From Acidobacteriota bacterium (GTDB lineage Bacteria; Acidobacteriota; CAIWXX01), in contig JBFMAF010000055.1 of the NCBI GenBank assembly GCA_040755995.1, forward strand, positions 128,001 to 192,000: a stretch of DNA of 64,000 bases, written 5' to 3'. Of the stretch, positions 1-64,000 are shown one piece after another; the stretch's first letter is position 1; the number at the start of each line of letters is the position of its first letter. The notes beneath the pieces are model-generated. The model did not search any database. It was not told the DNA's origin and worked only from the letters and a program-made list of their open reading frames with translations. The position numbers and the translations under genes were made by a program.

Positions 1-1072
1 GCACGCCGTGTGTGCCGGCGATCGCGCCGTAGTTGGTGATCGTGAACGTCCCGCCGCGGATCTCGGTGAGGGCCAGCCTGCGTTCGCGCGCGCGCGCGGC
101 GAAATCGGCGATGCTGGTGGACAGTTCGGCGATGCTCTTCCGGTCCGCGTCGCGGAGGACCGGCACGACGAGACCGTCCGGCGAGTCTACGGCGATGCCG
201 ATGTGGCAGTAGTTCTGGTAGATTATGCGGTTGTTCTCGACATCAAGCCGGCAGTTCAGCTTCCGATGCTTCTTCAGAGCCAGCACGACCGCGCGGACGA
301 TGAACGGCAGGTAGGACAGTTTCACTCCGTGCGCCGCCATCGCATCCTTGGCCTCGTGCCTCATCTGCACGAGCCTGCTCACCTCGACCTCCTCATGCAC
401 CGTCATGTGGGGCGCCGTGAACTTGCTCTGCACCATCTTCGCCATTATGGTCTTGCGGATCTGGCTGAGCTCCTCGTACTCGACCGCAGCCGCAGGCGGC
501 GTTGTCACTGCGGGAAGCGGCGCAGCGGGAGGCGCTGGTGTGGCCCGAGGCGCTCCGTGCGCCTGCAGGATATCGTCCTTGAGCACACGGCCGCCCGGCC
601 CGGTGCCCCTGATCGCCCGTATGTCGACTCCCATCTGCTGGGCCACGCGGCGCGCCACGGGGCTCGCCAGCACCTTGAGCTGTGACGAAGGGATCTCGGG
701 CGCACTCACATGCTCCATACCCTCGCCCGTCGCGGGGAGAAAGGCGTCGCTCTGGGCCGCTTCGATCTGGCCGACGACGCCGAAGCCGCCCTCCTCGACC
801 TTCTCCACCTTGGCGGAGGCCGCGGCCGCTGCGGGGTCCATCTCGAGCTCGGCCAGCACGTCGCCGACGTTGATCGTCTGTCCGACCGAGCCGAACAGGT
901 TCTTCACCAGGCCTGTGCGGGGAGCCGGTATATCGGCCACGACCTTGTCCGTCTCGACCTTCACGAGCGAGTCGCCTTCCTTGATCGTCTGCCCGCGAGA
1001 CGCATACCACTCGAGTATCTTCCCCTCGTGAATCCCCTCGCCGATGTCAGGAAACTTGAACACGAATATCAT
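1..1072 (-). CDS. pdhC: 2-oxoacid dehydrogenase E2 (dihydrolipoamide acyltransferase), 3'-truncated by window edge
   Basis: Not in the ORF track. Manual translation from the ATG at 1072 gives the lipoyl domain MIFVFKFPDIGEGIHEGKILEW...VETDKVVADIPAP and, near base 1, catalytic-domain GGTFTITNYGAIAG. Follows E1a/E1b. Pyruvate versus branched-chain specificity not resolved. Confidence 0.9.
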   Translation of the reverse strand, partial: MIFVFKFPDIGEGIHEGKILEWYASRGQTIKEGDSLVKVETDKVVADIPAPRTGLVKNLFGSVGQTINVGDVLAELEMDPAAAAASAKVEKVEEGGFGVVGQIEAAQSDAFLPATGEGMEHVSAPEIPSSQLKVLASPVARRVAQQMGVDIRAIRGTGPGGRVLKDDILQAHGAPRATPAPPAAPLPAVTTPPAAAVEYEELSQIRKTIMAKMVQSKFTAPHMTVHEEVEVSRLVQMRHEAKDAMAAHGVKLSYLPFIVRAVVLALKKHRKLNCRLDVENNRIIYQNYCHIGIAVDSPDGLVVPVLRDADRKSIAELSTSIADFAARARERRLALTEIRGGTFTITNYGAIAGTHGV

Positions 1073-1116
1073 GACCAACCCTCGGGATGACTATCTAGGA
1101 TCCGGCCGCGGGATCA

Positions 1117-2100
1117 TCACGGTCTGGCGGCGAGGACCCGCTTTACCTCGTATGCCACTCGTTCCGGGCCGAAGAAGTACAGGTCTTCGCTCTTCGGCAG
1201 CGGCGGCGGAGTATCGTGGCCTGCAAGCCGCGCAGGCGGGGCTTCCAGATAGTAGAACGCCTCCTGCGTGACCCGGGCAATGATCTCGGCGGCGGCCCCG
1301 TAGCTCTCCGGCGCCTCGTGTACCACCAGCAGATGTCCGGTCCTCTTCACGGAGGCGACGATCGTGGCGGTGTCGAGCGGGTAGAGCGACCGCGCGTCGA
1401 TCAGCTCGACCGCGATCGACTCCTTCTTGAGCTCGATCATCGCCTGCTGAACGATTCTCACGATCGCGCCATAGGCGACGACGGTGATGTTGCCGCCCTC
1501 GGAAAGCAATCGAGCCTTCCCGATCGGGATCCGATAGAGACCCTCCGGAACCTCCTGCTTGATCGCCCTGTAGATTCGCTTGGGTTCCATGAAGATCACC
1601 GGGTCGTCATCTTCGATTGCGCTGATCAGAAGCCCCTTGGCATCGTAGGGTGTCGACGGCATCACGACCTTGAGCCCCGGGATGTGGCCGAAGAGCGCCT
1701 CCGGGCTGTCGCTATGCAGCTCGAGCGCCCGCACACCTCCGCCGCTCGGGAACCGTATGACAATCGGCATCGGCATCCGGCCTCTGGTGCGGTAGCGGAA
1801 CCGGGACACGTGCGAGACGATCTGGTTGAAGGCCGGGTGCACGAATCCGTCGAACTGAATCTCGACGACGGGACGCAGGCCCGCTATCGCCATGCCGACC
1901 GCCGTGCCAACCACGGATGACTCGGCCAGCGGCGTGTCGAAGACGCGCCTCCTGCCGTACTTGCTCTGCAAGTTCTCAGTCACCCGGAAGACGCCGCCCT
2001 CGACTCCTAGGTCCTCGCCGTAACAGAGCACTCTCTCGTCATCCGCCAGCTTCGAGTCCAGCGCCGAATTGATCGCCTGGACCATCGTCATGACAGGCAT
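1117..2100 (-). CDS. pdhB: 2-oxoacid (pyruvate/branched-chain) dehydrogenase E1 beta subunit
   Basis: GEDLGVEGGVFRVT, FDTPLAES, EIQFDGF, PSTPYDAKGLL motifs. Confidence 0.93.
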   Translation of the reverse strand: MPVMTMVQAINSALDSKLADDERVLCYGEDLGVEGGVFRVTENLQSKYGRRRVFDTPLAESSVVGTAVGMAIAGLRPVVEIQFDGFVHPAFNQIVSHVSRFRYRTRGRMPMPIVIRFPSGGGVRALELHSDSPEALFGHIPGLKVVMPSTPYDAKGLLISAIEDDDPVIFMEPKRIYRAIKQEVPEGLYRIPIGKARLLSEGGNITVVAYGAIVRIVQQAMIELKKESIAVELIDARSLYPLDTATIVASVKRTGHLLVVHEAPESYGAAAEIIARVTQEAFYYLEAPPARLAGHDTPPPLPKSEDLYFFGPERVAYEVKRVLAARP

Positions 2101-3264
2101 CTAGCTCGACTCCTTCCACTTCAGAAACGTCTTGAGCGCGTTCTTCTGTGCCTGGAGCTCCGGAGTCAGTTCGGCGAACGCGTGGCGGAAGATCTCGTCT
2201 GCGTCGTTGGGCGGGAGGGCCTCGGCCTCGCGGGAGCCCTGATCCGCCTTGCGGCCGGCATCCTCCAAGGCTGCGCTCTCCAGGCTCTCATTCCACAGCC
2301 CGGCCGCCTCGAGATAGCGCCTGACGCGGAGCAGCGGATCCCGGCCCTTCCACGCTTCCTCTTCGGCTTTCTCGCGATATCGGCCCGGATCATCAGACGT
2401 CGTGTGCGCGCCCATGCGATAGGTTTCGGCTTCGATGAGCACGGGCCCGCGTCCCGACCGCGCGTGGTGCGCGGCCTCGCGAGTGGCCCGGTACACTGCG
2501 AAGAGATCGTTGCCGTCGATCTGAATTCCGGGGATGCCGTACGCGATCGCCTTCTGTGCGATCGTCTCGGACCTGGTTTGGTCCCGGCGCGGACAGGAGA
2601 TCGCGTACTGGTTGTTATTGCAGAAGAATATCACGGGGCAATTGAACACGGCCGACCAGTTGAGCGCCTCGTGGAAGTCGCCTTCCGACGTTCCACCGTC
2701 GCCGAAATAGGAGATCACTACGTCAGAGCCACCCCGGTAGGCGATGGCGTGGCCGATGCCGGCGGCGTGGAGGAGCTGCGTAGAGATTGGGACGCAGATT
2801 GGAAGGATGCGGGTATCCGGCGGGAAGACGTTACCGTATTCGCTGCCCGCGTACCAGAGGTAGACGACCTTCAACGGCACGCCCTTCCAGAGCCACGCGC
2901 CCAGCTCGCGGTAGGCGGGGACCATCCAGTCGGTCTTCTCGAGGGCCATTGCGCTGCCGACCGCCGCTGCCTCCTGCCCCAGATTCGGCGGCAGCGTGTA
3001 GAGCCGCCCCTGGCGCTGGAGCGAGACCGCTTTGGTGTCGGCCACGCGAGCCAGGACCATCGCGCGGTAGGCCTCCAGGATAGCCTCAGGACCGAGATCC
3101 GGCATCCACTGCTTGTCCACGATAGCGCCGCTCTCGTCGAGGATGCTGAGCTTGGCGCCACGCAATGGGTCGAATGCCTCGAAGAGCGATGCCACATCGA
3201 TTCCAGCACGGTCCTCGTGACGATAATCAATCAGCGTACCCTCGCTGACCTGCGCTCGACTCAT
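2101..3264 (-). CDS. pdhA: 2-oxoacid dehydrogenase E1 alpha subunit
   Basis: TPP-binding GDGGTSEGDFHEALN...NNQYAIS, and YRMGAHTTSDDP; abuts E1 beta. Confidence 0.93.
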   Translation of the reverse strand: MSRAQVSEGTLIDYRHEDRAGIDVASLFEAFDPLRGAKLSILDESGAIVDKQWMPDLGPEAILEAYRAMVLARVADTKAVSLQRQGRLYTLPPNLGQEAAAVGSAMALEKTDWMVPAYRELGAWLWKGVPLKVVYLWYAGSEYGNVFPPDTRILPICVPISTQLLHAAGIGHAIAYRGGSDVVISYFGDGGTSEGDFHEALNWSAVFNCPVIFFCNNNQYAISCPRRDQTRSETIAQKAIAYGIPGIQIDGNDLFAVYRATREAAHHARSGRGPVLIEAETYRMGAHTTSDDPGRYREKAEEEAWKGRDPLLRVRRYLEAAGLWNESLESAALEDAGRKADQGSREAEALPPNDADEIFRHAFAELTPELQAQKNALKTFLKWKESS

Positions 3265-3444
3265 CCCTCCTAATCCTATCCTGAAGGTATGAATATACGA
3301 CAGCCTGCCGGGCTTTGCAAGTGCGCCGGGCAGCTGAGCAGCTGACGTCTACCACTTGAAACGATTCTTTGAGGGGGAAGGCGATTCGTGGTACCTTCAG
3401 TACTCGATGCTCGGTCGACGCGCGACGAGAGGGGGTAGGCACGG

Positions 3445-4530
3445 GTGAGCGGCAAGGCGAATCTTCTCGGCTTGGAGAGAGCTGATATTTCGAAGCTCGT
3501 CGAGGAGCTACCTGGCGCGCGGGCTTACACCGCCAGGCAGATCCATGCCTGGATCTATGTGAAACATACACGGCGGTTCGAGGAGATGACGAACCTGCCG
3601 CTCGCTCTGCGGGCCACGCTCGATCAGGCGTTCGAGATCTCGGGGCCGGTGTGCGCGCGAGTCTCTCGATCGGCCGACGGCACCTGCAAGTGTCTGTTCG
3701 AGCTCGCGGATGGCGAGCACGTCGAGTCGGTATGGATTCCTGAGCCGCGCCGAAACACCATGTGCCTGTCTACCCAGGTCGGCTGCAAGATGGGCTGCAC
3801 TTTCTGCGCCACCGGGCGCATGGGCTTTCGGAGGAACCTGGAGAGCGGCGAGATCGTCGGTCAGGCTCTCCACATTCTGGACGACATCGGATACCGTGAT
3901 CGCCGGGTCAACGTCGTATTCATGGGGATGGGCGAGGGGCTGGACAACTACGACGAAGTCATGCGCGCGTTCCGGCTGCTGGCGGATCCGGAGGGCTGCG
4001 CCATCTCCCCGCGCCGCATCACGCTCTCGACGGCCGGCCACGTGCCGGGCATCGAGCGGCTGGCTGCGGAGACGCGATCACCAAAGCTGGCCGTCTCGCT
4101 CAACTCGCCATTCGACGATGAGCGGAGCACCATCATGCCGATCACCAGGAAGTACCCGATCCGGCGTCTCATGGAAGCGGTCCGCAAGTTCATGGAAGCG
4201 CGTCACCCGAACGGGGAACGGGTGCGACTGAATGAGCGAGTCACTTTCGAGTACGTGCTGCTGAAGGGGATCAACGACACGCCGGCGCACGCAGCCGAGC
4301 TGATCCGGCTGCTGCGGGGAGTTCCCGCGAAGCTCAATCTTCTGGCCTACAATCCGCTGCCTGCGCTGCCATACGAGCGGCCTGAGGACTCGCGCGTCGA
4401 GTCGTTCAAGAACGCGCTGCTGGCGGCGAATGTCCCCGTTTCGTTCCGGCGAAGCCGCGGAGTTGACATCGAAGCGGCCTGCGGCCAGCTCGCGACTGCC
4501 ATACGACGCGACGCAGGTCGCACTGTGTAG
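3445..4530 (+). CDS. rlmN: 23S rRNA m2A2503/tRNA methyltransferase RlmN (radical SAM)
   Basis: CLSTQVGCKMGCTFCATG, VFMGMGE, EYVLLKGIND, DIEAACGQL. Confidence 0.96.
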   Translation: MSGKANLLGLERADISKLVEELPGARAYTARQIHAWIYVKHTRRFEEMTNLPLALRATLDQAFEISGPVCARVSRSADGTCKCLFELADGEHVESVWIPEPRRNTMCLSTQVGCKMGCTFCATGRMGFRRNLESGEIVGQALHILDDIGYRDRRVNVVFMGMGEGLDNYDEVMRAFRLLADPEGCAISPRRITLSTAGHVPGIERLAAETRSPKLAVSLNSPFDDERSTIMPITRKYPIRRLMEAVRKFMEARHPNGERVRLNERVTFEYVLLKGINDTPAHAAELIRLLRGVPAKLNLLAYNPLPALPYERPEDSRVESFKNALLAANVPVSFRRSRGVDIEAACGQLATAIRRDAGRTV

Positions 4531-4546
4531 CCTTGGGCCCGTGCGG

Positions 4547-4573
4547 GATCGCGATCGCGATCGCACGATCGCG
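4547..4573. repeat. GATCGC hexamer tandem repeat (imperfect)
   Basis: gatcgcgatcgcgatcgcacgatcgcg in the intergenic region after rlmN. Confidence 0.6.
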
Positions 4574-4580
4574 AGCGTGC

Positions 4581-4610
4581 TTGACACTCGCATACTCGCT
4601 GCCCTATATT
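4581..4610 (+). promoter_or_regulatory. sigma-70-type promoter for the TonB-dependent receptor gene
   Basis: TTGACA (4581-4586), 18-nt spacer, TATATT (4605-4610). Confidence 0.6.
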
Positions 4611-4745
4611 GACTCGGCAGAATAGCGGGCTTCATCCTCCTTTGCTCGGGCGTCCAGTGCCATCATGTTTGATGTTATGTCGGGCAGCGGCCGTTCCGGA
4701 GATCGGCCTGCCCCTCGTTCATTTATCACATCTAAGGAGAGTAGG

Positions 4746-7562
4746 ATGAGATCACCATGGCGCCAGTTCCTGATCCTCATGATGCTGAGTCTGATGCCTG
4801 TCGGGGGGTGGGCACAGACGACGGGAGGCATCGTCGGGCACGTCGAGGATGAGTCCGGCGCGGTGCTGCCCGGTGTGGCGATCCAGGTGGAGAGCCCGGC
4901 GCTGCAGGGCACCCGCACAGCGTCAACCGACATCTCGGGGGTTTACCGCATCATGCTGCTCCCGCCTGGCGAGTACAAGCTCACCTTCTCGCTCGCGGGC
5001 TTCACCACCGAGGTCGCGGAAGGGCTCATCGTCAGTCTGGACCGTGAGACAACCCTCAATCAAGTGATGAAGGTGGCCAGGACGGCGGAGACCGTTACGG
5101 TCGTGGCTGAAGCGGCCGTGGTGAGCACGACGTCGACGACGCTGGGATCGAACTTCTCCGACCGCGAGATCGAGACGCTGCCGACCGGCCGCAACTACTC
5201 GGCGGTGGTCCAGGTTGCGCCCGGGACGTCCTCGGACGCGAACTGGGAGAACGAGTCGCAGAGCACGGTCACCGTGTATGGCTCCTCCGGCGCCGAAAAC
5301 GCCTTCTTCATCGACGGGGTGAACACGACGGGTGTCGAGTACGGTTTCCAGGGGAAGGATCTGAATTTCGAGTTCATACAGGAAATCGACGTGAAGACGG
5401 GCGGCTACGAGGCCGAATACGGGAAGTCGACCGGTGGAATCATCAACGTGATCACGAAGTCCGGCGGCAACGATTTCCACGGCGACATCTTCACTTACTA
5501 CGACAATGACGGCCTGCAATCGAGCCCGCGCGAGGTCGTGTCGCCACGTGGGACCGTCGAAGGTTTCACCAAACAGGACTACGGTGCCGATCTCTCGGGC
5601 TACATCGTGAGGGACAAGCTCTGGTTCTTCGCGGCAATCGACCGCGTGAGCAACACCACGGACAACAAGCTGCCCGAGGGTGGTCCTAAGGCAGGTGAGA
5701 TCGTCAAGTCAGACAGCACCAGGACGCTCGGCTCATTCAAGGTGACTTACAACCTCAAGGAAGGTCACTCGCTCATCGGCACCTACTTCCAGGACCCGCG
5801 CACGGATACCGGAGCGATCAGCGATGCGGACCACACGCTGAATGGCGACCCGCTGACTTACATGGGCGAGCAGGAATACGGCGGAAGGGACTTCGCCGTT
5901 CGATACGAAGGCCTTGTGGGCTCCTCCTGGCTGTTCTCAGCGCAGGTGGCCCGGCATGCTGAGAAGAACAACATCGGGCCGGAATCCGGCGCGGGGGATA
6001 TCATCGAATACCGCGATGCGGAAAACAACTACTACCAGACGGGCGGGTTCGGGCTCGTTCAGGAGAAAGAATTCTCCAGAACCTTTCTCGGCGCGACCGC
6101 GACCCGGTTCTTCAAGAATCACGAGTTCAAGATGGGCTTCGAGTACGAGATCGAGAAGGCAGACGTGATGAAGCGAATGAGCGGCGGCCAACGGGTCGAC
6201 ATACTCGCCAATCCAGCGGACCCGAGCAAGCCGGTCTACCGCCATTTCTACTGGACCACACCGGACGCGACCATACAGAACGCGCCCACTTCAGCGCTGA
6301 ATGCGCCGCCCGAGCACAAGAACACGACCCTCTTCTTCCAGGATCGATGGAACCTGACCACCAAGTTGACAGTCAACGCCGGCTTGCGCTGGGACCGCCA
6401 GGAGATATTCGATCGATTCGGCGACCGCCAGATCGACCTCTGGAAGGACCTGGCGCCTCGGGTCGGATTCATCTTCGATCCCAAGGCTGATGCGCACTCC
6501 AGGATCTTCGGCTCCTATGGACGGTACTACGAACAGATCCCGATGGACCTGGTGATTCGGTCGTTCACACAGGAGCGCCAGGCCGCGATTTACAACTACG
6601 ATCCAGTGAGTGTGACGCCCGATCCGCAGGCGGAGGCCGACATAGACGACAACTCGAAGATCCTCGGCGGCTACACAGAACCGGCGGATCCGGACCTGAG
6701 GAACCAGTACATGAACGAATTCATCCTCGGGTACGAGCACGAGGTACGCGCAAACATGGCCGTGGGCGTGAAGGGCATTTACCGGTACTATGGACGCGTC
6801 ATTGAGGACTTCCTTGGGTCGAGCGATGGGACGTACTACATCGGCAACCCGGGCAAGGGCTTCATGAAGGAGATCTGGACCCTGGACTACGCCCACACTT
6901 ATCCCGCTCCGAAACCGGAGCGTGTATACAAGGGAATCCAGATCGACGTGAACAAGCGTTTCAGCAACAACTGGCAGGGACTCGTGTCCTACATCTACTC
7001 GCGTATCGACGGCAACTTCGACGGCGAGTACGCTCCTTTCACCAACGTCGGCGCAGATCCCAACATCTCTGCAACGTATGACTACTACGACTTCTTCACC
7101 GACGGGCGGGACCTCTCGAAGATCACCAACGACGGTCCGCTCTCGAACGACCGGCACCACCAGTTCAAGTTCTCGGGCGTGTACATGACGCCGTACAGGA
7201 TTTCGATCGGCGTGAGCGGCTACGTGCGCTCGGGCCTGCCCATCACTCGTTACGGGTACTCCGACGCATACGGCCGCTACGAGTTCTTTCTGACGAAGCG
7301 CGGCGCAGAGGGTAGAACGCCGGTCACATACGAGACGGACTTGCACGTGGGCTACCCGATACAGATAGGCGCCGTCAGCATCAACCTGATGGGGGACATC
7401 TTCAGCCTCTTCAACGCCAGGCGCGCCGTTCTTCTCGATCAGCGATGGGGCTTCCAGGAAGCCGACAACGCGTCGCCGACTCCGGTGAACCCAGACTACC
7501 TCAAGCCCGTCCTGCGTACACCTCCCAGGACACTGCGACTGGGACTCAGGATCAGCTTCTGA
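4746..7562 (+). CDS. TonB-dependent outer membrane receptor (Oar-like, N-terminal carboxypeptidase regulatory-like domain)
   Basis: RBS AAGGAG before ATG 4746; signal peptide; G.V.DESGAVLPGV; plug motif GGYEAEYGKSTGGIINVITKSGGN; C-terminal LGLRISF barrel signature. Confidence 0.9.
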   Translation: MRSPWRQFLILMMLSLMPVGGWAQTTGGIVGHVEDESGAVLPGVAIQVESPALQGTRTASTDISGVYRIMLLPPGEYKLTFSLAGFTTEVAEGLIVSLDRETTLNQVMKVARTAETVTVVAEAAVVSTTSTTLGSNFSDREIETLPTGRNYSAVVQVAPGTSSDANWENESQSTVTVYGSSGAENAFFIDGVNTTGVEYGFQGKDLNFEFIQEIDVKTGGYEAEYGKSTGGIINVITKSGGNDFHGDIFTYYDNDGLQSSPREVVSPRGTVEGFTKQDYGADLSGYIVRDKLWFFAAIDRVSNTTDNKLPEGGPKAGEIVKSDSTRTLGSFKVTYNLKEGHSLIGTYFQDPRTDTGAISDADHTLNGDPLTYMGEQEYGGRDFAVRYEGLVGSSWLFSAQVARHAEKNNIGPESGAGDIIEYRDAENNYYQTGGFGLVQEKEFSRTFLGATATRFFKNHEFKMGFEYEIEKADVMKRMSGGQRVDILANPADPSKPVYRHFYWTTPDATIQNAPTSALNAPPEHKNTTLFFQDRWNLTTKLTVNAGLRWDRQEIFDRFGDRQIDLWKDLAPRVGFIFDPKADAHSRIFGSYGRYYEQIPMDLVIRSFTQERQAAIYNYDPVSVTPDPQAEADIDDNSKILGGYTEPADPDLRNQYMNEFILGYEHEVRANMAVGVKGIYRYYGRVIEDFLGSSDGTYYIGNPGKGFMKEIWTLDYAHTYPAPKPERVYKGIQIDVNKRFSNNWQGLVSYIYSRIDGNFDGEYAPFTNVGADPNISATYDYYDFFTDGRDLSKITNDGPLSNDRHHQFKFSGVYMTPYRISIGVSGYVRSGLPITRYGYSDAYGRYEFFLTKRGAEGRTPVTYETDLHVGYPIQIGAVSINLMGDIFSLFNARRAVLLDQRWGFQEADNASPTPVNPDYLKPVLRTPPRTLRLGLRISF

Positions 7563-7666
7563 TACTGGACTGGCTCGGATGGGTGGGCACAAGTGAGGGA
7601 GGCAAAGCGGCAGTGCCTCCGGCGAAAAGCGCCGGCCGGATTGCCGAGTCCTGAGAACCATTCTCC

Positions 7667-9625
7667 GTGAGTTCTACTCGCCTCAGACTGGCGGCCATCG
7701 CGCTCCTCGCGGTGGCCGCCATCATCTTCTCTGCATGGTGGTTCACCCGATCGAACCCAGCTCGCGCGCCAGCCACGAAATCGGTGATCTTCGTCGGCCT
7801 GGACGGAGTCGACTGGGCGCTGCTGGACTCTCTCATGGCGCGACGCGTCATGCCCAACCTGGCGCGGCTGGTGAACGAGGGACAGGGCGGGAACCTGACG
7901 AGCTCCCATCCGCTCTTGTCGCCCCTCGTCTGGACCACCATGATGACCGGCGTGAGCCCGCTGGAACACCGTATCCTCGACTTCACACGCTACAACCCTG
8001 CCAGCCATACGCTGGAACCCATCACTGCGGATGAGAGGGCCGTGCCCGCCGTCTGGAGCATGGCGACGCAGCAAGGCATCACGTCCGCGGTCCTCGGTAT
8101 GTGGGCCACCCATCCCGCCGAACCCGTGAACGGCACCGTCGTCTCGGACCGGTTCTTCTCGCTGGTGCCGGGCTTCTCCGCCCGTTCTCCGGCCTCTGTT
8201 CATCCCTGGGAGATCGAATCGTGGGTGAGAAGGGTGGCTGACGAGACGGCGGCATCCGTCGACCTCAGCGCGATGAGAACATACATTCCCGCTCTGGGGG
8301 CGGAGGAGCTCGAAGGCGCGAGCCAGTCGGCTCAGCCTTACTCCAACCCCGTCAGCGCGCTCAGGCAGATACTCATCGAGACTCGGACGCAGGCCCGGTT
8401 GTCGCTGGAGCTCCTGCGAGACCGAAGTCCGCAACTCTTGATCGCTTACTACGAGGGGACAGACGCGATTGGTCACGTGTTCGCTCCGTTCGCGCCCCCC
8501 CGACAGGACGGAGTGACGGTGGAGGATTTCGACCGCTACAGCCGCGTCGCGGAGACCTACTTCGGCGAGATCGACTCGATCATCGGCGACTATCGCGAGG
8601 TCGCGGCAACGTCGGGCGCCGTCCTTGTGCTCGCCTCTGACCACGGCTTCCACTGGAACGAGGGACGGCCGAAGGACATCTCCAGTCTGGCTGGGCCGAC
8701 GGCCGCCAAGTGGCACAAGCTGGAAGGCATGTACTTGATCTGGGGGCCGAACGTTCAACCGTCGCCCGGGCATGCCGGCCACGGGACCGTTGCGCAGGTT
8801 TGCTCCACGCTGCTGTCGCTCCTCGGCATGCCTCCCGCCAAGGATCTCCCTGAACCGCTCGTGCGCGCGTCAGGACCAGCGCCGTCAACAGTCGTAGACT
8901 ACAAGGCAGCGTATCAGCGCCCGGCCGCCGAACCAGCGCCCCCCGGCTCTGACGCCGCCGGCGAGATCGAGAAGCTTGCTGCACTGGGATACATCTCCCC
9001 CGGCGCAGGACCAACCGCCGCGCCGCGGCCGCCGTGGGCATCGACGCGCACGCCCGGCTCATTCAACAACGAGGGGCTCTTGCTCAAAGCCGCCGGAGAG
9101 ACGGAGCGAGCAGAGGAGGCGTTCGAATCGGCACTGAAGCTCGATCCCGCGTACAACTCAGCCTGCTGGAACCTCAGCGAGCTGCTGTTCGAGGGTGGAC
9201 GCGAGCTGGATCGTGCCGATGAGCTGCTCATCCGTGCGATTGCAGGCGGCCTGTCCGACGGCGTCCGGTTCGCCGTCGGGCGAGCCATGCTCTACCAGCG
9301 CACCGGAAGACTCAATCGATCCATATCGCTGCTAGACCGCGCCGTGGCGACCAGGCCGGCCGAGTCCGATCTGTGGCTCCTCCGCGGCAGATACCGCCTG
9401 GAGACCGGCGACTGCCCCGGCGCACTCTCGGACTTCGAGACCGCTGCATCGCTGGCGCCAGAATCCGCCTCGGCCCACGCATCCGTCGGGACAGCAAGCC
9501 TTTGCATCGGCGACCTCAACCGCGCGAAGCGCGCCTTCGATCGCTCGCTGGAGCTTGACCCGAGCCAGCCCGAGATCCGCGCCTGTCTGCACCAGCTCGC
9601 AGCGAGCACGGAACACCAAAGGTAG
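7667..9625 (+). CDS. alkaline phosphatase superfamily (NPP/phosphodiesterase-like) protein with C-terminal TPRs
   Basis: N-terminal TM anchor; VGLDGVDW, PLLSPLVWTTMMTG, TDAIGH, SDHGF; LAALGYI linker, then TPR helices. Confidence 0.85.
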   Translation: MSSTRLRLAAIALLAVAAIIFSAWWFTRSNPARAPATKSVIFVGLDGVDWALLDSLMARRVMPNLARLVNEGQGGNLTSSHPLLSPLVWTTMMTGVSPLEHRILDFTRYNPASHTLEPITADERAVPAVWSMATQQGITSAVLGMWATHPAEPVNGTVVSDRFFSLVPGFSARSPASVHPWEIESWVRRVADETAASVDLSAMRTYIPALGAEELEGASQSAQPYSNPVSALRQILIETRTQARLSLELLRDRSPQLLIAYYEGTDAIGHVFAPFAPPRQDGVTVEDFDRYSRVAETYFGEIDSIIGDYREVAATSGAVLVLASDHGFHWNEGRPKDISSLAGPTAAKWHKLEGMYLIWGPNVQPSPGHAGHGTVAQVCSTLLSLLGMPPAKDLPEPLVRASGPAPSTVVDYKAAYQRPAAEPAPPGSDAAGEIEKLAALGYISPGAGPTAAPRPPWASTRTPGSFNNEGLLLKAAGETERAEEAFESALKLDPAYNSACWNLSELLFEGGRELDRADELLIRAIAGGLSDGVRFAVGRAMLYQRTGRLNRSISLLDRAVATRPAESDLWLLRGRYRLETGDCPGALSDFETAASLAPESASAHASVGTASLCIGDLNRAKRAFDRSLELDPSQPEIRACLHQLAASTEHQR

Positions 9626-9692
9626 AGAGCTCCGGCGATTGCGTGACCGACGCGGCCGTGCTGGACCAATTCGCGTTCGTTGCCGGGACGTG

Positions 9693-11072
9693 TCAGGCGT
9701 CCAGTCTGCTTTGGCGCGCGACGACGATCGCCTCCGTTGACTCGGGACTCGCGCGGACTACCCGAACCCGGGTGGCTCCAGGCGCGGTTCCAGGCGGCAC
9801 GTTGGTTCGTATGTAATTGCCCGTAAGCGCCTGGTCCCCCTGGCTCAGCACCACCGCGTCCAGCTCGCGACCCACAAAGCGGCTGCGGAAGGCGTAGCTC
9901 GCTTCGCGCGAGATTCGTCGGAGGATTCCGCAGCGCTCGGCCACCACGTGATGCGGGATTCGATCTGACATCGTCGCAGCCGGGGTTCCCGGTCGAGGCG
10001 AGAAAGGGAAGACGTGGAGGTAGCTGAAGTTGAGATCCTCGACCAGCCGCACCGTCTGCTCGAACTCGGCATCCGTCTCCGCTGGGAACCCGGCCATCAC
10101 ATCCGTGCCGACGGCGATATCGGGGCACAACTGGCGGAGCCGCGTGAGGCAGTCGTGGATGCGATCGGGGTTGCACCGGCGGTTCATCCGCTTCAGGACA
10201 GCGGGTGAGCCGCTCTGGATTGGAATGTGAACGTGCGGCCTCAGGTGCGCGGAGGTGCCGAGAAGCTCTACAACCCTCGGCGTGATCCGCCACGGCTCGA
10301 TCGAGCTGATTCTCACCGGTGGGCATCGCCCATCCAGCCTCGCAAGAAGGTCGGCCAGCGACACTCGCGGCTCCAGGTCCAGTCCGTACGCGCCCAGCAG
10401 AACGCCGCTCAGAATCACCTCGGCGAAGCCTGCCTCCCCGTAGGCCCGGCACTCCGCCAGCACCTCTTCCGGCGAGACCGATCGAATCGTGCGCCCGCGC
10501 AGGGTGGGGACGATGCAGAACGCGCACGATAGATTACATCCGTCCTGAATCTTGAGAATCGGCCGCGTTCTGCTGGTCTCGAAGCGCCGGACGCGCGGAA
10601 GACTCTCAGGCAGGAGTGATCCGGGAATGCGGGACTTCTCAGCGTTCGTGAGGACGACAACGTTTCCCGGCAGGGCGGCGGCTCCCGTCGCGTCGCGATC
10701 GGCGTAGCAGCCGGCCACGACGATCCGGCAGCTCGGGTTTCCCCGGGCGATCCTGCGCACCAGTTGACGCACCTGCCGCTCGGCGCTCGATGTGACGGCG
10801 CAGGTGTTTATGACGACGTGCGTCGCTGCATCCGGTGCCGCCACGATGGCCCCACCACGCGCGAGAATCTCCTCCTCCAACCGCAGCCCCTCCGCCTGGT
10901 TGACCTTGCAACCGAAGTTCACGATGCAGACGCTCGGAGCAGTTGTCGGTTGGCAGTTGTCAGTTGACAGTTGCTCGCGCGAGTCCCGCACGAGTCCAGC
11001 GTCACGCGACCTGGTATTGGACGATGCGGCAGAGGAGGACCCGTTCACGATTATGTCGACGTCCACGTTCAC
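9693..11072 (-). CDS. mtaB: tRNA methylthiotransferase, MtaB-like (MiaB family); start uncertain
   Basis: FGCKVNQAE, INTCAVT, LKIQDGCNLSCAFCIVP, DVMAGFPAET, LHVFPFSPRPGT. Confidence 0.88.
   Translation of the reverse strand: MNVDVDIIVNGSSSAASSNTRSRDAGLVRDSREQLSTDNCQPTTAPSVCIVNFGCKVNQAEGLRLEEEILARGGAIVAAPDAATHVVINTCAVTSSAERQVRQLVRRIARGNPSCRIVVAGCYADRDATGAAALPGNVVVLTNAEKSRIPGSLLPESLPRVRRFETSRTRPILKIQDGCNLSCAFCIVPTLRGRTIRSVSPEEVLAECRAYGEAGFAEVILSGVLLGAYGLDLEPRVSLADLLARLDGRCPPVRISSIEPWRITPRVVELLGTSAHLRPHVHIPIQSGSPAVLKRMNRRCNPDRIHDCLTRLRQLCPDIAVGTDVMAGFPAETDAEFEQTVRLVEDLNFSYLHVFPFSPRPGTPAATMSDRIPHHVVAERCGILRRISREASYAFRSRFVGRELDAVVLSQGDQALTGNYIRTNVPPGTAPGATRVRVVRASPESTEAIVVARQSRLDA
10940..10974. 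repeat. heptamer tandem repeat (CAGTTGN x5)
   Basis: cagttgt cggttgg cagttgt cagttga cagttgc. Confidence 0.75.
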
Positions 11073-11103
11073 GGAAGCAAAGAGGATGCCGCTCGATCAG
11101 GGT

Positions 11104-11619
11104 TCACGAAGGCGACTTGCCTGCGGCCAATGAGGCTTTCAGCTCCTCGGACTTGCGTGCCACGTCCTCGGCCATCCGGCGTCGGTAGTCGCCCAGCTTC
11201 GACGCGACCTCCGCCTCAGTGATACCAAGGATCTCGACGGCCAGGATCGCTGCGTTCGTCGCGCCCGGCTTGCCGATTGCCACGCATGCGACGGGAACGC
11301 CCGCGGGCATCTGTACAGTGGCGTAGAGCGAGTCGACGCCATGGAGCGGTGAGGCGTCAAGCGGAACTCCGACTACGGGCAGCGTAGTGTGGGCAGCGAT
11401 GACACCGGCGAGGTGAGCGGCCCCGCCCGCCCCCGCGACAATGACCGCCACTCCACGATCTCTCGCCTGCTCCGTCCACACCCGAACGCGCTCCGGCGTC
11501 CTGTGCGCCGACATGACCTCGACTTCGTACTCGACCCCGAAACGCTGCAGGATCTCCGTCGCGGTCAGCATCACCGGCGCATCGGATGCACTTCCCATTA
11601 CAACAGCTACTTTCTTCAA
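11104..11619 (-). CDS. purE: N5-CAIR mutase
   Basis: VMGSASD, SAHRTP, AGGAAHLAGV, VQMPAGVPVA. Confidence 0.97.
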   Translation of the reverse strand: MKKVAVVMGSASDAPVMLTATEILQRFGVEYEVEVMSAHRTPERVRVWTEQARDRGVAVIVAGAGGAAHLAGVIAAHTTLPVVGVPLDASPLHGVDSLYATVQMPAGVPVACVAIGKPGATNAAILAVEILGITEAEVASKLGDYRRRMAEDVARKSEELKASLAAGKSPS

Positions 11620-11743
11620 GGTTTCACCTCATTCCTATCAAGAGGTTCCAGGTTCAAGGTTCAAGGACGCGGGCGCCTGAGCGTGGCTGGGTGGGTGAAT
11701 CGCCACGCGCTCGACCACCGAGACTGCAAGTTCACCGGGCGGT

Positions 11744-13006
11744 TCAGGCGGAGAAGGCCGCGACGTCGCGGCGGTAGTGGATCCCCTCGAACGAAATCGC
11801 CGCCGCGGCCTCGTACGCCTTCGAACGCGCATCCGCCGCCGATCGGCCGCTGGCGCACACCGACAGAACTCGCCCGCCTGTGGTGACGAGCGGACCTTCT
11901 CGGCTCTCGGTGGCTGCGTGGAAAACGACTGCACCCTTCTTCGTGGCCTCTTCGAGCCCATGGATCTGCTTTCCCACTTCCGGCTCTTCCGGATAACCCC
12001 GACTGGCCAGCACAACACACACGGACGTCAGGGCGTTGCGGGCCGGCACGTTCGGGGCCTCGCCCCTCGCGCAGGCGGCCATCGCCTCGCCCAGGCCCGT
12101 CTCGATCGTCAGCATGAGTGGCTGCGTCTCCGGATCCCCGAAACGGCAGTTGAACTCGAGGACTCGCGGCCCTCGGTCAGTGATCATGAGACCTGCGTAC
12201 AGAAGCCCGCGGTACTCGTAGCCCTCTGCTGCCAGCCCTCGCACGACCGGCAGCACGACGGAATCCATGATCCGGTCTTCGGTGGCGGATGTAGCGAGCG
12301 GGGATGGCGACACTGATCCCATTCCGCCGGTATTGGGGCCATGGTCGCCGTCCAGGAGGCGTTTGTAGTCCTGGGCCGTGCCGAGCGCGATGGCTCCGTG
12401 TCCGTAGGCGAGCGCGAAGAAGGACATCTCGGTGCCCCGCAGGCATTCCTCGATCAGTATCCGATCTCCCGCATCCCCGAATTTCCGGTCGGTCATGATG
12501 GAGCGAACCGCCCTCGCAGCTTCGTCGCGTTTCTCGGCGACCACCACTCCCTTGCCCGCTGCCAGGCCGTCCGCCTTGACCACTACGGGATAACCGAACG
12601 GCGGCAGCTGCAAGAAGTCCAGCGCCTCGGCGGCGGAATCGAACTCCACGGACCGTGCCGTAGGCACGCCGAATTTCTTCATGGTCTTCTTGGCGAACAC
12701 CTTGCTGCCCTCGATGCGCGCCGCCGCGGCCGTAGGGCCGAACACCAGAGATCCATGCGCCACCAGCTCGTCGGCCATGCCCAGTGCCAGCGGCGCTTCG
12801 GGCCCCACCACGACCAGGTCCGTGCCGATCGACTTCGATTGCTCGACCACACCGCGGATGTCGGCTGCCTTCACCGGAACGCGGGTCGCCACCGCCTCCA
12901 TTCCCGCGTTCCCGGGTGCCACCCAGACGGACCAGCCTTCGCTGGCCAGCTTCCACGCCAGCGCATGCTCACGACCGCCGGATCCTACGACAAGTGCCTT
13001 CTTCAT
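11744..13006 (-). CDS. purD: phosphoribosylamine-glycine ligase
   Basis: VVGSGGREHALAW, APGNAG, VVKADGLAAGKGV, GPNTGGMG, EFNCRFGDPE; start set at MKKALVV (13006). Confidence 0.97.
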   Translation of the reverse strand: MKKALVVGSGGREHALAWKLASEGWSVWVAPGNAGMEAVATRVPVKAADIRGVVEQSKSIGTDLVVVGPEAPLALGMADELVAHGSLVFGPTAAAARIEGSKVFAKKTMKKFGVPTARSVEFDSAAEALDFLQLPPFGYPVVVKADGLAAGKGVVVAEKRDEAARAVRSIMTDRKFGDAGDRILIEECLRGTEMSFFALAYGHGAIALGTAQDYKRLLDGDHGPNTGGMGSVSPSPLATSATEDRIMDSVVLPVVRGLAAEGYEYRGLLYAGLMITDRGPRVLEFNCRFGDPETQPLMLTIETGLGEAMAACARGEAPNVPARNALTSVCVVLASRGYPEEPEVGKQIHGLEEATKKGAVVFHAATESREGPLVTTGGRVLSVCASGRSAADARSKAYEAAAAISFEGIHYRRDVAAFSA

Positions 13007-13040
13007 CGTCTGTGGATTATTCCACGGGGGCCACGCGCGG

Positions 13041-14222
13041 TCAACTCGTCCGGCCCCGTAGGCAGGCATCGAGATCCGAGGCCCATCTCTCGTAACCGGC
13101 GTGGACGATTCTTTTCAGGAAGGTGTGCCGGAGCACGCGGGCCGAAGGGCTCTTCCGTTCGATCGTCCCCACGTCGACGGCGTAGCCGGCTGCAAGAGTC
13201 TCGGCGTCCTCGTAAATGGGCTCCCTTCGGAAGTTGATCGAATCGAGCGCGCGAGCAATGTGCATGAAGAACTGTGTTTCGAAGCGCAGGGGAGGGCTGA
13301 GAGGCGGCACCTCGCCGAGCCCGAACACATACGTTGCGTGGTCCTCCTGATTCAGCACCTCCACTATCAGGCTCGACCCGGCTTCGCACATGAGGTACAA
13401 GAACGAGTTCCTCAGCAGCAGCTCGTCGTCCGGAATTGCCCTCTCATCGGTAGCCCCGGAGAGGCCCGTGTTGAGCTCGCTGACACAGAGCCGGCATGTG
13501 CCGAGCCCGGAGATGTGGGCCGCCTCCTGCCGGCGAAGAATCGGCGCTGTCTCGAACGAGTGCCCTGCCGGAACTTCGATAGGAATGCCCGGGAGGAGGT
13601 CGCAGTTGGGAGCCAGCAGAGCACCTAGCCGCGCGGCCCGACCGGCGTGGTTGCGCATAGCGATGCCAATCGTTTCGCGGAACTCGTCGGTCAGCTTCCC
13701 GAGCTTGCGCACCTTGAGAACGCTGCCTTCGATTAGCTGGAGGTTCACGGACCAGTCGTCCGGATCGAACGAGTCATCCAGCACGTAGGAAAGAGGCAGG
13801 TGGAACGGGGGGGACGAGTCCGGGTAGCAGAGAACCGATGTCGGGTAGACCTCGATGTCTCCGGTTGCGAGCTCGGTGCCGAGCCCGAACTGGCATGGGA
13901 ACGCCTTCGAGGATTGGGTGTCCTGGAGGAAGAGCCCCTTGAGTATCCGGTTGCGCCGCTCGAGCCGCAGCTCATCGTAGAACATCTCGAAATCCCGGCC
14001 CAGCTTCTGCACGAGCAGGAGCTCATCGGGATAGACCCGCAGTCCGATCATCAGATCCTGTCGAGTCAGCCCTTCGACCTGGAGGAGATCGATTGTGCGC
14101 AGTCCGGCGCCACTGATCATCAGTCTGCCCCCGGCCAGGCTCAGGACGGCATCCGAGGGCCGGCCGCCTCCAATCGAAATCGTGCAGCCGTAGCTCCGTT
14201 TCGCCTCGACTGCTTCTTGCAC
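13041..14222 (-). CDS. hypothetical protein (possibly tandem PH-like beta domains)
   Basis: 393-aa ORF with globular composition, 3 nt downstream of the zinc-ribbon gene; internally similar segments VQKLGRDFEMF and VRKLGKLTDEF. Confidence 0.65.
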   Translation of the reverse strand: MQEAVEAKRSYGCTISIGGGRPSDAVLSLAGGRLMISGAGLRTIDLLQVEGLTRQDLMIGLRVYPDELLLVQKLGRDFEMFYDELRLERRNRILKGLFLQDTQSSKAFPCQFGLGTELATGDIEVYPTSVLCYPDSSPPFHLPLSYVLDDSFDPDDWSVNLQLIEGSVLKVRKLGKLTDEFRETIGIAMRNHAGRAARLGALLAPNCDLLPGIPIEVPAGHSFETAPILRRQEAAHISGLGTCRLCVSELNTGLSGATDERAIPDDELLLRNSFLYLMCEAGSSLIVEVLNQEDHATYVFGLGEVPPLSPPLRFETQFFMHIARALDSINFRREPIYEDAETLAAGYAVDVGTIERKSPSARVLRHTFLKRIVHAGYERWASDLDACLRGRTS

Positions 14223-14225
14223 GCG

Positions 14226-14861
14226 CTACATTGTCAGGCGATCACCGCACTCGGGGCAGAACTTCGCCCTAGCATTCGCCTCTGCTCCACACTTCGCGCA
14301 CGTCACCTTCATTGCGAGTGGCGCCCCGCACTCAGGGCAGAACTTGCCGCCCTCCGTCTTGGCCCCGCATGCCTTGCATATGACCACGGCGCCGGTCTTG
14401 ACGTCGATCTTGTCGACGTAATTGGTCTTCCGCGCCTTCTCGTGAATCTGATCCTTGGTCGCCTGCGCCTGGGCGGCGGCGACTTCCTCCTGTGCGTCCG
14501 GCGCGCATTCCTCGCAGAGTCCCTTGCTCTCGTTCCAGCACACGTCGGGGCAGACCCAGCTCCCGCACCTCGTGCACTGCCGGAAACGCGGTCTGACCTC
14601 CTCCACCGCCTTCCTGAACGCCTCGTCGTGGGCCTTGCTGCCCACCGCCCGCTGGATATCGTAAGTCGACGATCCCACTCGCCCCAGAACGCCGCCGAAC
14701 AGCTGGCCCGCAGCCCGCAGAACGTCCGAGGCGACGCCCGTGTATGACGTCTGGAACTCAGACATGTACCCGTTCCCGCACCTGTCGCAGATGAACTTGA
14801 ACTGGTAGCCGCGGTCAGTCGACAGATCTTCGTGGTTCTTCGTGAACTGGATAACTCCCAT
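14226..14861 (-). CDS. multi zinc-ribbon protein (C-terminal double zinc ribbon)
   Basis: RBS GGAGGT before ATG 14861; eight Cys pairs (CDRC, CTRC, CPDVC, CEEC, CKAC, CPEC, CAKC, CPEC). Confidence 0.85.
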   Translation of the reverse strand: MGVIQFTKNHEDLSTDRGYQFKFICDRCGNGYMSEFQTSYTGVASDVLRAAGQLFGGVLGRVGSSTYDIQRAVGSKAHDEAFRKAVEEVRPRFRQCTRCGSWVCPDVCWNESKGLCEECAPDAQEEVAAAQAQATKDQIHEKARKTNYVDKIDVKTGAVVICKACGAKTEGGKFCPECGAPLAMKVTCAKCGAEANARAKFCPECGDRLTM

Positions 14862-15011
14862 GCCGGTACCTCCGAAGCCCCAGATCATAGCGTCGGCCCA
14901 TTCGCGGGTCAACCGGCACCAGGCGGCACCAGGCGCTGGCGCTGTCCGGTGGGCGTCTGGTTATGCCGCGGCCGCCTCCTCCGGGGCTTGCCGGTCGGGC
15001 GCGTATCTTAT

Positions 15012-15058
15012 CCCAGGGCTGAAGCCCTGGGCTATTGGCTTTTCGCCCCTCCGGGGCT
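15012..15058. repeat. REP-like bipartite palindrome
   Basis: CCCAGGGCT-GA-AGCCCTGGG hairpin followed by GCCCC-TCC-GGGGC hairpin, intergenic between divergent genes. Confidence 0.65.
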
Positions 15059-15264
15059 CCAGCCACGATTCCCATGGGCCGTTGTCGAGAGGTGCGTATT
15101 TCACCACTTGGCGATCCGGCGGCCTCCCCGGGGCGCTCGCCGGCGTCGACGTGAACGTGAATGGACGACGACAACGATTGTCCGCGCACACCTCACACCC
15201 TTGATTGCTCGGCTGCGTTCAAATAAGATGCCCCTGTCCGTCTGGAGAACTAGGAGACTCTGTC

Positions 15265-17181
15265 ATGCTCGATGTGATGCGTCGCAACATCAAGTCGCTG
15301 GCCGTAACGCTATGGGCGGTCATCGGCGCGTTCATTATCTTCATTTTCGTTGACTGGGGGATGGGGCGGGTCGACCAGCCTACGGGCAAGTCGGTGGTCG
15401 CCATGGTGAATGACCAGCCGATCACGGCTGACGCGTATCGCGAGATGTACTTCTCCCAGTTGCGGCGCATGCGCGACATGTTCGGGGGTAGGTTGGACCG
15501 GAACATGATCCGCCAGCTGAACATCGAGAGCAGCGTACTGGAGAGTCTGGTGGCCGAGGAGATCATGGTGCAGGAAGCCGCCCGCATGGGGTTCGCGGTG
15601 ACCGACGAGGAGCTGCGCGACGCCATAGTCAACAACCCCAGCTTCCAGGACAACGGCCGCTTCATCGGAGCTGCGCAGTACGAGCGCCTGCTGATGATGA
15701 ACCACAAGACGATTCCGCAGTTCGAGGCCGAGTTGCGGCGTCAACTTCTGGCCAACAAGCTTCGCCAGGTCGTCACCATGCCCCTCTCGGTATCGGACGC
15801 CGACGTCAGGGACTCGTACTACCAGAGCCACGAGAAGGTCAAGATTGCCTACGTGTTGTTCAAGAGTGTACCCGATCTCATGGACCTCACGGACTCCGAG
15901 CTGCGTGCCTACTTCGACAAAAACCGCTCGCAGTTCGACATCCCTGAGAGGCGCAAGGGGCGATATCTGGTGATGGAGATCGAGCGTGTCCGCCAGCAGG
16001 TGAACGTGACCCAGAAGGATATCGAAAACTACTACAGCGAGCATTACGACCAGTGGAAGGTCGAGGAAGAGGTCCTGGCACAACGTATCACCATCAAGTC
16101 CGACAAACGCTCGTCTGACGAGGCCAGGGCACTTGTGGTGAAGCTGCTGGATCGGGCGCGCAAAGGAGAGGATTTCGCCAAGCTCGCGCGGGAGAACTCC
16201 GAGGACGAGGTCGCCGCCGGCGGCGGCGACATGGGGCCGATACAGCGCGGGGGGCTCTCGCCCGTCGAGGAGATTGCGGTATTCGGTGCGCCGGAAGGAA
16301 CCACTACGGAGCCGATCGAGACGGATGGCGGATGGGCCATCTACAAGATCAACAAGAAGACTCCTGCATCGGTGCGCTCTCTGCAAGAGGCCGAGCCTCA
16401 GATCCGTTCGGTGCTGTCGTGGGAGCGGGCTCGCGAGGCGATGGACAAGAAGGTCACGGAGATCCTGAAGGTCGCGCAGGAGAGCAAGAGCCTGGACAAG
16501 GCGGCTCAGAGCAGCGGCCTGACCGTGAAGGAGTCGCCGTTCCTTGCGAAGGGCGACGAGTTTCCCGCGCTTGCGGATGGAGGTCAGTTCAGCCAGGCCC
16601 TGTTCGAGGCGAAACAGGGCGAGATCTCAGGCCCGCTGCAGCTCGGGGCCAGCAGCGTCATCTACGCGTATGTGGCGAGCGAGGCGCCGCGCCCCGCGAA
16701 GTTCGAAGAGGTGGCGGAGAAGGTAAAGAAGGCGCTCTCAGCCGTCAAGCGCAAGGAAGAGGCTCTTGCGAAGGCGCAGGAGGCCATGAATGCAATCGGC
16801 GCCGGCGCAAAGCCCGAGGATGTGGCGAAGAGCCGGGGAGCGGAGGTGAAGGACTACGAGTTTGCGCGGAATTCCTTCATCCCGGACCTGGGCAGCAGCA
16901 GCTACATCGACGACCGGGCGTTCTCGGCGGAACCCGGTGTGTGGATCGGCCCGTTCCGGGTCAAGGACGGTGCATGCGTCTTCCGGGTGGTGCAGAAGAC
17001 CCCGGTGCTCGCCGAGGAGTTCGAGAAAGAGAAGGACGCCACCCGCCAGACTCTCCTTGATGAGAAGCGCAACAAGTTCTTCGACGCCTATCTGCAGCTG
17101 CTGCGCAAGAAGAAGCGCATCGTGATCCAATCGCAGACCCTGGCGGACCTGAACCAGATGCTGGTCGCCCGCGCCGGCTAG
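15265..17181 (+). CDS. PpiD/SurA-like membrane-anchored peptidyl-prolyl isomerase
   Basis: N-terminal TM (FIIFIFVDWGMG), SurA N domain, parvulin motif GEDFAKLARENSED...GGDMG; RBS AGGAG before ATG 15265. Confidence 0.88.
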   Translation: MLDVMRRNIKSLAVTLWAVIGAFIIFIFVDWGMGRVDQPTGKSVVAMVNDQPITADAYREMYFSQLRRMRDMFGGRLDRNMIRQLNIESSVLESLVAEEIMVQEAARMGFAVTDEELRDAIVNNPSFQDNGRFIGAAQYERLLMMNHKTIPQFEAELRRQLLANKLRQVVTMPLSVSDADVRDSYYQSHEKVKIAYVLFKSVPDLMDLTDSELRAYFDKNRSQFDIPERRKGRYLVMEIERVRQQVNVTQKDIENYYSEHYDQWKVEEEVLAQRITIKSDKRSSDEARALVVKLLDRARKGEDFAKLARENSEDEVAAGGGDMGPIQRGGLSPVEEIAVFGAPEGTTTEPIETDGGWAIYKINKKTPASVRSLQEAEPQIRSVLSWERAREAMDKKVTEILKVAQESKSLDKAAQSSGLTVKESPFLAKGDEFPALADGGQFSQALFEAKQGEISGPLQLGASSVIYAYVASEAPRPAKFEEVAEKVKKALSAVKRKEEALAKAQEAMNAIGAGAKPEDVAKSRGAEVKDYEFARNSFIPDLGSSSYIDDRAFSAEPGVWIGPFRVKDGACVFRVVQKTPVLAEEFEKEKDATRQTLLDEKRNKFFDAYLQLLRKKKRIVIQSQTLADLNQMLVARAG

Positions 17182-17209
17182 AGGCCTAGAGGCCTGGAGG
17201 CCTGGAGGC
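17178..17209. repeat. octamer tandem repeat CT(A/G)GAGGC x4
   Basis: ctagaggc ctagaggc ctggaggc ctggaggc, overlapping the stop codon between convergent genes. Confidence 0.75.
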
Positions 17210-17237
17210 GGCCGGCGCCGTGCCTCGCGCCGCCAGG

Positions 17238-18605
17238 TCAGGATCGCGCGCGCCTGCGGCGGGCCCGCACCGCCGCGCGGACCTCGAAGGTCGGCACGAG
17301 GCCGCCTCCGGCGGTCACGTTCAGCAGCGCCGAAGTTGACAGCCGGCAGAGACACCCGCCCATCTCCCCGGCGAAGAAATACGGGTTGGTGTCGTAGCGG
17401 AACGAAGCCATTTTCAGCTCCCCATTCTCCCACACCGGGTACTCCGCCTCCGGGACGTTCACCTTCTCCTGCACCACGTAGCAGTCCGCGAGCGCCTTGC
17501 CCACGGCCTCATCCCACTGCGAATCGGTGCACTCCCAGCCGACGTACAGTCCCTTGCCTCCGTACTCGTCATTCGGCTTGAGGATGAGGTTCTCGCGATT
17601 CCTGCGGATGAAGACAGGCAGGTCGATCTTACTACCCCTGTAGTAAGTTTTGGCCTCCTCGACGCGCCGCGTCCAAGGTATATGCCGGCGGAGCACCTGG
17701 TGCTCGCGCCGCGTGAAGACCGGGCGGTAACGTTCGTGGGTGAGGATGTCGAACAGGGCCTTGACGTTGAGCAGCTTGCCGCGGAATGGATTGACCATGC
17801 AGACGGCGTTTCGTTTGGCTCCTTCGATCATCGCCGCGCTGTCCTGGCGTCGCGCCAGAAGCTCGCTCACGACCACCCGCTTGTACAAGATGTCGATCCT
17901 GCGCCCGCGCGCGGTGAGACGATCGCGCCTCAGGACCATTTCGCGTGGATCGCAGACCAGGGCCGGATAGCCGGCGGCTTCGAAATGCTGTCTCAGGATT
18001 TCGAACTCGGGTTCGGTGGAAACCCCCTTCCAGTCTACGATCGCGATTGTAGGGGTGCCGGTGCCGCCCCATTGGCGGAAGCAGGTGAGGAGCGCCGCCA
18101 GGATGCGGTCGCGCGATGTGCACGCCTGCAGCTTGAAGCGCGTCTCGAAACGCATGACAAGCGGCTCGTTGAGGTAGATCTGGTGGAGCTCGTCCAGGTA
18201 GGCGGCGCCGCCGGGGCTGTCGACGTTCAGCTCCACGAAGCGGAACGACGACCGGTCGTAGAAGCAGTCCAGTCGCGAGAAGATGGCCGAGCCGGGGTAT
18301 CCATGATCCACCCACACCAGCTCGCGCTCCTCGCCCTCGAACCCGAGCCGCGTGAGCACCTCGGGATTCTCCAGCGCGAGCTTTTCGACCTTCGCGAAGC
18401 AGGCGAACAACACGCGGCAGGTCCGGCGCATCTCTCGAACCTGCGCGCTGGTGACCAAGTGCGGGCGCAAGGCGGTCCGTATGAGCTCGCCTCCGAAGCG
18501 CAGGTTGCGCCGCTCTTTTTCGGCTTCGATGCGTTCCGCCATCTCGCGGGTTGCCGCCGGATCGCGCGCGAGCAGCGCGTTGTAGTACTCGATCGCCTTG
18601 CGCAT
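17238..18605 (-). CDS. circularly permuted ATP-grasp (type 2-like) ligase, paralog A
   Basis: SRLDCF, FRFVELNVDSPGG, IAIVDW, IDILYKRV, LKPNDEYGGKG, YVVQEKV, LNVTAGGGLVPTF. Confidence 0.82.
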   Translation of the reverse strand: MRKAIEYYNALLARDPAATREMAERIEAEKERRNLRFGGELIRTALRPHLVTSAQVREMRRTCRVLFACFAKVEKLALENPEVLTRLGFEGEERELVWVDHGYPGSAIFSRLDCFYDRSSFRFVELNVDSPGGAAYLDELHQIYLNEPLVMRFETRFKLQACTSRDRILAALLTCFRQWGGTGTPTIAIVDWKGVSTEPEFEILRQHFEAAGYPALVCDPREMVLRRDRLTARGRRIDILYKRVVVSELLARRQDSAAMIEGAKRNAVCMVNPFRGKLLNVKALFDILTHERYRPVFTRREHQVLRRHIPWTRRVEEAKTYYRGSKIDLPVFIRRNRENLILKPNDEYGGKGLYVGWECTDSQWDEAVGKALADCYVVQEKVNVPEAEYPVWENGELKMASFRYDTNPYFFAGEMGGCLCRLSTSALLNVTAGGGLVPTFEVRAAVRARRRRARS

Positions 18606-18634
18606 ACGACCTCCTCAGCCGGCCGTCGACGGGC

Positions 18635-20740
18635 TCACCCCTGGGCTCCCGCGGCGGAAGCCGCCGCCACCAACCACTCCAACATCTCCGTGTAGTCCAG
18701 GCGGGGATTGTATCCCTCGACGCGGAACCTGACCCGGCCTTTCGGATCTACGATCAGGGTCAGGGGTATTCCTTCTATCCGGAAGCGGCTTCCTGCTTTG
18801 GGATCCATCAGCACGGGAAACGTGAAGTTCTTGTTCTTGAGGTACTGCTCGACACGGCCTGCGGGCTCCTCTACGTTGATCGCCATGATTGCCATTGCAG
18901 GGTCGTTCTTGTGCTTATCGTAAAACTTCTGGAACTCAGGCAGCTCGCTCCTGCACGGAAGACACCAACTCGCCCACAGGTTCAGAACCATGGTCTTGCC
19001 GAGGAGTCCCTTCGACGTCATGCTCGCCTCGGTGCCAAACCGCTTCAGCTCGAATTGCGGCAGCGGCTCGGGAGCGACCTTGAACTGCTCCAGCACCTGA
19101 GCCTGTGACTCGCTCTTTGCGGTCCTCCTCAACGCGTCCACGTAGTCGCTCCAACCCAGCTCCCCGCCGGACTTGCGCAGATACATCTCCTTCAGAGCGG
19201 CCTCCGCCGCCGGCGAGAGATTCGATTGGCGGTAGGCGGCCTCGAGGTGGCGCTTCGCGGCATCCCAGTCCTTCTCTTGAGTGGCAAGAACGCCGAGCAT
19301 CCGGTGCCATTCGGCGGCGGAATCCGACGCCGGGAATGTCTCGAGCAGGCGTTGGAGCAGCGGCCCGGCCTCGCCGTACCTCCCGCTGTCGAAGTACGCC
19401 CGGGCCATCAGCTCGTCGGCCGAGTTGTCGACCCAGCGGCGCATGTCCTGCGGGACCTCGTAGCCCGGGGGCGTGTTTTCGAAAGCCGACTGCGCACGCC
19501 TGGCCCAGAGGACAGCCTTCTCAGGTACGCCTGCATCCAGGTAGCCTCGAGCGATGACCAGCCAGGTCCGCGCGGCCAGCGCGGGCGCAACAGGCGTGTC
19601 CCTGAGGTCGGCGATTTCCGACCAGCGATCGAGCGCCTCAGCCAGCTTCGTCTTGTCTCCAGCCTTGGTCAGGATCTGGACAAGCACATGATATGCGCGC
19701 GAGCGGAGCGGCGGCTCCGGTGTCGTCTGTATCAACGCGCGGGCCTTGGCTTCAGCCTCGGCGATGCTCCCCTGGTTCAGCAGGCGCATTGCCTCGTCCA
19801 GCCCCGAGTTCAGCTCCACTCGGGCCGTTGTCTCCGACTTCGGAAAGCGCCGCTTCAGCTCATCGAGAAGCGAGGCGGCGCGGTCCTTCTGGCCGAAGAG
19901 CTCGTAGGTTCCGATTGCCAGATCGAGGGAGTCAGCATCGCGGTCGCGCCGCGTGAGGAAGTCCTCCAGGTCGGAGAAGATCTGGTCGAGGCCGATGGGA
20001 GGCGGGTTCATCTGGCGAAGCACACCGTACTTCATCCTCCGGATGAGCACCGAATCCGGGTCGCACTTCTCCGCGGCCACCACCTGCCGGTATGCCTCTG
20101 CATAGGCGCCCACGGCGAGGTGGACGCTGGCCGAGCCCAACAAGGGAGAGGCCCAGCCGGGCGTCAGCTCGGCGGCTCGAGCGTACTCGTCGAGCGCCTT
20201 CTCCCGGTTCCCGCTCTTCTCCGAATTCCTCCGGTAAGCCTCCCCCAGCCAGTAGTGCAGCACGTCGCTCCGAGGTTGCCTCTCGATTGATTCGCGGAGG
20301 TACGCCTCGGCACCGGGGGACTTGAGCTGGAGGAGCAGGTAGCCTTTCATCGCGGCGAGCGCCGCGTTTTCGGGGTAGGCCTTCAGCCCTCTCTCGATTT
20401 CCAGCAGTGCTGCGTCGGCCCCCTTCTCTTCTTCCAGCCGCGCGCGCAGAACGTACAGCGCGGCGCGCTCTCCGAACCTCGTCTGGAACTCGGTGATCTT
20501 GGCCCTGAGCGCCTCGCCCTTGACCGAGTGAGAGACGCAGTACATATACTCGTCCACGGCGTCCGGTGGAGGCGCTTGGCTCTTCACGACCAACGGTTCC
20601 AGCAGCGCTGCTCCCATATCGTAGTGGTAGTTCAAGCGGAGCAACCGGGCGGTGGATGTAGCACTCTGAGTCTGTTGCGCATGGGACATGAGCGGTAGGA
20701 GGCACGAGATCAGGGCACTCAGCCCGAGGCGGGTCACCAT
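18635..20740 (-). CDS. exported TPR-repeat protein with C-terminal TlpA/redoxin domain
   Basis: Signal peptide ending SHA-QQ; multiple TPRs; VLNLWASWCLPCRSELP and IPLTLIVDPKG; start set at ATG 20740 (GGGAG RBS). Confidence 0.85.
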   Translation of the reverse strand: MVTRLGLSALISCLLPLMSHAQQTQSATSTARLLRLNYHYDMGAALLEPLVVKSQAPPPDAVDEYMYCVSHSVKGEALRAKITEFQTRFGERAALYVLRARLEEEKGADAALLEIERGLKAYPENAALAAMKGYLLLQLKSPGAEAYLRESIERQPRSDVLHYWLGEAYRRNSEKSGNREKALDEYARAAELTPGWASPLLGSASVHLAVGAYAEAYRQVVAAEKCDPDSVLIRRMKYGVLRQMNPPPIGLDQIFSDLEDFLTRRDRDADSLDLAIGTYELFGQKDRAASLLDELKRRFPKSETTARVELNSGLDEAMRLLNQGSIAEAEAKARALIQTTPEPPLRSRAYHVLVQILTKAGDKTKLAEALDRWSEIADLRDTPVAPALAARTWLVIARGYLDAGVPEKAVLWARRAQSAFENTPPGYEVPQDMRRWVDNSADELMARAYFDSGRYGEAGPLLQRLLETFPASDSAAEWHRMLGVLATQEKDWDAAKRHLEAAYRQSNLSPAAEAALKEMYLRKSGGELGWSDYVDALRRTAKSESQAQVLEQFKVAPEPLPQFELKRFGTEASMTSKGLLGKTMVLNLWASWCLPCRSELPEFQKFYDKHKNDPAMAIMAINVEEPAGRVEQYLKNKNFTFPVLMDPKAGSRFRIEGIPLTLIVDPKGRVRFRVEGYNPRLDYTEMLEWLVAAASAAGAQG

Positions 20741-20948
20741 GAGGTCGCTCCCGGCGAGGCTGCGCCTCGGGCCCACGAGCTGCTGAGGTACCCGCATGCT
20801 GGCCGAAGGCTTGTTCGAGCACCCGTATCGGTCCGGGGCGGCTGTCGGGAACGAGTACGCCGCCGGTTGGATGTGTTTATGACGCATCGCTCCGAGAAGT
20901 TCATACCATCGCAACATGTTTCTTCGCCTCAAGCCCTTCTGGTTCTCC

Positions 20949-22055
20949 TCAGTATACTCCCACGAGCGTGTCCTGGATGAGGTGATCCACGACGGCTCGC
21001 ATGTCGTTGGTCTGCGCGAAGACCTGGAGTTGCCGGTCCGCACTGGTTCCTTCTCTCAGAATCGTGTGCAAGTACGAGACCTCTCGTCGCGAGCCGAGCT
21101 GGTCCACTACGTCGTCAACGAAGTCGAGCAGCTCCATCATGAGACTCGCCGTGTCGACTTCCGTCCTCTTGCCGAAATCGATCAACTTGCCCGATATGCC
21201 GTATCTCAACGCTCTCCACTTGTTCTCCTCGATCAGTGACCGGCGGTACAACCGGAAGCCCATATTCTGAGAGTAGAGCTTGTAGAGCTTCGCGACGATC
21301 GCCTGGATGAGCGCCGCTATGCAGATCGTCTCTTCGAGACGCGTGGTCAGGTCCATGATGCGGAATTCGAGCGTTGGGAAGAACCAATGAGGGCGCACGT
21401 CCCACCAGATCTTCTTGCCATTGTCGACACAACCGGTTTTCATCAAGAGCTTCACATAGTTCTCGAACTCCGCCCAGGACTCGAAGTAGTCCGGGATGCC
21501 GGTTCTGGGGAACCGCCTGAATATTGAGCACCGTGTGCTCTTCAGGCCCGTGGGGCGTGCCAGCCAGAAGGGGGAGGAGGTGGTAAGGGCGAGGATGTGG
21601 GGGAGGAAGTAGCGTACGGCGTTCATGAGCTCGATCGAGACATCCCGGTCCTTGACGCCGACATGGACGTGCAGGCCGAAAATGAGATTGGCACGGGCCA
21701 CATCCTGCATGTCTTCGATGATTTCTTTGTAGCGGGCGTGGTCCGTCACGTCCTGGGTGCGCCAGTCTGAAAACGGGTGTGTGCCGGCGGCGACCATGCG
21801 AAGGTCCGACCGGCGCGCGAGCTGGTCGACGCACTGCCTGAGCAGGCGGAGGTCATCGCGTGCCTCCGCAACATTGCTGCAAATTCGCGTCCCGACCTCG
21901 ACTACCGACTGGTGCAGCTCCGGCTTGACTCGCTCGCCCAGCAGCAGCTTCCCCTCACCCATGATCGTCTCGATGTGGCTCCGCAGCTCCCGTGTCTCCG
22001 GGTCGACGATCTGGTACTCCTCTTCGATGCCAAGGGTGAACTGTTTGAATTCCAC
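20949..22055 (-). CDS. ybdK: carboxylate-amine ligase (GCS2/YbdK family, glutamate-cysteine ligase-like)
   Basis: FTLGIEEEYQIVD, AAGTHPF, FGLHVHVG, SSPFW, WWDVRPH, TLEFRIMD, ENKWRALRYG; GTG start after GGAGG. Confidence 0.9.
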   Translation of the reverse strand: MEFKQFTLGIEEEYQIVDPETRELRSHIETIMGEGKLLLGERVKPELHQSVVEVGTRICSNVAEARDDLRLLRQCVDQLARRSDLRMVAAGTHPFSDWRTQDVTDHARYKEIIEDMQDVARANLIFGLHVHVGVKDRDVSIELMNAVRYFLPHILALTTSSPFWLARPTGLKSTRCSIFRRFPRTGIPDYFESWAEFENYVKLLMKTGCVDNGKKIWWDVRPHWFFPTLEFRIMDLTTRLEETICIAALIQAIVAKLYKLYSQNMGFRLYRRSLIEENKWRALRYGISGKLIDFGKRTEVDTASLMMELLDFVDDVVDQLGSRREVSYLHTILREGTSADRQLQVFAQTNDMRAVVDHLIQDTLVGVY

Positions 22056-22232
22056 GGGGCCACCTCCCATTGATGATTGGCATTCTACACCAGCCGATGC
22101 CGCGGCTCCAATGGGCCCTGAATCCTCAAGTCCGCCGGCGGGCACATGGCATGCGCGGACGTGAATGGATCGGTATGGATCGGTGTTGTGGAGCGCAGGT
22201 GCGCCCAGGAGCTCGAGCGCCGGGCCGGCGGC

Positions 22233-23600
22233 TCAGCCGACGACGAAGGTCGGGACCTGGCCTCCGCCGCTCGTCACGTTGCAGAGCGAGCCGGCAGAGA
22301 GTCTCGTCAGGCAGCCCACCACGCCACGACCGCTGAAGATGAAGGGATCCATGTCGACGATCATTTCCTTCAGCCGGAGATTCTCGCGGATGTCGGGGAA
22401 GGGTTCCTTCCTGACATCGACTCGCTGCTGCACGATGTAGCCCCCGTCCATGGCCTTGCGGATGTGCTGGTTCCACGCATCCTGCTCGGTCTCCCACCCG
22501 ATGACCACACCGCGGCCGCCGTAGTCGTCGTTCGGTTTCAAGACGAGCTTTCGTCGATTCCCCTCTATGTATGCCAGCAGCTCGATCTGCCTCCCGTTCA
22601 ACTTGACCCGCTGGTCCGCAACCTTGCGCGTCCAGGGTATGTGCTCCAGCACGGCCTGGCGCGTTTCGGGCTTCATGGCATCCAGAAACTCGTCCTCGTG
22701 GAGGGCGGCGAAGATCGCCTTCTTGTGGAGGACCTTGGTGCGGAACGAATTCACCACACAGACCCTGCCGCTGCGATAGGCCTCTGCCATCGGGATGCAC
22801 TCGCCCAGCTTCTCCAGGAACTCGTCGACCAGAACGCGCCGGTAGACCAGGTCGATTCGAAAATCGCCGCGGTAGAGCTTCTTGTTTCGCAGCTCGAGGT
22901 GGCGGGGATCGCAGATGATGGTCCTGTAGCCCCGCCTATCGAAGAACTCGGCCACGATCTCGAACTCGGTGCGCGTCGGCACGTCCTCCCAGTCCACGAT
23001 GGCGATATTCGGCTTGTTGCGGCCCCCCCACTGGCGATAGGCCGCGACCAATGTCGCCAGCAGGGCCGGCAGCGCCTGGACGTGGGCGATCTTTCTGTGC
23101 TTCCGGAACTCCTTGAAGGTCGGCAGCGCCGAGAATATCTCCGCCAGTACGTCCCCGTACCCGATCCCGGTGGGGCACTCCGCATTGTATTCGACGAACT
23201 TGAACGACGTGGGCGTGAGAAACGAGTCCAGGCGCGACGTGGCAGAGGCGGCCTTGAAGCCTGGTTCGTAGCGGAAGAACTGCTTCTCGAGGTCGCTCAA
23301 GCCGAGCCAGTCCAGCCACCTGGCGTCCGCCAGCGCCCGGTTGACCACCAGGTCGAAGGCGGGCTTCAAGGACTTCACGACGTCGCGGACATAGCCGTAC
23401 TCCGCCCGCGAAAGGAAGAACGGACGCAGAAACGGGCAGAGCACGCGATCGCCGTACGAGATGCCCCGGAGGCGCATCCTCTCCTGCATCTCCGCGACGC
23501 CATCCAACGCCATCGTGCGATCCCGGGCGATGATTGCGTGGTAGTCTCTGATGACTTCTTCGGTCAGAGATGCCGCTTTCTGCAAGTCAACCTTGGGCAT
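22233..23600 (-). CDS. circularly permuted ATP-grasp (type 2-like) ligase, paralog B
   Basis: SRLDSF, FKFVEYNAECPTG, IAIVDW, IDLVYRRV, LKPNDDYGGRG, YIVQQRV, CNVTSGGGQVPTF. Confidence 0.82.
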   Translation of the reverse strand: MPKVDLQKAASLTEEVIRDYHAIIARDRTMALDGVAEMQERMRLRGISYGDRVLCPFLRPFFLSRAEYGYVRDVVKSLKPAFDLVVNRALADARWLDWLGLSDLEKQFFRYEPGFKAASATSRLDSFLTPTSFKFVEYNAECPTGIGYGDVLAEIFSALPTFKEFRKHRKIAHVQALPALLATLVAAYRQWGGRNKPNIAIVDWEDVPTRTEFEIVAEFFDRRGYRTIICDPRHLELRNKKLYRGDFRIDLVYRRVLVDEFLEKLGECIPMAEAYRSGRVCVVNSFRTKVLHKKAIFAALHEDEFLDAMKPETRQAVLEHIPWTRKVADQRVKLNGRQIELLAYIEGNRRKLVLKPNDDYGGRGVVIGWETEQDAWNQHIRKAMDGGYIVQQRVDVRKEPFPDIRENLRLKEMIVDMDPFIFSGRGVVGCLTRLSAGSLCNVTSGGGQVPTFVVG

Positions 23601-23767
23601 CCGCTCGCTATAACTCCCTCATTCTTTCGGCCAGCCAACTGGAGCTTCACAGGATTCGTCACTGCATCCATGCATCGGCAAACCACTAATATACCCCAAA
23701 ACAGACTGAAAAACAACAGGTTTCCCGTGTCGCGCGCCTGTGTTATACATCTTCCGGTGTGAGGCGT

Positions 23768-25423
23768 ATGCGAATAGGAATAGCACAGATCAACACGACC
23801 GTCGGCGATTTCAGCCAGAACGTACGAAAGATCACGAGCTTCGCGCGAAGGGCCGCAGACCGCGGCTGCGATCTGGTTATCTTCCCGGAGATGGCCGTGT
23901 GCGGGTACCCTCCACGGGACCTTGTCGAAAAAGAGGACTTCATCTCGCTGAACCTCGACGCGCTCGACGCGGTGATCCGCCGGGCACCGAAGCAGATCTC
24001 CCTGGTTCTCGGCTTCATCGATCGGAACACCTCTACGACCGGCAAGCCGTTTTTCAACGCGGCGGCCGTGATCCGCGACGGCGCGCGAGTCTCCACCCAC
24101 TACAAGTCCCTCCTGCCGACTTATGACGTGTTCGACGAGGGGAGATACTTCGAGCCTGCGCCCTATGTGAGCGTGGCTCAGGTCGGCGATGCCCGCGTGG
24201 GCATCACGATCTGCGAGGACGTCTGGAACGACAAGCACTACTGGCGGAAGCGGCTCTACCACCGGGATCCCGTGGAGCGGCTTTCGAAAGAGGGGATCGA
24301 TTTCCTCGTCAACATCTCAGCGTCTCCTTACTCGGTCGGGAAGCAGCAACTCCGCGAGGAGATGCTCACGGCGCTTGCAGCCGGCCTCAAGGTCCCGGTC
24401 GCCTACTGCAACCTCGTAGGCGGCAACGACAGCCTGATCTTCGACGGCGCCAGCTTCGGCCTCGGCCCCGGCGGGGAGAAGCTGGCGCAAGCCAGGGAGC
24501 TGGCGGAGGATCTCGTGTGCTTCTCAACCGACGGCTCGGCGGGTGACGTGCATCGGGCCGCCGGCGGCCCGATCGATGCCCTTTATCACGCGCTCGTGCT
24601 CGGCACGCGCGACTACTGCCGCAAGTGCGGCTTCAAGAAGGCAGTCGTCGGCCTTTCCGGCGGCATCGACTCGGCCCTGACGGCCTGCGTCGCCGCCGAG
24701 GCTCTCGGCCCCGCCAACGTGCTCGGCGTCACCATGCCGTCCACCTACTCGTCCAGAGGCAGCGTTGACGACTCCGTGAAGCTCGCCAGAAACCTTCGCA
24801 TCGCCTTCAAGCGCGTGCCGATCGAGCCGCTGCGCAAAGCATATCTGCGCAGCCTCGCCCCCGCCATCGACGGCGCGCCGGCGGGGGTGACCGAGGAAAA
24901 CCTCCAGGCCCGCATCCGCGGCAACATACTGATGGCCGTCTCGAACCGCTCGGGCCACCTCGTGCTCAGCACGGGCAACAAGTCCGAGCTCGCAGTCGGA
25001 TACTGCACGCTTTACGGGGACATGTGCGGAGGACTCGCGGTCATCTCCGATGTTCCCAAGCTCATGGTCTACCAGCTCGCCAACTATGTGAATCGAGACC
25101 GCGAGATCATCCCGTCAGATACGATCTCGAAGGCGCCCTCCGCCGAGCTCCGCCCGGACCAGCGCGACGAGGATTCTCTTCCGCCCTACCGCATCCTTGA
25201 TCCCATCCTGCGGATGTACGTCGAGGACAACTTGCGGATCGACGAGATCGTGAAGCAGGGATTCGATCGAAAGGTGGTCCGAGAGGTGGTTCGACTCATA
25301 CACAGGAGCGAATACAAGCGGCAGCAAGCCGCTCCGGGCCTCCGCGTCACCTCCCGCGCCTTCGGCCACGGCAGGAGATACCCGATCTCGGAACGGTTCG
25401 GCGAGGCCGTGCGTAGGCTCTGA
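23768..25423 (+). CDS. nadE: glutamine-dependent NAD+ synthetase
   Basis: Nitrilase domain (FPEM...GYPPRDL, ICEDVW) plus GLSGGIDS, ENLQARIRG, TGNKSE, PSAELRPDQ. Confidence 0.96.
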   Translation: MRIGIAQINTTVGDFSQNVRKITSFARRAADRGCDLVIFPEMAVCGYPPRDLVEKEDFISLNLDALDAVIRRAPKQISLVLGFIDRNTSTTGKPFFNAAAVIRDGARVSTHYKSLLPTYDVFDEGRYFEPAPYVSVAQVGDARVGITICEDVWNDKHYWRKRLYHRDPVERLSKEGIDFLVNISASPYSVGKQQLREEMLTALAAGLKVPVAYCNLVGGNDSLIFDGASFGLGPGGEKLAQARELAEDLVCFSTDGSAGDVHRAAGGPIDALYHALVLGTRDYCRKCGFKKAVVGLSGGIDSALTACVAAEALGPANVLGVTMPSTYSSRGSVDDSVKLARNLRIAFKRVPIEPLRKAYLRSLAPAIDGAPAGVTEENLQARIRGNILMAVSNRSGHLVLSTGNKSELAVGYCTLYGDMCGGLAVISDVPKLMVYQLANYVNRDREIIPSDTISKAPSAELRPDQRDEDSLPPYRILDPILRMYVEDNLRIDEIVKQGFDRKVVREVVRLIHRSEYKRQQAAPGLRVTSRAFGHGRRYPISERFGEAVRRL

Positions 25424-25599
25424 GCTCGCCAGCAGGCAGAGCACGGCCGTACACTGGCGAGGCGCTGCCTCGGACCGACTCCTACTACCTGCGCCTGACG
25501 CCCACATACCAGGGCCGACGGCCTGAACGAGTACCCGTGCCCGACCGGGGGCTGCCAGCGGGGACGGGTACAGGTAGGCACCCACATTGGAGCTGGCGC

Positions 25600-27165
25600 C
25601 TATCTGCGAACGGCGATGTCCTCCGCCAGTATGTAGCTGTCGTGGCGCGGTTGCCATGACAGCGATCCGTCCATCGCGTATACGTCCTGGTCGATATAGA
25701 GAGGGATCCAGACCAGGTCGTCCATCAGCTTGCTCATGGCCTCCTGAAGCGCCCGCCCCCGGTCGGCGATGTTCATGAGCTCGGTGTTCTCTCGCGCGAT
25801 CCGATCGATCTCCGGGTCCGAGTACGCGCCGTAGTTGATCCTTCCGAGAAGGCCCTGGGGGTCCGGGGAGTGGAAGGCGAGTTCGAGAACCTGGCTCGCG
25901 TCACCTATGGGGCAGCCGAGGCGAGAGAGCATGAAAGTCATCTCGTGCCTGCCGGCGGCCTGGAAGAATTCGTGGTCCTGCAACACCTTCAATCCGACCC
26001 GTACGCCCACCTCATCGAGCTGCTCTCTGACAAGCAGTGCCGCCTCACCCAGGATCTGCCGCACGTGCAGGGTGACTTCGAACCCGTCTGGGAGGCCCGC
26101 CTCCGCGAGAAACTCCCTGGCCAACGCCGGGTCGTATGGCGGCAGGCCGATCTCCGGATTGAATCCGAAGACGAAGGCCGGGACCGGCTGCGTCGCAGGA
26201 ACCGCGGCGGCGGTGAGACTGGATGCCAGCCGCTGGCGATCGATCGCAAGTGAAAGGGCCTTGCGCACCAGGCGGTTCTTGAACGGGTTCGGTCTGACCG
26301 CACAATACGGCGTGATGTCTCGCGCCATGTCGAACGCCAGGTACTTCACGAAAAGGCTCTCGCGTCGATGGATGCCGAACCGATCGCGCGCCTGCGCCAG
26401 CTTGTCGAGGTTCCTCGAGCTGCACTGGACGAACTGGGACTTGCCCGACAGCAGGTCCTCGATTGCGTCCTGCGGCGTACGCCGCAGATGAATCCGCACC
26501 TTTTGGAAGTCCGGTTTCTTGCCCCGGTACCGGTCATTCCGGTCTAGAGTGATCAAGTCCGGTTCCCACTTGTAGAGCTGGTAGGGTCCCGTGCCATCCA
26601 CCCTCTCGACCATTCTCTCCGCCGTCATCCCCTCCGGTATGATCAGCAGGAAGTTGAGCTTGTTCAGGAAAACGCTCTGAGGCCGCTTCGTGGTGATCTG
26701 GACCGCGTACGGATCGAGCTCCTTCACATCCTCTATCGCAGTTGTGTACGTTCCCATTTCCAGATTCCGGCTGGTCATGAGGCGCCGGAGCGAGTACACG
26801 ACGTCCCGGGCTTGCAGCGGCTTGCCGGAATGAAACTTCGCCGATCGTTCGAGGCGAAAGACCCAGGTCGAGGGATCCGGCGTAGCCCAGGTGCTGGCAA
26901 GGCACGGCTGCACCTTCAGGTTGGCATCGGTGCGCACGAGCGGCTCGTAGCAGTTGGCGAGGACCGCGAAATTGCTGATGGTGTCCGAGGCGTGCGGGTC
27001 AAGGGTATCCAGCTCGTAGGGCACCGAGATGTCGAGAGAGTCCGGGATGGGCCTCTGCTGCATCTTGCAGCCAGTCGAGAAGACCGACAGGACACAAGCG
27101 GCTGTGAGGGCGCCGGCGATCGTTACGCCTGCACGGCGCAGGCGTCCCGGCATGCCGCTGGTCAT
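25600..27165 (-). CDS. ABC transporter substrate-binding lipoprotein, family 5 (Opp/Dpp-like); start approximate
   Basis: Lipobox-like STGC; TLDPH, YEPLV, PCLASTW, FHSGKPL, GTGPY, VRKALSLAIDR. Confidence 0.88.
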   Translation of the reverse strand: MTSGMPGRLRRAGVTIAGALTAACVLSVFSTGCKMQQRPIPDSLDISVPYELDTLDPHASDTISNFAVLANCYEPLVRTDANLKVQPCLASTWATPDPSTWVFRLERSAKFHSGKPLQARDVVYSLRRLMTSRNLEMGTYTTAIEDVKELDPYAVQITTKRPQSVFLNKLNFLLIIPEGMTAERMVERVDGTGPYQLYKWEPDLITLDRNDRYRGKKPDFQKVRIHLRRTPQDAIEDLLSGKSQFVQCSSRNLDKLAQARDRFGIHRRESLFVKYLAFDMARDITPYCAVRPNPFKNRLVRKALSLAIDRQRLASSLTAAAVPATQPVPAFVFGFNPEIGLPPYDPALAREFLAEAGLPDGFEVTLHVRQILGEAALLVREQLDEVGVRVGLKVLQDHEFFQAAGRHEMTFMLSRLGCPIGDASQVLELAFHSPDPQGLLGRINYGAYSDPEIDRIARENTELMNIADRGRALQEAMSKLMDDLVWIPLYIDQDVYAMDGSLSWQPRHDSYILAEDIAVRR

Positions 27166-27337
27166 CGCCGTGACCGGTCCCGCCATTCTGCTGCATCCTC
27201 GCGGGCAGACGAGGAGGTCCGGGATTCCGAGACCCCCACTCTCTCCGCGAGGTGCGGCCAGAGGGGGCCTGACATGCTTCATCGGCCCGAGGCCGCGCCT
27301 GGTTAGTCGGTCCCCGCGGCCGTCCTGGCTGGCCAAG

Positions 27338-28303
27338 TCAGCCCCTGAGATGGCTGGCCGCCACCTCCGGCGGGATCGGGTTCGTGAAGAATCCGGTGCC
27401 CCACTCGAAGCCCGCGAGGGCGGTCAGTCGCGGGCGGACCTCGATGTGCCAGTGATACGATTGCTCCGGCGGGTCTCGGAACGGAGCGCTGTGAACGATC
27501 AGCGTATAGGATGGATCCCGCAGACGCTTCTGAAGCATCTCAAATGATGTGCGGACAGCCATCGCAAGGTCTGCCAGCTCGTCATCGGCGCTGGCGGCGA
27601 AGTCGGCCCGGTGCAGCAGCGGCATGATGAGCAGCTCGAAGGGATAGCGGGAGGCGTACGGAGCGTGGACGAGGACGTGATCGGTCAGCATCACGGTCCG
27701 GCTGGGATCCTTGAGCTCCTCGTCCCGCATGTCGCACCATACGCAGCGCTCCTTGAAGCGATAGTAGCTCTCCGCCCCCTGGATCTCCTCCACGAGCGTC
27801 CGCGGGACGATCGGGAGGCCGACGACGTGGGAGTGTGGATGAGGGAAACGACTTGCCATGCCGCCATAGTTCTTGACGACGAGGCTGGAGCGCAGGCGCG
27901 GGTCCTTTCGGATTTCACAAAACCTCTCGCGGTAGGTGCGAAAGACGAGTGCGACCTGTTCGGCATCCATCGTGGCCCATGATCGCAGATGCTCCCGAGA
28001 CTCAATCACGATCTCATGGACGCCGACTCCGTTCATGCGATCGTAGATCCCCTTCGGCTGGCGGTCCAGCTTGCCCTCGGTGCACAGGATGGGCCGGATG
28101 TCGGATACGACGCGAGTTCTCCAATTCCCCTGGTCATCGCGGATGGAGAATATTTCTCTTTCGTTGTTCGACGCAGGGCAGAATGGACATACGCTCGGCA
28201 GCGTGTCCTCCTCCCGAGGAAAGAGCCCCTCGATCCCGACGGCTCTTTCCCGCGGTATCGTGATCCACCGCTCGACCACAGGATCCTTCCGAAGCTCGAT
28301 CAT
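27338..28303 (-). CDS. galT: galactose-1-phosphate uridylyltransferase-like protein (GalT family)
   Basis: ELRKDPV, CPFCP, GVHEIVIES, HPHSH, APYASRYPFE, YHWHIE, AGFEWGTG. Confidence 0.85.
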   Translation of the reverse strand: MIELRKDPVVERWITIPRERAVGIEGLFPREEDTLPSVCPFCPASNNEREIFSIRDDQGNWRTRVVSDIRPILCTEGKLDRQPKGIYDRMNGVGVHEIVIESREHLRSWATMDAEQVALVFRTYRERFCEIRKDPRLRSSLVVKNYGGMASRFPHPHSHVVGLPIVPRTLVEEIQGAESYYRFKERCVWCDMRDEELKDPSRTVMLTDHVLVHAPYASRYPFELLIMPLLHRADFAASADDELADLAMAVRTSFEMLQKRLRDPSYTLIVHSAPFRDPPEQSYHWHIEVRPRLTALAGFEWGTGFFTNPIPPEVAASHLRG

Positions 28304-28304
28304 C

Positions 28305-28928
28305 TCACACCCCCCTCCCTCTCTCCTTCGCTTTTTCAATCTCTACCGCCAGCTGGCCCAGGATCTCCCTCCACTCTTGCGCCGCCGGAGCCAACTGGTG
28401 ATCCAGGATGTCCGCCGTCTGCGTCCAGTCAGATCGCTCTCGCGCAGCCCGGATCGTGCGCAGCGTCCGGGACAGTTCCCTCATCTTGAGGTCGAGGCCG
28501 ATCACGTCATCATCGAGAGCCAGCAACGCCCGGGGGTAGCTCTCGTTCACTCCCTGGAGCATCTCCAGGAGGTTCTCCAAGCCGGCGAGCACAGGTGCGA
28601 GTGCATCGTCTCCCTCGGCGGTTCGGGACATGCGGTAGCTCAGGGCCACAGCGCCAATTCCTGCAGATGTCTCCAGCAGGAACTGTCGCATCAGACCGAT
28701 GCCGAGAAGGAGCAACGACTTGACGCGTGCGCTCTCGACACGGACCTCGTGAATAGCGTCGGTCGGAGTTTGAAGCAGCCCTGCATCGAGATGCGTCTCG
28801 GCACCGTCAACCAGAACACGGGAGATCGCGTGGCCCTCGTCCAGGTACCCCTCGGCTTCATATAGAAGCTCGAGCAGGCTGGCGGCGGAGCTCTCGTAGG
28901 GCCGGCCGTTCACAATCAGCGAAACCAT
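28305..28928 (-). CDS. hypothetical helical protein
   Basis: 207-aa ORF from MVSLIVNG, adjacent to galT; C-terminal DWTQTADILDHQLAP. Confidence 0.65.
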   Translation of the reverse strand: MVSLIVNGRPYESSAASLLELLYEAEGYLDEGHAISRVLVDGAETHLDAGLLQTPTDAIHEVRVESARVKSLLLLGIGLMRQFLLETSAGIGAVALSYRMSRTAEGDDALAPVLAGLENLLEMLQGVNESYPRALLALDDDVIGLDLKMRELSRTLRTIRAARERSDWTQTADILDHQLAPAAQEWREILGQLAVEIEKAKERGRGV

Positions 28929-28995
28929 GGCGTTGCTGTGCGCAGGAGACAGCGGAACCCCGCCTCGACAGGCCAGGGCAGGACCCCGCATCCTA

Positions 28996-29610
28996 CTACT
29001 TGTTCAGCGCCTCGTGAACCCGCCCAACCATCGCCGCCGACGGTGCGAGGGTCTTGTCCCCTTCGTCCTTCCACTTCGACGGGCATGCCTCGTTCTTCTT
29101 CTTGGAGAGGTATATGTTGGCCTTCAGCTTTCGTATCAGTTCCTCGACGTTGCGTCCGAGATTGTAGAAGTTGACCTCGGAATTCAGCAGGGTTCCTTCG
29201 GGGCTGATGAGAAACGCGCCGCGGAGCGCGAGGCCGGTCGCCTCGTCGTATACGCCGAACATGCGGCTGAGCTTGCCGGTCGGATCCGACCCCATCGGAT
29301 AACGAACTCCCGCCAGTTCCTTCTCGTCTCTCTGCCATGCCAGGTGCACGAACTTGGTGTCGGTACTGATCGTGATGAGCTCGGCGCCGAGCTTCTTCAT
29401 CCGCTCATACTGCTCTGCCAGAGCAGCAAACTCCGTCGCTCAAACGAAGGTGAAATCGGCAGGATAGAAGAACAGGATCGTCCACTTGTTCTGGGACTTC
29501 AAACTCTCCAGGTCGATCTTGCCAAAATCACCCGTCGCCGGGTTGTAGATTTCCAGCTCGAAGTTGGGCACGCTCTGCCCAATCCTCAAGATTGCCACTG
29601 GTTCCGACAT
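28996..29610 (-). CDS. ahpC: peroxiredoxin (AhpC/Prx1 type), selenocysteine-containing; in-frame TGA at 29440-29442
   Basis: Manual translation MSEPVAILRIGQSVPNFELE...WTILFFYPADFTFV-[TGA]-ATEFAALAEQYERMKKLG continues in frame into the 28996..29400 ORF (ISTDTKFVHLAW, ALRGAFLISPEG, EACPSKW); RBS AGGAGGG upstream. Confidence 0.9.
29408..29428 (-). promoter_or_regulatory. putative bacterial SECIS hairpin
   Basis: mRNA UGCUGCUCU-GGC-AGAGCAGUA: 9-bp stem (one G-U), G-first apical loop, starting 11 nt after the UGA. Confidence 0.75.
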
Positions 29611-29733
29611 GTCATCTCCCTCCTAATTTCTCGTAATTTACATCCCACCGCCGTTCCATCGATCGCTAATGATAGCATCCGCGTGAGGCAAATCCAACCG
29701 CAGCCGCGGGCATCGACGTTCGCGCGGCGCTGC

Positions 29734-31128
29734 TCAGGCGCGCACCCGGCCCGCGTAGGAGTGCCATGTGAAGAGCGCTGCTGCGAACACGACACAGTTC
29801 ACAAGTATCAGCGGCCAGTAAGGCGCTGCCGCCGGAAACGTGCATCGCAGTGCGAGCTCGACGTCGCCCATGCGTTCACGCAGGGCCAGCAGGGAGGGTG
29901 ATGTGAAGGGCTTGTAACGAAACCCGACGGACCAGATGACCGTCCAATGGATCGCCTGCAATGCGACGGCCGCCAGACCGGCGATGCGGAGCACGAGGTT
30001 GGGGAGGCCACGCGGGAATCCGGACAGGCTCATTCCGTACAGCAGGAACAGGACGGACACGGCGGGAGCGAGGTATCGCAGGTCGTGGGTCCCGCCTCCC
30101 CAGAAGAATTGCAGCTTCGACGTGAGCAGCAGCATGGCGGTCGCGAATGCGACCGCCAGCGTGCAGAAGGCGCGATTCGCACGCCAGAGGAACCGAGCGC
30201 CGATCAAGGCGGGAACGAATACGGGCTGCCATACCAGCAGTCCCCACTCGCGGGATCGGAGGATGCTCCAGAGACCGGTGAGCAGGGGGACGGTGTAGGC
30301 GGAGCCGACTCCGGTGACGGGCAGCGTGCTCAGGTGGTAGTCGTACGACAGAGCGAACGGCGACTTGAAGCAGGACCAGTTGTAGAAAAGGAAGAAGACC
30401 AGCACGGGCATGCCGCCCGCCACGAAGCCCGCCGCATCCCGGATCGCCTGGGTACGGCCCCCTCGCCGTGATCTCCAGGCCAGCGGGATGGCGGTCGCGG
30501 GAACCAGCAATGCCAGCTGATACTCGGTGATTGTCCCGAGGCCTGCCAGGACCCCCATCACCGCAGCGTGCCACCAGCGCCGGCAGTGGAGATAGTCGTA
30601 TGCAACCAGCAGGTAGATCAGCGTCAAGAGGGTGGCCAGCGCGTGCGAGAAGAAGACGTTCGCGTAGGTCCAGTTCAGGCTCCCAAGCGCGAAGCAGATC
30701 GAGGCGAAGCCTGCATGTGCCCGGCTGCCGGTCAATCGCAGCAGCAGGGCAAAAAGAACTGCCACGTTCAGAGCAGCGGCGAGATTCGACATGCTGACCG
30801 CATAGAAGAAAGGGTCGAAGCGAGCGTCAAGATGAAACCACTCGAGCAGAGAGCGACCCACGGCATAAAACGGCGCGGCGATGAGCGCATTGCCCGGGGG
30901 CCGGTCCGCAAAATAATGCCCGTCCACCACGGCCACGTCGAAGTAGTTCGTATAGTGTGCGAAGTCGTCGATGCAGAACGTTCGCTCCTCCACGATCGCC
31001 CGCAAGAGCGCGTAATGACAGCCGTCGTTAATGGACATCGGTGGAATGAACGAGGCGGCCGCGTAGAAACAGTACAGCGCACAGAGTGGAAGGGTGCGGA
31101 CGAGCGTATCTCGGATGTTCACCTTCAT
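29734..31128 (-). CDS. polytopic membrane protein, GT-C-fold glycosyltransferase-like
   Basis: About 10 TM segments; acidic first loop (SINDGCHY, FDVAVVDGHYFADRPPG); WGGG...RYLAP motif. Confidence 0.7.
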   Translation of the reverse strand: MKVNIRDTLVRTLPLCALYCFYAAASFIPPMSINDGCHYALLRAIVEERTFCIDDFAHYTNYFDVAVVDGHYFADRPPGNALIAAPFYAVGRSLLEWFHLDARFDPFFYAVSMSNLAAALNVAVLFALLLRLTGSRAHAGFASICFALGSLNWTYANVFFSHALATLLTLIYLLVAYDYLHCRRWWHAAVMGVLAGLGTITEYQLALLVPATAIPLAWRSRRGGRTQAIRDAAGFVAGGMPVLVFFLFYNWSCFKSPFALSYDYHLSTLPVTGVGSAYTVPLLTGLWSILRSREWGLLVWQPVFVPALIGARFLWRANRAFCTLAVAFATAMLLLTSKLQFFWGGGTHDLRYLAPAVSVLFLLYGMSLSGFPRGLPNLVLRIAGLAAVALQAIHWTVIWSVGFRYKPFTSPSLLALRERMGDVELALRCTFPAAAPYWPLILVNCVVFAAALFTWHSYAGRVRA

Positions 31129-31161
31129 CGTCGCAGGGTTTTCATCCGCTGGTACGGATCG

Positions 31162-32688
31162 TCAGCCCGCGTCACGATCCGGCGATCGCATTGTTGCCTT
31201 GCGGTGCGCTCTATTGCGGGGCGAATGGCGGCTGGATTCGCGCGCGATCAACCTCAGCAGTGTCGCGACCCCGTGTCCCGTCGCACCCTTTCCGCTGGCC
31301 GCGAGCTCTTTCTCCATGAACGCCGGCCCCGCGATGTCCAGGTGTACCCAGGGTGTGGATTCCACGAACTCCTTAAGGAACAGGCCTGCTTTGATGGCTC
31401 CTCCATCCTTTCCATACCCCGAGTTCTTGACGTCGGCGACGTCGCTCTTCAGAGTCTCCTTGTACTCCTCCAGCAACGGCAGCTCCCACACCCGCTCTCC
31501 GGCACCATCGGCCGCTTCCATGAGCGCTTTCTTCAGCCCCGCATCGTCCCCCATGAGACCGGTGCAGTTGGCTCCAAGAGCGATCACGCATGCCCCGGTC
31601 AGCGTGGCAAGATCGATGATCCAGTCCGGCTTCTGCCGTTCGGCATACACCAGCGCGTCGGCCAGGATCAGCCGCCCCTCTGCGTCGGTGTTCACGATCT
31701 CCACCGTCTTCCCGTTCATGATCCTGAGGATGTCGCCCGGCTTGTAAGCCGCCCCACCTGGCATGTTCTCCGTGGCGGGGATGATCCCTATCACTTCGGA
31801 GGACGGCCTCAGACGGGGCAGGGCGGCGAAAACCCCGAGCACCGAGGCGGCACCGGACATGTCGCACTTCATCGTTGCCATCCCGTCCGCGGTCTTCAAA
31901 TCGAGCCCGCCGCTGTCGAAGGTGATGCCCTTGCCGACCAGAGCGATTCTAATCGAGCCCCGCCGCGGCCGGTAGCGGATGACAATGAATCGCGGTTCCT
32001 CATGGCTCCCTCGCGCCACCCCCAGAATGCCGCCCATCCCCTGTCTCTCCATCCACTTCGCGTCCCGCACCTCGCATCGCACTCCGGCGCGACGGCGCTG
32101 GAGCTCGACGGCGCACCGCGCCAGATACCGGGGCGTGACAATCGAGGGGGGCTCGTTCACCAGGTCGCGCGCGTAACAGGCAGCCTCGCCGATGATCGTC
32201 CCCAGCCGAATGGCCTCCCGCCGCTCCCTGCTCTTCCTCCCCACCAGCACACGCACCGACCGTATCTCTTTGCGCTCCTCGACCCTCCTGTAACGGTCGA
32301 ACGTGTAGAGCGACAGTACGGCCATCTCGGCCAGCAGTGTCAATCGATCCGGGCTCATCGCCTTCGCATCCACTGCAAGAGTGCGGACGCCCGCATCCCT
32401 CGCCTTTCTGCAACCCAGGAACACCGCCCGGCGTCCCTTCACGCCGTCAGGCGAGTCGCCTGCCACGACGATCACCTGAGCTTGAATCTTCCCGGAAGTT
32501 TCGAAGATGGCCACATCCCCCGGCCGTCCCTTGAACATCTGCCTCGATAGCGCTCGCCTCAGGGCTCCATCCAACGCCCTGTCGATCGCCTCGACCTGCC
32601 CTTTCCATCCGGTGTCGACGAACACAAGCAACCCATCGACTGCAGAAGCGATCGGGTTTTCCGTACCGATTTCAACCTTCACGTGCAA
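31162..32688 (-). CDS. pepA: leucyl aminopeptidase (M17)
   Basis: LVGKGITFDSGG, MKCDMSGA, NTDAEGRLILAD, DLATLTGA, WVHLDIAG. Confidence 0.96.
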   Translation of the reverse strand: MHVKVEIGTENPIASAVDGLLVFVDTGWKGQVEAIDRALDGALRRALSRQMFKGRPGDVAIFETSGKIQAQVIVVAGDSPDGVKGRRAVFLGCRKARDAGVRTLAVDAKAMSPDRLTLLAEMAVLSLYTFDRYRRVEERKEIRSVRVLVGRKSRERREAIRLGTIIGEAACYARDLVNEPPSIVTPRYLARCAVELQRRRAGVRCEVRDAKWMERQGMGGILGVARGSHEEPRFIVIRYRPRRGSIRIALVGKGITFDSGGLDLKTADGMATMKCDMSGAASVLGVFAALPRLRPSSEVIGIIPATENMPGGAAYKPGDILRIMNGKTVEIVNTDAEGRLILADALVYAERQKPDWIIDLATLTGACVIALGANCTGLMGDDAGLKKALMEAADGAGERVWELPLLEEYKETLKSDVADVKNSGYGKDGGAIKAGLFLKEFVESTPWVHLDIAGPAFMEKELAASGKGATGHGVATLLRLIARESSRHSPRNRAHRKATMRSPDRDAG

Positions 32689-32842
32689 TCCTCCGTCTTC
32701 TCGCGCAATCCCACAGCATCATAGGTGCATTCGTGAACGTGGACGGATCGTTGTCCGCAGCCCCGTTCACGACCGCGATAAAGAAAGCGACCACGACCTT
32801 CTCCACGAAACACCTGCGGGCACGGCAGGGACCGCGTCGATG

Positions 32843-35236
32843 TCACTCCATGACGGCATCGACCGTGGGCGCGGCAGGGGCCTTGGGCACCAGCGCCTCC
32901 TTCAGCACCTCGCTGACTTCCTCGGTGAATATGAACGACATTTCTCTGCGGATCGGCGGGGGGATGTCATCGAGGTCCTTCCGGTTCTGAGCCGGCAGTA
33001 TGACCTTCCTGACGCCGGCACGCCTGGCCGCCAGCACCTTCTCCTTCACGCCGCCGATCGGCAGCACCGTGCCTCGCAGCGTGATCTCCCCCGTCATGGC
33101 TATGTCATGACGGACCGATTGGTTCGTCAAGGCGGAGATCATAGCCACTGCCATCGTGATGCCGGCCGACGGGCCGTCCTTGGGGATCGACCCCTCGGGG
33201 ATGTGAACGTGGATGTCGTGTTCTCCGAAGACCTGGTCCGGGATCTCGAATTCGGCGGCGTGCGTTCTCGAGAAGCTGAGAGCGGCGTGCGCCGACTCCT
33301 TCATGACTTCGCCGAGGTGGCCGGTGAGCAGGAGGCTTCCTTTGCCCTTCATCACAGTGGCCTCGATGAACAGCACGTCGCCGCCGGTCGCAGTCCATGC
33401 CAGGCCCGTCGCAACACCGACACGATCCTTCTTCATCGTCTCTTCGCGGAAGATGCGCGGCGGGCCGAGAAGCTTCTCGACGCGCGAACCGCTCAGGATC
33501 TTGGGCACCTCCTTGCCCTCGGCAATCCTGCGCGCCACCTTGCGACAGATCGATGCCACCTCGCGCTCGAAGTTCCGCAGCCCGGCCTCCCGCGTGTACT
33601 CACCGATAATCCGGCGCAGCGCCCCTTCTCCGAAGCGGAACGTGCCGGCCAGTATGCCGTTCTCCTGCATCTGCTTCGGGATGATATGGCGGTACCCGAT
33701 CTGTATCTTCTCCTCCTCGGTGTAGCCCGAAAGGAAGATCACCTCCATCCTGTCGCGGAACGCGGGATGGATCGGATCGAGGAGGTTGGCAGTAGTAATG
33801 AACATGACGTTGGACAGGTCGAAGGGGACGCCCAGATAGTGGTCACGGAAGCTGAAGTTCTGCTCGGGGTCGAGCACTTCCAGCAGCGCGGATGACGGGT
33901 CGCCGCGGAAATCGGCCCCGATCTTGTCCACCTCGTCCAGCATGAACACAGGGTTGCTCGATCCACAAGTGTGGATGCCCTGAACGATGCGGCCCGGCAT
34001 CGCCCCCACGTAGGTGCGCCTGTGCCCGCGGATCTCCGCTTCGTCGCGGACTCCACCGAGCGACATACGGTAGAACTTGCGCCCAAGCGCCCGGGCAATG
34101 GACCGGCCCAGCGATGTCTTGCCAACGCCGGGTGGACCAACGAAGCAGAGGATAGGCCCTTTCATCTTGTCCTTGAGCTTCCGGACCGCCAGGTACTCCA
34201 GGATCCGCTCCTTCACCTTCTCCAGGCCGTAGTGATCCTCGTCGAGGATCTTGTGCGCGGCGGCTATGTCCAGGTTGTCTTCCGTCTGGACGGACCACGG
34301 AAGGTCCACCATCCAGTCCAGGTAGTTGCGAATTGTGGCGGTCTCGGCCGAGTCCGGGTGCATCCTCTCCAGTTTCTTGATCTGCCTCTCGACCTCCTCC
34401 TCCACCGACGACGGCATCTTCGCCTTCGCCACCTTCTCGTGATAGTGCTTGATCTCCTCGGCCAGCTCGTTGCCCTCGCCCAGTTCCTGTTGGATCGCCT
34501 TGAGCTGCTGCCGCATGAAGTATTCCCGCTGCACCTTGTCCATCTCGCCTTTGGCTTGGGTGGAGATCTGTTGCTGGATCGTCAGCAGCTCCACCTCGCG
34601 ATTCAGAATGCTGTGCACCTTCTGAAGACGGTCGACGGGCGCGAGCACCTCCAGCACCTCCTGAGCCTCCGCGACCTTGAGCTCGAAGTTGGACGCAATC
34701 AAGTCGGCCAGCCGGCCGGGGTCCTCCATGTTCTGGACCACCACCTGGATCTCCGGCGATATCTGTTTGCCGAGGCTGGTGGCCCTGTCGAGAATAGCCT
34801 TGACATTCCTGACCAGAGCCATTGTCTGCATGTTTGCGCGGTCGACCTCCGGCTCGTTCAAGATCTCGAGGGCGCTCTCCATGTACTCCTTACTCATGTC
34901 TACCTGAGCGAGACTCGCGCGCGCCAACCCCTGAACCAGAACCCGGATGCGGTTGTCAGGCAGTTTCAGCATGCGCATGATCATCGCCACCGTCCCCACC
35001 TTGTAGATGTCTTCCTCGACCAGGTCCTCCTTCTCGCCCTCCCGCTGCGCGACCAAGAGGATCATACGGTTGTGAGTCAACGCCTGATCCACGGCCTTTA
35101 TCGACTTCTCACGGCTGACGTACAACGGGACGATCATGAAGGGAAACACCACGATGTCCCGCAGCGCCAGCAAGGGCAGCGCGGCCGGTATCTGGAGCTC
35201 CTGTTCCTTCCCTTCGTTCGCCTCTGATTCACCCAC
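32843..35236 (-). CDS. lon: ATP-dependent protease La
   Basis: LON N domain, GPPGVGKTS, LDEVDK, PKDGPSAG, TGEITLRG..LPIGGVKEK. Confidence 0.97.
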   Translation of the reverse strand: MGESEANEGKEQELQIPAALPLLALRDIVVFPFMIVPLYVSREKSIKAVDQALTHNRMILLVAQREGEKEDLVEEDIYKVGTVAMIMRMLKLPDNRIRVLVQGLARASLAQVDMSKEYMESALEILNEPEVDRANMQTMALVRNVKAILDRATSLGKQISPEIQVVVQNMEDPGRLADLIASNFELKVAEAQEVLEVLAPVDRLQKVHSILNREVELLTIQQQISTQAKGEMDKVQREYFMRQQLKAIQQELGEGNELAEEIKHYHEKVAKAKMPSSVEEEVERQIKKLERMHPDSAETATIRNYLDWMVDLPWSVQTEDNLDIAAAHKILDEDHYGLEKVKERILEYLAVRKLKDKMKGPILCFVGPPGVGKTSLGRSIARALGRKFYRMSLGGVRDEAEIRGHRRTYVGAMPGRIVQGIHTCGSSNPVFMLDEVDKIGADFRGDPSSALLEVLDPEQNFSFRDHYLGVPFDLSNVMFITTANLLDPIHPAFRDRMEVIFLSGYTEEEKIQIGYRHIIPKQMQENGILAGTFRFGEGALRRIIGEYTREAGLRNFEREVASICRKVARRIAEGKEVPKILSGSRVEKLLGPPRIFREETMKKDRVGVATGLAWTATGGDVLFIEATVMKGKGSLLLTGHLGEVMKESAHAALSFSRTHAAEFEIPDQVFGEHDIHVHIPEGSIPKDGPSAGITMAVAMISALTNQSVRHDIAMTGEITLRGTVLPIGGVKEKVLAARRAGVRKVILPAQNRKDLDDIPPPIRREMSFIFTEEVSEVLKEALVPKAPAAPTVDAVME

Positions 35237-35251
35237 CTCACCACCTCCGTG

Positions 35252-35698
35252 TTATTCCTCTTCGACCGGCACCTCGATCTCAGATCCACGTCGATCCCTG
35301 ATGATCGGCAGCTTGACAGTCAGCACCCCGTCCTTCAGCCGCGCTGTCGTATTGCGCGCGTCGACAATCTGCGGCATGTGAACTACTTTCTCAAAGCGCC
35401 CGTGCGAGATCTCCATACAGTGAAAACATACGAGAGCGTTTTGCGGATAGCGCGTCGGACGCTTAAGGCCACGGACGAAAACCGCGTTCGAGCGAATCAG
35501 AACGCTGATCTCCCCACGCTCGATCCCGGGCAGGTCCACCCTGATGAACACATGCTCGCCCTTCTGAAAGACATCGGACGGCGGGTCCCACAAGCCGGCG
35601 GTGGATCCAGTAGGAGACTCCAGGAAGCGCTCGAAGAGACTGTTGATCTCTTGGTGGATCCTGGCGAGATGAGGGTACTGATAGACGCTCTTTGGCAT
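35252..35698 (-). CDS. Hsp20/alpha-crystallin small heat-shock protein
   Basis: P.SDV...VDLPGI, EISHGRFEKV, ARLKDGVLTVKLP; directly upstream of lon. Confidence 0.88.
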   Translation of the reverse strand: MPKSVYQYPHLARIHQEINSLFERFLESPTGSTAGLWDPPSDVFQKGEHVFIRVDLPGIERGEISVLIRSNAVFVRGLKRPTRYPQNALVCFHCMEISHGRFEKVVHMPQIVDARNTTARLKDGVLTVKLPIIRDRRGSEIEVPVEEE

Positions 35699-35929
35699 TC
35701 AATGCCTCCGATCTCTTCGGCGGACGATACACGCGGGACCTGTCTCCAATGTCGCGACTCGGTTCATTCATTGCCTATTGTAACCGCGCCAGCGAACTCG
35801 AGGCAAGGAGGCCCGGCCCACCGAGCGCGTGCGCGCGTACGGGCCGGCAGCCTGGGTTCGTCCGAGGAAGACGCCAGCCTGACTCGAGCACTCGACGTCC
35901 AAGGCAGCACGTCCGAAGGATTCCTGCTG

Positions 35930-36421
35930 CTACCGCCTTCTCGACCCCTTGGCTCGGCCGCGCTTGCTGCCCGTGCGGAGCAATCCCTCGACCTCGGACA
36001 TGAACTCGCCCAGCGCCTTGAAACGCCGATAGACAGAGGCAAATCGAACGTATGCCACTTTGTCCAGCTTCTTCAGCTTCTCCATCAGGTACGCCCCGAT
36101 CTCCTTGGTGGAGATCTCCTTCTCCGGCTTCTCCTGCAACATCGATTCGACATTGTCGGCCAGGCGCTCGAGCTTGCCGGCTGCAATCGGGCGCTTCTCG
36201 CAGGCCTTCATGAGGCCGTGCAGAAGCTTCTGGCGGTCGAACGGTTCCCGGCGGCCATCCTTCTTCACGACCATGTACGGTATCTCCTCGATCCGCTCAT
36301 AGCTCGTGAATCGCCGCCCGCAGCCGAGGCACTCCCGCCGCCGGCGGATCGCGTCGCCTTCCTTGCTCTCCCGTGAGTCGACCACCTTGTCGTCCAGGCA
36401 TTCACAGAAGGGACATCTCAT
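35930..36421 (-). CDS. nrdR: transcriptional repressor NrdR
   Basis: MRCPFC...DKVVDSR...[21 protein letters not shown]-cone, [10 protein letters not shown]. Confidence 0.96.
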
Positions 36422-36492
36422 CCGCCGGACCCCCCTTTCGAGTCTGCTCCATCTTACCACAAGTGTCGAAAGAATTGGATTTCGGGGTGCCC

Positions 36493-36516
36493 GGGCGACG
36501 CGTGCGTCGCCCCTAC
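36493..36516 (-). repeat. GTAG-family REP element
   Basis: Minus strand GTAG-GGGCGACGC-AC-GCGTCGCCC; its TAG is the stop codon of the upstream gene. Confidence 0.75.
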
Positions 36517-37556
36517 GGGGCGTTCGTCGGTTCCTCCTCCAGATCGCTCTCCCGCTGCCCCAGCTCCCGCACCTGTGATATGGAGAAGCCCTCGCGCGAC
36601 GCATAGTAGAGCCCGTGGACGATCGGCGGGAGAACCAGCAGGGCGTGGAGAACGATGGTTGTCGAGACGGCCAGATTCGGGTCGACTCCCCAAAGCTGGA
36701 CGAGGCCGATCTTCATGCCGGCATGGAAGCCGCCGACCATGCCTGGGGTCGGGATAGCGACTCCAAGCACGAGGATCGCCTGGACGGGGAAGGTGAGGAG
36801 GAACGGCAGGTCAATGCCAAAGGCCCGGATGCAGATCCAGATAGATGTGCAGATGCCGGTCCACAGGGCGAGCGAGTAGAAGCCGATGAGAAAGAACGTC
36901 CTGAAGTCGTGGTAGACATTCAGTCCTGCGACGAAAGATTTGAGAAAGTGCATGACCCGCCGGTACAGCCGGTCGGGCAGCACAGAGGCCAGGCGGCCGA
37001 AGAGCCGCATCGCGAGGTCGCTCCTCAGCTTCAACAGCACGATCGCGACAACCGCTGCGGCCGTGATGGCCAGAGCGATGAGCCCGACGCGGTGGACGGC
37101 AGAAAGCATCGCCTCGGACCCGCGCCGGGGTACATATGCCTCGAACAGGTAGTACACTTGCAGCAACACCAGGATCGCCAGCGTGTCTACGATGCGCTCG
37201 AGCACCACCGTGGCGAAAGCCGACGTCTTGCTGATCTTCTCCCTTATCCCCAGCAGCACCGGCCGGACAATCTCGCCCAGGCGTCCGGGGAACAGGAAGC
37301 TGATCATGAACCCGATCATCATGGAGGACATCAGAGGCGGGATCGGGATACGCTTGATCGGGGCAAGGAAGCACTGCCAGCGGACGGCTCGCAGGAGGAA
37401 CAATAGAGGCTGAAGAAGGACGACGAGAGCCAGAAGCCAGGGGTTGGCCGCCCCCATGTTCGTCGTCACATCTCTCCAGTTCGTACTTCGCAGGAAGAAA
37501 TAGAGCAGTACAACGGCCAACAGAAAGCCGATCAGCAGCTTCAGTTTGCCTTTCAT
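36513..37556 (-). CDS. lysylphosphatidylglycerol synthase TM-region/UPF0104 flippase-like membrane protein
   Basis: [36 protein letters not shown]. Confidence 0.88.
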
Positions 37557-37772
37557 GATTCAGTCACCGTGTGAGGATGCGACAAGATTCCTGCGACCTG
37601 CGCGCTGTTCGGCCGGCTGTCCCACGGGGCCGGTGGGCACCGAGCTCCCGCGGCAGCGGTCTCGGCATCTCTGCACTCCGATCGGCCCGGCGACACCGAC
37701 CGTCCTCCATCCGACATGAGCGTATATTCTCTTCAGGTGCCAGGCGCGATTCTCAGTCGATCGGCAAGATGA

Positions 37773-38558
37773 TCAGTTGCCCTTGAAGCGGGGAGCGCGC
37801 TTCTCACGAAGTGCCGTCACCGCCTCGGCGTGGTCATGGCTGCAGAAGCATTGGAGCTGGAGGCGAGATTCGTTTTCGAGCGCCTGCGCCAGATCAGTGG
37901 AGGAGTTCGCAAAGACGGCCTGCTTGGCGAGGGCAACGGCTCGCGTAGGCCCGTCGGCGATCTCTCGTGCCAGCGTCAACGCCTCTTCCACCAATCGATC
38001 GGCAGGTCTCACGGCGCTCACCAGCCCGATACCCAGTGCTTCCTCGGCGGTCAGAACCGTGCCGCGCATGATCATTTCCACGGCACGGCCATGTCCGACG
38101 ATTCGGGGAAGGAAGAATGTGCCGCCGCCATCCGGGATCAACCCCATCTTTATGTAAGCGGACGACAACTTGACCTTCTCTGCCGCCATCCGAATGTCGC
38201 ATGCAAGGGCCAGGTCCAGCCCGGCGCCGGTGGCGAATCCGTTGATGGCTGCTACCACGGGTCGATCCAGGGTCGCGAGCGCCAGGATTATCGACTGATA
38301 CCTCTTCAGAAGAGCGCCGATGCGCGAGTCATCCGCCTCGTCGACGAGCGAGGACATCTCCTGGGCGTCCAGCCCGTAGCAAAAGGCCCTCCCATTCCCG
38401 GTCAGGACGACGGCGCGTACACCCCGGTCGTTCCGGACGTTCTCTATCACCTTCATCAGCTCGTTCAGCATGAGGTCGTTCAGAGCGTTGAACTCGCGAG
38501 GCCGGTTGAGTGAAATCTTGATCACGCTCTCCACGAATTCCAACGCGAGCGTCTGCAT
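37773..38558 (-). CDS. enoyl-CoA hydratase/isomerase (PaaG-like)
   Basis: LNRPREFNAL, LTGNGRAFC.G.D, AAINGFATGAG..LALACD, GLIPDGGG, EKRAPRFKG. Confidence 0.9.
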   Translation of the reverse strand: MQTLALEFVESVIKISLNRPREFNALNDLMLNELMKVIENVRNDRGVRAVVLTGNGRAFCYGLDAQEMSSLVDEADDSRIGALLKRYQSIILALATLDRPVVAAINGFATGAGLDLALACDIRMAAEKVKLSSAYIKMGLIPDGGGTFFLPRIVGHGRAVEMIMRGTVLTAEEALGIGLVSAVRPADRLVEEALTLAREIADGPTRAVALAKQAVFANSSTDLAQALENESRLQLQCFCSHDHAEAVTALREKRAPRFKGN

Positions 38559-38857
38559 AACCCACATCCCCCAAAAACGCGTATCCTAGCACCCGCTAGA
38601 AGAGGGTGTCAATCGATCGCGAGGCAATGGCAACGTGGCAATGACGATCAGACAGGGTCGTAGCCGTCAGCATTGCCGGCATCGACACCGCGACCGGCAC
38701 CACTTGATCCCATAGGACCGACGCTGAGTCCCCGGAAGGATACGGGACTGGCAGCCGTGGAGTACCTCGTGAGGGACGGAATGGCATGGTCCGCGGGTCC
38801 GCGGCGTTGCCGTGCCATTCAGGGGGTGATAGTATGCAGTCTGGAGGAACGAGAACG

Positions 38858-39814
38858 ATGGGCCATGCGGAGATGGCGACCCGGTTGCACCCATCGGCGA
38901 CGTCTCTGGTGCGATATGGTTGGGCCGCCACGATCTTCGCCACATGTGCCCTTCAGGGCTGCTCGGTCCGCCAGCTCGCCATAAGGTCCCTTGGTGACGC
39001 CCTCGCCGCAGGCGCCTCTACCTACGCGAGAGACGATGACCCCGAATTGGTCCGGGACGCACTTCCATTCGCCCTGAAGACGATCGAAGGAGTCCTGACC
39101 GAGAGCCCCAGGCACAGGGGACTGCTGGAGGCGGCGGCCAGCGGCTTCACCCAGTACGCATACGCTTTCGTCGAATGCGAGGCCGACTTCTCGGAGCATG
39201 CCGACCTGGCGCGGGCGACGGAGTTGAGACAGAGAGCCAGAAAGCTCTATCTTCGGGCCAGGGAATACGGATCGAGAGGCATCGAAGTCGGTCACCCGGC
39301 GTTCCGCCGGCTGCTGCAAGGGGACCGTGAACAGGCGTTGATGCAAGTTCGGAAAGAAGAAGTGGGGCTTCTGTACTGGACTGCCGCGGCGTGGGCCGCA
39401 ACCATTTCGATCTCCAAGGAGGATTCCGAGCTGACCGCAGATCTCTCCGTTGTCGAGGCGATGATGGAACGGGCGCTCGTCCTTGACGAGGGTTACGGGG
39501 GCGGGGTGATCCACGATTTCTTCATCGCTTACGAGGGCGGCCGGCCCGCTTCGGCCGGCGGCTCCGTAGACCGCGCTCGCGAACATCTGCAGAAAGCGAC
39601 GGCGCTTTCCAAAGGCCACCGCGCCGCTCCTTTGGTCACCTACGCCGAGACGGTGTGCGTCGGCACGCAGGACCGCGTGGAGTTCCAGAGGCTGCTGAAC
39701 GAAGCCCTCACACTGGACGTACAGCTCGATCCTGACCAGCGCCTCGCGAACTTGATCGCGCAGAAACGGGCCCGCTGGTTGTTGAGTTGCGCAGACGAGC
39801 TTTTCGTGGAGTAA
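38858..39814 (+). CDS. TPAT system TatT component (lipoprotein); start approximate
   Basis: Lipobox LQGC; DDPELVRDALPFALK; TPR-like helices; first gene of a TRAP operon. Confidence 0.82.
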   Translation: MGHAEMATRLHPSATSLVRYGWAATIFATCALQGCSVRQLAIRSLGDALAAGASTYARDDDPELVRDALPFALKTIEGVLTESPRHRGLLEAAASGFTQYAYAFVECEADFSEHADLARATELRQRARKLYLRAREYGSRGIEVGHPAFRRLLQGDREQALMQVRKEEVGLLYWTAAAWAATISISKEDSELTADLSVVEAMMERALVLDEGYGGGVIHDFFIAYEGGRPASAGGSVDRAREHLQKATALSKGHRAAPLVTYAETVCVGTQDRVEFQRLLNEALTLDVQLDPDQRLANLIAQKRARWLLSCADELFVE

Positions 39815-39823
39815 TTCAAGAAC

Positions 39824-40885
39824 ATGAGCAAGCCAAGCCAGATCGCGAGGGAGAAGCGTCCGGCAGGCATATGCGCGCGCATCGGGTTTCCGATCGCGGC
39901 ACTGTTCCTGCTTTGCGCCCCCGGGCGCGCACAGAACGTGCACATAAAGATGGCGACCATCGCCCCGAAAGGTTCTTCGTGGCACCTGATCCTGCAGGAG
40001 ATGGGAGAGCAATGGAAAGCGACCTCCGGCGGTCGCGTGACGCTCACGCTGTATCCTGGAGGCGTTGCTGGAGACGACGGCGACGTGGTCCGAAAGATGC
40101 GTCTCGGCACTATCGGGGCCGGCTTGCTCGCAAGCTCCGGACTGAGCAATATCGATCGATCCATACTCGCTCTTCAGGTGCCCATGATGTACTCCAGCTA
40201 TGAGGAAATCGACTACGTTCTTTCCAAGATGTCCCCGCAGTTCGACAAGGCGTTCGAGGACAAGGGCTTCGTCATCCTGAACTGGGTGAACGCGGGGTGG
40301 GTCCACTTCTTCACGAAGACGCCGGTGCGAACGCCGGATGACATGAAATCTCTGAAGATCTTCGCCTGGGCGGGGGACAACAGCACAGTCGAGCTGTGGA
40401 AATGGGCCGGGTTCAGCCCGATCCCCCTGCCTTCGACGGAGATCTCCACAGCGTTACAGACCGGCCTGGTTACTGCTCTTCCATCGCCGCCCCAGGCGGC
40501 GGTATTGCTGCAGTGGTACACTCACGCGAAGAACATGACTGACGTCAAGTGGGCGGTACTCATCGGGGCCACAGTGATCACGAAGACGGCCTGGGAGAAG
40601 ATCCCCGCTGACGTGAGGCCGGCCGTTCGCGATGCGGCGCGGGCAGCCGGCAAGCGGATGCAGGATGAGGTGCGGAAGCGCGATCAGCTCGATGTGGACG
40701 CTATGGTGAAGCGCGGCTTGAACGTGGTCCACCTGGATGCCGCCACTACCGACCTCTGGCGGCGGCAGGCGGAAGGGGCGTATCCGAGAATGCGCGACTC
40801 CTATGTCCCGGCACGCTACTTCGAGGAGGCACTCGGGTTCCGAGACGAACATCGCAAGGCCAGTATTCCGGGCAAGAACCCGTGA
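39824..40885 (+). CDS. dctP: TRAP transporter substrate-binding protein DctP (TatP)
   Basis: IKMATIAPKGSSW, YPGGVAGD..DVVRKMR, TALQTG. Confidence 0.9.
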   Translation: MSKPSQIAREKRPAGICARIGFPIAALFLLCAPGRAQNVHIKMATIAPKGSSWHLILQEMGEQWKATSGGRVTLTLYPGGVAGDDGDVVRKMRLGTIGAGLLASSGLSNIDRSILALQVPMMYSSYEEIDYVLSKMSPQFDKAFEDKGFVILNWVNAGWVHFFTKTPVRTPDDMKSLKIFAWAGDNSTVELWKWAGFSPIPLPSTEISTALQTGLVTALPSPPQAAVLLQWYTHAKNMTDVKWAVLIGATVITKTAWEKIPADVRPAVRDAARAAGKRMQDEVRKRDQLDVDAMVKRGLNVVHLDAATTDLWRRQAEGAYPRMRDSYVPARYFEEALGFRDEHRKASIPGKNP

Positions 40886-40921
40886 TACTACGGCACAGAT
40901 ACCCGCCCTTGCACCTGGCAT

Positions 40922-41008
40922 GGGACGCGGAGACACGGCGACACGGAGACGCGATAAAGCGGCCCAACACCGTTCTCCGCGTCTCCTCTTCACCGCGTCC
41001 CCGTGTCC
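40922..41008. repeat. inverted arrays of G(G/A/C)GAC(A/G)CG octamers
   Basis: gggacgcg gagacacg gcgacacg gagacgcg (40922-40953) and complementary ccgcgtct/ccgcgtcc/ccgtgtcc (about 40977-41008). Confidence 0.6.
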
Positions 41009-41109
41009 GTCGCGCAAGGCAGGGGCTTCATCCGGCAGAAAAAGGACAGGCCCATCGCGACCAACCGGGTATGGCCAGCCACTCCAATTCAGTAGGGGCT
41101 GAGTAGACG

Positions 41110-42939
41110 ATGGCGGCCGGCGAGCGTCTGAGGGCGATTGCGCGGGGCGCGGAGAACTGGATCCCGGCAATCGCGTTCGTGCTCGCGACCCTCCTCCCGC
41201 TCGTCGACGCCCTGGGCAGGCCTCTGAAGGGTTTTCATGTTCCGGGATCCGCCTCGTACATGCAGCAGCTCACCCTTTGGCTGGCGTTTCTTGGCGGGCT
41301 GCTCGCTGTCCGCGAAGGAAAGCACCTGACACTCTCGACCGCCGTCGCGAGGGGACAAGGACGGGGGCGGCGGCTCGCGGCCTTCTTCGCCTACGCGACG
41401 GCGAGCGCCGTCACTGCCGTGCTCGCCTACGCCAGCTACGGGATCGTAGTGGCGGACCGCCAGCAGGGCAGGCTGCTGCCGATAGGCATTCCCGAATGGG
41501 TCAGCGAGTGCATCATGCCGGTGGCCCTGGGCCTCATGGCGGCTCGCTTCGCCCTCCGCGCTTCCGAACGTCGTTGGGGCAAGATCCTGGCGTTCGCGGC
41601 CACGGCGGGCGTGCTGTGCATCGGGTTTGTTCCCTCAGCCTTCGCGCCCTATGTGCTGCCGCTGGCGGGGCTCGTCCTGCTGGCCGCCCTCCTCGGCACA
41701 CCCGTATATGTCGCCATGGGTGGAATCGCGCTCCTGCTCTTCTTCAGGGAGGGCACGCCCGTCTCGGCCGTCTCGGCCGAGATATATCGCCTCGTGGCGT
41801 CGCCGACGCTCCCGGCGATTCCTCTGCTCACCGCCTGCGGTTACGTGCTGGCCGAGTCGAGGGCATCGCATCGTCTGGTTCGCTTCTTCCACGCGCTTTT
41901 CGGATGGATGCCCGGCGGAGTCGCTGTGTTGGTGGCTGCGGTGTGCGCCGTCTTCACGACGTTCACGGGCGGATCTGGGGTGACGATCATCGCGCTCGGC
42001 GGATTGGTATATCCTATCCTGCGCGAGGATGGGTACTCGGAGGGATTCTCGCTGGGGCTCGTGACTGCGGCCGGCAGTCTCGGCCTCCTGTTTCCCCCGA
42101 GCCTGCCCGTGATACTCTACAGCGTGGTGGCCGGAGTCCCCGCCGACCTGCTCTATCTCGCCGGCCTCCTTCCAGGCACTCTTCTAGTGGTCCTCGTGGC
42201 CGTCTACGGCATCCACGTAGGCCGGAAGACTGCCCAGCGCGACACTGCGTTCTCGGCGAGAGAGCTGGTGGCCGCCGCGTGGGAGGCCAAGTGGGAGCTC
42301 TCAGTGCCCATTGTCGTGATCGTGCTGTTCATGAGCGGAGTCGCGTCCATGGTGGAGACCGCGGCCGCAGCCTGCGCTTATGCGATCGTGATCGAGTGCT
42401 TCATCAAGAGGGATCTGCATCTCACGCGCGATCTGCCGAGGGTGCTGGTGAAGGCAGGCGCGCTTGTGGGCGCAGTGCTGATCCTGTTGAGCACGGCCAT
42501 GGGCCTGACGAGCTACCTCGTCGATGCACAGGTGCCGGACCGCCTTCTCGATGGTGTAACGGCCCACATCCACTCGCCCCTGCTCTTTCTGCTCGTGCTG
42601 AACGTCATTCTGCTGATTCTCGGGAGCGTGATCGAGATCTACTCGGCCATCGTGATCCTGACCCCGCTGATAGCTCCGCTGGGGGTTGCATACGGAGTAG
42701 ACCCGGTCCATCTGGGCGTCATCTTCCTGGCAAACCTCGAGCTGGGATTCCTGTTCCCGCCGGTAGGCCTCAACCTGTTCCTCTCATCGTCACGCTTCGG
42801 GAAACCGCTGCCGATGCTCTACCGGCACGTGCTCCCGTTTCTCCTGATCCTCGGCGTCGGGGTCCTGCTGATAACGTACCTGCCGGAGATGACCCTGGCG
42901 TTGTTGAGGCTTCTGGGCAAACACCCGCCCGCAGGTTGA
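41110..42939 (+). CDS. dctM: TRAP transporter fused small/large permease (DctQM)
   Basis: N-terminal DctQ-like 4-TM region, then LPAIPL, GGSGVTI, GSLGLLFPPSLP, GVDPVHLG...PPVGLNLF. Confidence 0.92.
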   Translation: MAAGERLRAIARGAENWIPAIAFVLATLLPLVDALGRPLKGFHVPGSASYMQQLTLWLAFLGGLLAVREGKHLTLSTAVARGQGRGRRLAAFFAYATASAVTAVLAYASYGIVVADRQQGRLLPIGIPEWVSECIMPVALGLMAARFALRASERRWGKILAFAATAGVLCIGFVPSAFAPYVLPLAGLVLLAALLGTPVYVAMGGIALLLFFREGTPVSAVSAEIYRLVASPTLPAIPLLTACGYVLAESRASHRLVRFFHALFGWMPGGVAVLVAAVCAVFTTFTGGSGVTIIALGGLVYPILREDGYSEGFSLGLVTAAGSLGLLFPPSLPVILYSVVAGVPADLLYLAGLLPGTLLVVLVAVYGIHVGRKTAQRDTAFSARELVAAAWEAKWELSVPIVVIVLFMSGVASMVETAAAACAYAIVIECFIKRDLHLTRDLPRVLVKAGALVGAVLILLSTAMGLTSYLVDAQVPDRLLDGVTAHIHSPLLFLLVLNVILLILGSVIEIYSAIVILTPLIAPLGVAYGVDPVHLGVIFLANLELGFLFPPVGLNLFLSSSRFGKPLPMLYRHVLPFLLILGVGVLLITYLPEMTLALLRLLGKHPPAG

Positions 42940-43010
42940 GGCCTGTCCGACGCCGGCCTGCCTGGCCGGCGAGCGCCAAGGGACTCCCATCGGAACATGG
43001 GACGGCTGAC

Positions 43011-43039
43011 TTGACTGCCCGAGCCGTCCATTCTATTAT
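43011..43039 (+). promoter_or_regulatory. sigma-70-type promoter for the ferredoxin gene
   Basis: TTGACT, 17-nt spacer, TATTAT. Confidence 0.55.
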
Positions 43040-43204
43040 CACTGCCTTTTGGAGGATTTTGGCTCGTGACTGCTGACGATCGACCGAAGGACGCACTGGG
43101 CGCTGCCGCCGTACAGCACACATTGCGGCGCGACAAGGCAGATGGAGCGGGCGGAGTCTGCGCCCGCTGGGAATAATAGTCACAACCAACCCAAAGGAGA
43201 GGAA

Positions 43205-43453
43205 ATGGCTCTGAAGATTTTCGAGGAGTGCATCAACTGTGGGGCGTGTGAGCCGGTCTGCCCGAACAAGGCGATCGCAGAGGGCGATCCGATCTACACG
43301 ATCGACCCGGACCTGTGCACCGAGTGCGAAGGGTTCCACGACGAGAAGCAGTGCGTCACGGTATGCCCGGTCGACTGCATACATGAGGACCCCGATCACG
43401 TTGAGAGCAAGGAAGAGCTGCTGGCGAAGAAGGTGCGGATCCACGGCTCCTAG
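43205..43453 (+). CDS. YfhL-family 2[4Fe-4S] ferredoxin
   Basis: MALKIFEECINCGACEPVCPN...IDPDLCTECEGFHDEKQCVTVCPVDCI; RBS GGAGAGGA. Confidence 0.93.
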   Translation: MALKIFEECINCGACEPVCPNKAIAEGDPIYTIDPDLCTECEGFHDEKQCVTVCPVDCIHEDPDHVESKEELLAKKVRIHGS

Positions 43454-43478
43454 ATCCGCGTCCTCCCCATTACTCAAG

Positions 43479-43506
43479 TCCCAAGGCGGCCGCCGTTGCC
43501 TTGGGA
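43479..43506. terminator. hairpin between convergent genes, possible terminator
   Basis: TCCCAAGGCGGC-CGCC-GTTGCCTTGGGA 12-bp stem (two G-U pairs); no clear U-tract. Confidence 0.45.
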
Positions 43507-43700
43507 TGAAGGCTTCTGAGAGCTCCTCTCGCTTGCCGCGAACAGGGGCGAGGAGGAGACCGCGGGGCGCAGGCTCCGACCGCGACCAGTGTGCTCCGCG
43601 TTCGGGCGGCCGCACAGTACGTTCCACGAACGAATGCCGGCGGCAGCGCCGTCACGATGGTGAACGGCCCACGCGTTCTTGAGCGGCTAAGTCTCCCCTC

Positions 43701-45041
43701 TCATGCTCCCAGCACTCTCGACATGGCCCGCACCAGGCACATGACGAGCTCCTCTGACTCAGACTCCGAGATCACGAACGGCGGGCCCAGGAGTATGCAT
43801 TCGCCCTCTCGATCGGCCAGCGCCAGCGAGCTGGGGTAGACGACAAGACCCTCATCGAGACAGGCCCGCGTCAACCGCTCCGCGACTTCATCGGCGGCAT
43901 CGAAGGGCTGCATGATGCCGCGATCCTTGAAGATGTCCACAGCCATCATCAAACCTACACCTCGGATGTTCGCCCCGAGATGAGGGTGCTCACCCGCGAG
44001 ATCGCTCAGCAGTCCCCGCAAGAATGAGCCGGCCCTATCTGCGCGCGCTATCAGACCGTCCCGCTCGACTATCTCCAGCACCTTGCACGCGGTCGCGCAG
44101 CTCAGCGGATTGGCGGCGAATGTGAAGTTGTTGATGAACGCACCGCTGCCCGCCTCGAAGGCGGCATACACCCTCTCGCTCACCAGCAGCGCCGCGAGTG
44201 GAGTGTAGCCCGAAGTGATCCCCTTGCCGAGTATGCAGATGTCCGGCAGTGCATCGAAGTGCGATGTGGCGAGGAATCGTCCGGTTCGCCCGGTGCCGCA
44301 CATGATCTCGTCCGCGATCAACACGACGCGGTGGCGCGCGCAGATCTCGGCGACCAGCTTCAGGTAGCCGCGCGGCGGAATGATCACTCCCCCGGACGAG
44401 CCCGTGACGGTCTCGGCGATGAAACAGGAGACGTTCTCCGGGCCCGCCCGCAGGATTTCCCGCTCGAGCTGCCTCGCGCAGTACAGATCGCAGGACGGGT
44501 AGGAGAGATGGTAGGGGCAGGAGGCGCAGTGAGGCAGTGCGATCTTGGGTGAGGCGAAGAGATAGGGTGCATAGTGTCGCCTTCGTCCGGCGTTGCCGCC
44601 GGCCGACAGGCAGGCCAGTGTGTTGCCGTGGTAGCTGGGTTGCCGGCCGATCACGAGCGACTTGCCGCGCTCTCCGCATTCTACGTGAAACTGCCGGGCC
44701 ATCTTGATGGCGGTCTCGACAGCCTCGCTTCCGCTCGACACAAAGTACGCGTATGGCAGATGGGGACTCCCCATTCGTGCGAGCCTCTCGGCCAGTTCGA
44801 TTTGTGGATCGTGCGTGAATCGGGCGATTGGGGCGAAGGCGAGCGTCTCGGCCTGCCGCCGGACGTGCTCCGCGACCTCGCGGCTCCCGTGACCGATGGA
44901 ACAGACGAGAGCCCCCCCGGCGCCGTCCAGGTATCGCTTACCACTGCGGTCGTACAGATAGACGCCGTCGCCGCGGCAGAGAACCGGATAGTCCCTGTGC
45001 AGGTTTCGATAGAAAACGTGGTCGCCCTGTCTCGTACCCAT
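43701..45041 (-). CDS. class III PLP-dependent aminotransferase
   Basis: GDGVYLYD..GKRYLDG, SGSEAVETAIK, SYHGNT, LIADEIMCGTGRTG, LGKGITSGY.PL. Confidence 0.92.
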   Translation of the reverse strand: MGTRQGDHVFYRNLHRDYPVLCRGDGVYLYDRSGKRYLDGAGGALVCSIGHGSREVAEHVRRQAETLAFAPIARFTHDPQIELAERLARMGSPHLPYAYFVSSGSEAVETAIKMARQFHVECGERGKSLVIGRQPSYHGNTLACLSAGGNAGRRRHYAPYLFASPKIALPHCASCPYHLSYPSCDLYCARQLEREILRAGPENVSCFIAETVTGSSGGVIIPPRGYLKLVAEICARHRVVLIADEIMCGTGRTGRFLATSHFDALPDICILGKGITSGYTPLAALLVSERVYAAFEAGSGAFINNFTFAANPLSCATACKVLEIVERDGLIARADRAGSFLRGLLSDLAGEHPHLGANIRGVGLMMAVDIFKDRGIMQPFDAADEVAERLTRACLDEGLVVYPSSLALADREGECILLGPPFVISESESEELVMCLVRAMSRVLGA

Positions 45042-45163
45042 GTGACCCTCTCAGTCCTTCATGTATTGCCAGCGAGGCGCGGCCTCAGACCGATGAATCA
45101 TGACCCGCTCCGCCGTACCCAGGCCGAAGGTCGTACCCGACTGGGGCCGCAATCGTGTTCATG

Positions 45164-46258
45164 CTACCCCTGCGTGACGCAGTCGGCGCTGGCGGCGGTG
45201 TGGAATCGTCTGCGCAGTTCATTCATGTTGAAGTCGCGATAAACGGGATGTACGCGGTTGGTGAGCAGCACGGCGATCAGCTCCCGATCGGGGTCGATCG
45301 CCACGCTCGTTCCGGTTGTGCCCCACATCGCGACGGCTCGTGGAGAAAGGGCCGGTCCGGCAACCGAATTGCGTGCCGTCTGCAGCTGAAATCCGATCGT
45401 ACGATGGTCCTCGTGCTCGCCGCCGAGATTGCGGATGAACAGGGCTGCTTCGTCGCCGCGGAGGAGCCTTTCGGGCTTCAGCAGTTCGGTCGCAATGGCA
45501 TGCACGTCGCGCGCGGCTCCGAAGAGCCCTGCGTTGCCCGAGGCACCTCCGAGGGTGAAGGCGTTGTGGTCGTGCACCTGCCCCCGGATGATCGCCTGCC
45601 GGAATCCCGGGTAGTTGGCGGCCCGCACACCGCACTTGTTTCGTTCGAACACGTTTCCCCTCTCGGTTGCCGCGATCCGGGGCAGGAATTCCACCGGCGG
45701 GTTGAACATGCACGTGGTCAGACCCAGCGGTGTCGCGACAAGGTCTCGGAAGAGCGTCTGGACGGTCGAGCTCGTCGCATGCTCGATTATGCGGCTGAGC
45801 TGGATGTAGCCGAGGCAGCTGTAAACGGTGTCCGTGCCGGGCCTGTACCGCAAGCCGATTCTGTCCAGCCCCCTGAACATCTCCTTCCGTTCCTCGCCGA
45901 AGAGATACAGCGGCTCCCAGTCGGGCAGGCCGGACGTGTGTGTCAGGAGCTGCAGGATCGTGATGTCCCGCCGGCCCTCCCACTCGTAGGCCGGCAGGTA
46001 TCGGCGTACTGGATCGTTCACATTGATGTGGCGGTTTCGGTGGAGCAGCAGTGCGAGGATTGAACTGGATAGAGGTTTGGTCAGAGACGCCAGATCGTAG
46101 ATCGTCGCTGCGTCTGCCTCGACCAATTCAGGCTCGACACACGCGTGTCCACGGGCTCTTTCCTCAATCACGGATCCGGATCGCGCGACGATGTAAGAGC
46201 AAGAGGGCAGGTGACCTTGCTCAAGCGCCTCGTCCAGCACGGCCGATGCTTGCGACAT
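45164..46258 (-). CDS. serine hydrolase, beta-lactamase class C/esterase family
   Basis: YDLASLTK (SxxK), LLTHTSGL, YSCLG, G.VHDHNA, GNAGLF, LLTNRVHP. Confidence 0.88.
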   Translation of the reverse strand: MSQASAVLDEALEQGHLPSCSYIVARSGSVIEERARGHACVEPELVEADAATIYDLASLTKPLSSSILALLLHRNRHINVNDPVRRYLPAYEWEGRRDITILQLLTHTSGLPDWEPLYLFGEERKEMFRGLDRIGLRYRPGTDTVYSCLGYIQLSRIIEHATSSTVQTLFRDLVATPLGLTTCMFNPPVEFLPRIAATERGNVFERNKCGVRAANYPGFRQAIIRGQVHDHNAFTLGGASGNAGLFGAARDVHAIATELLKPERLLRGDEAALFIRNLGGEHEDHRTIGFQLQTARNSVAGPALSPRAVAMWGTTGTSVAIDPDRELIAVLLTNRVHPVYRDFNMNELRRRFHTAASADCVTQG

Positions 46259-46385
46259 ACCGGGATTCTTACCAGACTCCGGCGAATTTGCAAACGGACC
46301 GGGGGACAGCAGACTTCGCCCACCCGGCAATCCGTCTCTGGCGATGCATTGCCTTGCGCCGAATGGGCTAGCATAATACTGCTGT

Positions 46386-47453
46386 ATGGATCTGAGCCTC
46401 TTCGATTACGACCTGCCGGCTGACAGGATCGCGCAGGTGCCGTTGCCGAGGCGGGACGCCTCGCGGATGATCGTGCTGCGCGAAGGACGCATCGAGGACA
46501 GGTTGTTCGAGGATCTCCCGTCGTTGCTCGGCGCCGATGACCTCGTCGTCCTGAACGAGAGCCGCGTCTTCCCGGCGCGCCTCCGGGACGGCAACCGAGA
46601 GATCCTGTTCCTCAGGCCCGTTGGGGACGGACCGAGGTGGGAGGCGCTCTGCAGACCGGCGAGGCGCTTCTCGCCCGGCCGCACGTTGACGATGCGCGGG
46701 ATCACGGTAGCAGTGGAGCGTACGGTCGAGGGCGTCGGCAAACGGGTGCTTCGAATCCCTGAAGGGCTGGATCTGATGGTGGAGCTGGAGAGGCTGGGGG
46801 AGCCGCCGCTGCCGCCGTACATTCTGAGAGACGACGATCCACTGATGAGACGCATGGACCTCGAACGCTACCAGGCCATCTTCGCAGCGAACACCGGATC
46901 GGCGGCGGCTCCAACCGCCGGCCTGCACTTCACAGAAGGCATGCTGGCGAGAATCCGGTCCACCTGCCGGATCGCGCACCTCACGCTGCACGTGTCGAAC
47001 GCCACATTTCAGCCGATCCGTACGCGGCGGATCGAGGAGCACCGGCTGGAGCCTGAGGAGTACGTTATAGGTGAGGACGTCGTCAGGGAGATCGAGCGTG
47101 CGCGGATCAGGAACGGGCGTGTGGTCGCGGTGGGGACGACGGTGGTGCGGGCCCTGGAGAGCGCTGCGGCCGTAGGCGCGCTCGAGCATGGGCCCGGGAG
47201 CGCCTCCGCATACATCACGCCGGGCTATAGGTTCCGCGTCGTCGACGCCCTGTTGACGAACTTCCACCAACCGCGTTCCTCACTGCTCGTGCTGGTGTCA
47301 GCCTTCGCAGGAATCGACTCGATCCGAGCTGCCTATGGTCATGCACTCGGCGCCGGCTACCGTTTCTTGAGCTACGGCGACTGCATGTTTGTCTGCCGGG
47401 CGGATTCCCGCGACCTACCGGCTGCACATCGCGACATGAGTCGCGAGGTCTAG
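46386..47453 (+). CDS. queA: S-adenosylmethionine:tRNA ribosyltransferase-isomerase
   Basis: FDYDLPADRIAQ, PLPPYI, GSAAAPTAGLHF, VGTTVVRALES, TNFHQP, YRFLSYGD. Confidence 0.96.
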   Translation: MDLSLFDYDLPADRIAQVPLPRRDASRMIVLREGRIEDRLFEDLPSLLGADDLVVLNESRVFPARLRDGNREILFLRPVGDGPRWEALCRPARRFSPGRTLTMRGITVAVERTVEGVGKRVLRIPEGLDLMVELERLGEPPLPPYILRDDDPLMRRMDLERYQAIFAANTGSAAAPTAGLHFTEGMLARIRSTCRIAHLTLHVSNATFQPIRTRRIEEHRLEPEEYVIGEDVVREIERARIRNGRVVAVGTTVVRALESAAAVGALEHGPGSASAYITPGYRFRVVDALLTNFHQPRSSLLVLVSAFAGIDSIRAAYGHALGAGYRFLSYGDCMFVCRADSRDLPAAHRDMSREV

Positions 47454-47513
47454 CGGGTGGTGATGTCGGGCTTTCGGCCCGCGTCGCGAGAGCGGCACCG
47501 GAAGAACGACAAA

Positions 47514-49595
47514 CTACTCCGCTTGATGTGTCACCGGGGACCGCGTAGTCCCTTTTTCACCGGTCTTGCGGTGCTCCCTTCGAAGCTTGCGTGAGCCGTT
47601 CTCTGCGCCCTCGGATGGCTGGGTCTGTCCGTGTTTCCGCTGCAGCTTTGGCTTCGGCTCTTTGCCCGCCCTCGGATACGCCGTCTGCGTAGTCTCATCC
47701 GGTTCGGAGCCCTCGCCGGCAACATCCGGGGACCCATATCCCTGGCCTGGATCGACGTATCCGAGTCCGGCCAGGGCAGCCACGTCTTCGGGGGAGGCGT
47801 TGACCTGGGTGGGTGGGGAGGCCGGTGCAAGGGACGCCTGGGTCTTGGCCCACAGCAAGTAGAGCTGATGCATGTAGCCGACGCGGAGCTCTCTTTCTTC
47901 CGCGACGTCGATTTTCTCGACCGGGTCGTCGGCAAGTTCGTAGAGTTCCCTTCTGTCGCCGTAGGCGGTGTACAGGTACCTGTACCCGTCGTCCATCACT
48001 CCATACGCTGGCGTATCGCCGGTTGTGCGCGTGAAGAGAGGCACATGTGCGAGTGATTCTCCACGGATAGCCGGAACCAGGCTCCGCCCCTGGAACGCGC
48101 CGGCCTGGGCATGAGCGTGTGCGAGCCCGGCCATGGTGGCGGCCACATCGATGATCCCGACGGGGTCGCCAACCGAACGGTATCCGGGAGAGGATGGCAG
48201 ATGCATCATGAGCGGGATTCTGGATGCTTCCTGGTAGAGCGTTTCGTTGTGGCCAAAGAAATCGTGCTCTCCGAGGGCCTCACCGTGGTCACCGAGCAGA
48301 AACAGCACGGTCCTTTCAAGGAGCTTCTGGGATCGCAGGTACTCCAGTAGCCGCCCGACCTCCGAGTCTACGTAGGACAGGTTCTCATCGTATCGGTGCG
48401 CAAGATAGCTCGAATCTTCGGGGGTCAAGGCCAGCTTGCCCGTGTTGACGAGCGTGAACAGATCGTCTGTCTGATTGTTGTCCTTGAGCGGTCCCGGGTA
48501 CCCGCCGGAGAATTTCCCGTAGAAGGGAGGAGGGGGACGGAGCGGACCGTGAGGCTCACGAAAGTGCAAGTACAGGAAGAACCTCTTGTCGGAGTGCGCG
48601 CGGAGCCAGTCGATTCCTGCATCGGCGACCTCGACGGCATCCACGACCCCCTTCCCGCCTGGTCGCTTGTACAGCTCCGATACCGTGTCGAAGCCACGCT
48701 CATAACCGTAGAGGGACGACGCATTGGGAGACGCAGTGATGAGACCGGTCTCCCATCCGGCTTCCTGCAGCACCTGGGCGATCGTCCGAGTATCGGGGCC
48801 GAGTCCATAGCCCTTCCGCACTGATCCGTGCCGGTCAGGGTACTCGGAGGTCAGCAGCGACCCAACCGATGCCTGCGTATAGACTGCTTCGCAGTAAGCA
48901 TTCTGGAACACCACCGAGTCCGCCGCGAAGCGATCGATGTTCGGTGTGGTATGCCCCCCGTATCCGTAACAGCCGAAGCGGTCTCGACGCGCGGCATCCA
49001 GCAGGACGATCATGAAGCTTGGTCCGGCGTCGGATGGGGCGCCGCCGCCCATCGTCGATCCGCTCGCGGCGGATGTCGAGACTGGCGAGGCACTGGAACG
49101 TCCTTCGACCCTGGGGTTGACCCAGATGCCCGTTGCCGGTTCGTTGTCTTCTGACTGGACCTTCAGCGTAACCCTCACGATTCCGCGTATTCGAGGCAAC
49201 GAAACTCGAATATTCTTCCGGAGACCGACGCGCCTGAGCAAGCGTCCGGTCCACCCATCTCTGTAGACCTGCACCGCATCTTTCTCGTCTTCGGTCCGCA
49301 CGGTTACCACGTACTCCGGAACGGGGCCTTTCGACGGGCCGTCGGGTGGCTCCGACCCTATTCCGAAAGCCAGCACCGAGTCCGCATCCAGCTTGATGTA
49401 GTACGAGATGGATGTTCCAGCCTTCTGGAAGATCTTGACGAACCCCGCGCTCACCGTGGTCTCCGGGCGCGCGTCGGCGGGCCCGTCCAATTCGGCCACG
49501 TCCACGTTCCTGCCCAGGTCGTAGACCTCGACTGCCTCCCGCCGCCCGCAGGCACTCAATGTGAGCGCCAAGATCACCACCACATACTTCCACAT
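47514..49595 (-). CDS. sulfatase-like (alkaline phosphatase superfamily) lipoprotein
   Basis: Lipobox LSAC; LLDAARRD, TPNIDRFA, FFLYLHFREPH, GDHGEALGEH..FGH, ELYEL..DP.E, LAGLGYV. Confidence 0.87.
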   Translation of the reverse strand: MWKYVVVILALTLSACGRREAVEVYDLGRNVDVAELDGPADARPETTVSAGFVKIFQKAGTSISYYIKLDADSVLAFGIGSEPPDGPSKGPVPEYVVTVRTEDEKDAVQVYRDGWTGRLLRRVGLRKNIRVSLPRIRGIVRVTLKVQSEDNEPATGIWVNPRVEGRSSASPVSTSAASGSTMGGGAPSDAGPSFMIVLLDAARRDRFGCYGYGGHTTPNIDRFAADSVVFQNAYCEAVYTQASVGSLLTSEYPDRHGSVRKGYGLGPDTRTIAQVLQEAGWETGLITASPNASSLYGYERGFDTVSELYKRPGGKGVVDAVEVADAGIDWLRAHSDKRFFLYLHFREPHGPLRPPPPFYGKFSGGYPGPLKDNNQTDDLFTLVNTGKLALTPEDSSYLAHRYDENLSYVDSEVGRLLEYLRSQKLLERTVLFLLGDHGEALGEHDFFGHNETLYQEASRIPLMMHLPSSPGYRSVGDPVGIIDVAATMAGLAHAHAQAGAFQGRSLVPAIRGESLAHVPLFTRTTGDTPAYGVMDDGYRYLYTAYGDRRELYELADDPVEKIDVAEERELRVGYMHQLYLLWAKTQASLAPASPPTQVNASPEDVAALAGLGYVDPGQGYGSPDVAGEGSEPDETTQTAYPRAGKEPKPKLQRKHGQTQPSEGAENGSRKLRREHRKTGEKGTTRSPVTHQAE

Positions 49596-50178
49596 GGCGG
49601 CCAGACCCTACCACACGGGATTCGGGGCGTCAATGCGAGGGAGGAGGAGGAGGAGTTGGGGAGAAGGAGAGTTGGGGCGGTATGCGGAATCCAAGGGGAT
49701 GCACCCGCGAGATGGCGGGATTCGAACCGGCAGCGACGTGGGTCCGGCCGTTGTAAAGGATGGCGACTGGGATTCGCCCACACAGTTCTCCGCGTGTCCG
49801 CGGGTTGTGGTGTGACAGATATGCCCATGGTAGAATCGGATCGTAGAATGACAATCAGTGCTCGAACCGTCGTCCGCGGCTGTGTGGGATGGTTCTTGCT
49901 GGCGTTTGGGGTCGCGGTACTCTCAACCTGCAGTGAGAAACCTGCGTGGGCGGCCCTGGCGGGGATACTGCTGGCTGCCTTGATAAGCGAGGTCCACGCC
50001 CAGGGACGATCCGCGGTACTGGCAGACTCGTGGGAGCCGTACTGCCACATCAAGGAACAGCACGCACGCTTCGGGTTCGGACTCCACCCGTGCGGTCCGG
50101 GCGTCACGGTGACACAATCTACCGCCCGACCTGCCGGCAACGGAGCTGGGCTCACCAAACCGATAGGTGGAGTGACGG

Positions 50179-51204
50179 ATGCTCAGGATCGATAGCCGGG
50201 CCCTTGCCGCCCTGTACCTCCTGGCCGTTCTGCCGGCCGGAGCTGCTCTGCATGTGTACCTGTGGAAGAGCGAAACCGCGTGGGAAGATGTCTACTATGC
50301 CTGGGTGGAAGGGCATCGCATCCTGGTGATGGAGAATCCATACGCCCGGATTCTGGATGGTGACATGCGGGAGAATCGTAAGTATGCCACGTACTTCCCG
50401 CTATTCTACGAGCTGTCATCGCTCGCACAGTTGGCCGGATTACGCCAGTACGGGCAGTGGATCGCTTTGTGGCGTTTCGCGTTCCTACTCTTCGACATGG
50501 GCATCACGGTTCTGATGTTCTATATCCCCTACCAGCGCAGGATGCCGTCACTGGCGGTCTTCGGCACCATGTTCTGGCTGTTCAACCGATGGACGTTGCA
50601 TGTCACGGAAGTGGCACACATCGACTTCATTCCGATCCTCTTCCTGCTGTGGTCATTGGCGCTGTTCGGGACACATCGTCGCTGGGCATTGCTGCTGATC
50701 AGCCTTTCTCTGGGGATGAAGCAGATCGCAATATTCGTAGTACCCCTCTACCTCATCTGGGTTTGGCAGGATACGCGCGAGAGCCAACTGAAGGAGGTCT
50801 TGAAGGCGGGTGCCCTGATCGCATCCGTTCCGGCGTTGGCATCCCTTCCGTTCATCATCTGGAACATGAGAGCTTTCGTCCTGTCCATCCTGTTCTCTGT
50901 GACCCGGAGTCCAGAGGGACATTTCGGCGTCATGTCAGTAGACACCTACCTGGGTCTCGATGGATTCCTGGCCAGACTGCCCATGCTCGGTCTGCTTGCG
51001 CTGTCGTACTGGCTCGTCTGGCGCCGAACGGTCGGCATGTACACTGCCGTTCTCTTGGTCTTGGCAGCTTTCACCGGCTTCAACCCGGTGCTGTTCCGAG
51101 TCTACCTGGCGTGGTTGACTCCTTTCCTCCCGTTGGCGGTGTGTGACTCCACCCCCCCAGGGATGCTGGGGGCCTCGACCTCTGAAAGAGTTGCGTCCTC
51201 CTGA
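50179..51204 (+). CDS. polytopic membrane protein, GT87/GT-C-like glycosyltransferase
   Basis: About 9 TM segments; DVYY..W...ENPY, TYFPLFY, LFN, HIDFIP, MKQ motifs typical of GT87-like proteins. Confidence 0.7.
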   Translation: MLRIDSRALAALYLLAVLPAGAALHVYLWKSETAWEDVYYAWVEGHRILVMENPYARILDGDMRENRKYATYFPLFYELSSLAQLAGLRQYGQWIALWRFAFLLFDMGITVLMFYIPYQRRMPSLAVFGTMFWLFNRWTLHVTEVAHIDFIPILFLLWSLALFGTHRRWALLLISLSLGMKQIAIFVVPLYLIWVWQDTRESQLKEVLKAGALIASVPALASLPFIIWNMRAFVLSILFSVTRSPEGHFGVMSVDTYLGLDGFLARLPMLGLLALSYWLVWRRTVGMYTAVLLVLAAFTGFNPVLFRVYLAWLTPFLPLAVCDSTPPGMLGASTSERVASS

Positions 51205-51303
51205 AGGGATGCCACACCGCGGCGCGCCTCGATCACACCAGCCGGGGGCGCCTCGGCTCGACATGACCTTCCCACTCTGTGCGGATCAGCGATAAGCCAG
51301 TCC

Positions 51304-53418
51304 ATGAGATCGGGGGCTCAATCAGCGCCACGTGCCGTGGACGAGTCGTCGCCTCCCGCGGTGCTCGAACGAACCACGCTGGCTGCGCTTGTGCTGCTGA
51401 GCGCAGCATGCGTGCTCGTGACTACCTTCCGGGATCTCGACTCGGATCTGTTCTGGCACCTCAAGTGCGGATACGACATCCTCGATTCCGGCTCGATCGG
51501 TCGCGTCGACGTGTATTCCTACACCGCGACAGGCGCCAGTTTCATCAATCATGAGTGGCTGAGCGAGGTTTTCCTGGCCCTCCTGCACTGGCTCGGCGGA
51601 TTCGACGCCATCGTGATCGCCAAGGCGTTCATCTGCGCCTGTCTCTTGCTGATGGTCGCCCGGGGCGCGCAAGCGCGAGGTGCGGGAGGAATCTCGATTG
51701 CATGGTGCGCGCTATACGCACTGCTTCTCTCGCGCTGGCGTCTCTTCGCGAAGCCCGAGTTGGCGGCCTTCTACTTCGTTCTCTTGTTCGACACGATCGC
51801 CACGCAGTACCTGCGCAGGGGGGATCGCAGGTACCTGGCATGGCTTCCACCGCTCGCGCTCGTGTGGGCCAACACGCACCTCTATGTTGCGGTCGGCATC
51901 CTGGTCCTGTTGATCCATGCGATAGGGGAGGCTGTTGGCCGCGGGTTTCTGGGAAGGGACGGGGGCCGCGGTAGTCCTCGCTTCCTAGGGCTCATTGCAG
52001 CCGCCTGCGCGGCCGTCAGCCTCATCAACCCGCTCGGGCCGCGCCTCTACCTGCCTGCGATTCAGATCTATACATCTTCGTCTCTGCGTCTGTCGATGGT
52101 GATGGAGTGGATGCCGCCCACGTATTCGGGATTCCCGCTCTTCTTCCTTCTCGCAATCCCGGCAACTTGCATTCTGCTCGTCACGCTCCGCCGCGCACCA
52201 CTCCAGGACGTGGCGCTCTGGGCCGGGACCATGGTGCTTGCATTCCGGTCCTGCCGGCACATCGAGCTCTTCGCGCTCGTCTCCGCCCCTATTCTCGCGC
52301 GGCAGCTCGGGTGGGCACTGGACGGCCTGAAGCGCTGGACTGCCCGCGTGCTGCCTGCCATTCGCCCTTCTTCCGACCCGAAGCTGCGCCTCCTGCTGTT
52401 CGCCGCAACTCTGCTCTGGGCGGTCACCACGCTGCTTTCGCATCATCACAGTCTGCTCCATCAAGACGCCAGTCGCCAGTTCATCTTCGGCACGGGGCTC
52501 GACCGCCGCGCGATCCCCGATGCCACTGTGGACCTCGTCGAGTCCCGTGCGCTGAAGGGGCCTCTGTACAACAGTTACGATTTGGGTGGCTACCTGATCT
52601 GGCGTTGCGTGCCGCGCCTCAAGGTGTTCATCGACGGCCGCCACACGATGTACGAAGGGCTTCTGGAATGGATCGAGACTCACAGGGCACGTGAGATGCT
52701 CGATCACTTCGGAATCCAGTTGGCGATAGTGAGCTACCGCGATCCACTTGCTCTTGCGGCGCTGCGGGCGGACCCCCGCTTTCGGCTAGTGTGCTACGAC
52801 GACGCCTCCATGCTTTTCCTGCGGTCTCCGACTCCGGAAGGCACTGTCATTCCGTATCGGTATCTTCGTCCCGAGGACCTCTCGTTCTCGTGGTTCGGGG
52901 AGCTGAGCGCGGAGGCGCGCGAGGCCGCGCATCTGGAGGCGCGCAGGGCCGTCCGTGAAGCCCCGGGCTCCTCCCGCGCCTGGGCTCTGCTGGGTCGCAT
53001 CTCTCGGCGCACTGGTGATCGACCCGAGGCGGTCGATGCTCTCCTGAGGGCTGTGCGGCTCGATCCGTCCAACATGCCGCTCCGCAACGAGCTGGGGACT
53101 GCCTACATGGAGGCGGGGCTGCTGGTGGATGCGTTGGAGCAGTTCCGCGAGGCCGCAGCGATGAATCCTGGTGCCGCATCCTCCTACCACAACCAGGGCC
53201 TGGTGCTATACAGGCTGGGTGAGGATGCGGCCGCTCTGCGGGCCTTCAAACAGGCTGTGCGGTGCGAAGGACACTCGGAGGAGGCCTATTTGTTCCTGGG
53301 ACTGCTGGAGCAAGACCGTGCGGCCGCCCGCAGCGCCCTCCTGCATTTCCTGCGGACGTCCACCGACTCCGGTCTCCGGCGCCAGGCCGAGCAACGCCTC
53401 AAGGAGCTGGATCACTGA
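51304..53418 (+). CDS. polytopic GT-C-like membrane protein with C-terminal TPRs
   Basis: DSDLFWHLKCG, NHEWLSEV, WANTH, INPLG, EWMP, YNSYDLGGYLIW, FIDGR; TPR repeats at the C-terminus. Confidence 0.78.
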   Translation: MRSGAQSAPRAVDESSPPAVLERTTLAALVLLSAACVLVTTFRDLDSDLFWHLKCGYDILDSGSIGRVDVYSYTATGASFINHEWLSEVFLALLHWLGGFDAIVIAKAFICACLLLMVARGAQARGAGGISIAWCALYALLLSRWRLFAKPELAAFYFVLLFDTIATQYLRRGDRRYLAWLPPLALVWANTHLYVAVGILVLLIHAIGEAVGRGFLGRDGGRGSPRFLGLIAAACAAVSLINPLGPRLYLPAIQIYTSSSLRLSMVMEWMPPTYSGFPLFFLLAIPATCILLVTLRRAPLQDVALWAGTMVLAFRSCRHIELFALVSAPILARQLGWALDGLKRWTARVLPAIRPSSDPKLRLLLFAATLLWAVTTLLSHHHSLLHQDASRQFIFGTGLDRRAIPDATVDLVESRALKGPLYNSYDLGGYLIWRCVPRLKVFIDGRHTMYEGLLEWIETHRAREMLDHFGIQLAIVSYRDPLALAALRADPRFRLVCYDDASMLFLRSPTPEGTVIPYRYLRPEDLSFSWFGELSAEAREAAHLEARRAVREAPGSSRAWALLGRISRRTGDRPEAVDALLRAVRLDPSNMPLRNELGTAYMEAGLLVDALEQFREAAAMNPGAASSYHNQGLVLYRLGEDAAALRAFKQAVRCEGHSEEAYLFLGLLEQDRAAARSALLHFLRTSTDSGLRRQAEQRLKELDH

Positions 53419-53516
53419 CGCGATCGGCGCACCATGCCCTGGCACCCCCCGGCGTCCTGACGCGTGGCACGATGGGGGTTTTTGCATCGCCTCTCGCTCA
53501 GGAGTAGGATGCCCGG

Positions 53517-55913
53517 ATGCTGCTCTACGTTCTCGTGCTCATCTCGGGCTTCTCCAGCCTGATCTACGAGATCGTCTGGATGAGGGCCTTGTCGCTCATC
53601 TACGGCAACACTGCTTACGCCACCGGAATGATTCTGGCGCTGTTCATGGGCGGGATGGCAGCGGGAGCATTCGCATTCGGCCGATCCGAAGTCGAGAGAC
53701 CGGTCCGGCTGTATGGGGTCTTGGAGGGGATAGTAGGAGTCTGGGGGCTGTGTGGGACCCTGCTTCTCGACCATGTCCAGCAGTGGTACGTCGGGGTGTC
53801 GGGGGTCTACGGGCTCGAGACTGCAGTTCGATCTCTGATGCTCGCCGCTCTGATCCTGCCTCCGACATTCCTCATGGGCGCCAGCCTTCCGCTTCTTCTC
53901 AGGGCCCGGATGGACTTCGAGCGACGCGGGATGATCGGCGGTTTGATATACGGGATCAATACGGTCGGTGGGCTCCTGGGCACCCTGTTCTCCGGCTTCT
54001 GGTCCATCCCGTGGGTCGGCCTGCGCACCACGGTGCTGGTGGCCGTGACGGGCAACGTAGTCGTCTGCGCGGCCGCTCTGGCATATCGCGAGGTTTCTAG
54101 GCCGCGGCAGGCAAGCGCTTCAGGGGGCACGCTGCCGCCAGCCCGGGACCTGCTGCTGGCGTTCTTCTTGTGTGGCGCTTCGTCGCTCTCGCTCGAAGTG
54201 TACTGGACCCGCATCCTGGTGCTGGAGATCGGGAGCTCCGTGTACGCGTACAGCCTGCTGCTCGCCACCTTCCTGCTGGGAGTGGGACTCGGCAGCATCC
54301 TCGGGGGTTTCGTTGCGGATCACATGAGGAGTGGGTTGCGAATGACCCTGGCATGCCTGGAAGTGGGGCTGGCGTTGTCGGTCTTCCTGCAGTACAAGCT
54401 CATCGCCGGGTTCGCGATGAGGACCGGCGCGATCGATGCGTTCTTGTCGCCGCTGGGGCCGTTCGCCGCGCAGAGCCTCGCTCTCCTTCTCAACACCGCT
54501 CAGTTCGTGATCGTCCCAACTGCCATCATGGGAGCGTCGTTTCCGATTCTGCTCAGAGTAGCAGCGGTGCGGCCCGGAGCCGAGCAGAGAGAGGCCGGGA
54601 ACCTGTATCTTGCCAACACGGCGGGAGGCGTTCTCGGCGCTCTGATGTCCAGCTTTCTCGTCCTGCAGTTACTGGGCGCGCATCACGGCATGTACCTTGC
54701 CACCATCTTGAACCTGGCCGCTGCGGTCTGCCTGATGCGAGGACAGCCGGGGAGGAGGGCGCTGTACAGCGCCGTGGCAGTGGCGCTCGTGATCGATGGG
54801 GTGCTCTGGTGGTCCCCGAGCATCCTTCTGCGGAGCTACCTTCTGACTCCTGCGTCCGGCCGGCGGCTGGTCTCGTTTGCCGAGGACGCCAGCGCGACGG
54901 TGACGGTGGAGGAGGTGCAGACTGTGCCTCCGTGGCGCTCCGTCAGCGTGAACGGAGTGAATGTCGCGGGGACGGCTCCCGATCTGCTCGACATCCAGTC
55001 CCTTCAAGGACACCTCCCGCTGCTCCTCGCCGACACTCCACGCACCGTCCTCCACATCGGATTCGGGAGCGGCGGGACGGCGCACGCCGTGTCGACCCAC
55101 GGTGTGACAGAGATCCGAGTTGCCGAGATCTCACCCGCGGTGGTGGGCCAGGCAAGCAGGTTCTTCCGAGACGTGAACCGCGGTGTCTTCGACGACCCTC
55201 GCCTTTCCTTCTGGTACGGAGACGGGCGCAACTATCTTCTGAGATCGAACGAGACCTTCGACGTGATTCTGTCAGATTCCATCCATCCTCGCTACAGCGG
55301 GAATGGAAGCCTGTACACCGAGGAGTACTATGAGCTGTGCCGGTCGCGCCTCGCCGAGGGTGGCGTGGTGTCCCAGTGGCTGCCCCTCTACACTCTGACC
55401 CCGAACAACTTCAAGATGATCCTGCGGGCGTTCGTCGACGTCTTTCCGTCCACGACAGTGTGGTACGTACATTCCACGGTCAATCCCTTCACAGTAGTCA
55501 TAGGGAAGAAGCGACGCGGACCTCCGATTCAGCTGCACAACCTCATCCTGGCCCTTCGTCGCCCCGCCGTGAGCAAAAACCTCGCCGAACGTGGTCACGC
55601 CGACCCGATCAGAATCCTCAGCTACTTCGTCGCCGGTGGCCCGAGGCTGGCGTCTCTGCTCTCAACCGTACCACCCCACCGGGATGATCGCCCGCTGGTG
55701 GAGTACGAGTCGGGGCGGCTGGTCGGGAGGGAGACGTGGTACGACAACTTCGAGTTCCTGCGCACCGCTCTGGGACCGGTCACGGAGTCCATCGACTGGA
55801 CCGGAATCGGCGGGCGGGACGCAGCCGAAATCGCCCTGGAGATCGACTCACATCGCGTGCGAGCAATCCTGGAAGACCAGAGCAAGCTCCTCCGGGGCCG
55901 AGCCTACTATTAG
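53517..55913 (+). CDS. fused membrane domain/spermidine-synthase-like SAM-binding protein
   Basis: SGFSSLIYEIVW.R, duplicated Y..NT.GG.LG motif, VLHIGFGSGGT, GDGRNYL, DVILSD, LYTEEYY, QWLPLY. Confidence 0.87.
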   Translation: MLLYVLVLISGFSSLIYEIVWMRALSLIYGNTAYATGMILALFMGGMAAGAFAFGRSEVERPVRLYGVLEGIVGVWGLCGTLLLDHVQQWYVGVSGVYGLETAVRSLMLAALILPPTFLMGASLPLLLRARMDFERRGMIGGLIYGINTVGGLLGTLFSGFWSIPWVGLRTTVLVAVTGNVVVCAAALAYREVSRPRQASASGGTLPPARDLLLAFFLCGASSLSLEVYWTRILVLEIGSSVYAYSLLLATFLLGVGLGSILGGFVADHMRSGLRMTLACLEVGLALSVFLQYKLIAGFAMRTGAIDAFLSPLGPFAAQSLALLLNTAQFVIVPTAIMGASFPILLRVAAVRPGAEQREAGNLYLANTAGGVLGALMSSFLVLQLLGAHHGMYLATILNLAAAVCLMRGQPGRRALYSAVAVALVIDGVLWWSPSILLRSYLLTPASGRRLVSFAEDASATVTVEEVQTVPPWRSVSVNGVNVAGTAPDLLDIQSLQGHLPLLLADTPRTVLHIGFGSGGTAHAVSTHGVTEIRVAEISPAVVGQASRFFRDVNRGVFDDPRLSFWYGDGRNYLLRSNETFDVILSDSIHPRYSGNGSLYTEEYYELCRSRLAEGGVVSQWLPLYTLTPNNFKMILRAFVDVFPSTTVWYVHSTVNPFTVVIGKKRRGPPIQLHNLILALRRPAVSKNLAERGHADPIRILSYFVAGGPRLASLLSTVPPHRDDRPLVEYESGRLVGRETWYDNFEFLRTALGPVTESIDWTGIGGRDAAEIALEIDSHRVRAILEDQSKLLRGRAYY

Positions 55914-55977
55914 CAAGGCGCGGCATCGGACGGACAAAGCATGCGAGGCCGCTCTGGCCGCGCGTCTCGTCCCCCCC

Positions 55978-56010
55978 AAAAAAAAGCAGCCCACGTTGCC
56001 GTGGGCTGCT
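55978..56010 (-). terminator. intrinsic terminator of the pilin gene
   Basis: Minus strand AGCAGCCCACG-GCAA-CGTGGGCTGCT followed by a T-run, 20 nt after the pilin stop. Confidence 0.88.
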
Positions 56011-56030
56011 GCGAAGCGCGAGAAACTGCT

Positions 56031-56498
56031 CTACTTCTGTGCAGGCGACCAGGAGAACTGGCCGTCCGAGAAGTAGATGTCGTAGTAGAACGATTTGTTG
56101 TCGTACTCGCCGGTGGCTGCACCACTAGTGGTCCTGTCACGGCCGAAGCTGTAGAGAGAATAGGAGAAACCGCCGGTGCCGAATGCGCCAGACTGCAGGT
56201 AGTTCAGGTCCGTCCGCCAGCCATCAAGGGTCGGGATTACCTTGATGTAGAAGGGCACGAAAAACACCTTGTTCAGAGCAGTGTTCACCGTGCCGGTAGT
56301 GCCTGGGCAACTCGCTTCGTCGACGATGTACTCTTCAATCGCCGTCCCGATGTTACGGATGTCGCCAGAAGTCCTCTTCTGCTTGCCGCGCTGAATGGCC
56401 GTGATCAAGTTCGGAATCGCGATCGCTGCGATGATTCCGATGATCGCTACGACGATCAGCAACTCAACGAGCGTGAACCCCTTTTGCCTTTTCGCCAT
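56031..56498 (-). CDS. type IV pilin / GspG-like prepilin
   Basis: MAKRQKG|FTLVELLIVVAIIGIIAAIAIP class III signal peptide with E5; DGW...Y and YSFGRD GspG-like motifs; RBS GGAGGTG. Confidence 0.92.
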   Translation of the reverse strand: MAKRQKGFTLVELLIVVAIIGIIAAIAIPNLITAIQRGKQKRTSGDIRNIGTAIEEYIVDEASCPGTTGTVNTALNKVFFVPFYIKVIPTLDGWRTDLNYLQSGAFGTGGFSYSLYSFGRDRTTSGAATGEYDNKSFYYDIYFSDGQFSWSPAQK

Positions 56499-56537
56499 GC
56501 TTTCACCTCCATTTGTTTGATGGCACACATCCTTCCT

Positions 56538-56553
56538 TGCAAGACCAGTGCCA
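56538..56553 (-). promoter_or_regulatory. sigma-54 (-24/-12) promoter of the pilin gene
   Basis: Minus strand TGGCAC-TGGTC-TTGCA matches TGGCAC-N5-TTGCW, 40 nt upstream of the start codon. Confidence 0.85.
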
Positions 56554-56800
56554 GGTAACTCCACGTGGTCAAGCCCTCCAAGGTCTGGAAATCAAAGCGT
56601 TTCCATCATGGCCTGCCTGGACGGAGAGACAAAAATTGTCACCTATTCGGCCAAGATTTGTACCTGAACACAGGCCCGGCGTTCGGCAGCGTAGCCATTC
56701 CCGATACCGCTCCCAGTCGGTGGCGAGTACGGGGATGGACCTCCAGCCTCGGGGGTACGATAAAACCGCGTGGGTCTGAGGCGTAACCTCGCTGGCCTCC

Positions 56801-56826
56801 GAGTCGGAGTCGGAGTCGGAGTCGGA
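56801..56826. repeat. GAGTCG hexamer tandem repeat x4
   Basis: gagtcggagtcggagtcggagtcgga in the pilin/GT2 divergent intergenic region. Confidence 0.8.
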
Positions 56827-56935
56827 TGGCATACTTGGACAGCGGCACTGAGAGTATGATAGACGTTACGCATGCGGGCACGAGTGGAACCAGAGGTTCG
56901 CCAGCCAGGTCCACGCGATCTCGCGAGGCCCGACG

Positions 56936-57922
56936 ATGAGTAAGCCGCTGATCACGATCGTGGTCCCTTGCTACAATGAGAGACATGTGTTTCCTCTCCT
57001 GCGCGAGGCCCTGTTGGAGCTGGCTCAGGGCCTGTCCCCGCGCTACGATGTGGAGTTCCTGATAGTCGATGACGGCAGCGACGATGGAAGCTGGGAGCAG
57101 ATCCTGGCCTTCGCCGGTGAAGATCAGAGGGTGAAAGCGATCTCACTGACACGCAACTTCGGGCACCAGGCGGCGTTGACCTGCGGCTACGATTTCGCGC
57201 AGGGGGATGCAGTGGTTACCATGGATGCGGACCTTCAGGATCCCCCCGAGGTGGTGCACGACTTGGTACGGGAGTGGGAGAAGGGCTACGACGTCGTGTA
57301 CGCCGTGCGCGTGCGGCGAGAAGGGGAGAGCAGGTTCAAGTGCTGGACTGCATCCGTTTTCTACAGGATGATCAGGGTGCTCGGACAGACTGGCGCGCCC
57401 CCCGACTCGGGTGACTTCCGCCTGATGAGCAAGAGAAGCGTGGCTGCATTCAGAACACTTCGAGAGAGGCACCGCTACATCAGAGGCCTCGTCGGCTGGC
57501 TCGGCTTCCGTGCTTCCATCGTGAAGTATCAGAGGAAGCCCAGACCCGCTGGTATGACAAAGTACACTTTGTCACGCATGATCCAGTTTGCGGTGGATGC
57601 CATCGTTTCGTCAAGCACCGTCCCCCTCAGGCTCGCCTATTTCCTGGCGCTTTTCTCCGCCCTGCCGTTCCTCGCGTACCTCTGCTACGCCGTCTTCATG
57701 CGCCTGTTTTTCAATGTGCCGTTGGTTCCCGGCTGGAGCAGTCTCATCCTGTCTGTCATCATCCTGGGCGCCATAATACTCTTTTCTATGGGCATCATGG
57801 GAGAATACGTCGGTCGAATCTACGAACAGTCCAAGAACCGGCCTCTGTATCTTGTCCGCTCCAACGAGGAGCCCTCACATGGGGAATCCGCCGAGAGTGG
57901 AGAACCAGCGCCCCGAGTTTGA
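56936..57922 (+). CDS. GT2 polyprenol-phosphate glycosyltransferase (GtrB/YkcC-like)
   Basis: VVPCYNE, VDDGSDDGS, RNFGHQAALTCG, MDADLQDPPE, GDFRLM, two C-terminal TMs, GEYVGRIY....RPLY. Confidence 0.92.
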   Translation: MSKPLITIVVPCYNERHVFPLLREALLELAQGLSPRYDVEFLIVDDGSDDGSWEQILAFAGEDQRVKAISLTRNFGHQAALTCGYDFAQGDAVVTMDADLQDPPEVVHDLVREWEKGYDVVYAVRVRREGESRFKCWTASVFYRMIRVLGQTGAPPDSGDFRLMSKRSVAAFRTLRERHRYIRGLVGWLGFRASIVKYQRKPRPAGMTKYTLSRMIQFAVDAIVSSSTVPLRLAYFLALFSALPFLAYLCYAVFMRLFFNVPLVPGWSSLILSVIILGAIILFSMGIMGEYVGRIYEQSKNRPLYLVRSNEEPSHGESAESGEPAPRV

Positions 57923-58628
57923 TGCCTTCGCCGAGGGTTACTCGGCCGGCATGGAAAACCCTGTCAAGCGGCTGGCCGGAAAAGGGACCGAGCAGTTCAT
58001 GGACGTGAAGACAAGATGGTTGTCTCGGTACCTCAGGAAGTGCCCCGTGGACTCCACCATCGAGGACGACACGAGGTTGTTGGATTACGGTTGCGGCACT
58101 GGAGAGCTGCTTGCCAGTCTGCAGAGGCGCGGCTTTCGAGGTCACCTCGAAGGGTGCGATATTTCCGGAGAGATGCTGAAGGAAGCCGCCAGGCGGCTCG
58201 GCGCGAGCTCGAAGATCGTGCTCCACCATGTCGCTCGCGGGAGCCCCGGCGTTCCGTCCGACTCGTTCGATCTGGTGACCATGTGCGCGGTTCTACATCA
58301 TCTGCCGCACTCCGATGAGGATGCTGCGATACAGGACATCGCAAGGGTGCTCAGGCCGGGCGGCAGAGCCGTCATATTTGAGCACAACCCATGGAATCCA
58401 GTCACGCGTTGGGTTGTCAGCCGGACGCCGATCGATCGCAACGCCGTGCTGCGCACGGCTGGAGACGTGCAGAGGCTGCTGCGTTCATCCGGCCTCACCT
58501 GCGTTCGCCTCGACTACCTGCTTTTCTTCCCTCCGCGACTGCCGTGGTTGGCACCGCTCGAGCGTCTTCTACGCCGGGTTCCACTCGGGGGGCAGTACGT
58601 GCTCGTCGGCAAGAAGCCGATGGCATAG
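57879..58628 (+). CDS. class I SAM-dependent methyltransferase; start approximate
   Basis: LLDYGCGTG, GCDIS..ML, FDLV...VLHH, VLRPGG, FEHNPWNP; overlaps the GT2 3' end. Confidence 0.88.
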   Translation: MGNPPRVENQRPEFDAFAEGYSAGMENPVKRLAGKGTEQFMDVKTRWLSRYLRKCPVDSTIEDDTRLLDYGCGTGELLASLQRRGFRGHLEGCDISGEMLKEAARRLGASSKIVLHHVARGSPGVPSDSFDLVTMCAVLHHLPHSDEDAAIQDIARVLRPGGRAVIFEHNPWNPVTRWVVSRTPIDRNAVLRTAGDVQRLLRSSGLTCVRLDYLLFFPPRLPWLAPLERLLRRVPLGGQYVLVGKKPMA

Positions 58629-59010
58629 ATCGATCCGGGCGGATCGGTCACACCGCGCCCCGCGTTCGATTTCGCGCCCAGTCCGCTGCGAACTGCGAAT
58701 GGCGGGCAACGATGGTAGCGCGTGGTCCGAGCTTGAAGCAGCAAAGTGCACCTGCCGCCACAGATACGGCGAGCACAGCTGCAGCCACCAGGGTTCGCGA
58801 GGATTTCAGGCCACCGATCACTGTGTACAGCATCACAAGGCCAAACCGGGGTGAACCTCCGAATCGCTTCGTCGGGCCGGATTGAATGATACCCCGCAGG
58901 GCGTCTCAACCCCTGCCTGTCCTGCGAATCACCGTATCCCCGGCTGAAGCACACTGGCGCCCAGCACGGACTTCGTGAGATGATGCGCGCTGCGAAAGGA
59001 GCATAGGGAC

Positions 59011-60165
59011 ATGCACGGACTCACGAAGGAGAACCTGGAGTATCGCGCCAGGGCGCGCGAGATTGCCGAGAAGGTCGCGCGCCCAATCGCCGCAGAGCTG
59101 GATCGCACCGGCGAGTATCCCTGGGCGTTGATCAAGGCTCTGCACGAGCAGGGACTGATGGGAGTCTGGATACCCAGAGAGTACGGCGGCGCCGGAGCCG
59201 GCGTGCTGAACCTCTGCCTGATAGTTGAAGAAATCAGTCGCGCGTGCGGCGGCATGGGCGTGACGTACGCCGTCAACGCTCTGGGCTCGTTCCCGATCAT
59301 CCTCGGCGGGACCGAAGAGCAGAAGAAGAAATACCTTCCGGATATCGCCGGCGGAAAAAGCCTCATCGCATTCGGGTTGTCGGAAAAGCTCGCGGGCTCG
59401 GACGCGGGCAGCCTCAAGGCCCGGGCCGTCAAGGGCAGCGGCTCCTACGCGCTCACCGGCGAGAAGAAGTGGAACACGAACGCCAACGCCGCCTCGATAT
59501 ACACCGTCTTTGCATCCACCAACCCCGACCGCGGCACGCGAGGAATAAGCGCATTCATCGTGGAGAAGGGGACGCCCGGATTCGAGATCGGCAAGCGCGA
59601 GGACCTGATGGGCATCCGGTGCGTCCCGGTCCATGAGCTGCACTTCAAGGAGTGCCGCGTTCCCGAAGCGAATCTGCTTGGAGGCAAGGAGGGCGTGGGC
59701 TTCGCGCACGCGATGATGACGCTGGACCGGGCACGGCCGGGCGTGGCCGCGCAAGCCGTGGGACTTGCGCAGGGCGCTCTCGAGCTCGCCTTGAAGTACA
59801 CGAAGGAACGCGAGCAGTTCGGGCAGTCGGTCGCCTCGTTCCAGGCGATCCAATTCACGCTGGCAGACATGGCCACACAGGTCGAAGCCGCGCGGCAGAT
59901 CGTGTACGCCGCAGCCAGAGCGATCGATTCCGGGGCGAGCGGCGTCGGCAGGCTCGCCGCCATGGCGAAGGTTTTCGCCACGGACACCGCGATGCGCGTC
60001 ACCACCGAGGCCGTGCAGCTCTTCGGCGGCTACGGGTACTGCCGAGACTACCCGATCGAGAAATACATGCGCGATGCCAAGATCACGCAGATCTACGAGG
60101 GAACGAACCAGATACAGCGAGTCGTGATAGGGCGGAGCCTGATCAAAGAAGGAGTCCTGACCTAG
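59011..60165 (+). CDS. acyl-CoA dehydrogenase
   Basis: FGLSEKLAGSDA, LTGEKKWNTN, AQAVGLAQGA, REQFG, AVQLFGGYGY, RDAKITQIYEGTNQIQR. Confidence 0.95.
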   Translation: MHGLTKENLEYRARAREIAEKVARPIAAELDRTGEYPWALIKALHEQGLMGVWIPREYGGAGAGVLNLCLIVEEISRACGGMGVTYAVNALGSFPIILGGTEEQKKKYLPDIAGGKSLIAFGLSEKLAGSDAGSLKARAVKGSGSYALTGEKKWNTNANAASIYTVFASTNPDRGTRGISAFIVEKGTPGFEIGKREDLMGIRCVPVHELHFKECRVPEANLLGGKEGVGFAHAMMTLDRARPGVAAQAVGLAQGALELALKYTKEREQFGQSVASFQAIQFTLADMATQVEAARQIVYAAARAIDSGASGVGRLAAMAKVFATDTAMRVTTEAVQLFGGYGYCRDYPIEKYMRDAKITQIYEGTNQIQRVVIGRSLIKEGVLT

Positions 60166-60183
60166 ACGGCTCGAGGCGATATC

Positions 60184-60813
60184 TCAGTCGAGCAACCCGA
60201 CGCTGCGCGGCGGCCAGTATCGGAAGAACGCCTTGCCGTAGATGTATTTCTGAGGCACCTGCCAGCCAGCCCGGCTGTCGTTGGAGCCGTTCCGGTGATC
60301 TCCCAGCACCCAATAGTGTCCCATCTGAACTCGCACCGGGCTCAAGGTCTCGTGCTCGCGATACCGCCGCGGCACGTAGAGGTCGCGGAACTTCTCCCCA
60401 TTCACGTACACATATCCGTCATCGACCTCTACGGTGTCGCCGGGAAGTCCGATCACCCGTTTGATGAATGACTTGCTCGGATCCAGCGGGTAGTAGAAGA
60501 CCACGATGTCTCCTCGCTGGATGTTGCTCACGCGGTATACGAACAGGTTGACGATGATGCGCTGGCCTGACTCCAACGTCGGCAGCATGCTGGTCCCTTC
60601 GACCGTGAAAGGGCGCGCCACGTAGAGCAGTATCAGAACGCAGAGCGCCGCTGCGACTCCTACGTCCTTCGCAAGGAGCGAGATCTCGTGCCGCAGGCGC
60701 GTCCACCGGCTGACATGCGGCTGCTGGGCTTCTTCCACGCCCTGCGGCCGTGCGACTGCAGCCGATTCCTGCGGCTCGATTCCCTCGCCCAACCTCTGAA
60801 GCCCTCTCCCCAA
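60184..60813 (-). CDS. lepB: signal peptidase I; start uncertain
   Basis: VEGTSMLPTL, RGDIVVF, FIKRVIGLPGD, LGDHRNGSNDSR, RYWP. Confidence 0.93.
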   Translation of the reverse strand: MGRGLQRLGEGIEPQESAAVARPQGVEEAQQPHVSRWTRLRHEISLLAKDVGVAAALCVLILLYVARPFTVEGTSMLPTLESGQRIIVNLFVYRVSNIQRGDIVVFYYPLDPSKSFIKRVIGLPGDTVEVDDGYVYVNGEKFRDLYVPRRYREHETLSPVRVQMGHYWVLGDHRNGSNDSRAGWQVPQKYIYGKAFFRYWPPRSVGLLD

Positions 60814-60814
60814 C

Positions 60815-63223
60815 TTACCTGAACGTGAACTTGTACGGGAAGAATATCCTCACAGGCTTGCCGTTTCGAACCGCCGGCTTGTACCTCCACTTCAGCACAG
60901 CATCGGCCACAGCCTTGTCGAGCACAGCGCCGCCGGATTCCTGGATGTCGACCCTGTCGACGACACCGGATTCGTTCACGAAGATCTTCACCAGGACCGA
61001 CCCGGAGAGCTCCTTGGGAGCGCCTTTCGGCTTGGAAGGCTGATCTCCTGTAAGGAGTTTCCGATCGAACTTGATGTCGGGCGAAAGGGGGAACGGACCC
61101 TTGTCGTCGGCCGCCGTGGGCTTGGCCGGAATCACCGGTTTGGGCGGCGGCGGCACAGGCTCCAGCTTGCCAGCCACATCTGTCTGCTTGCCCGATCTCA
61201 CGGCAGGTTGCCCGACCCACTTGATGTACCCCTGCTTGGACAGTTCCAGCACATGCTTGCCGGGACGCAGCTTGTTGATGACCTTGGGAGTCACACCGGC
61301 GTTCTTTCCGTCGAGCATGATCGTGGCACCCGCAGGATCGGAAGTGACCTTAAGCGCCCCCACTGTCTCGGCCTGGGTTTGCTCCCGCAATGCAAACTGC
61401 ATCACCTGGTTCTGACCCGCCCCGATCGCGAAGTCCCTGGTCTCCTCGGCGAGGTCATACCCTTTCAGTTCGAAGCGCAAGTTGTAGGTGCCGAATGGAA
61501 GAGAGCTGAGCGTCAGCGGCGTGGCTCCGCGCATCTCACCGTTCACGAAAACGGACGCGCCCTCGGGTGTCGTATGCAGCTCCAATGTCCCCACGGCCGG
61601 CTGAACCGGTGTCGCCGGTTGAGGCTGCACCTGAGCCGGTTGAGTCTGCGGAGGAGGCGCCGGCTGGGGAGCCGGTGAGGGCTGCTGTCTGCTGAAGACC
61701 CAGTAGCCGAGCACACCCACTCCGACCAGGAGCACCAGGACCACGGCCAGGACGAACAGCCGCGAGTAGCTGGCGGGCCGGCGCTCAGGGGCTGCGGGCG
61801 GCTGGATGACAGCCGGCGGCACCTGATCTGCTGTCGGCATCAGGTCCACGGCGACCGTGGGCATTTCCTGTGGCTGCTCGGCCCGAGCGACCTGGCGCTC
61901 GGCCGGCCCGGCCGCAGGCCCCATCGGCGGGATCTGCTGTATCTCGGGCGTCGGCACTCTCACAGGTGGTTGCACCACTGTCGGAATGTCAACGTGCTCC
62001 TGCGCCATCGTCGGCACATCCAGGGCGACGGTTGCCTGGACCTCTTCTCCCGCCCCCAGAGGCCGTTCGCCGGTGTCGGCAGCGGGGCTGCCAATGGCGA
62101 TCGTCGCCTGAACCCGCGGTGCCGTGTCGTTGCTGACCTGCTGTTGCGGCGTCTCTGATGGGCCGATCTGTTTCTGCAATTGCGAAGTGATGACGTCCGG
62201 CGGCTCCTCGCGAGGCAGCAGGACGGTGGCGCCGGGAGGCGGGGGAGGTGGAGGCGGAGCGGGCGGGAGAGACGGTGGAGTAGGAGCAGCCTTGGGCGGC
62301 TTCACCAATGTCCGTTCCGCCGTCGCCAGACCCACACCCCGCTTTGGCTCGAGCGCCGCCTGCATGAAGCTCTCGAACGACTGGGTCGTCTCCCGCTGGC
62401 AATCCCAGAGCGCCCGCACGAAGTCCTCGCCCTTCTGGAACCGCTTCTCACGATCCTTGGACAGGGCCTTCTGGAAAACAGATGTCCAACGTTCAGGCAG
62501 CAACCCGAGGTCGTCAAGGTTCTCCACCGATGCGGGGTCGGCATGAACGATCTTGTACAATATCGCAGTGACGGTATCCCCCGGGAACGGCCGCTTGCCC
62601 GTGAGCAGCTCGAACGCCATCGTGGCGAGGGAGAACAGGTCGCTGCGCCCGTCCACAGTCTCACCGAGTGATTGCTCGGGCGACATGTAGCTGGGCGTCC
62701 CGAGGAGGACTCCGGGCTTGGTCAGATCCGCGTCACCGAACTTGCCGATCCCGAAATCCATCACCTTGATGCGATTGTTGTTGTGGACCAGAACGTTGCT
62801 CGGCTTTATGTCCCTGTGAACCACGCCTTTGGAATGCGCATAGTCCAGGGCACTGGCGATCTGGGCCACCATCACGATCACGTCCTGGTGCCTGAATTCC
62901 GTGGCATCTTCGATCAGCTTTGACAGAGGCACGCCGGCGATGTACTCGAAGGCGAGGAACGGCATGCCGGACTCCTCGCCGATATCGTAGATCGTGATGA
63001 TGTTGGGGTGCGACAGCGTCCCCGCGATGCGGGCCTCATTATAGAAGCGCTCCAGGAAACTCTGGTACTGCTCAGTCCCAATCTCCACATCCACGCGGAT
63101 GGTCTTTATGGCCAGGTGCCGCTTGATCAGCGGGTCGAAGGCCTTGAAGACGGCTCCCATTGCACCCAGACCGATCTTCTCTACGATCTGGTAGCGTCCG
63201 ATTCGTTCTGGCAGCTTCTCCAT
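60815..63223 (-). CDS. Hanks-type Ser/Thr kinase with Pro-rich linker, TM, two PEGA domains and C-terminal TonB domain
   Basis: GLGAMGAV, HRDIKPSN, DFG, GTPSYMSPEQ; TM; PEGA motifs TPEGASVFVNG and SDPAGATIMLDG; TonB_C GSVLVKIFVNESGVV...LDKAVADAVLKWRYKPA..NGKPV. Confidence 0.9.
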   Translation of the reverse strand: MEKLPERIGRYQIVEKIGLGAMGAVFKAFDPLIKRHLAIKTIRVDVEIGTEQYQSFLERFYNEARIAGTLSHPNIITIYDIGEESGMPFLAFEYIAGVPLSKLIEDATEFRHQDVIVMVAQIASALDYAHSKGVVHRDIKPSNVLVHNNNRIKVMDFGIGKFGDADLTKPGVLLGTPSYMSPEQSLGETVDGRSDLFSLATMAFELLTGKRPFPGDTVTAILYKIVHADPASVENLDDLGLLPERWTSVFQKALSKDREKRFQKGEDFVRALWDCQRETTQSFESFMQAALEPKRGVGLATAERTLVKPPKAAPTPPSLPPAPPPPPPPPGATVLLPREEPPDVITSQLQKQIGPSETPQQQVSNDTAPRVQATIAIGSPAADTGERPLGAGEEVQATVALDVPTMAQEHVDIPTVVQPPVRVPTPEIQQIPPMGPAAGPAERQVARAEQPQEMPTVAVDLMPTADQVPPAVIQPPAAPERRPASYSRLFVLAVVLVLLVGVGVLGYWVFSRQQPSPAPQPAPPPQTQPAQVQPQPATPVQPAVGTLELHTTPEGASVFVNGEMRGATPLTLSSLPFGTYNLRFELKGYDLAEETRDFAIGAGQNQVMQFALREQTQAETVGALKVTSDPAGATIMLDGKNAGVTPKVINKLRPGKHVLELSKQGYIKWVGQPAVRSGKQTDVAGKLEPVPPPPKPVIPAKPTAADDKGPFPLSPDIKFDRKLLTGDQPSKPKGAPKELSGSVLVKIFVNESGVVDRVDIQESGGAVLDKAVADAVLKWRYKPAVRNGKPVRIFFPYKFTFR

Positions 63224-63497
63224 AGGAATGTCAGTAAACCACATCATCGTAGCCAACGAGGTACGCGAAGTCAAGGCGAGTACGCGATGCGGAAGTCGAT
63301 GACGATTCTCTGGGCCTCGTTGCCTCGCTGGATCTGAACCCGCAAGAGGCGCGTATCCTCCTCCAACTCCTGCTCGCGAGCGGCTTCACCGATCCGGTGC
63401 GCATCCAGGAGCAGTTCGCCATCCGGTGAACGGCGCGCTGACGCCTGTCAGCACCTGGCGAGTCGTCGCGCCTCGACGCGCACGGCAGGGCGGCCGA

Positions 63498-64000
63498 CTA
63501 TCTCGGCACCCGCGCAGCCGCCGGCGCCTCGAATGCACCGATATCGAACCGTGCAGTTCCGTCGCCGTCACCGTCCAGCGGCCTTGGGTTCGCGTCATAG
63601 TCGGAAGCCGGCGCCTTCGTGGCCGAGCCCATGTCGATGGCGGGTGAATCCGGGTCGAGATGGAAATTGCCTTTGGCAGGATCGACCAGCAGTGGATCCG
63701 CCTCCACGTAGGCGGTTCCGCGCACCTCGCCCTCCTCTCCCATGAAGCGATTGATGAGGTTGTGGTCCACCTTGACGGCCTTGTTGTACAGTGAAGCCGC
63801 GACGGCGATCTGAAACGCCGAATTCTGGCTGCAGATGTTGTTCCTGATGATGCTGCCGGATTTCAGGTCGGGGTTCTGGCAGGTGATGCCTCCACCCCAG
63901 GGGTGGCCGTTGCTCCAGAGCGTGTTGTTGACGATCTCGATGCGTCGCATGGGGCGCGAGGCCGCGGCGCCGTAGTCTGAAACCTCGATCCCATAAATCG
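63498..64000 (-). CDS. right-handed beta-helix protein, C-terminal part (choice-of-anchor Q-like tail); 5'-truncated
   Basis: Frame open to the window edge; IVNNTLWSN, IIRNNI, DPLLVD...NFHL..DSPAIDMG...D.D..PR...DIGAFE. Confidence 0.8.
   Translation of the reverse strand, partial: IYGIEVSDYGAAASRPMRRIEIVNNTLWSNGHPWGGGITCQNPDLKSGSIIRNNICSQNSAFQIAVAASLYNKAVKVDHNLINRFMGEEGEVRGTAYVEADPLLVDPAKGNFHLDPDSPAIDMGSATKAPASDYDANPRPLDGDGDGTARFDIGAFEAPAAARVPR

Follow-up and report, generated by a model that had tools for sequence, protein, structure and literature searches.

The window, the whole 64-kb stretch of Acidobacteriota DNA analysed here (64,000 nucleotides), holds on its minus strand a peroxiredoxin gene that is interrupted by a single in-frame TGA. 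Translation from the ATG at 29610 to the TAG at 28996 gives 204 codons, and the sole internal stop is the TGA at codon 57 (29442–29440), in the context FFYPADFTFV-TGA-ATEF. The table-11 list of open reading frames gives the 134-aa C-terminal part only (28996–29400). A first-pass annotation had already described both the truncated entry and the complete 204-aa frame, and our translation agrees with it on both points. The features of the locus are as follows.

28996..29610, minus strand: full peroxiredoxin coding sequence, 204 aa with the UGA read through, Prx1/AhpC-like fold (translation; Pfam PF00578; predicted model)
29440..29442, minus strand: in-frame TGA, codon 57, at the peroxidatic position of P50-x3-T54-x2-U57 (translation; related loci)
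29408..29428, minus strand: predicted bacterial SECIS hairpin with a 9-bp stem and GGC loop, within the AALAEQ codons (consensus scan and cross-species conservation)
29221..29223, minus strand: Arg130, position of the presumed conserved catalytic arginine (invariant in the alignment)
29083..29085, minus strand: Cys176, resolving cysteine position in EACPSKW (related loci, database homologues, AhpC structures)
29619..29624, minus strand: AGGAGG, Shine-Dalgarno-like sequence 8 nt upstream of ATG 29610 (sequence)

The read-through protein matched the AhpC/TSA domain (PF00578) with 121.7 bits against a cut-off of 26, and it contains the PxxxTxxU motif with the UGA in frame and aligned to the Cys of homologues. 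A structure model of the monomer, built from a 33-row alignment with Cys substituted for Sec, had a pLDDT of 90.3; its best match was Salmonella AhpC (1n8j, TM 0.85, rmsd 1.6). Cys176 is the only Cys of the protein and, in an alignment with AhpC structures, matches their C-terminal Cys; Arg130 is what we take to be the catalytic arginine. As judged from the alignment and the model, the fold, Arg130 and Cys176 are intact. The GGLG and YF motifs were absent in a scan of the 204-aa sequence. The promoter scan returned no promoter-like sites, and the terminator scan two terminator-like sites within the coding sequence, near chance level. Directly downstream lies an open reading frame of 206–228 aa (28305–28925, minus strand) with no Pfam or NCBIfam match.

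The genome collection contained 276 relatives of the gene, and the best 80 were analysed. TGA occupies the codon in 76 of these 80 loci and TGC or TGT in the other 4, and no TGA-bearing locus has another internal stop. Cys and TGA thus share the same aligned codon, as was to be expected from the earlier claim that the TGA replaces the peroxidatic Cys. TGA carriers span about ten phylum labels; the closest named loci among the best 80 are Acidobacteriota assemblies with 76–81% identity. The resolving Cys, said in the first-pass annotation to be kept, is Cys in all 80 loci and in all of the best 120 of 2449 database homologues. A second, partly overlapping set was drawn from 40 phylum relatives plus the host genome (G000) and comprised 30 loci, with G025 included in the tallies. 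It contained 20 Cys rows and 10 TGA rows, the latter from 9 genomes that all have selA; the TGA form was found in none of six selA-less relatives (4 further matches had no locus). In the larger set selA was present in 70 of the 76 TGA-carrier genomes (69 above the cut-off) and had no match in 6, whose completeness is not given. Since 34 of the 40 phylum relatives also have selA, its co-occurrence with the TGA form discriminates weakly.

The residue pair at the catalytic site of the best 120 of 2449 database proteins was C-A in 112, W-A in 4, C-P in 3 and R-A in 1. The Ala that had been noticed in place of Pro after the catalytic residue also occurs in all 80 related loci, the 4 Cys carriers included, and five PrxU-type TGA relatives keep Pro (U-P). 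The observation therefore stands, but adaptation to Sec is ruled out as its cause: by these alignments, Ala is a trait of the subfamily and not of Sec. Among the best 120 of 2449 database hits, identity at 95% coverage or more stayed at or below 73%; genome DNA holds relatives at 76–81%, which fits TGA forms missing from protein sets. The four proteins whose catalytic residue reads Trp (P0008, P0051, P0101, P0113) probably represent TGA forms that gene callers have mistranslated (codons unchecked). Many subfamily members start with an N-terminal CC motif (L024, L045, L054, L057, L084, P0002-P0121), and 60 of the 120 database proteins have two or three Cys within their first 12 residues, a stretch in which the window's protein lacks Cys.

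The GGC loop of the hairpin, 3 nt long, lies 20 nt downstream of the UGA, and the free energy of the fold is -11.3 kcal/mol. In the available text of PMC13188914 the bSECIS consensus is given as a loop of 3–9 nt with G among the first two positions, a stem of 4–16 bp, a spacing of 16–37 nt and an MFE of at most -7.5, and the hairpin lies within all of these quoted limits. As background, the same scan passed 180 of the 2064 TGAs that terminate long frames and 241 of 3000 TGAs picked at random (8–9%), and about 2% of genomic TGAs had a hairpin as stable as this one. Compared with dinucleotide shuffles of the local sequence the fold was unremarkable (z -0.6 to -1.8), so that the strong evidence is its conservation across species.

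Among the best 80 of 276 relatives, the hairpin scan passed 75 of 76 TGA loci and none of the 4 Cys loci. In the 30-locus set a hairpin was detected in 9 of 10 TGA and 1 of 20 Cys loci, the sole Cys exception being L108, a PrxU-type gene. At each of codons +5 to +10 one synonymous codon reaches a frequency of 0.97–1.00 in the 76 TGA carriers, compared with 0.55 on average and 0.84 at most for 47 comparable codons, the carriers being kin and not independent; an identical 18-mer occurs in 69 of them. The 4 Cys carriers also have AALAEQ here, but spell it with codons that disrupt the stem. As they still have selA and selB, loss of the hairpin tracks the codon. Loop variants of TGA carriers (GUC) match the G[G/U] consensus, and one change in the stem leaves a wobble pair; two-sided covariation was not found across these carriers, in which the hairpin is nearly invariant. 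We therefore predict a conserved bacterial SECIS at this site, which adds to the first-pass account. The 17-nt core forms an almost perfect inverted repeat, found once in the genome, and ATG 29400 starts the 134-aa frame; both would also suit a DNA operator or an attenuating hairpin in a gene whose products are fragments of 56 aa and 134 aa. We regard this as highly improbable, because the position and loop agree with the bSECIS model, loci with a Cys codon have lost the hairpin, a hairpin of different sequence stands at similar spacing in PrxU-type TGA genes, and the split would part the catalytic helix from Arg130.

The first-pass annotation had also inferred a Sec-decoding host and named selA, selB, selC and selD as the genes to look for. 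Profile searches of the host genome (99.84% complete) recovered all four above curated cut-offs: selA (511 bits vs 268), selB (328 vs 242), selD (321 vs 125) and the tRNA-Sec gene selC (76 vs 47), with anticodon UCA. No tRNA genes were found in the window itself. The genome also has the RF2 gene prfB, and TGA is the commonest stop of frames of 400 aa or more, ending 2064 of 3517; thus, UGA recoding is site-specific and there is no genome-wide reassignment. Reading of UGA as Trp or Gly throughout the genome, or read-through without Sec at this site, might be seen in the 4 Trp and 1 Arg at the position among the best 120 database homologues, which are probably gene-caller codes (codons unchecked). 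Such a reading has very little to recommend it next to prfB, TGA usage and a tRNA-Sec with UCA, and an enzyme with Trp as its peroxidatic residue would be inactive. As for a pseudogene or sequencing error, a TGC/TGT-to-TGA change inactivating an ordinary AhpC-like gene needs one base only, but its probability is negligible, since the same TGA is shared by 76 of the best 80 of 276 loci and hence is not a sequencing error, and downstream synonymous sites are frozen in TGA carriers only.

Two other genes of the genome have an in-frame TGA. The selD gene (G000:C42:88264-89187, L008) carries one in DCAG-U, with a 6–7 bp hairpin 17 nt downstream that has the same GGC loop as the peroxiredoxin and just fails the -7.5 kcal/mol cut (-7.4). 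The other encodes a homologue of protein-disulfide oxidoreductase (PDO) and the AhpF N-terminus, with CQFC and U-P-Y-C (G000:C24:88393-89043; L134:1489-2139). It scored 285 bits against a cut-off of 185 on TIGR02187 and has its own SECIS-like hairpin, and is likely a second selenoprotein of the genome. A TGA-bearing formate dehydrogenase was not detected with TIGR01591, whose 3 matches, all below the cut-off, contain no stops.

From the comparative evidence, the gene very likely encodes a full-length 204-aa AhpC/Prx1-type peroxiredoxin with selenocysteine at peroxidatic residue 57. By analogy with SelB-SECIS-directed insertion in the bacterial Sec pathway, as outlined in the accessible part of PMC1794560, SelB with Sec-tRNA(Sec) would bind the GGC-loop hairpin and outcompete RF2. 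With Pro50, Thr54 and Arg130 holding it in place, the Sec57 selenolate would then reduce H2O2 or alkyl hydroperoxides, as in typical 2-Cys peroxiredoxins. These enzymes form an inter-subunit bond, and the selenenic acid may likewise join Cys176 from the partner subunit in a selenenyl-sulfide, the intermediate proposed in the first-pass annotation. The NADPH-TrxR-Trx system could reduce this bond, and the Sec-containing PDO is a further candidate. Apart from the inter-subunit link, the proposed chemistry draws on the available portions of PMC7231847 and PMC8533274.

The TrxR and Trx genes of the host are adjacent on contig C51. AhpF, presumably the partner of AhpC, had no full-length match over the cut-off in the genome, which contains separate TrxR and PDO pieces only. 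No redox partner was found next to the gene among the window neighbours with Pfam and NCBIfam. Farther away, a long open reading frame of up to 802 aa (18635–21043, minus strand) shows, on visual inspection, TPR-like repeats; its C-terminus is a thioredoxin-like WCLPC domain with a weak PF00085 match. Recycling of the peroxiredoxin by the Sec-PDO in a selenium-to-selenium relay appears unlikely here. As an obligate partner the Sec-PDO was rejected: strong matches with one TGA (E<1e-40) occurred in just 9 of 76 carrier genomes, 1 further carrier genome had a strong match without a stop, and neither family-level relative had one (TGA position unchecked).

The gene is the only AhpC-type peroxiredoxin of the genome, in which three distant Cys hits (25–29%) also occur. 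Among the neighbour clusters of 84 loci, each named from one representative, are those of a flavodiiron protein, with a count of 18, of a Fur-family regulator and of desulfoferrodoxin, with 13 each, and of rubrerythrin, with 9; related Nitrospirota contribute part of these counts. This gene context supports a putative role in oxidative stress.

Concerning family placement, the protein scored below the cut-offs of both NF040737 (PrxU; 179.7 bits vs 270, with the match beginning at profile position 33) and TIGR03137 (AhpC; 191.4 vs 272), as did the four clade members tested likewise. The PrxU-type positive controls L111, L127 and L129 reached 421, 402 and 379 on NF040737, and control L106 scored 304 on TIGR03137. 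In a quick tree of 110 rows the protein falls into an 84-row clade (SH-aLRT 96) adjoining an AhpC, and PrxU-type rows form a separate group (SH-aLRT 99); the deep branching order is unsure, with long branches meeting near AhpC. The founding report on such enzymes is said to be that of Sohling et al. in 2001, on PrxU of Eubacterium acidaminophilum. Like PrxU, the window's protein is of Prx1/AhpC type, with Sec as the peroxidatic residue, FTFVU-x-TE and a downstream hairpin. It differs in lacking the Cys-bearing N-terminal extension of about 30 aa, in its separate clade and in its SECIS sequence. In the PrxU-type L111, L114, L127 and L108, Thr replaces the C-terminal resolving Cys; the first three, all TGA forms, bear a Cys in the N-terminal extension, possibly an alternative route of resolution. 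L108 combines a Cys codon with an intact SECIS-like hairpin, which suggests recent reversion.

The AhpC family (TIGR03137; Salmonella 1n8j/4ma9, Enterococcus 5y63) gave the best sequence and fold matches (E 2.5e-46). The C-terminal resolving Cys176, Arg130 and the AhpC fold are those of typical 2-Cys Prx1/AhpC proteins, and the lack of GGLG and YF is likewise shared with AhpC. The window's protein differs from AhpC in having U for C followed by Ala for Pro. We consider it probable that the protein belongs to a distinct AhpC-proximal selenoperoxiredoxin subfamily (FTFV-U-ATEFAALAEQ), apart from PrxU and outside both NCBIfam models. A literature search, covering mostly articles outside subscription and their main texts, found no study on this subfamily.

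In the quick tree the 4 Cys loci take two positions. Their independent origin was nevertheless set aside, since an AU test on 87 rows (without one duplicate and most of the outgroups) did not reject a single clade (p 0.185). When 120 database proteins (best of 2449) were added in FastTree, Cys and TGA labels interleaved and at least 5 changes were forced for TGA, with the codons of these proteins unseen, so that some of the C residues may in fact be Sec. The simpler reading would be that the identical SECIS arose once, with losses afterwards. Repeated Sec-to-Cys reversion with SECIS decay in hosts that still decode Sec seems somewhat favoured. The 2006 table in the available text of PMC1794560 lists 12 Sec-peroxiredoxins, with 5 Cys-to-Sec and no Sec-to-Cys events. 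Taken jointly, a widespread distinct subfamily with a SECIS frozen across about ten phyla, repeated reversion and a possible Se-Se relay can be put forward only tentatively.

Sec-peroxiredoxins, with their PxxxTxxU motif, belong to the established prokaryotic selenoproteins in the accessible text of PMC13188914. As far as this text and that of PMC1794560 describe the bacterial family (PF00578, TxxU/PxxxTxxU), our gene shares its domain, motif, in-frame UGA, bSECIS hairpin, Sec machinery and Cys homologues, with no definitional difference; the Cys forms here interleave among Sec forms. The class is thus already known, and the gene adds a member, not a new kind of system. Our results establish the selenocysteine trait for this genome and rescue a gene that stop-based callers split. 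The subfamily offers a compact natural SECIS, and its near-identical Sec and Cys forms lend themselves to comparisons of catalysis and over-oxidation. If it is indeed distinct and has undergone repeated reversion, it would provide natural pairs of Sec and Cys enzymes that are about 70% identical.
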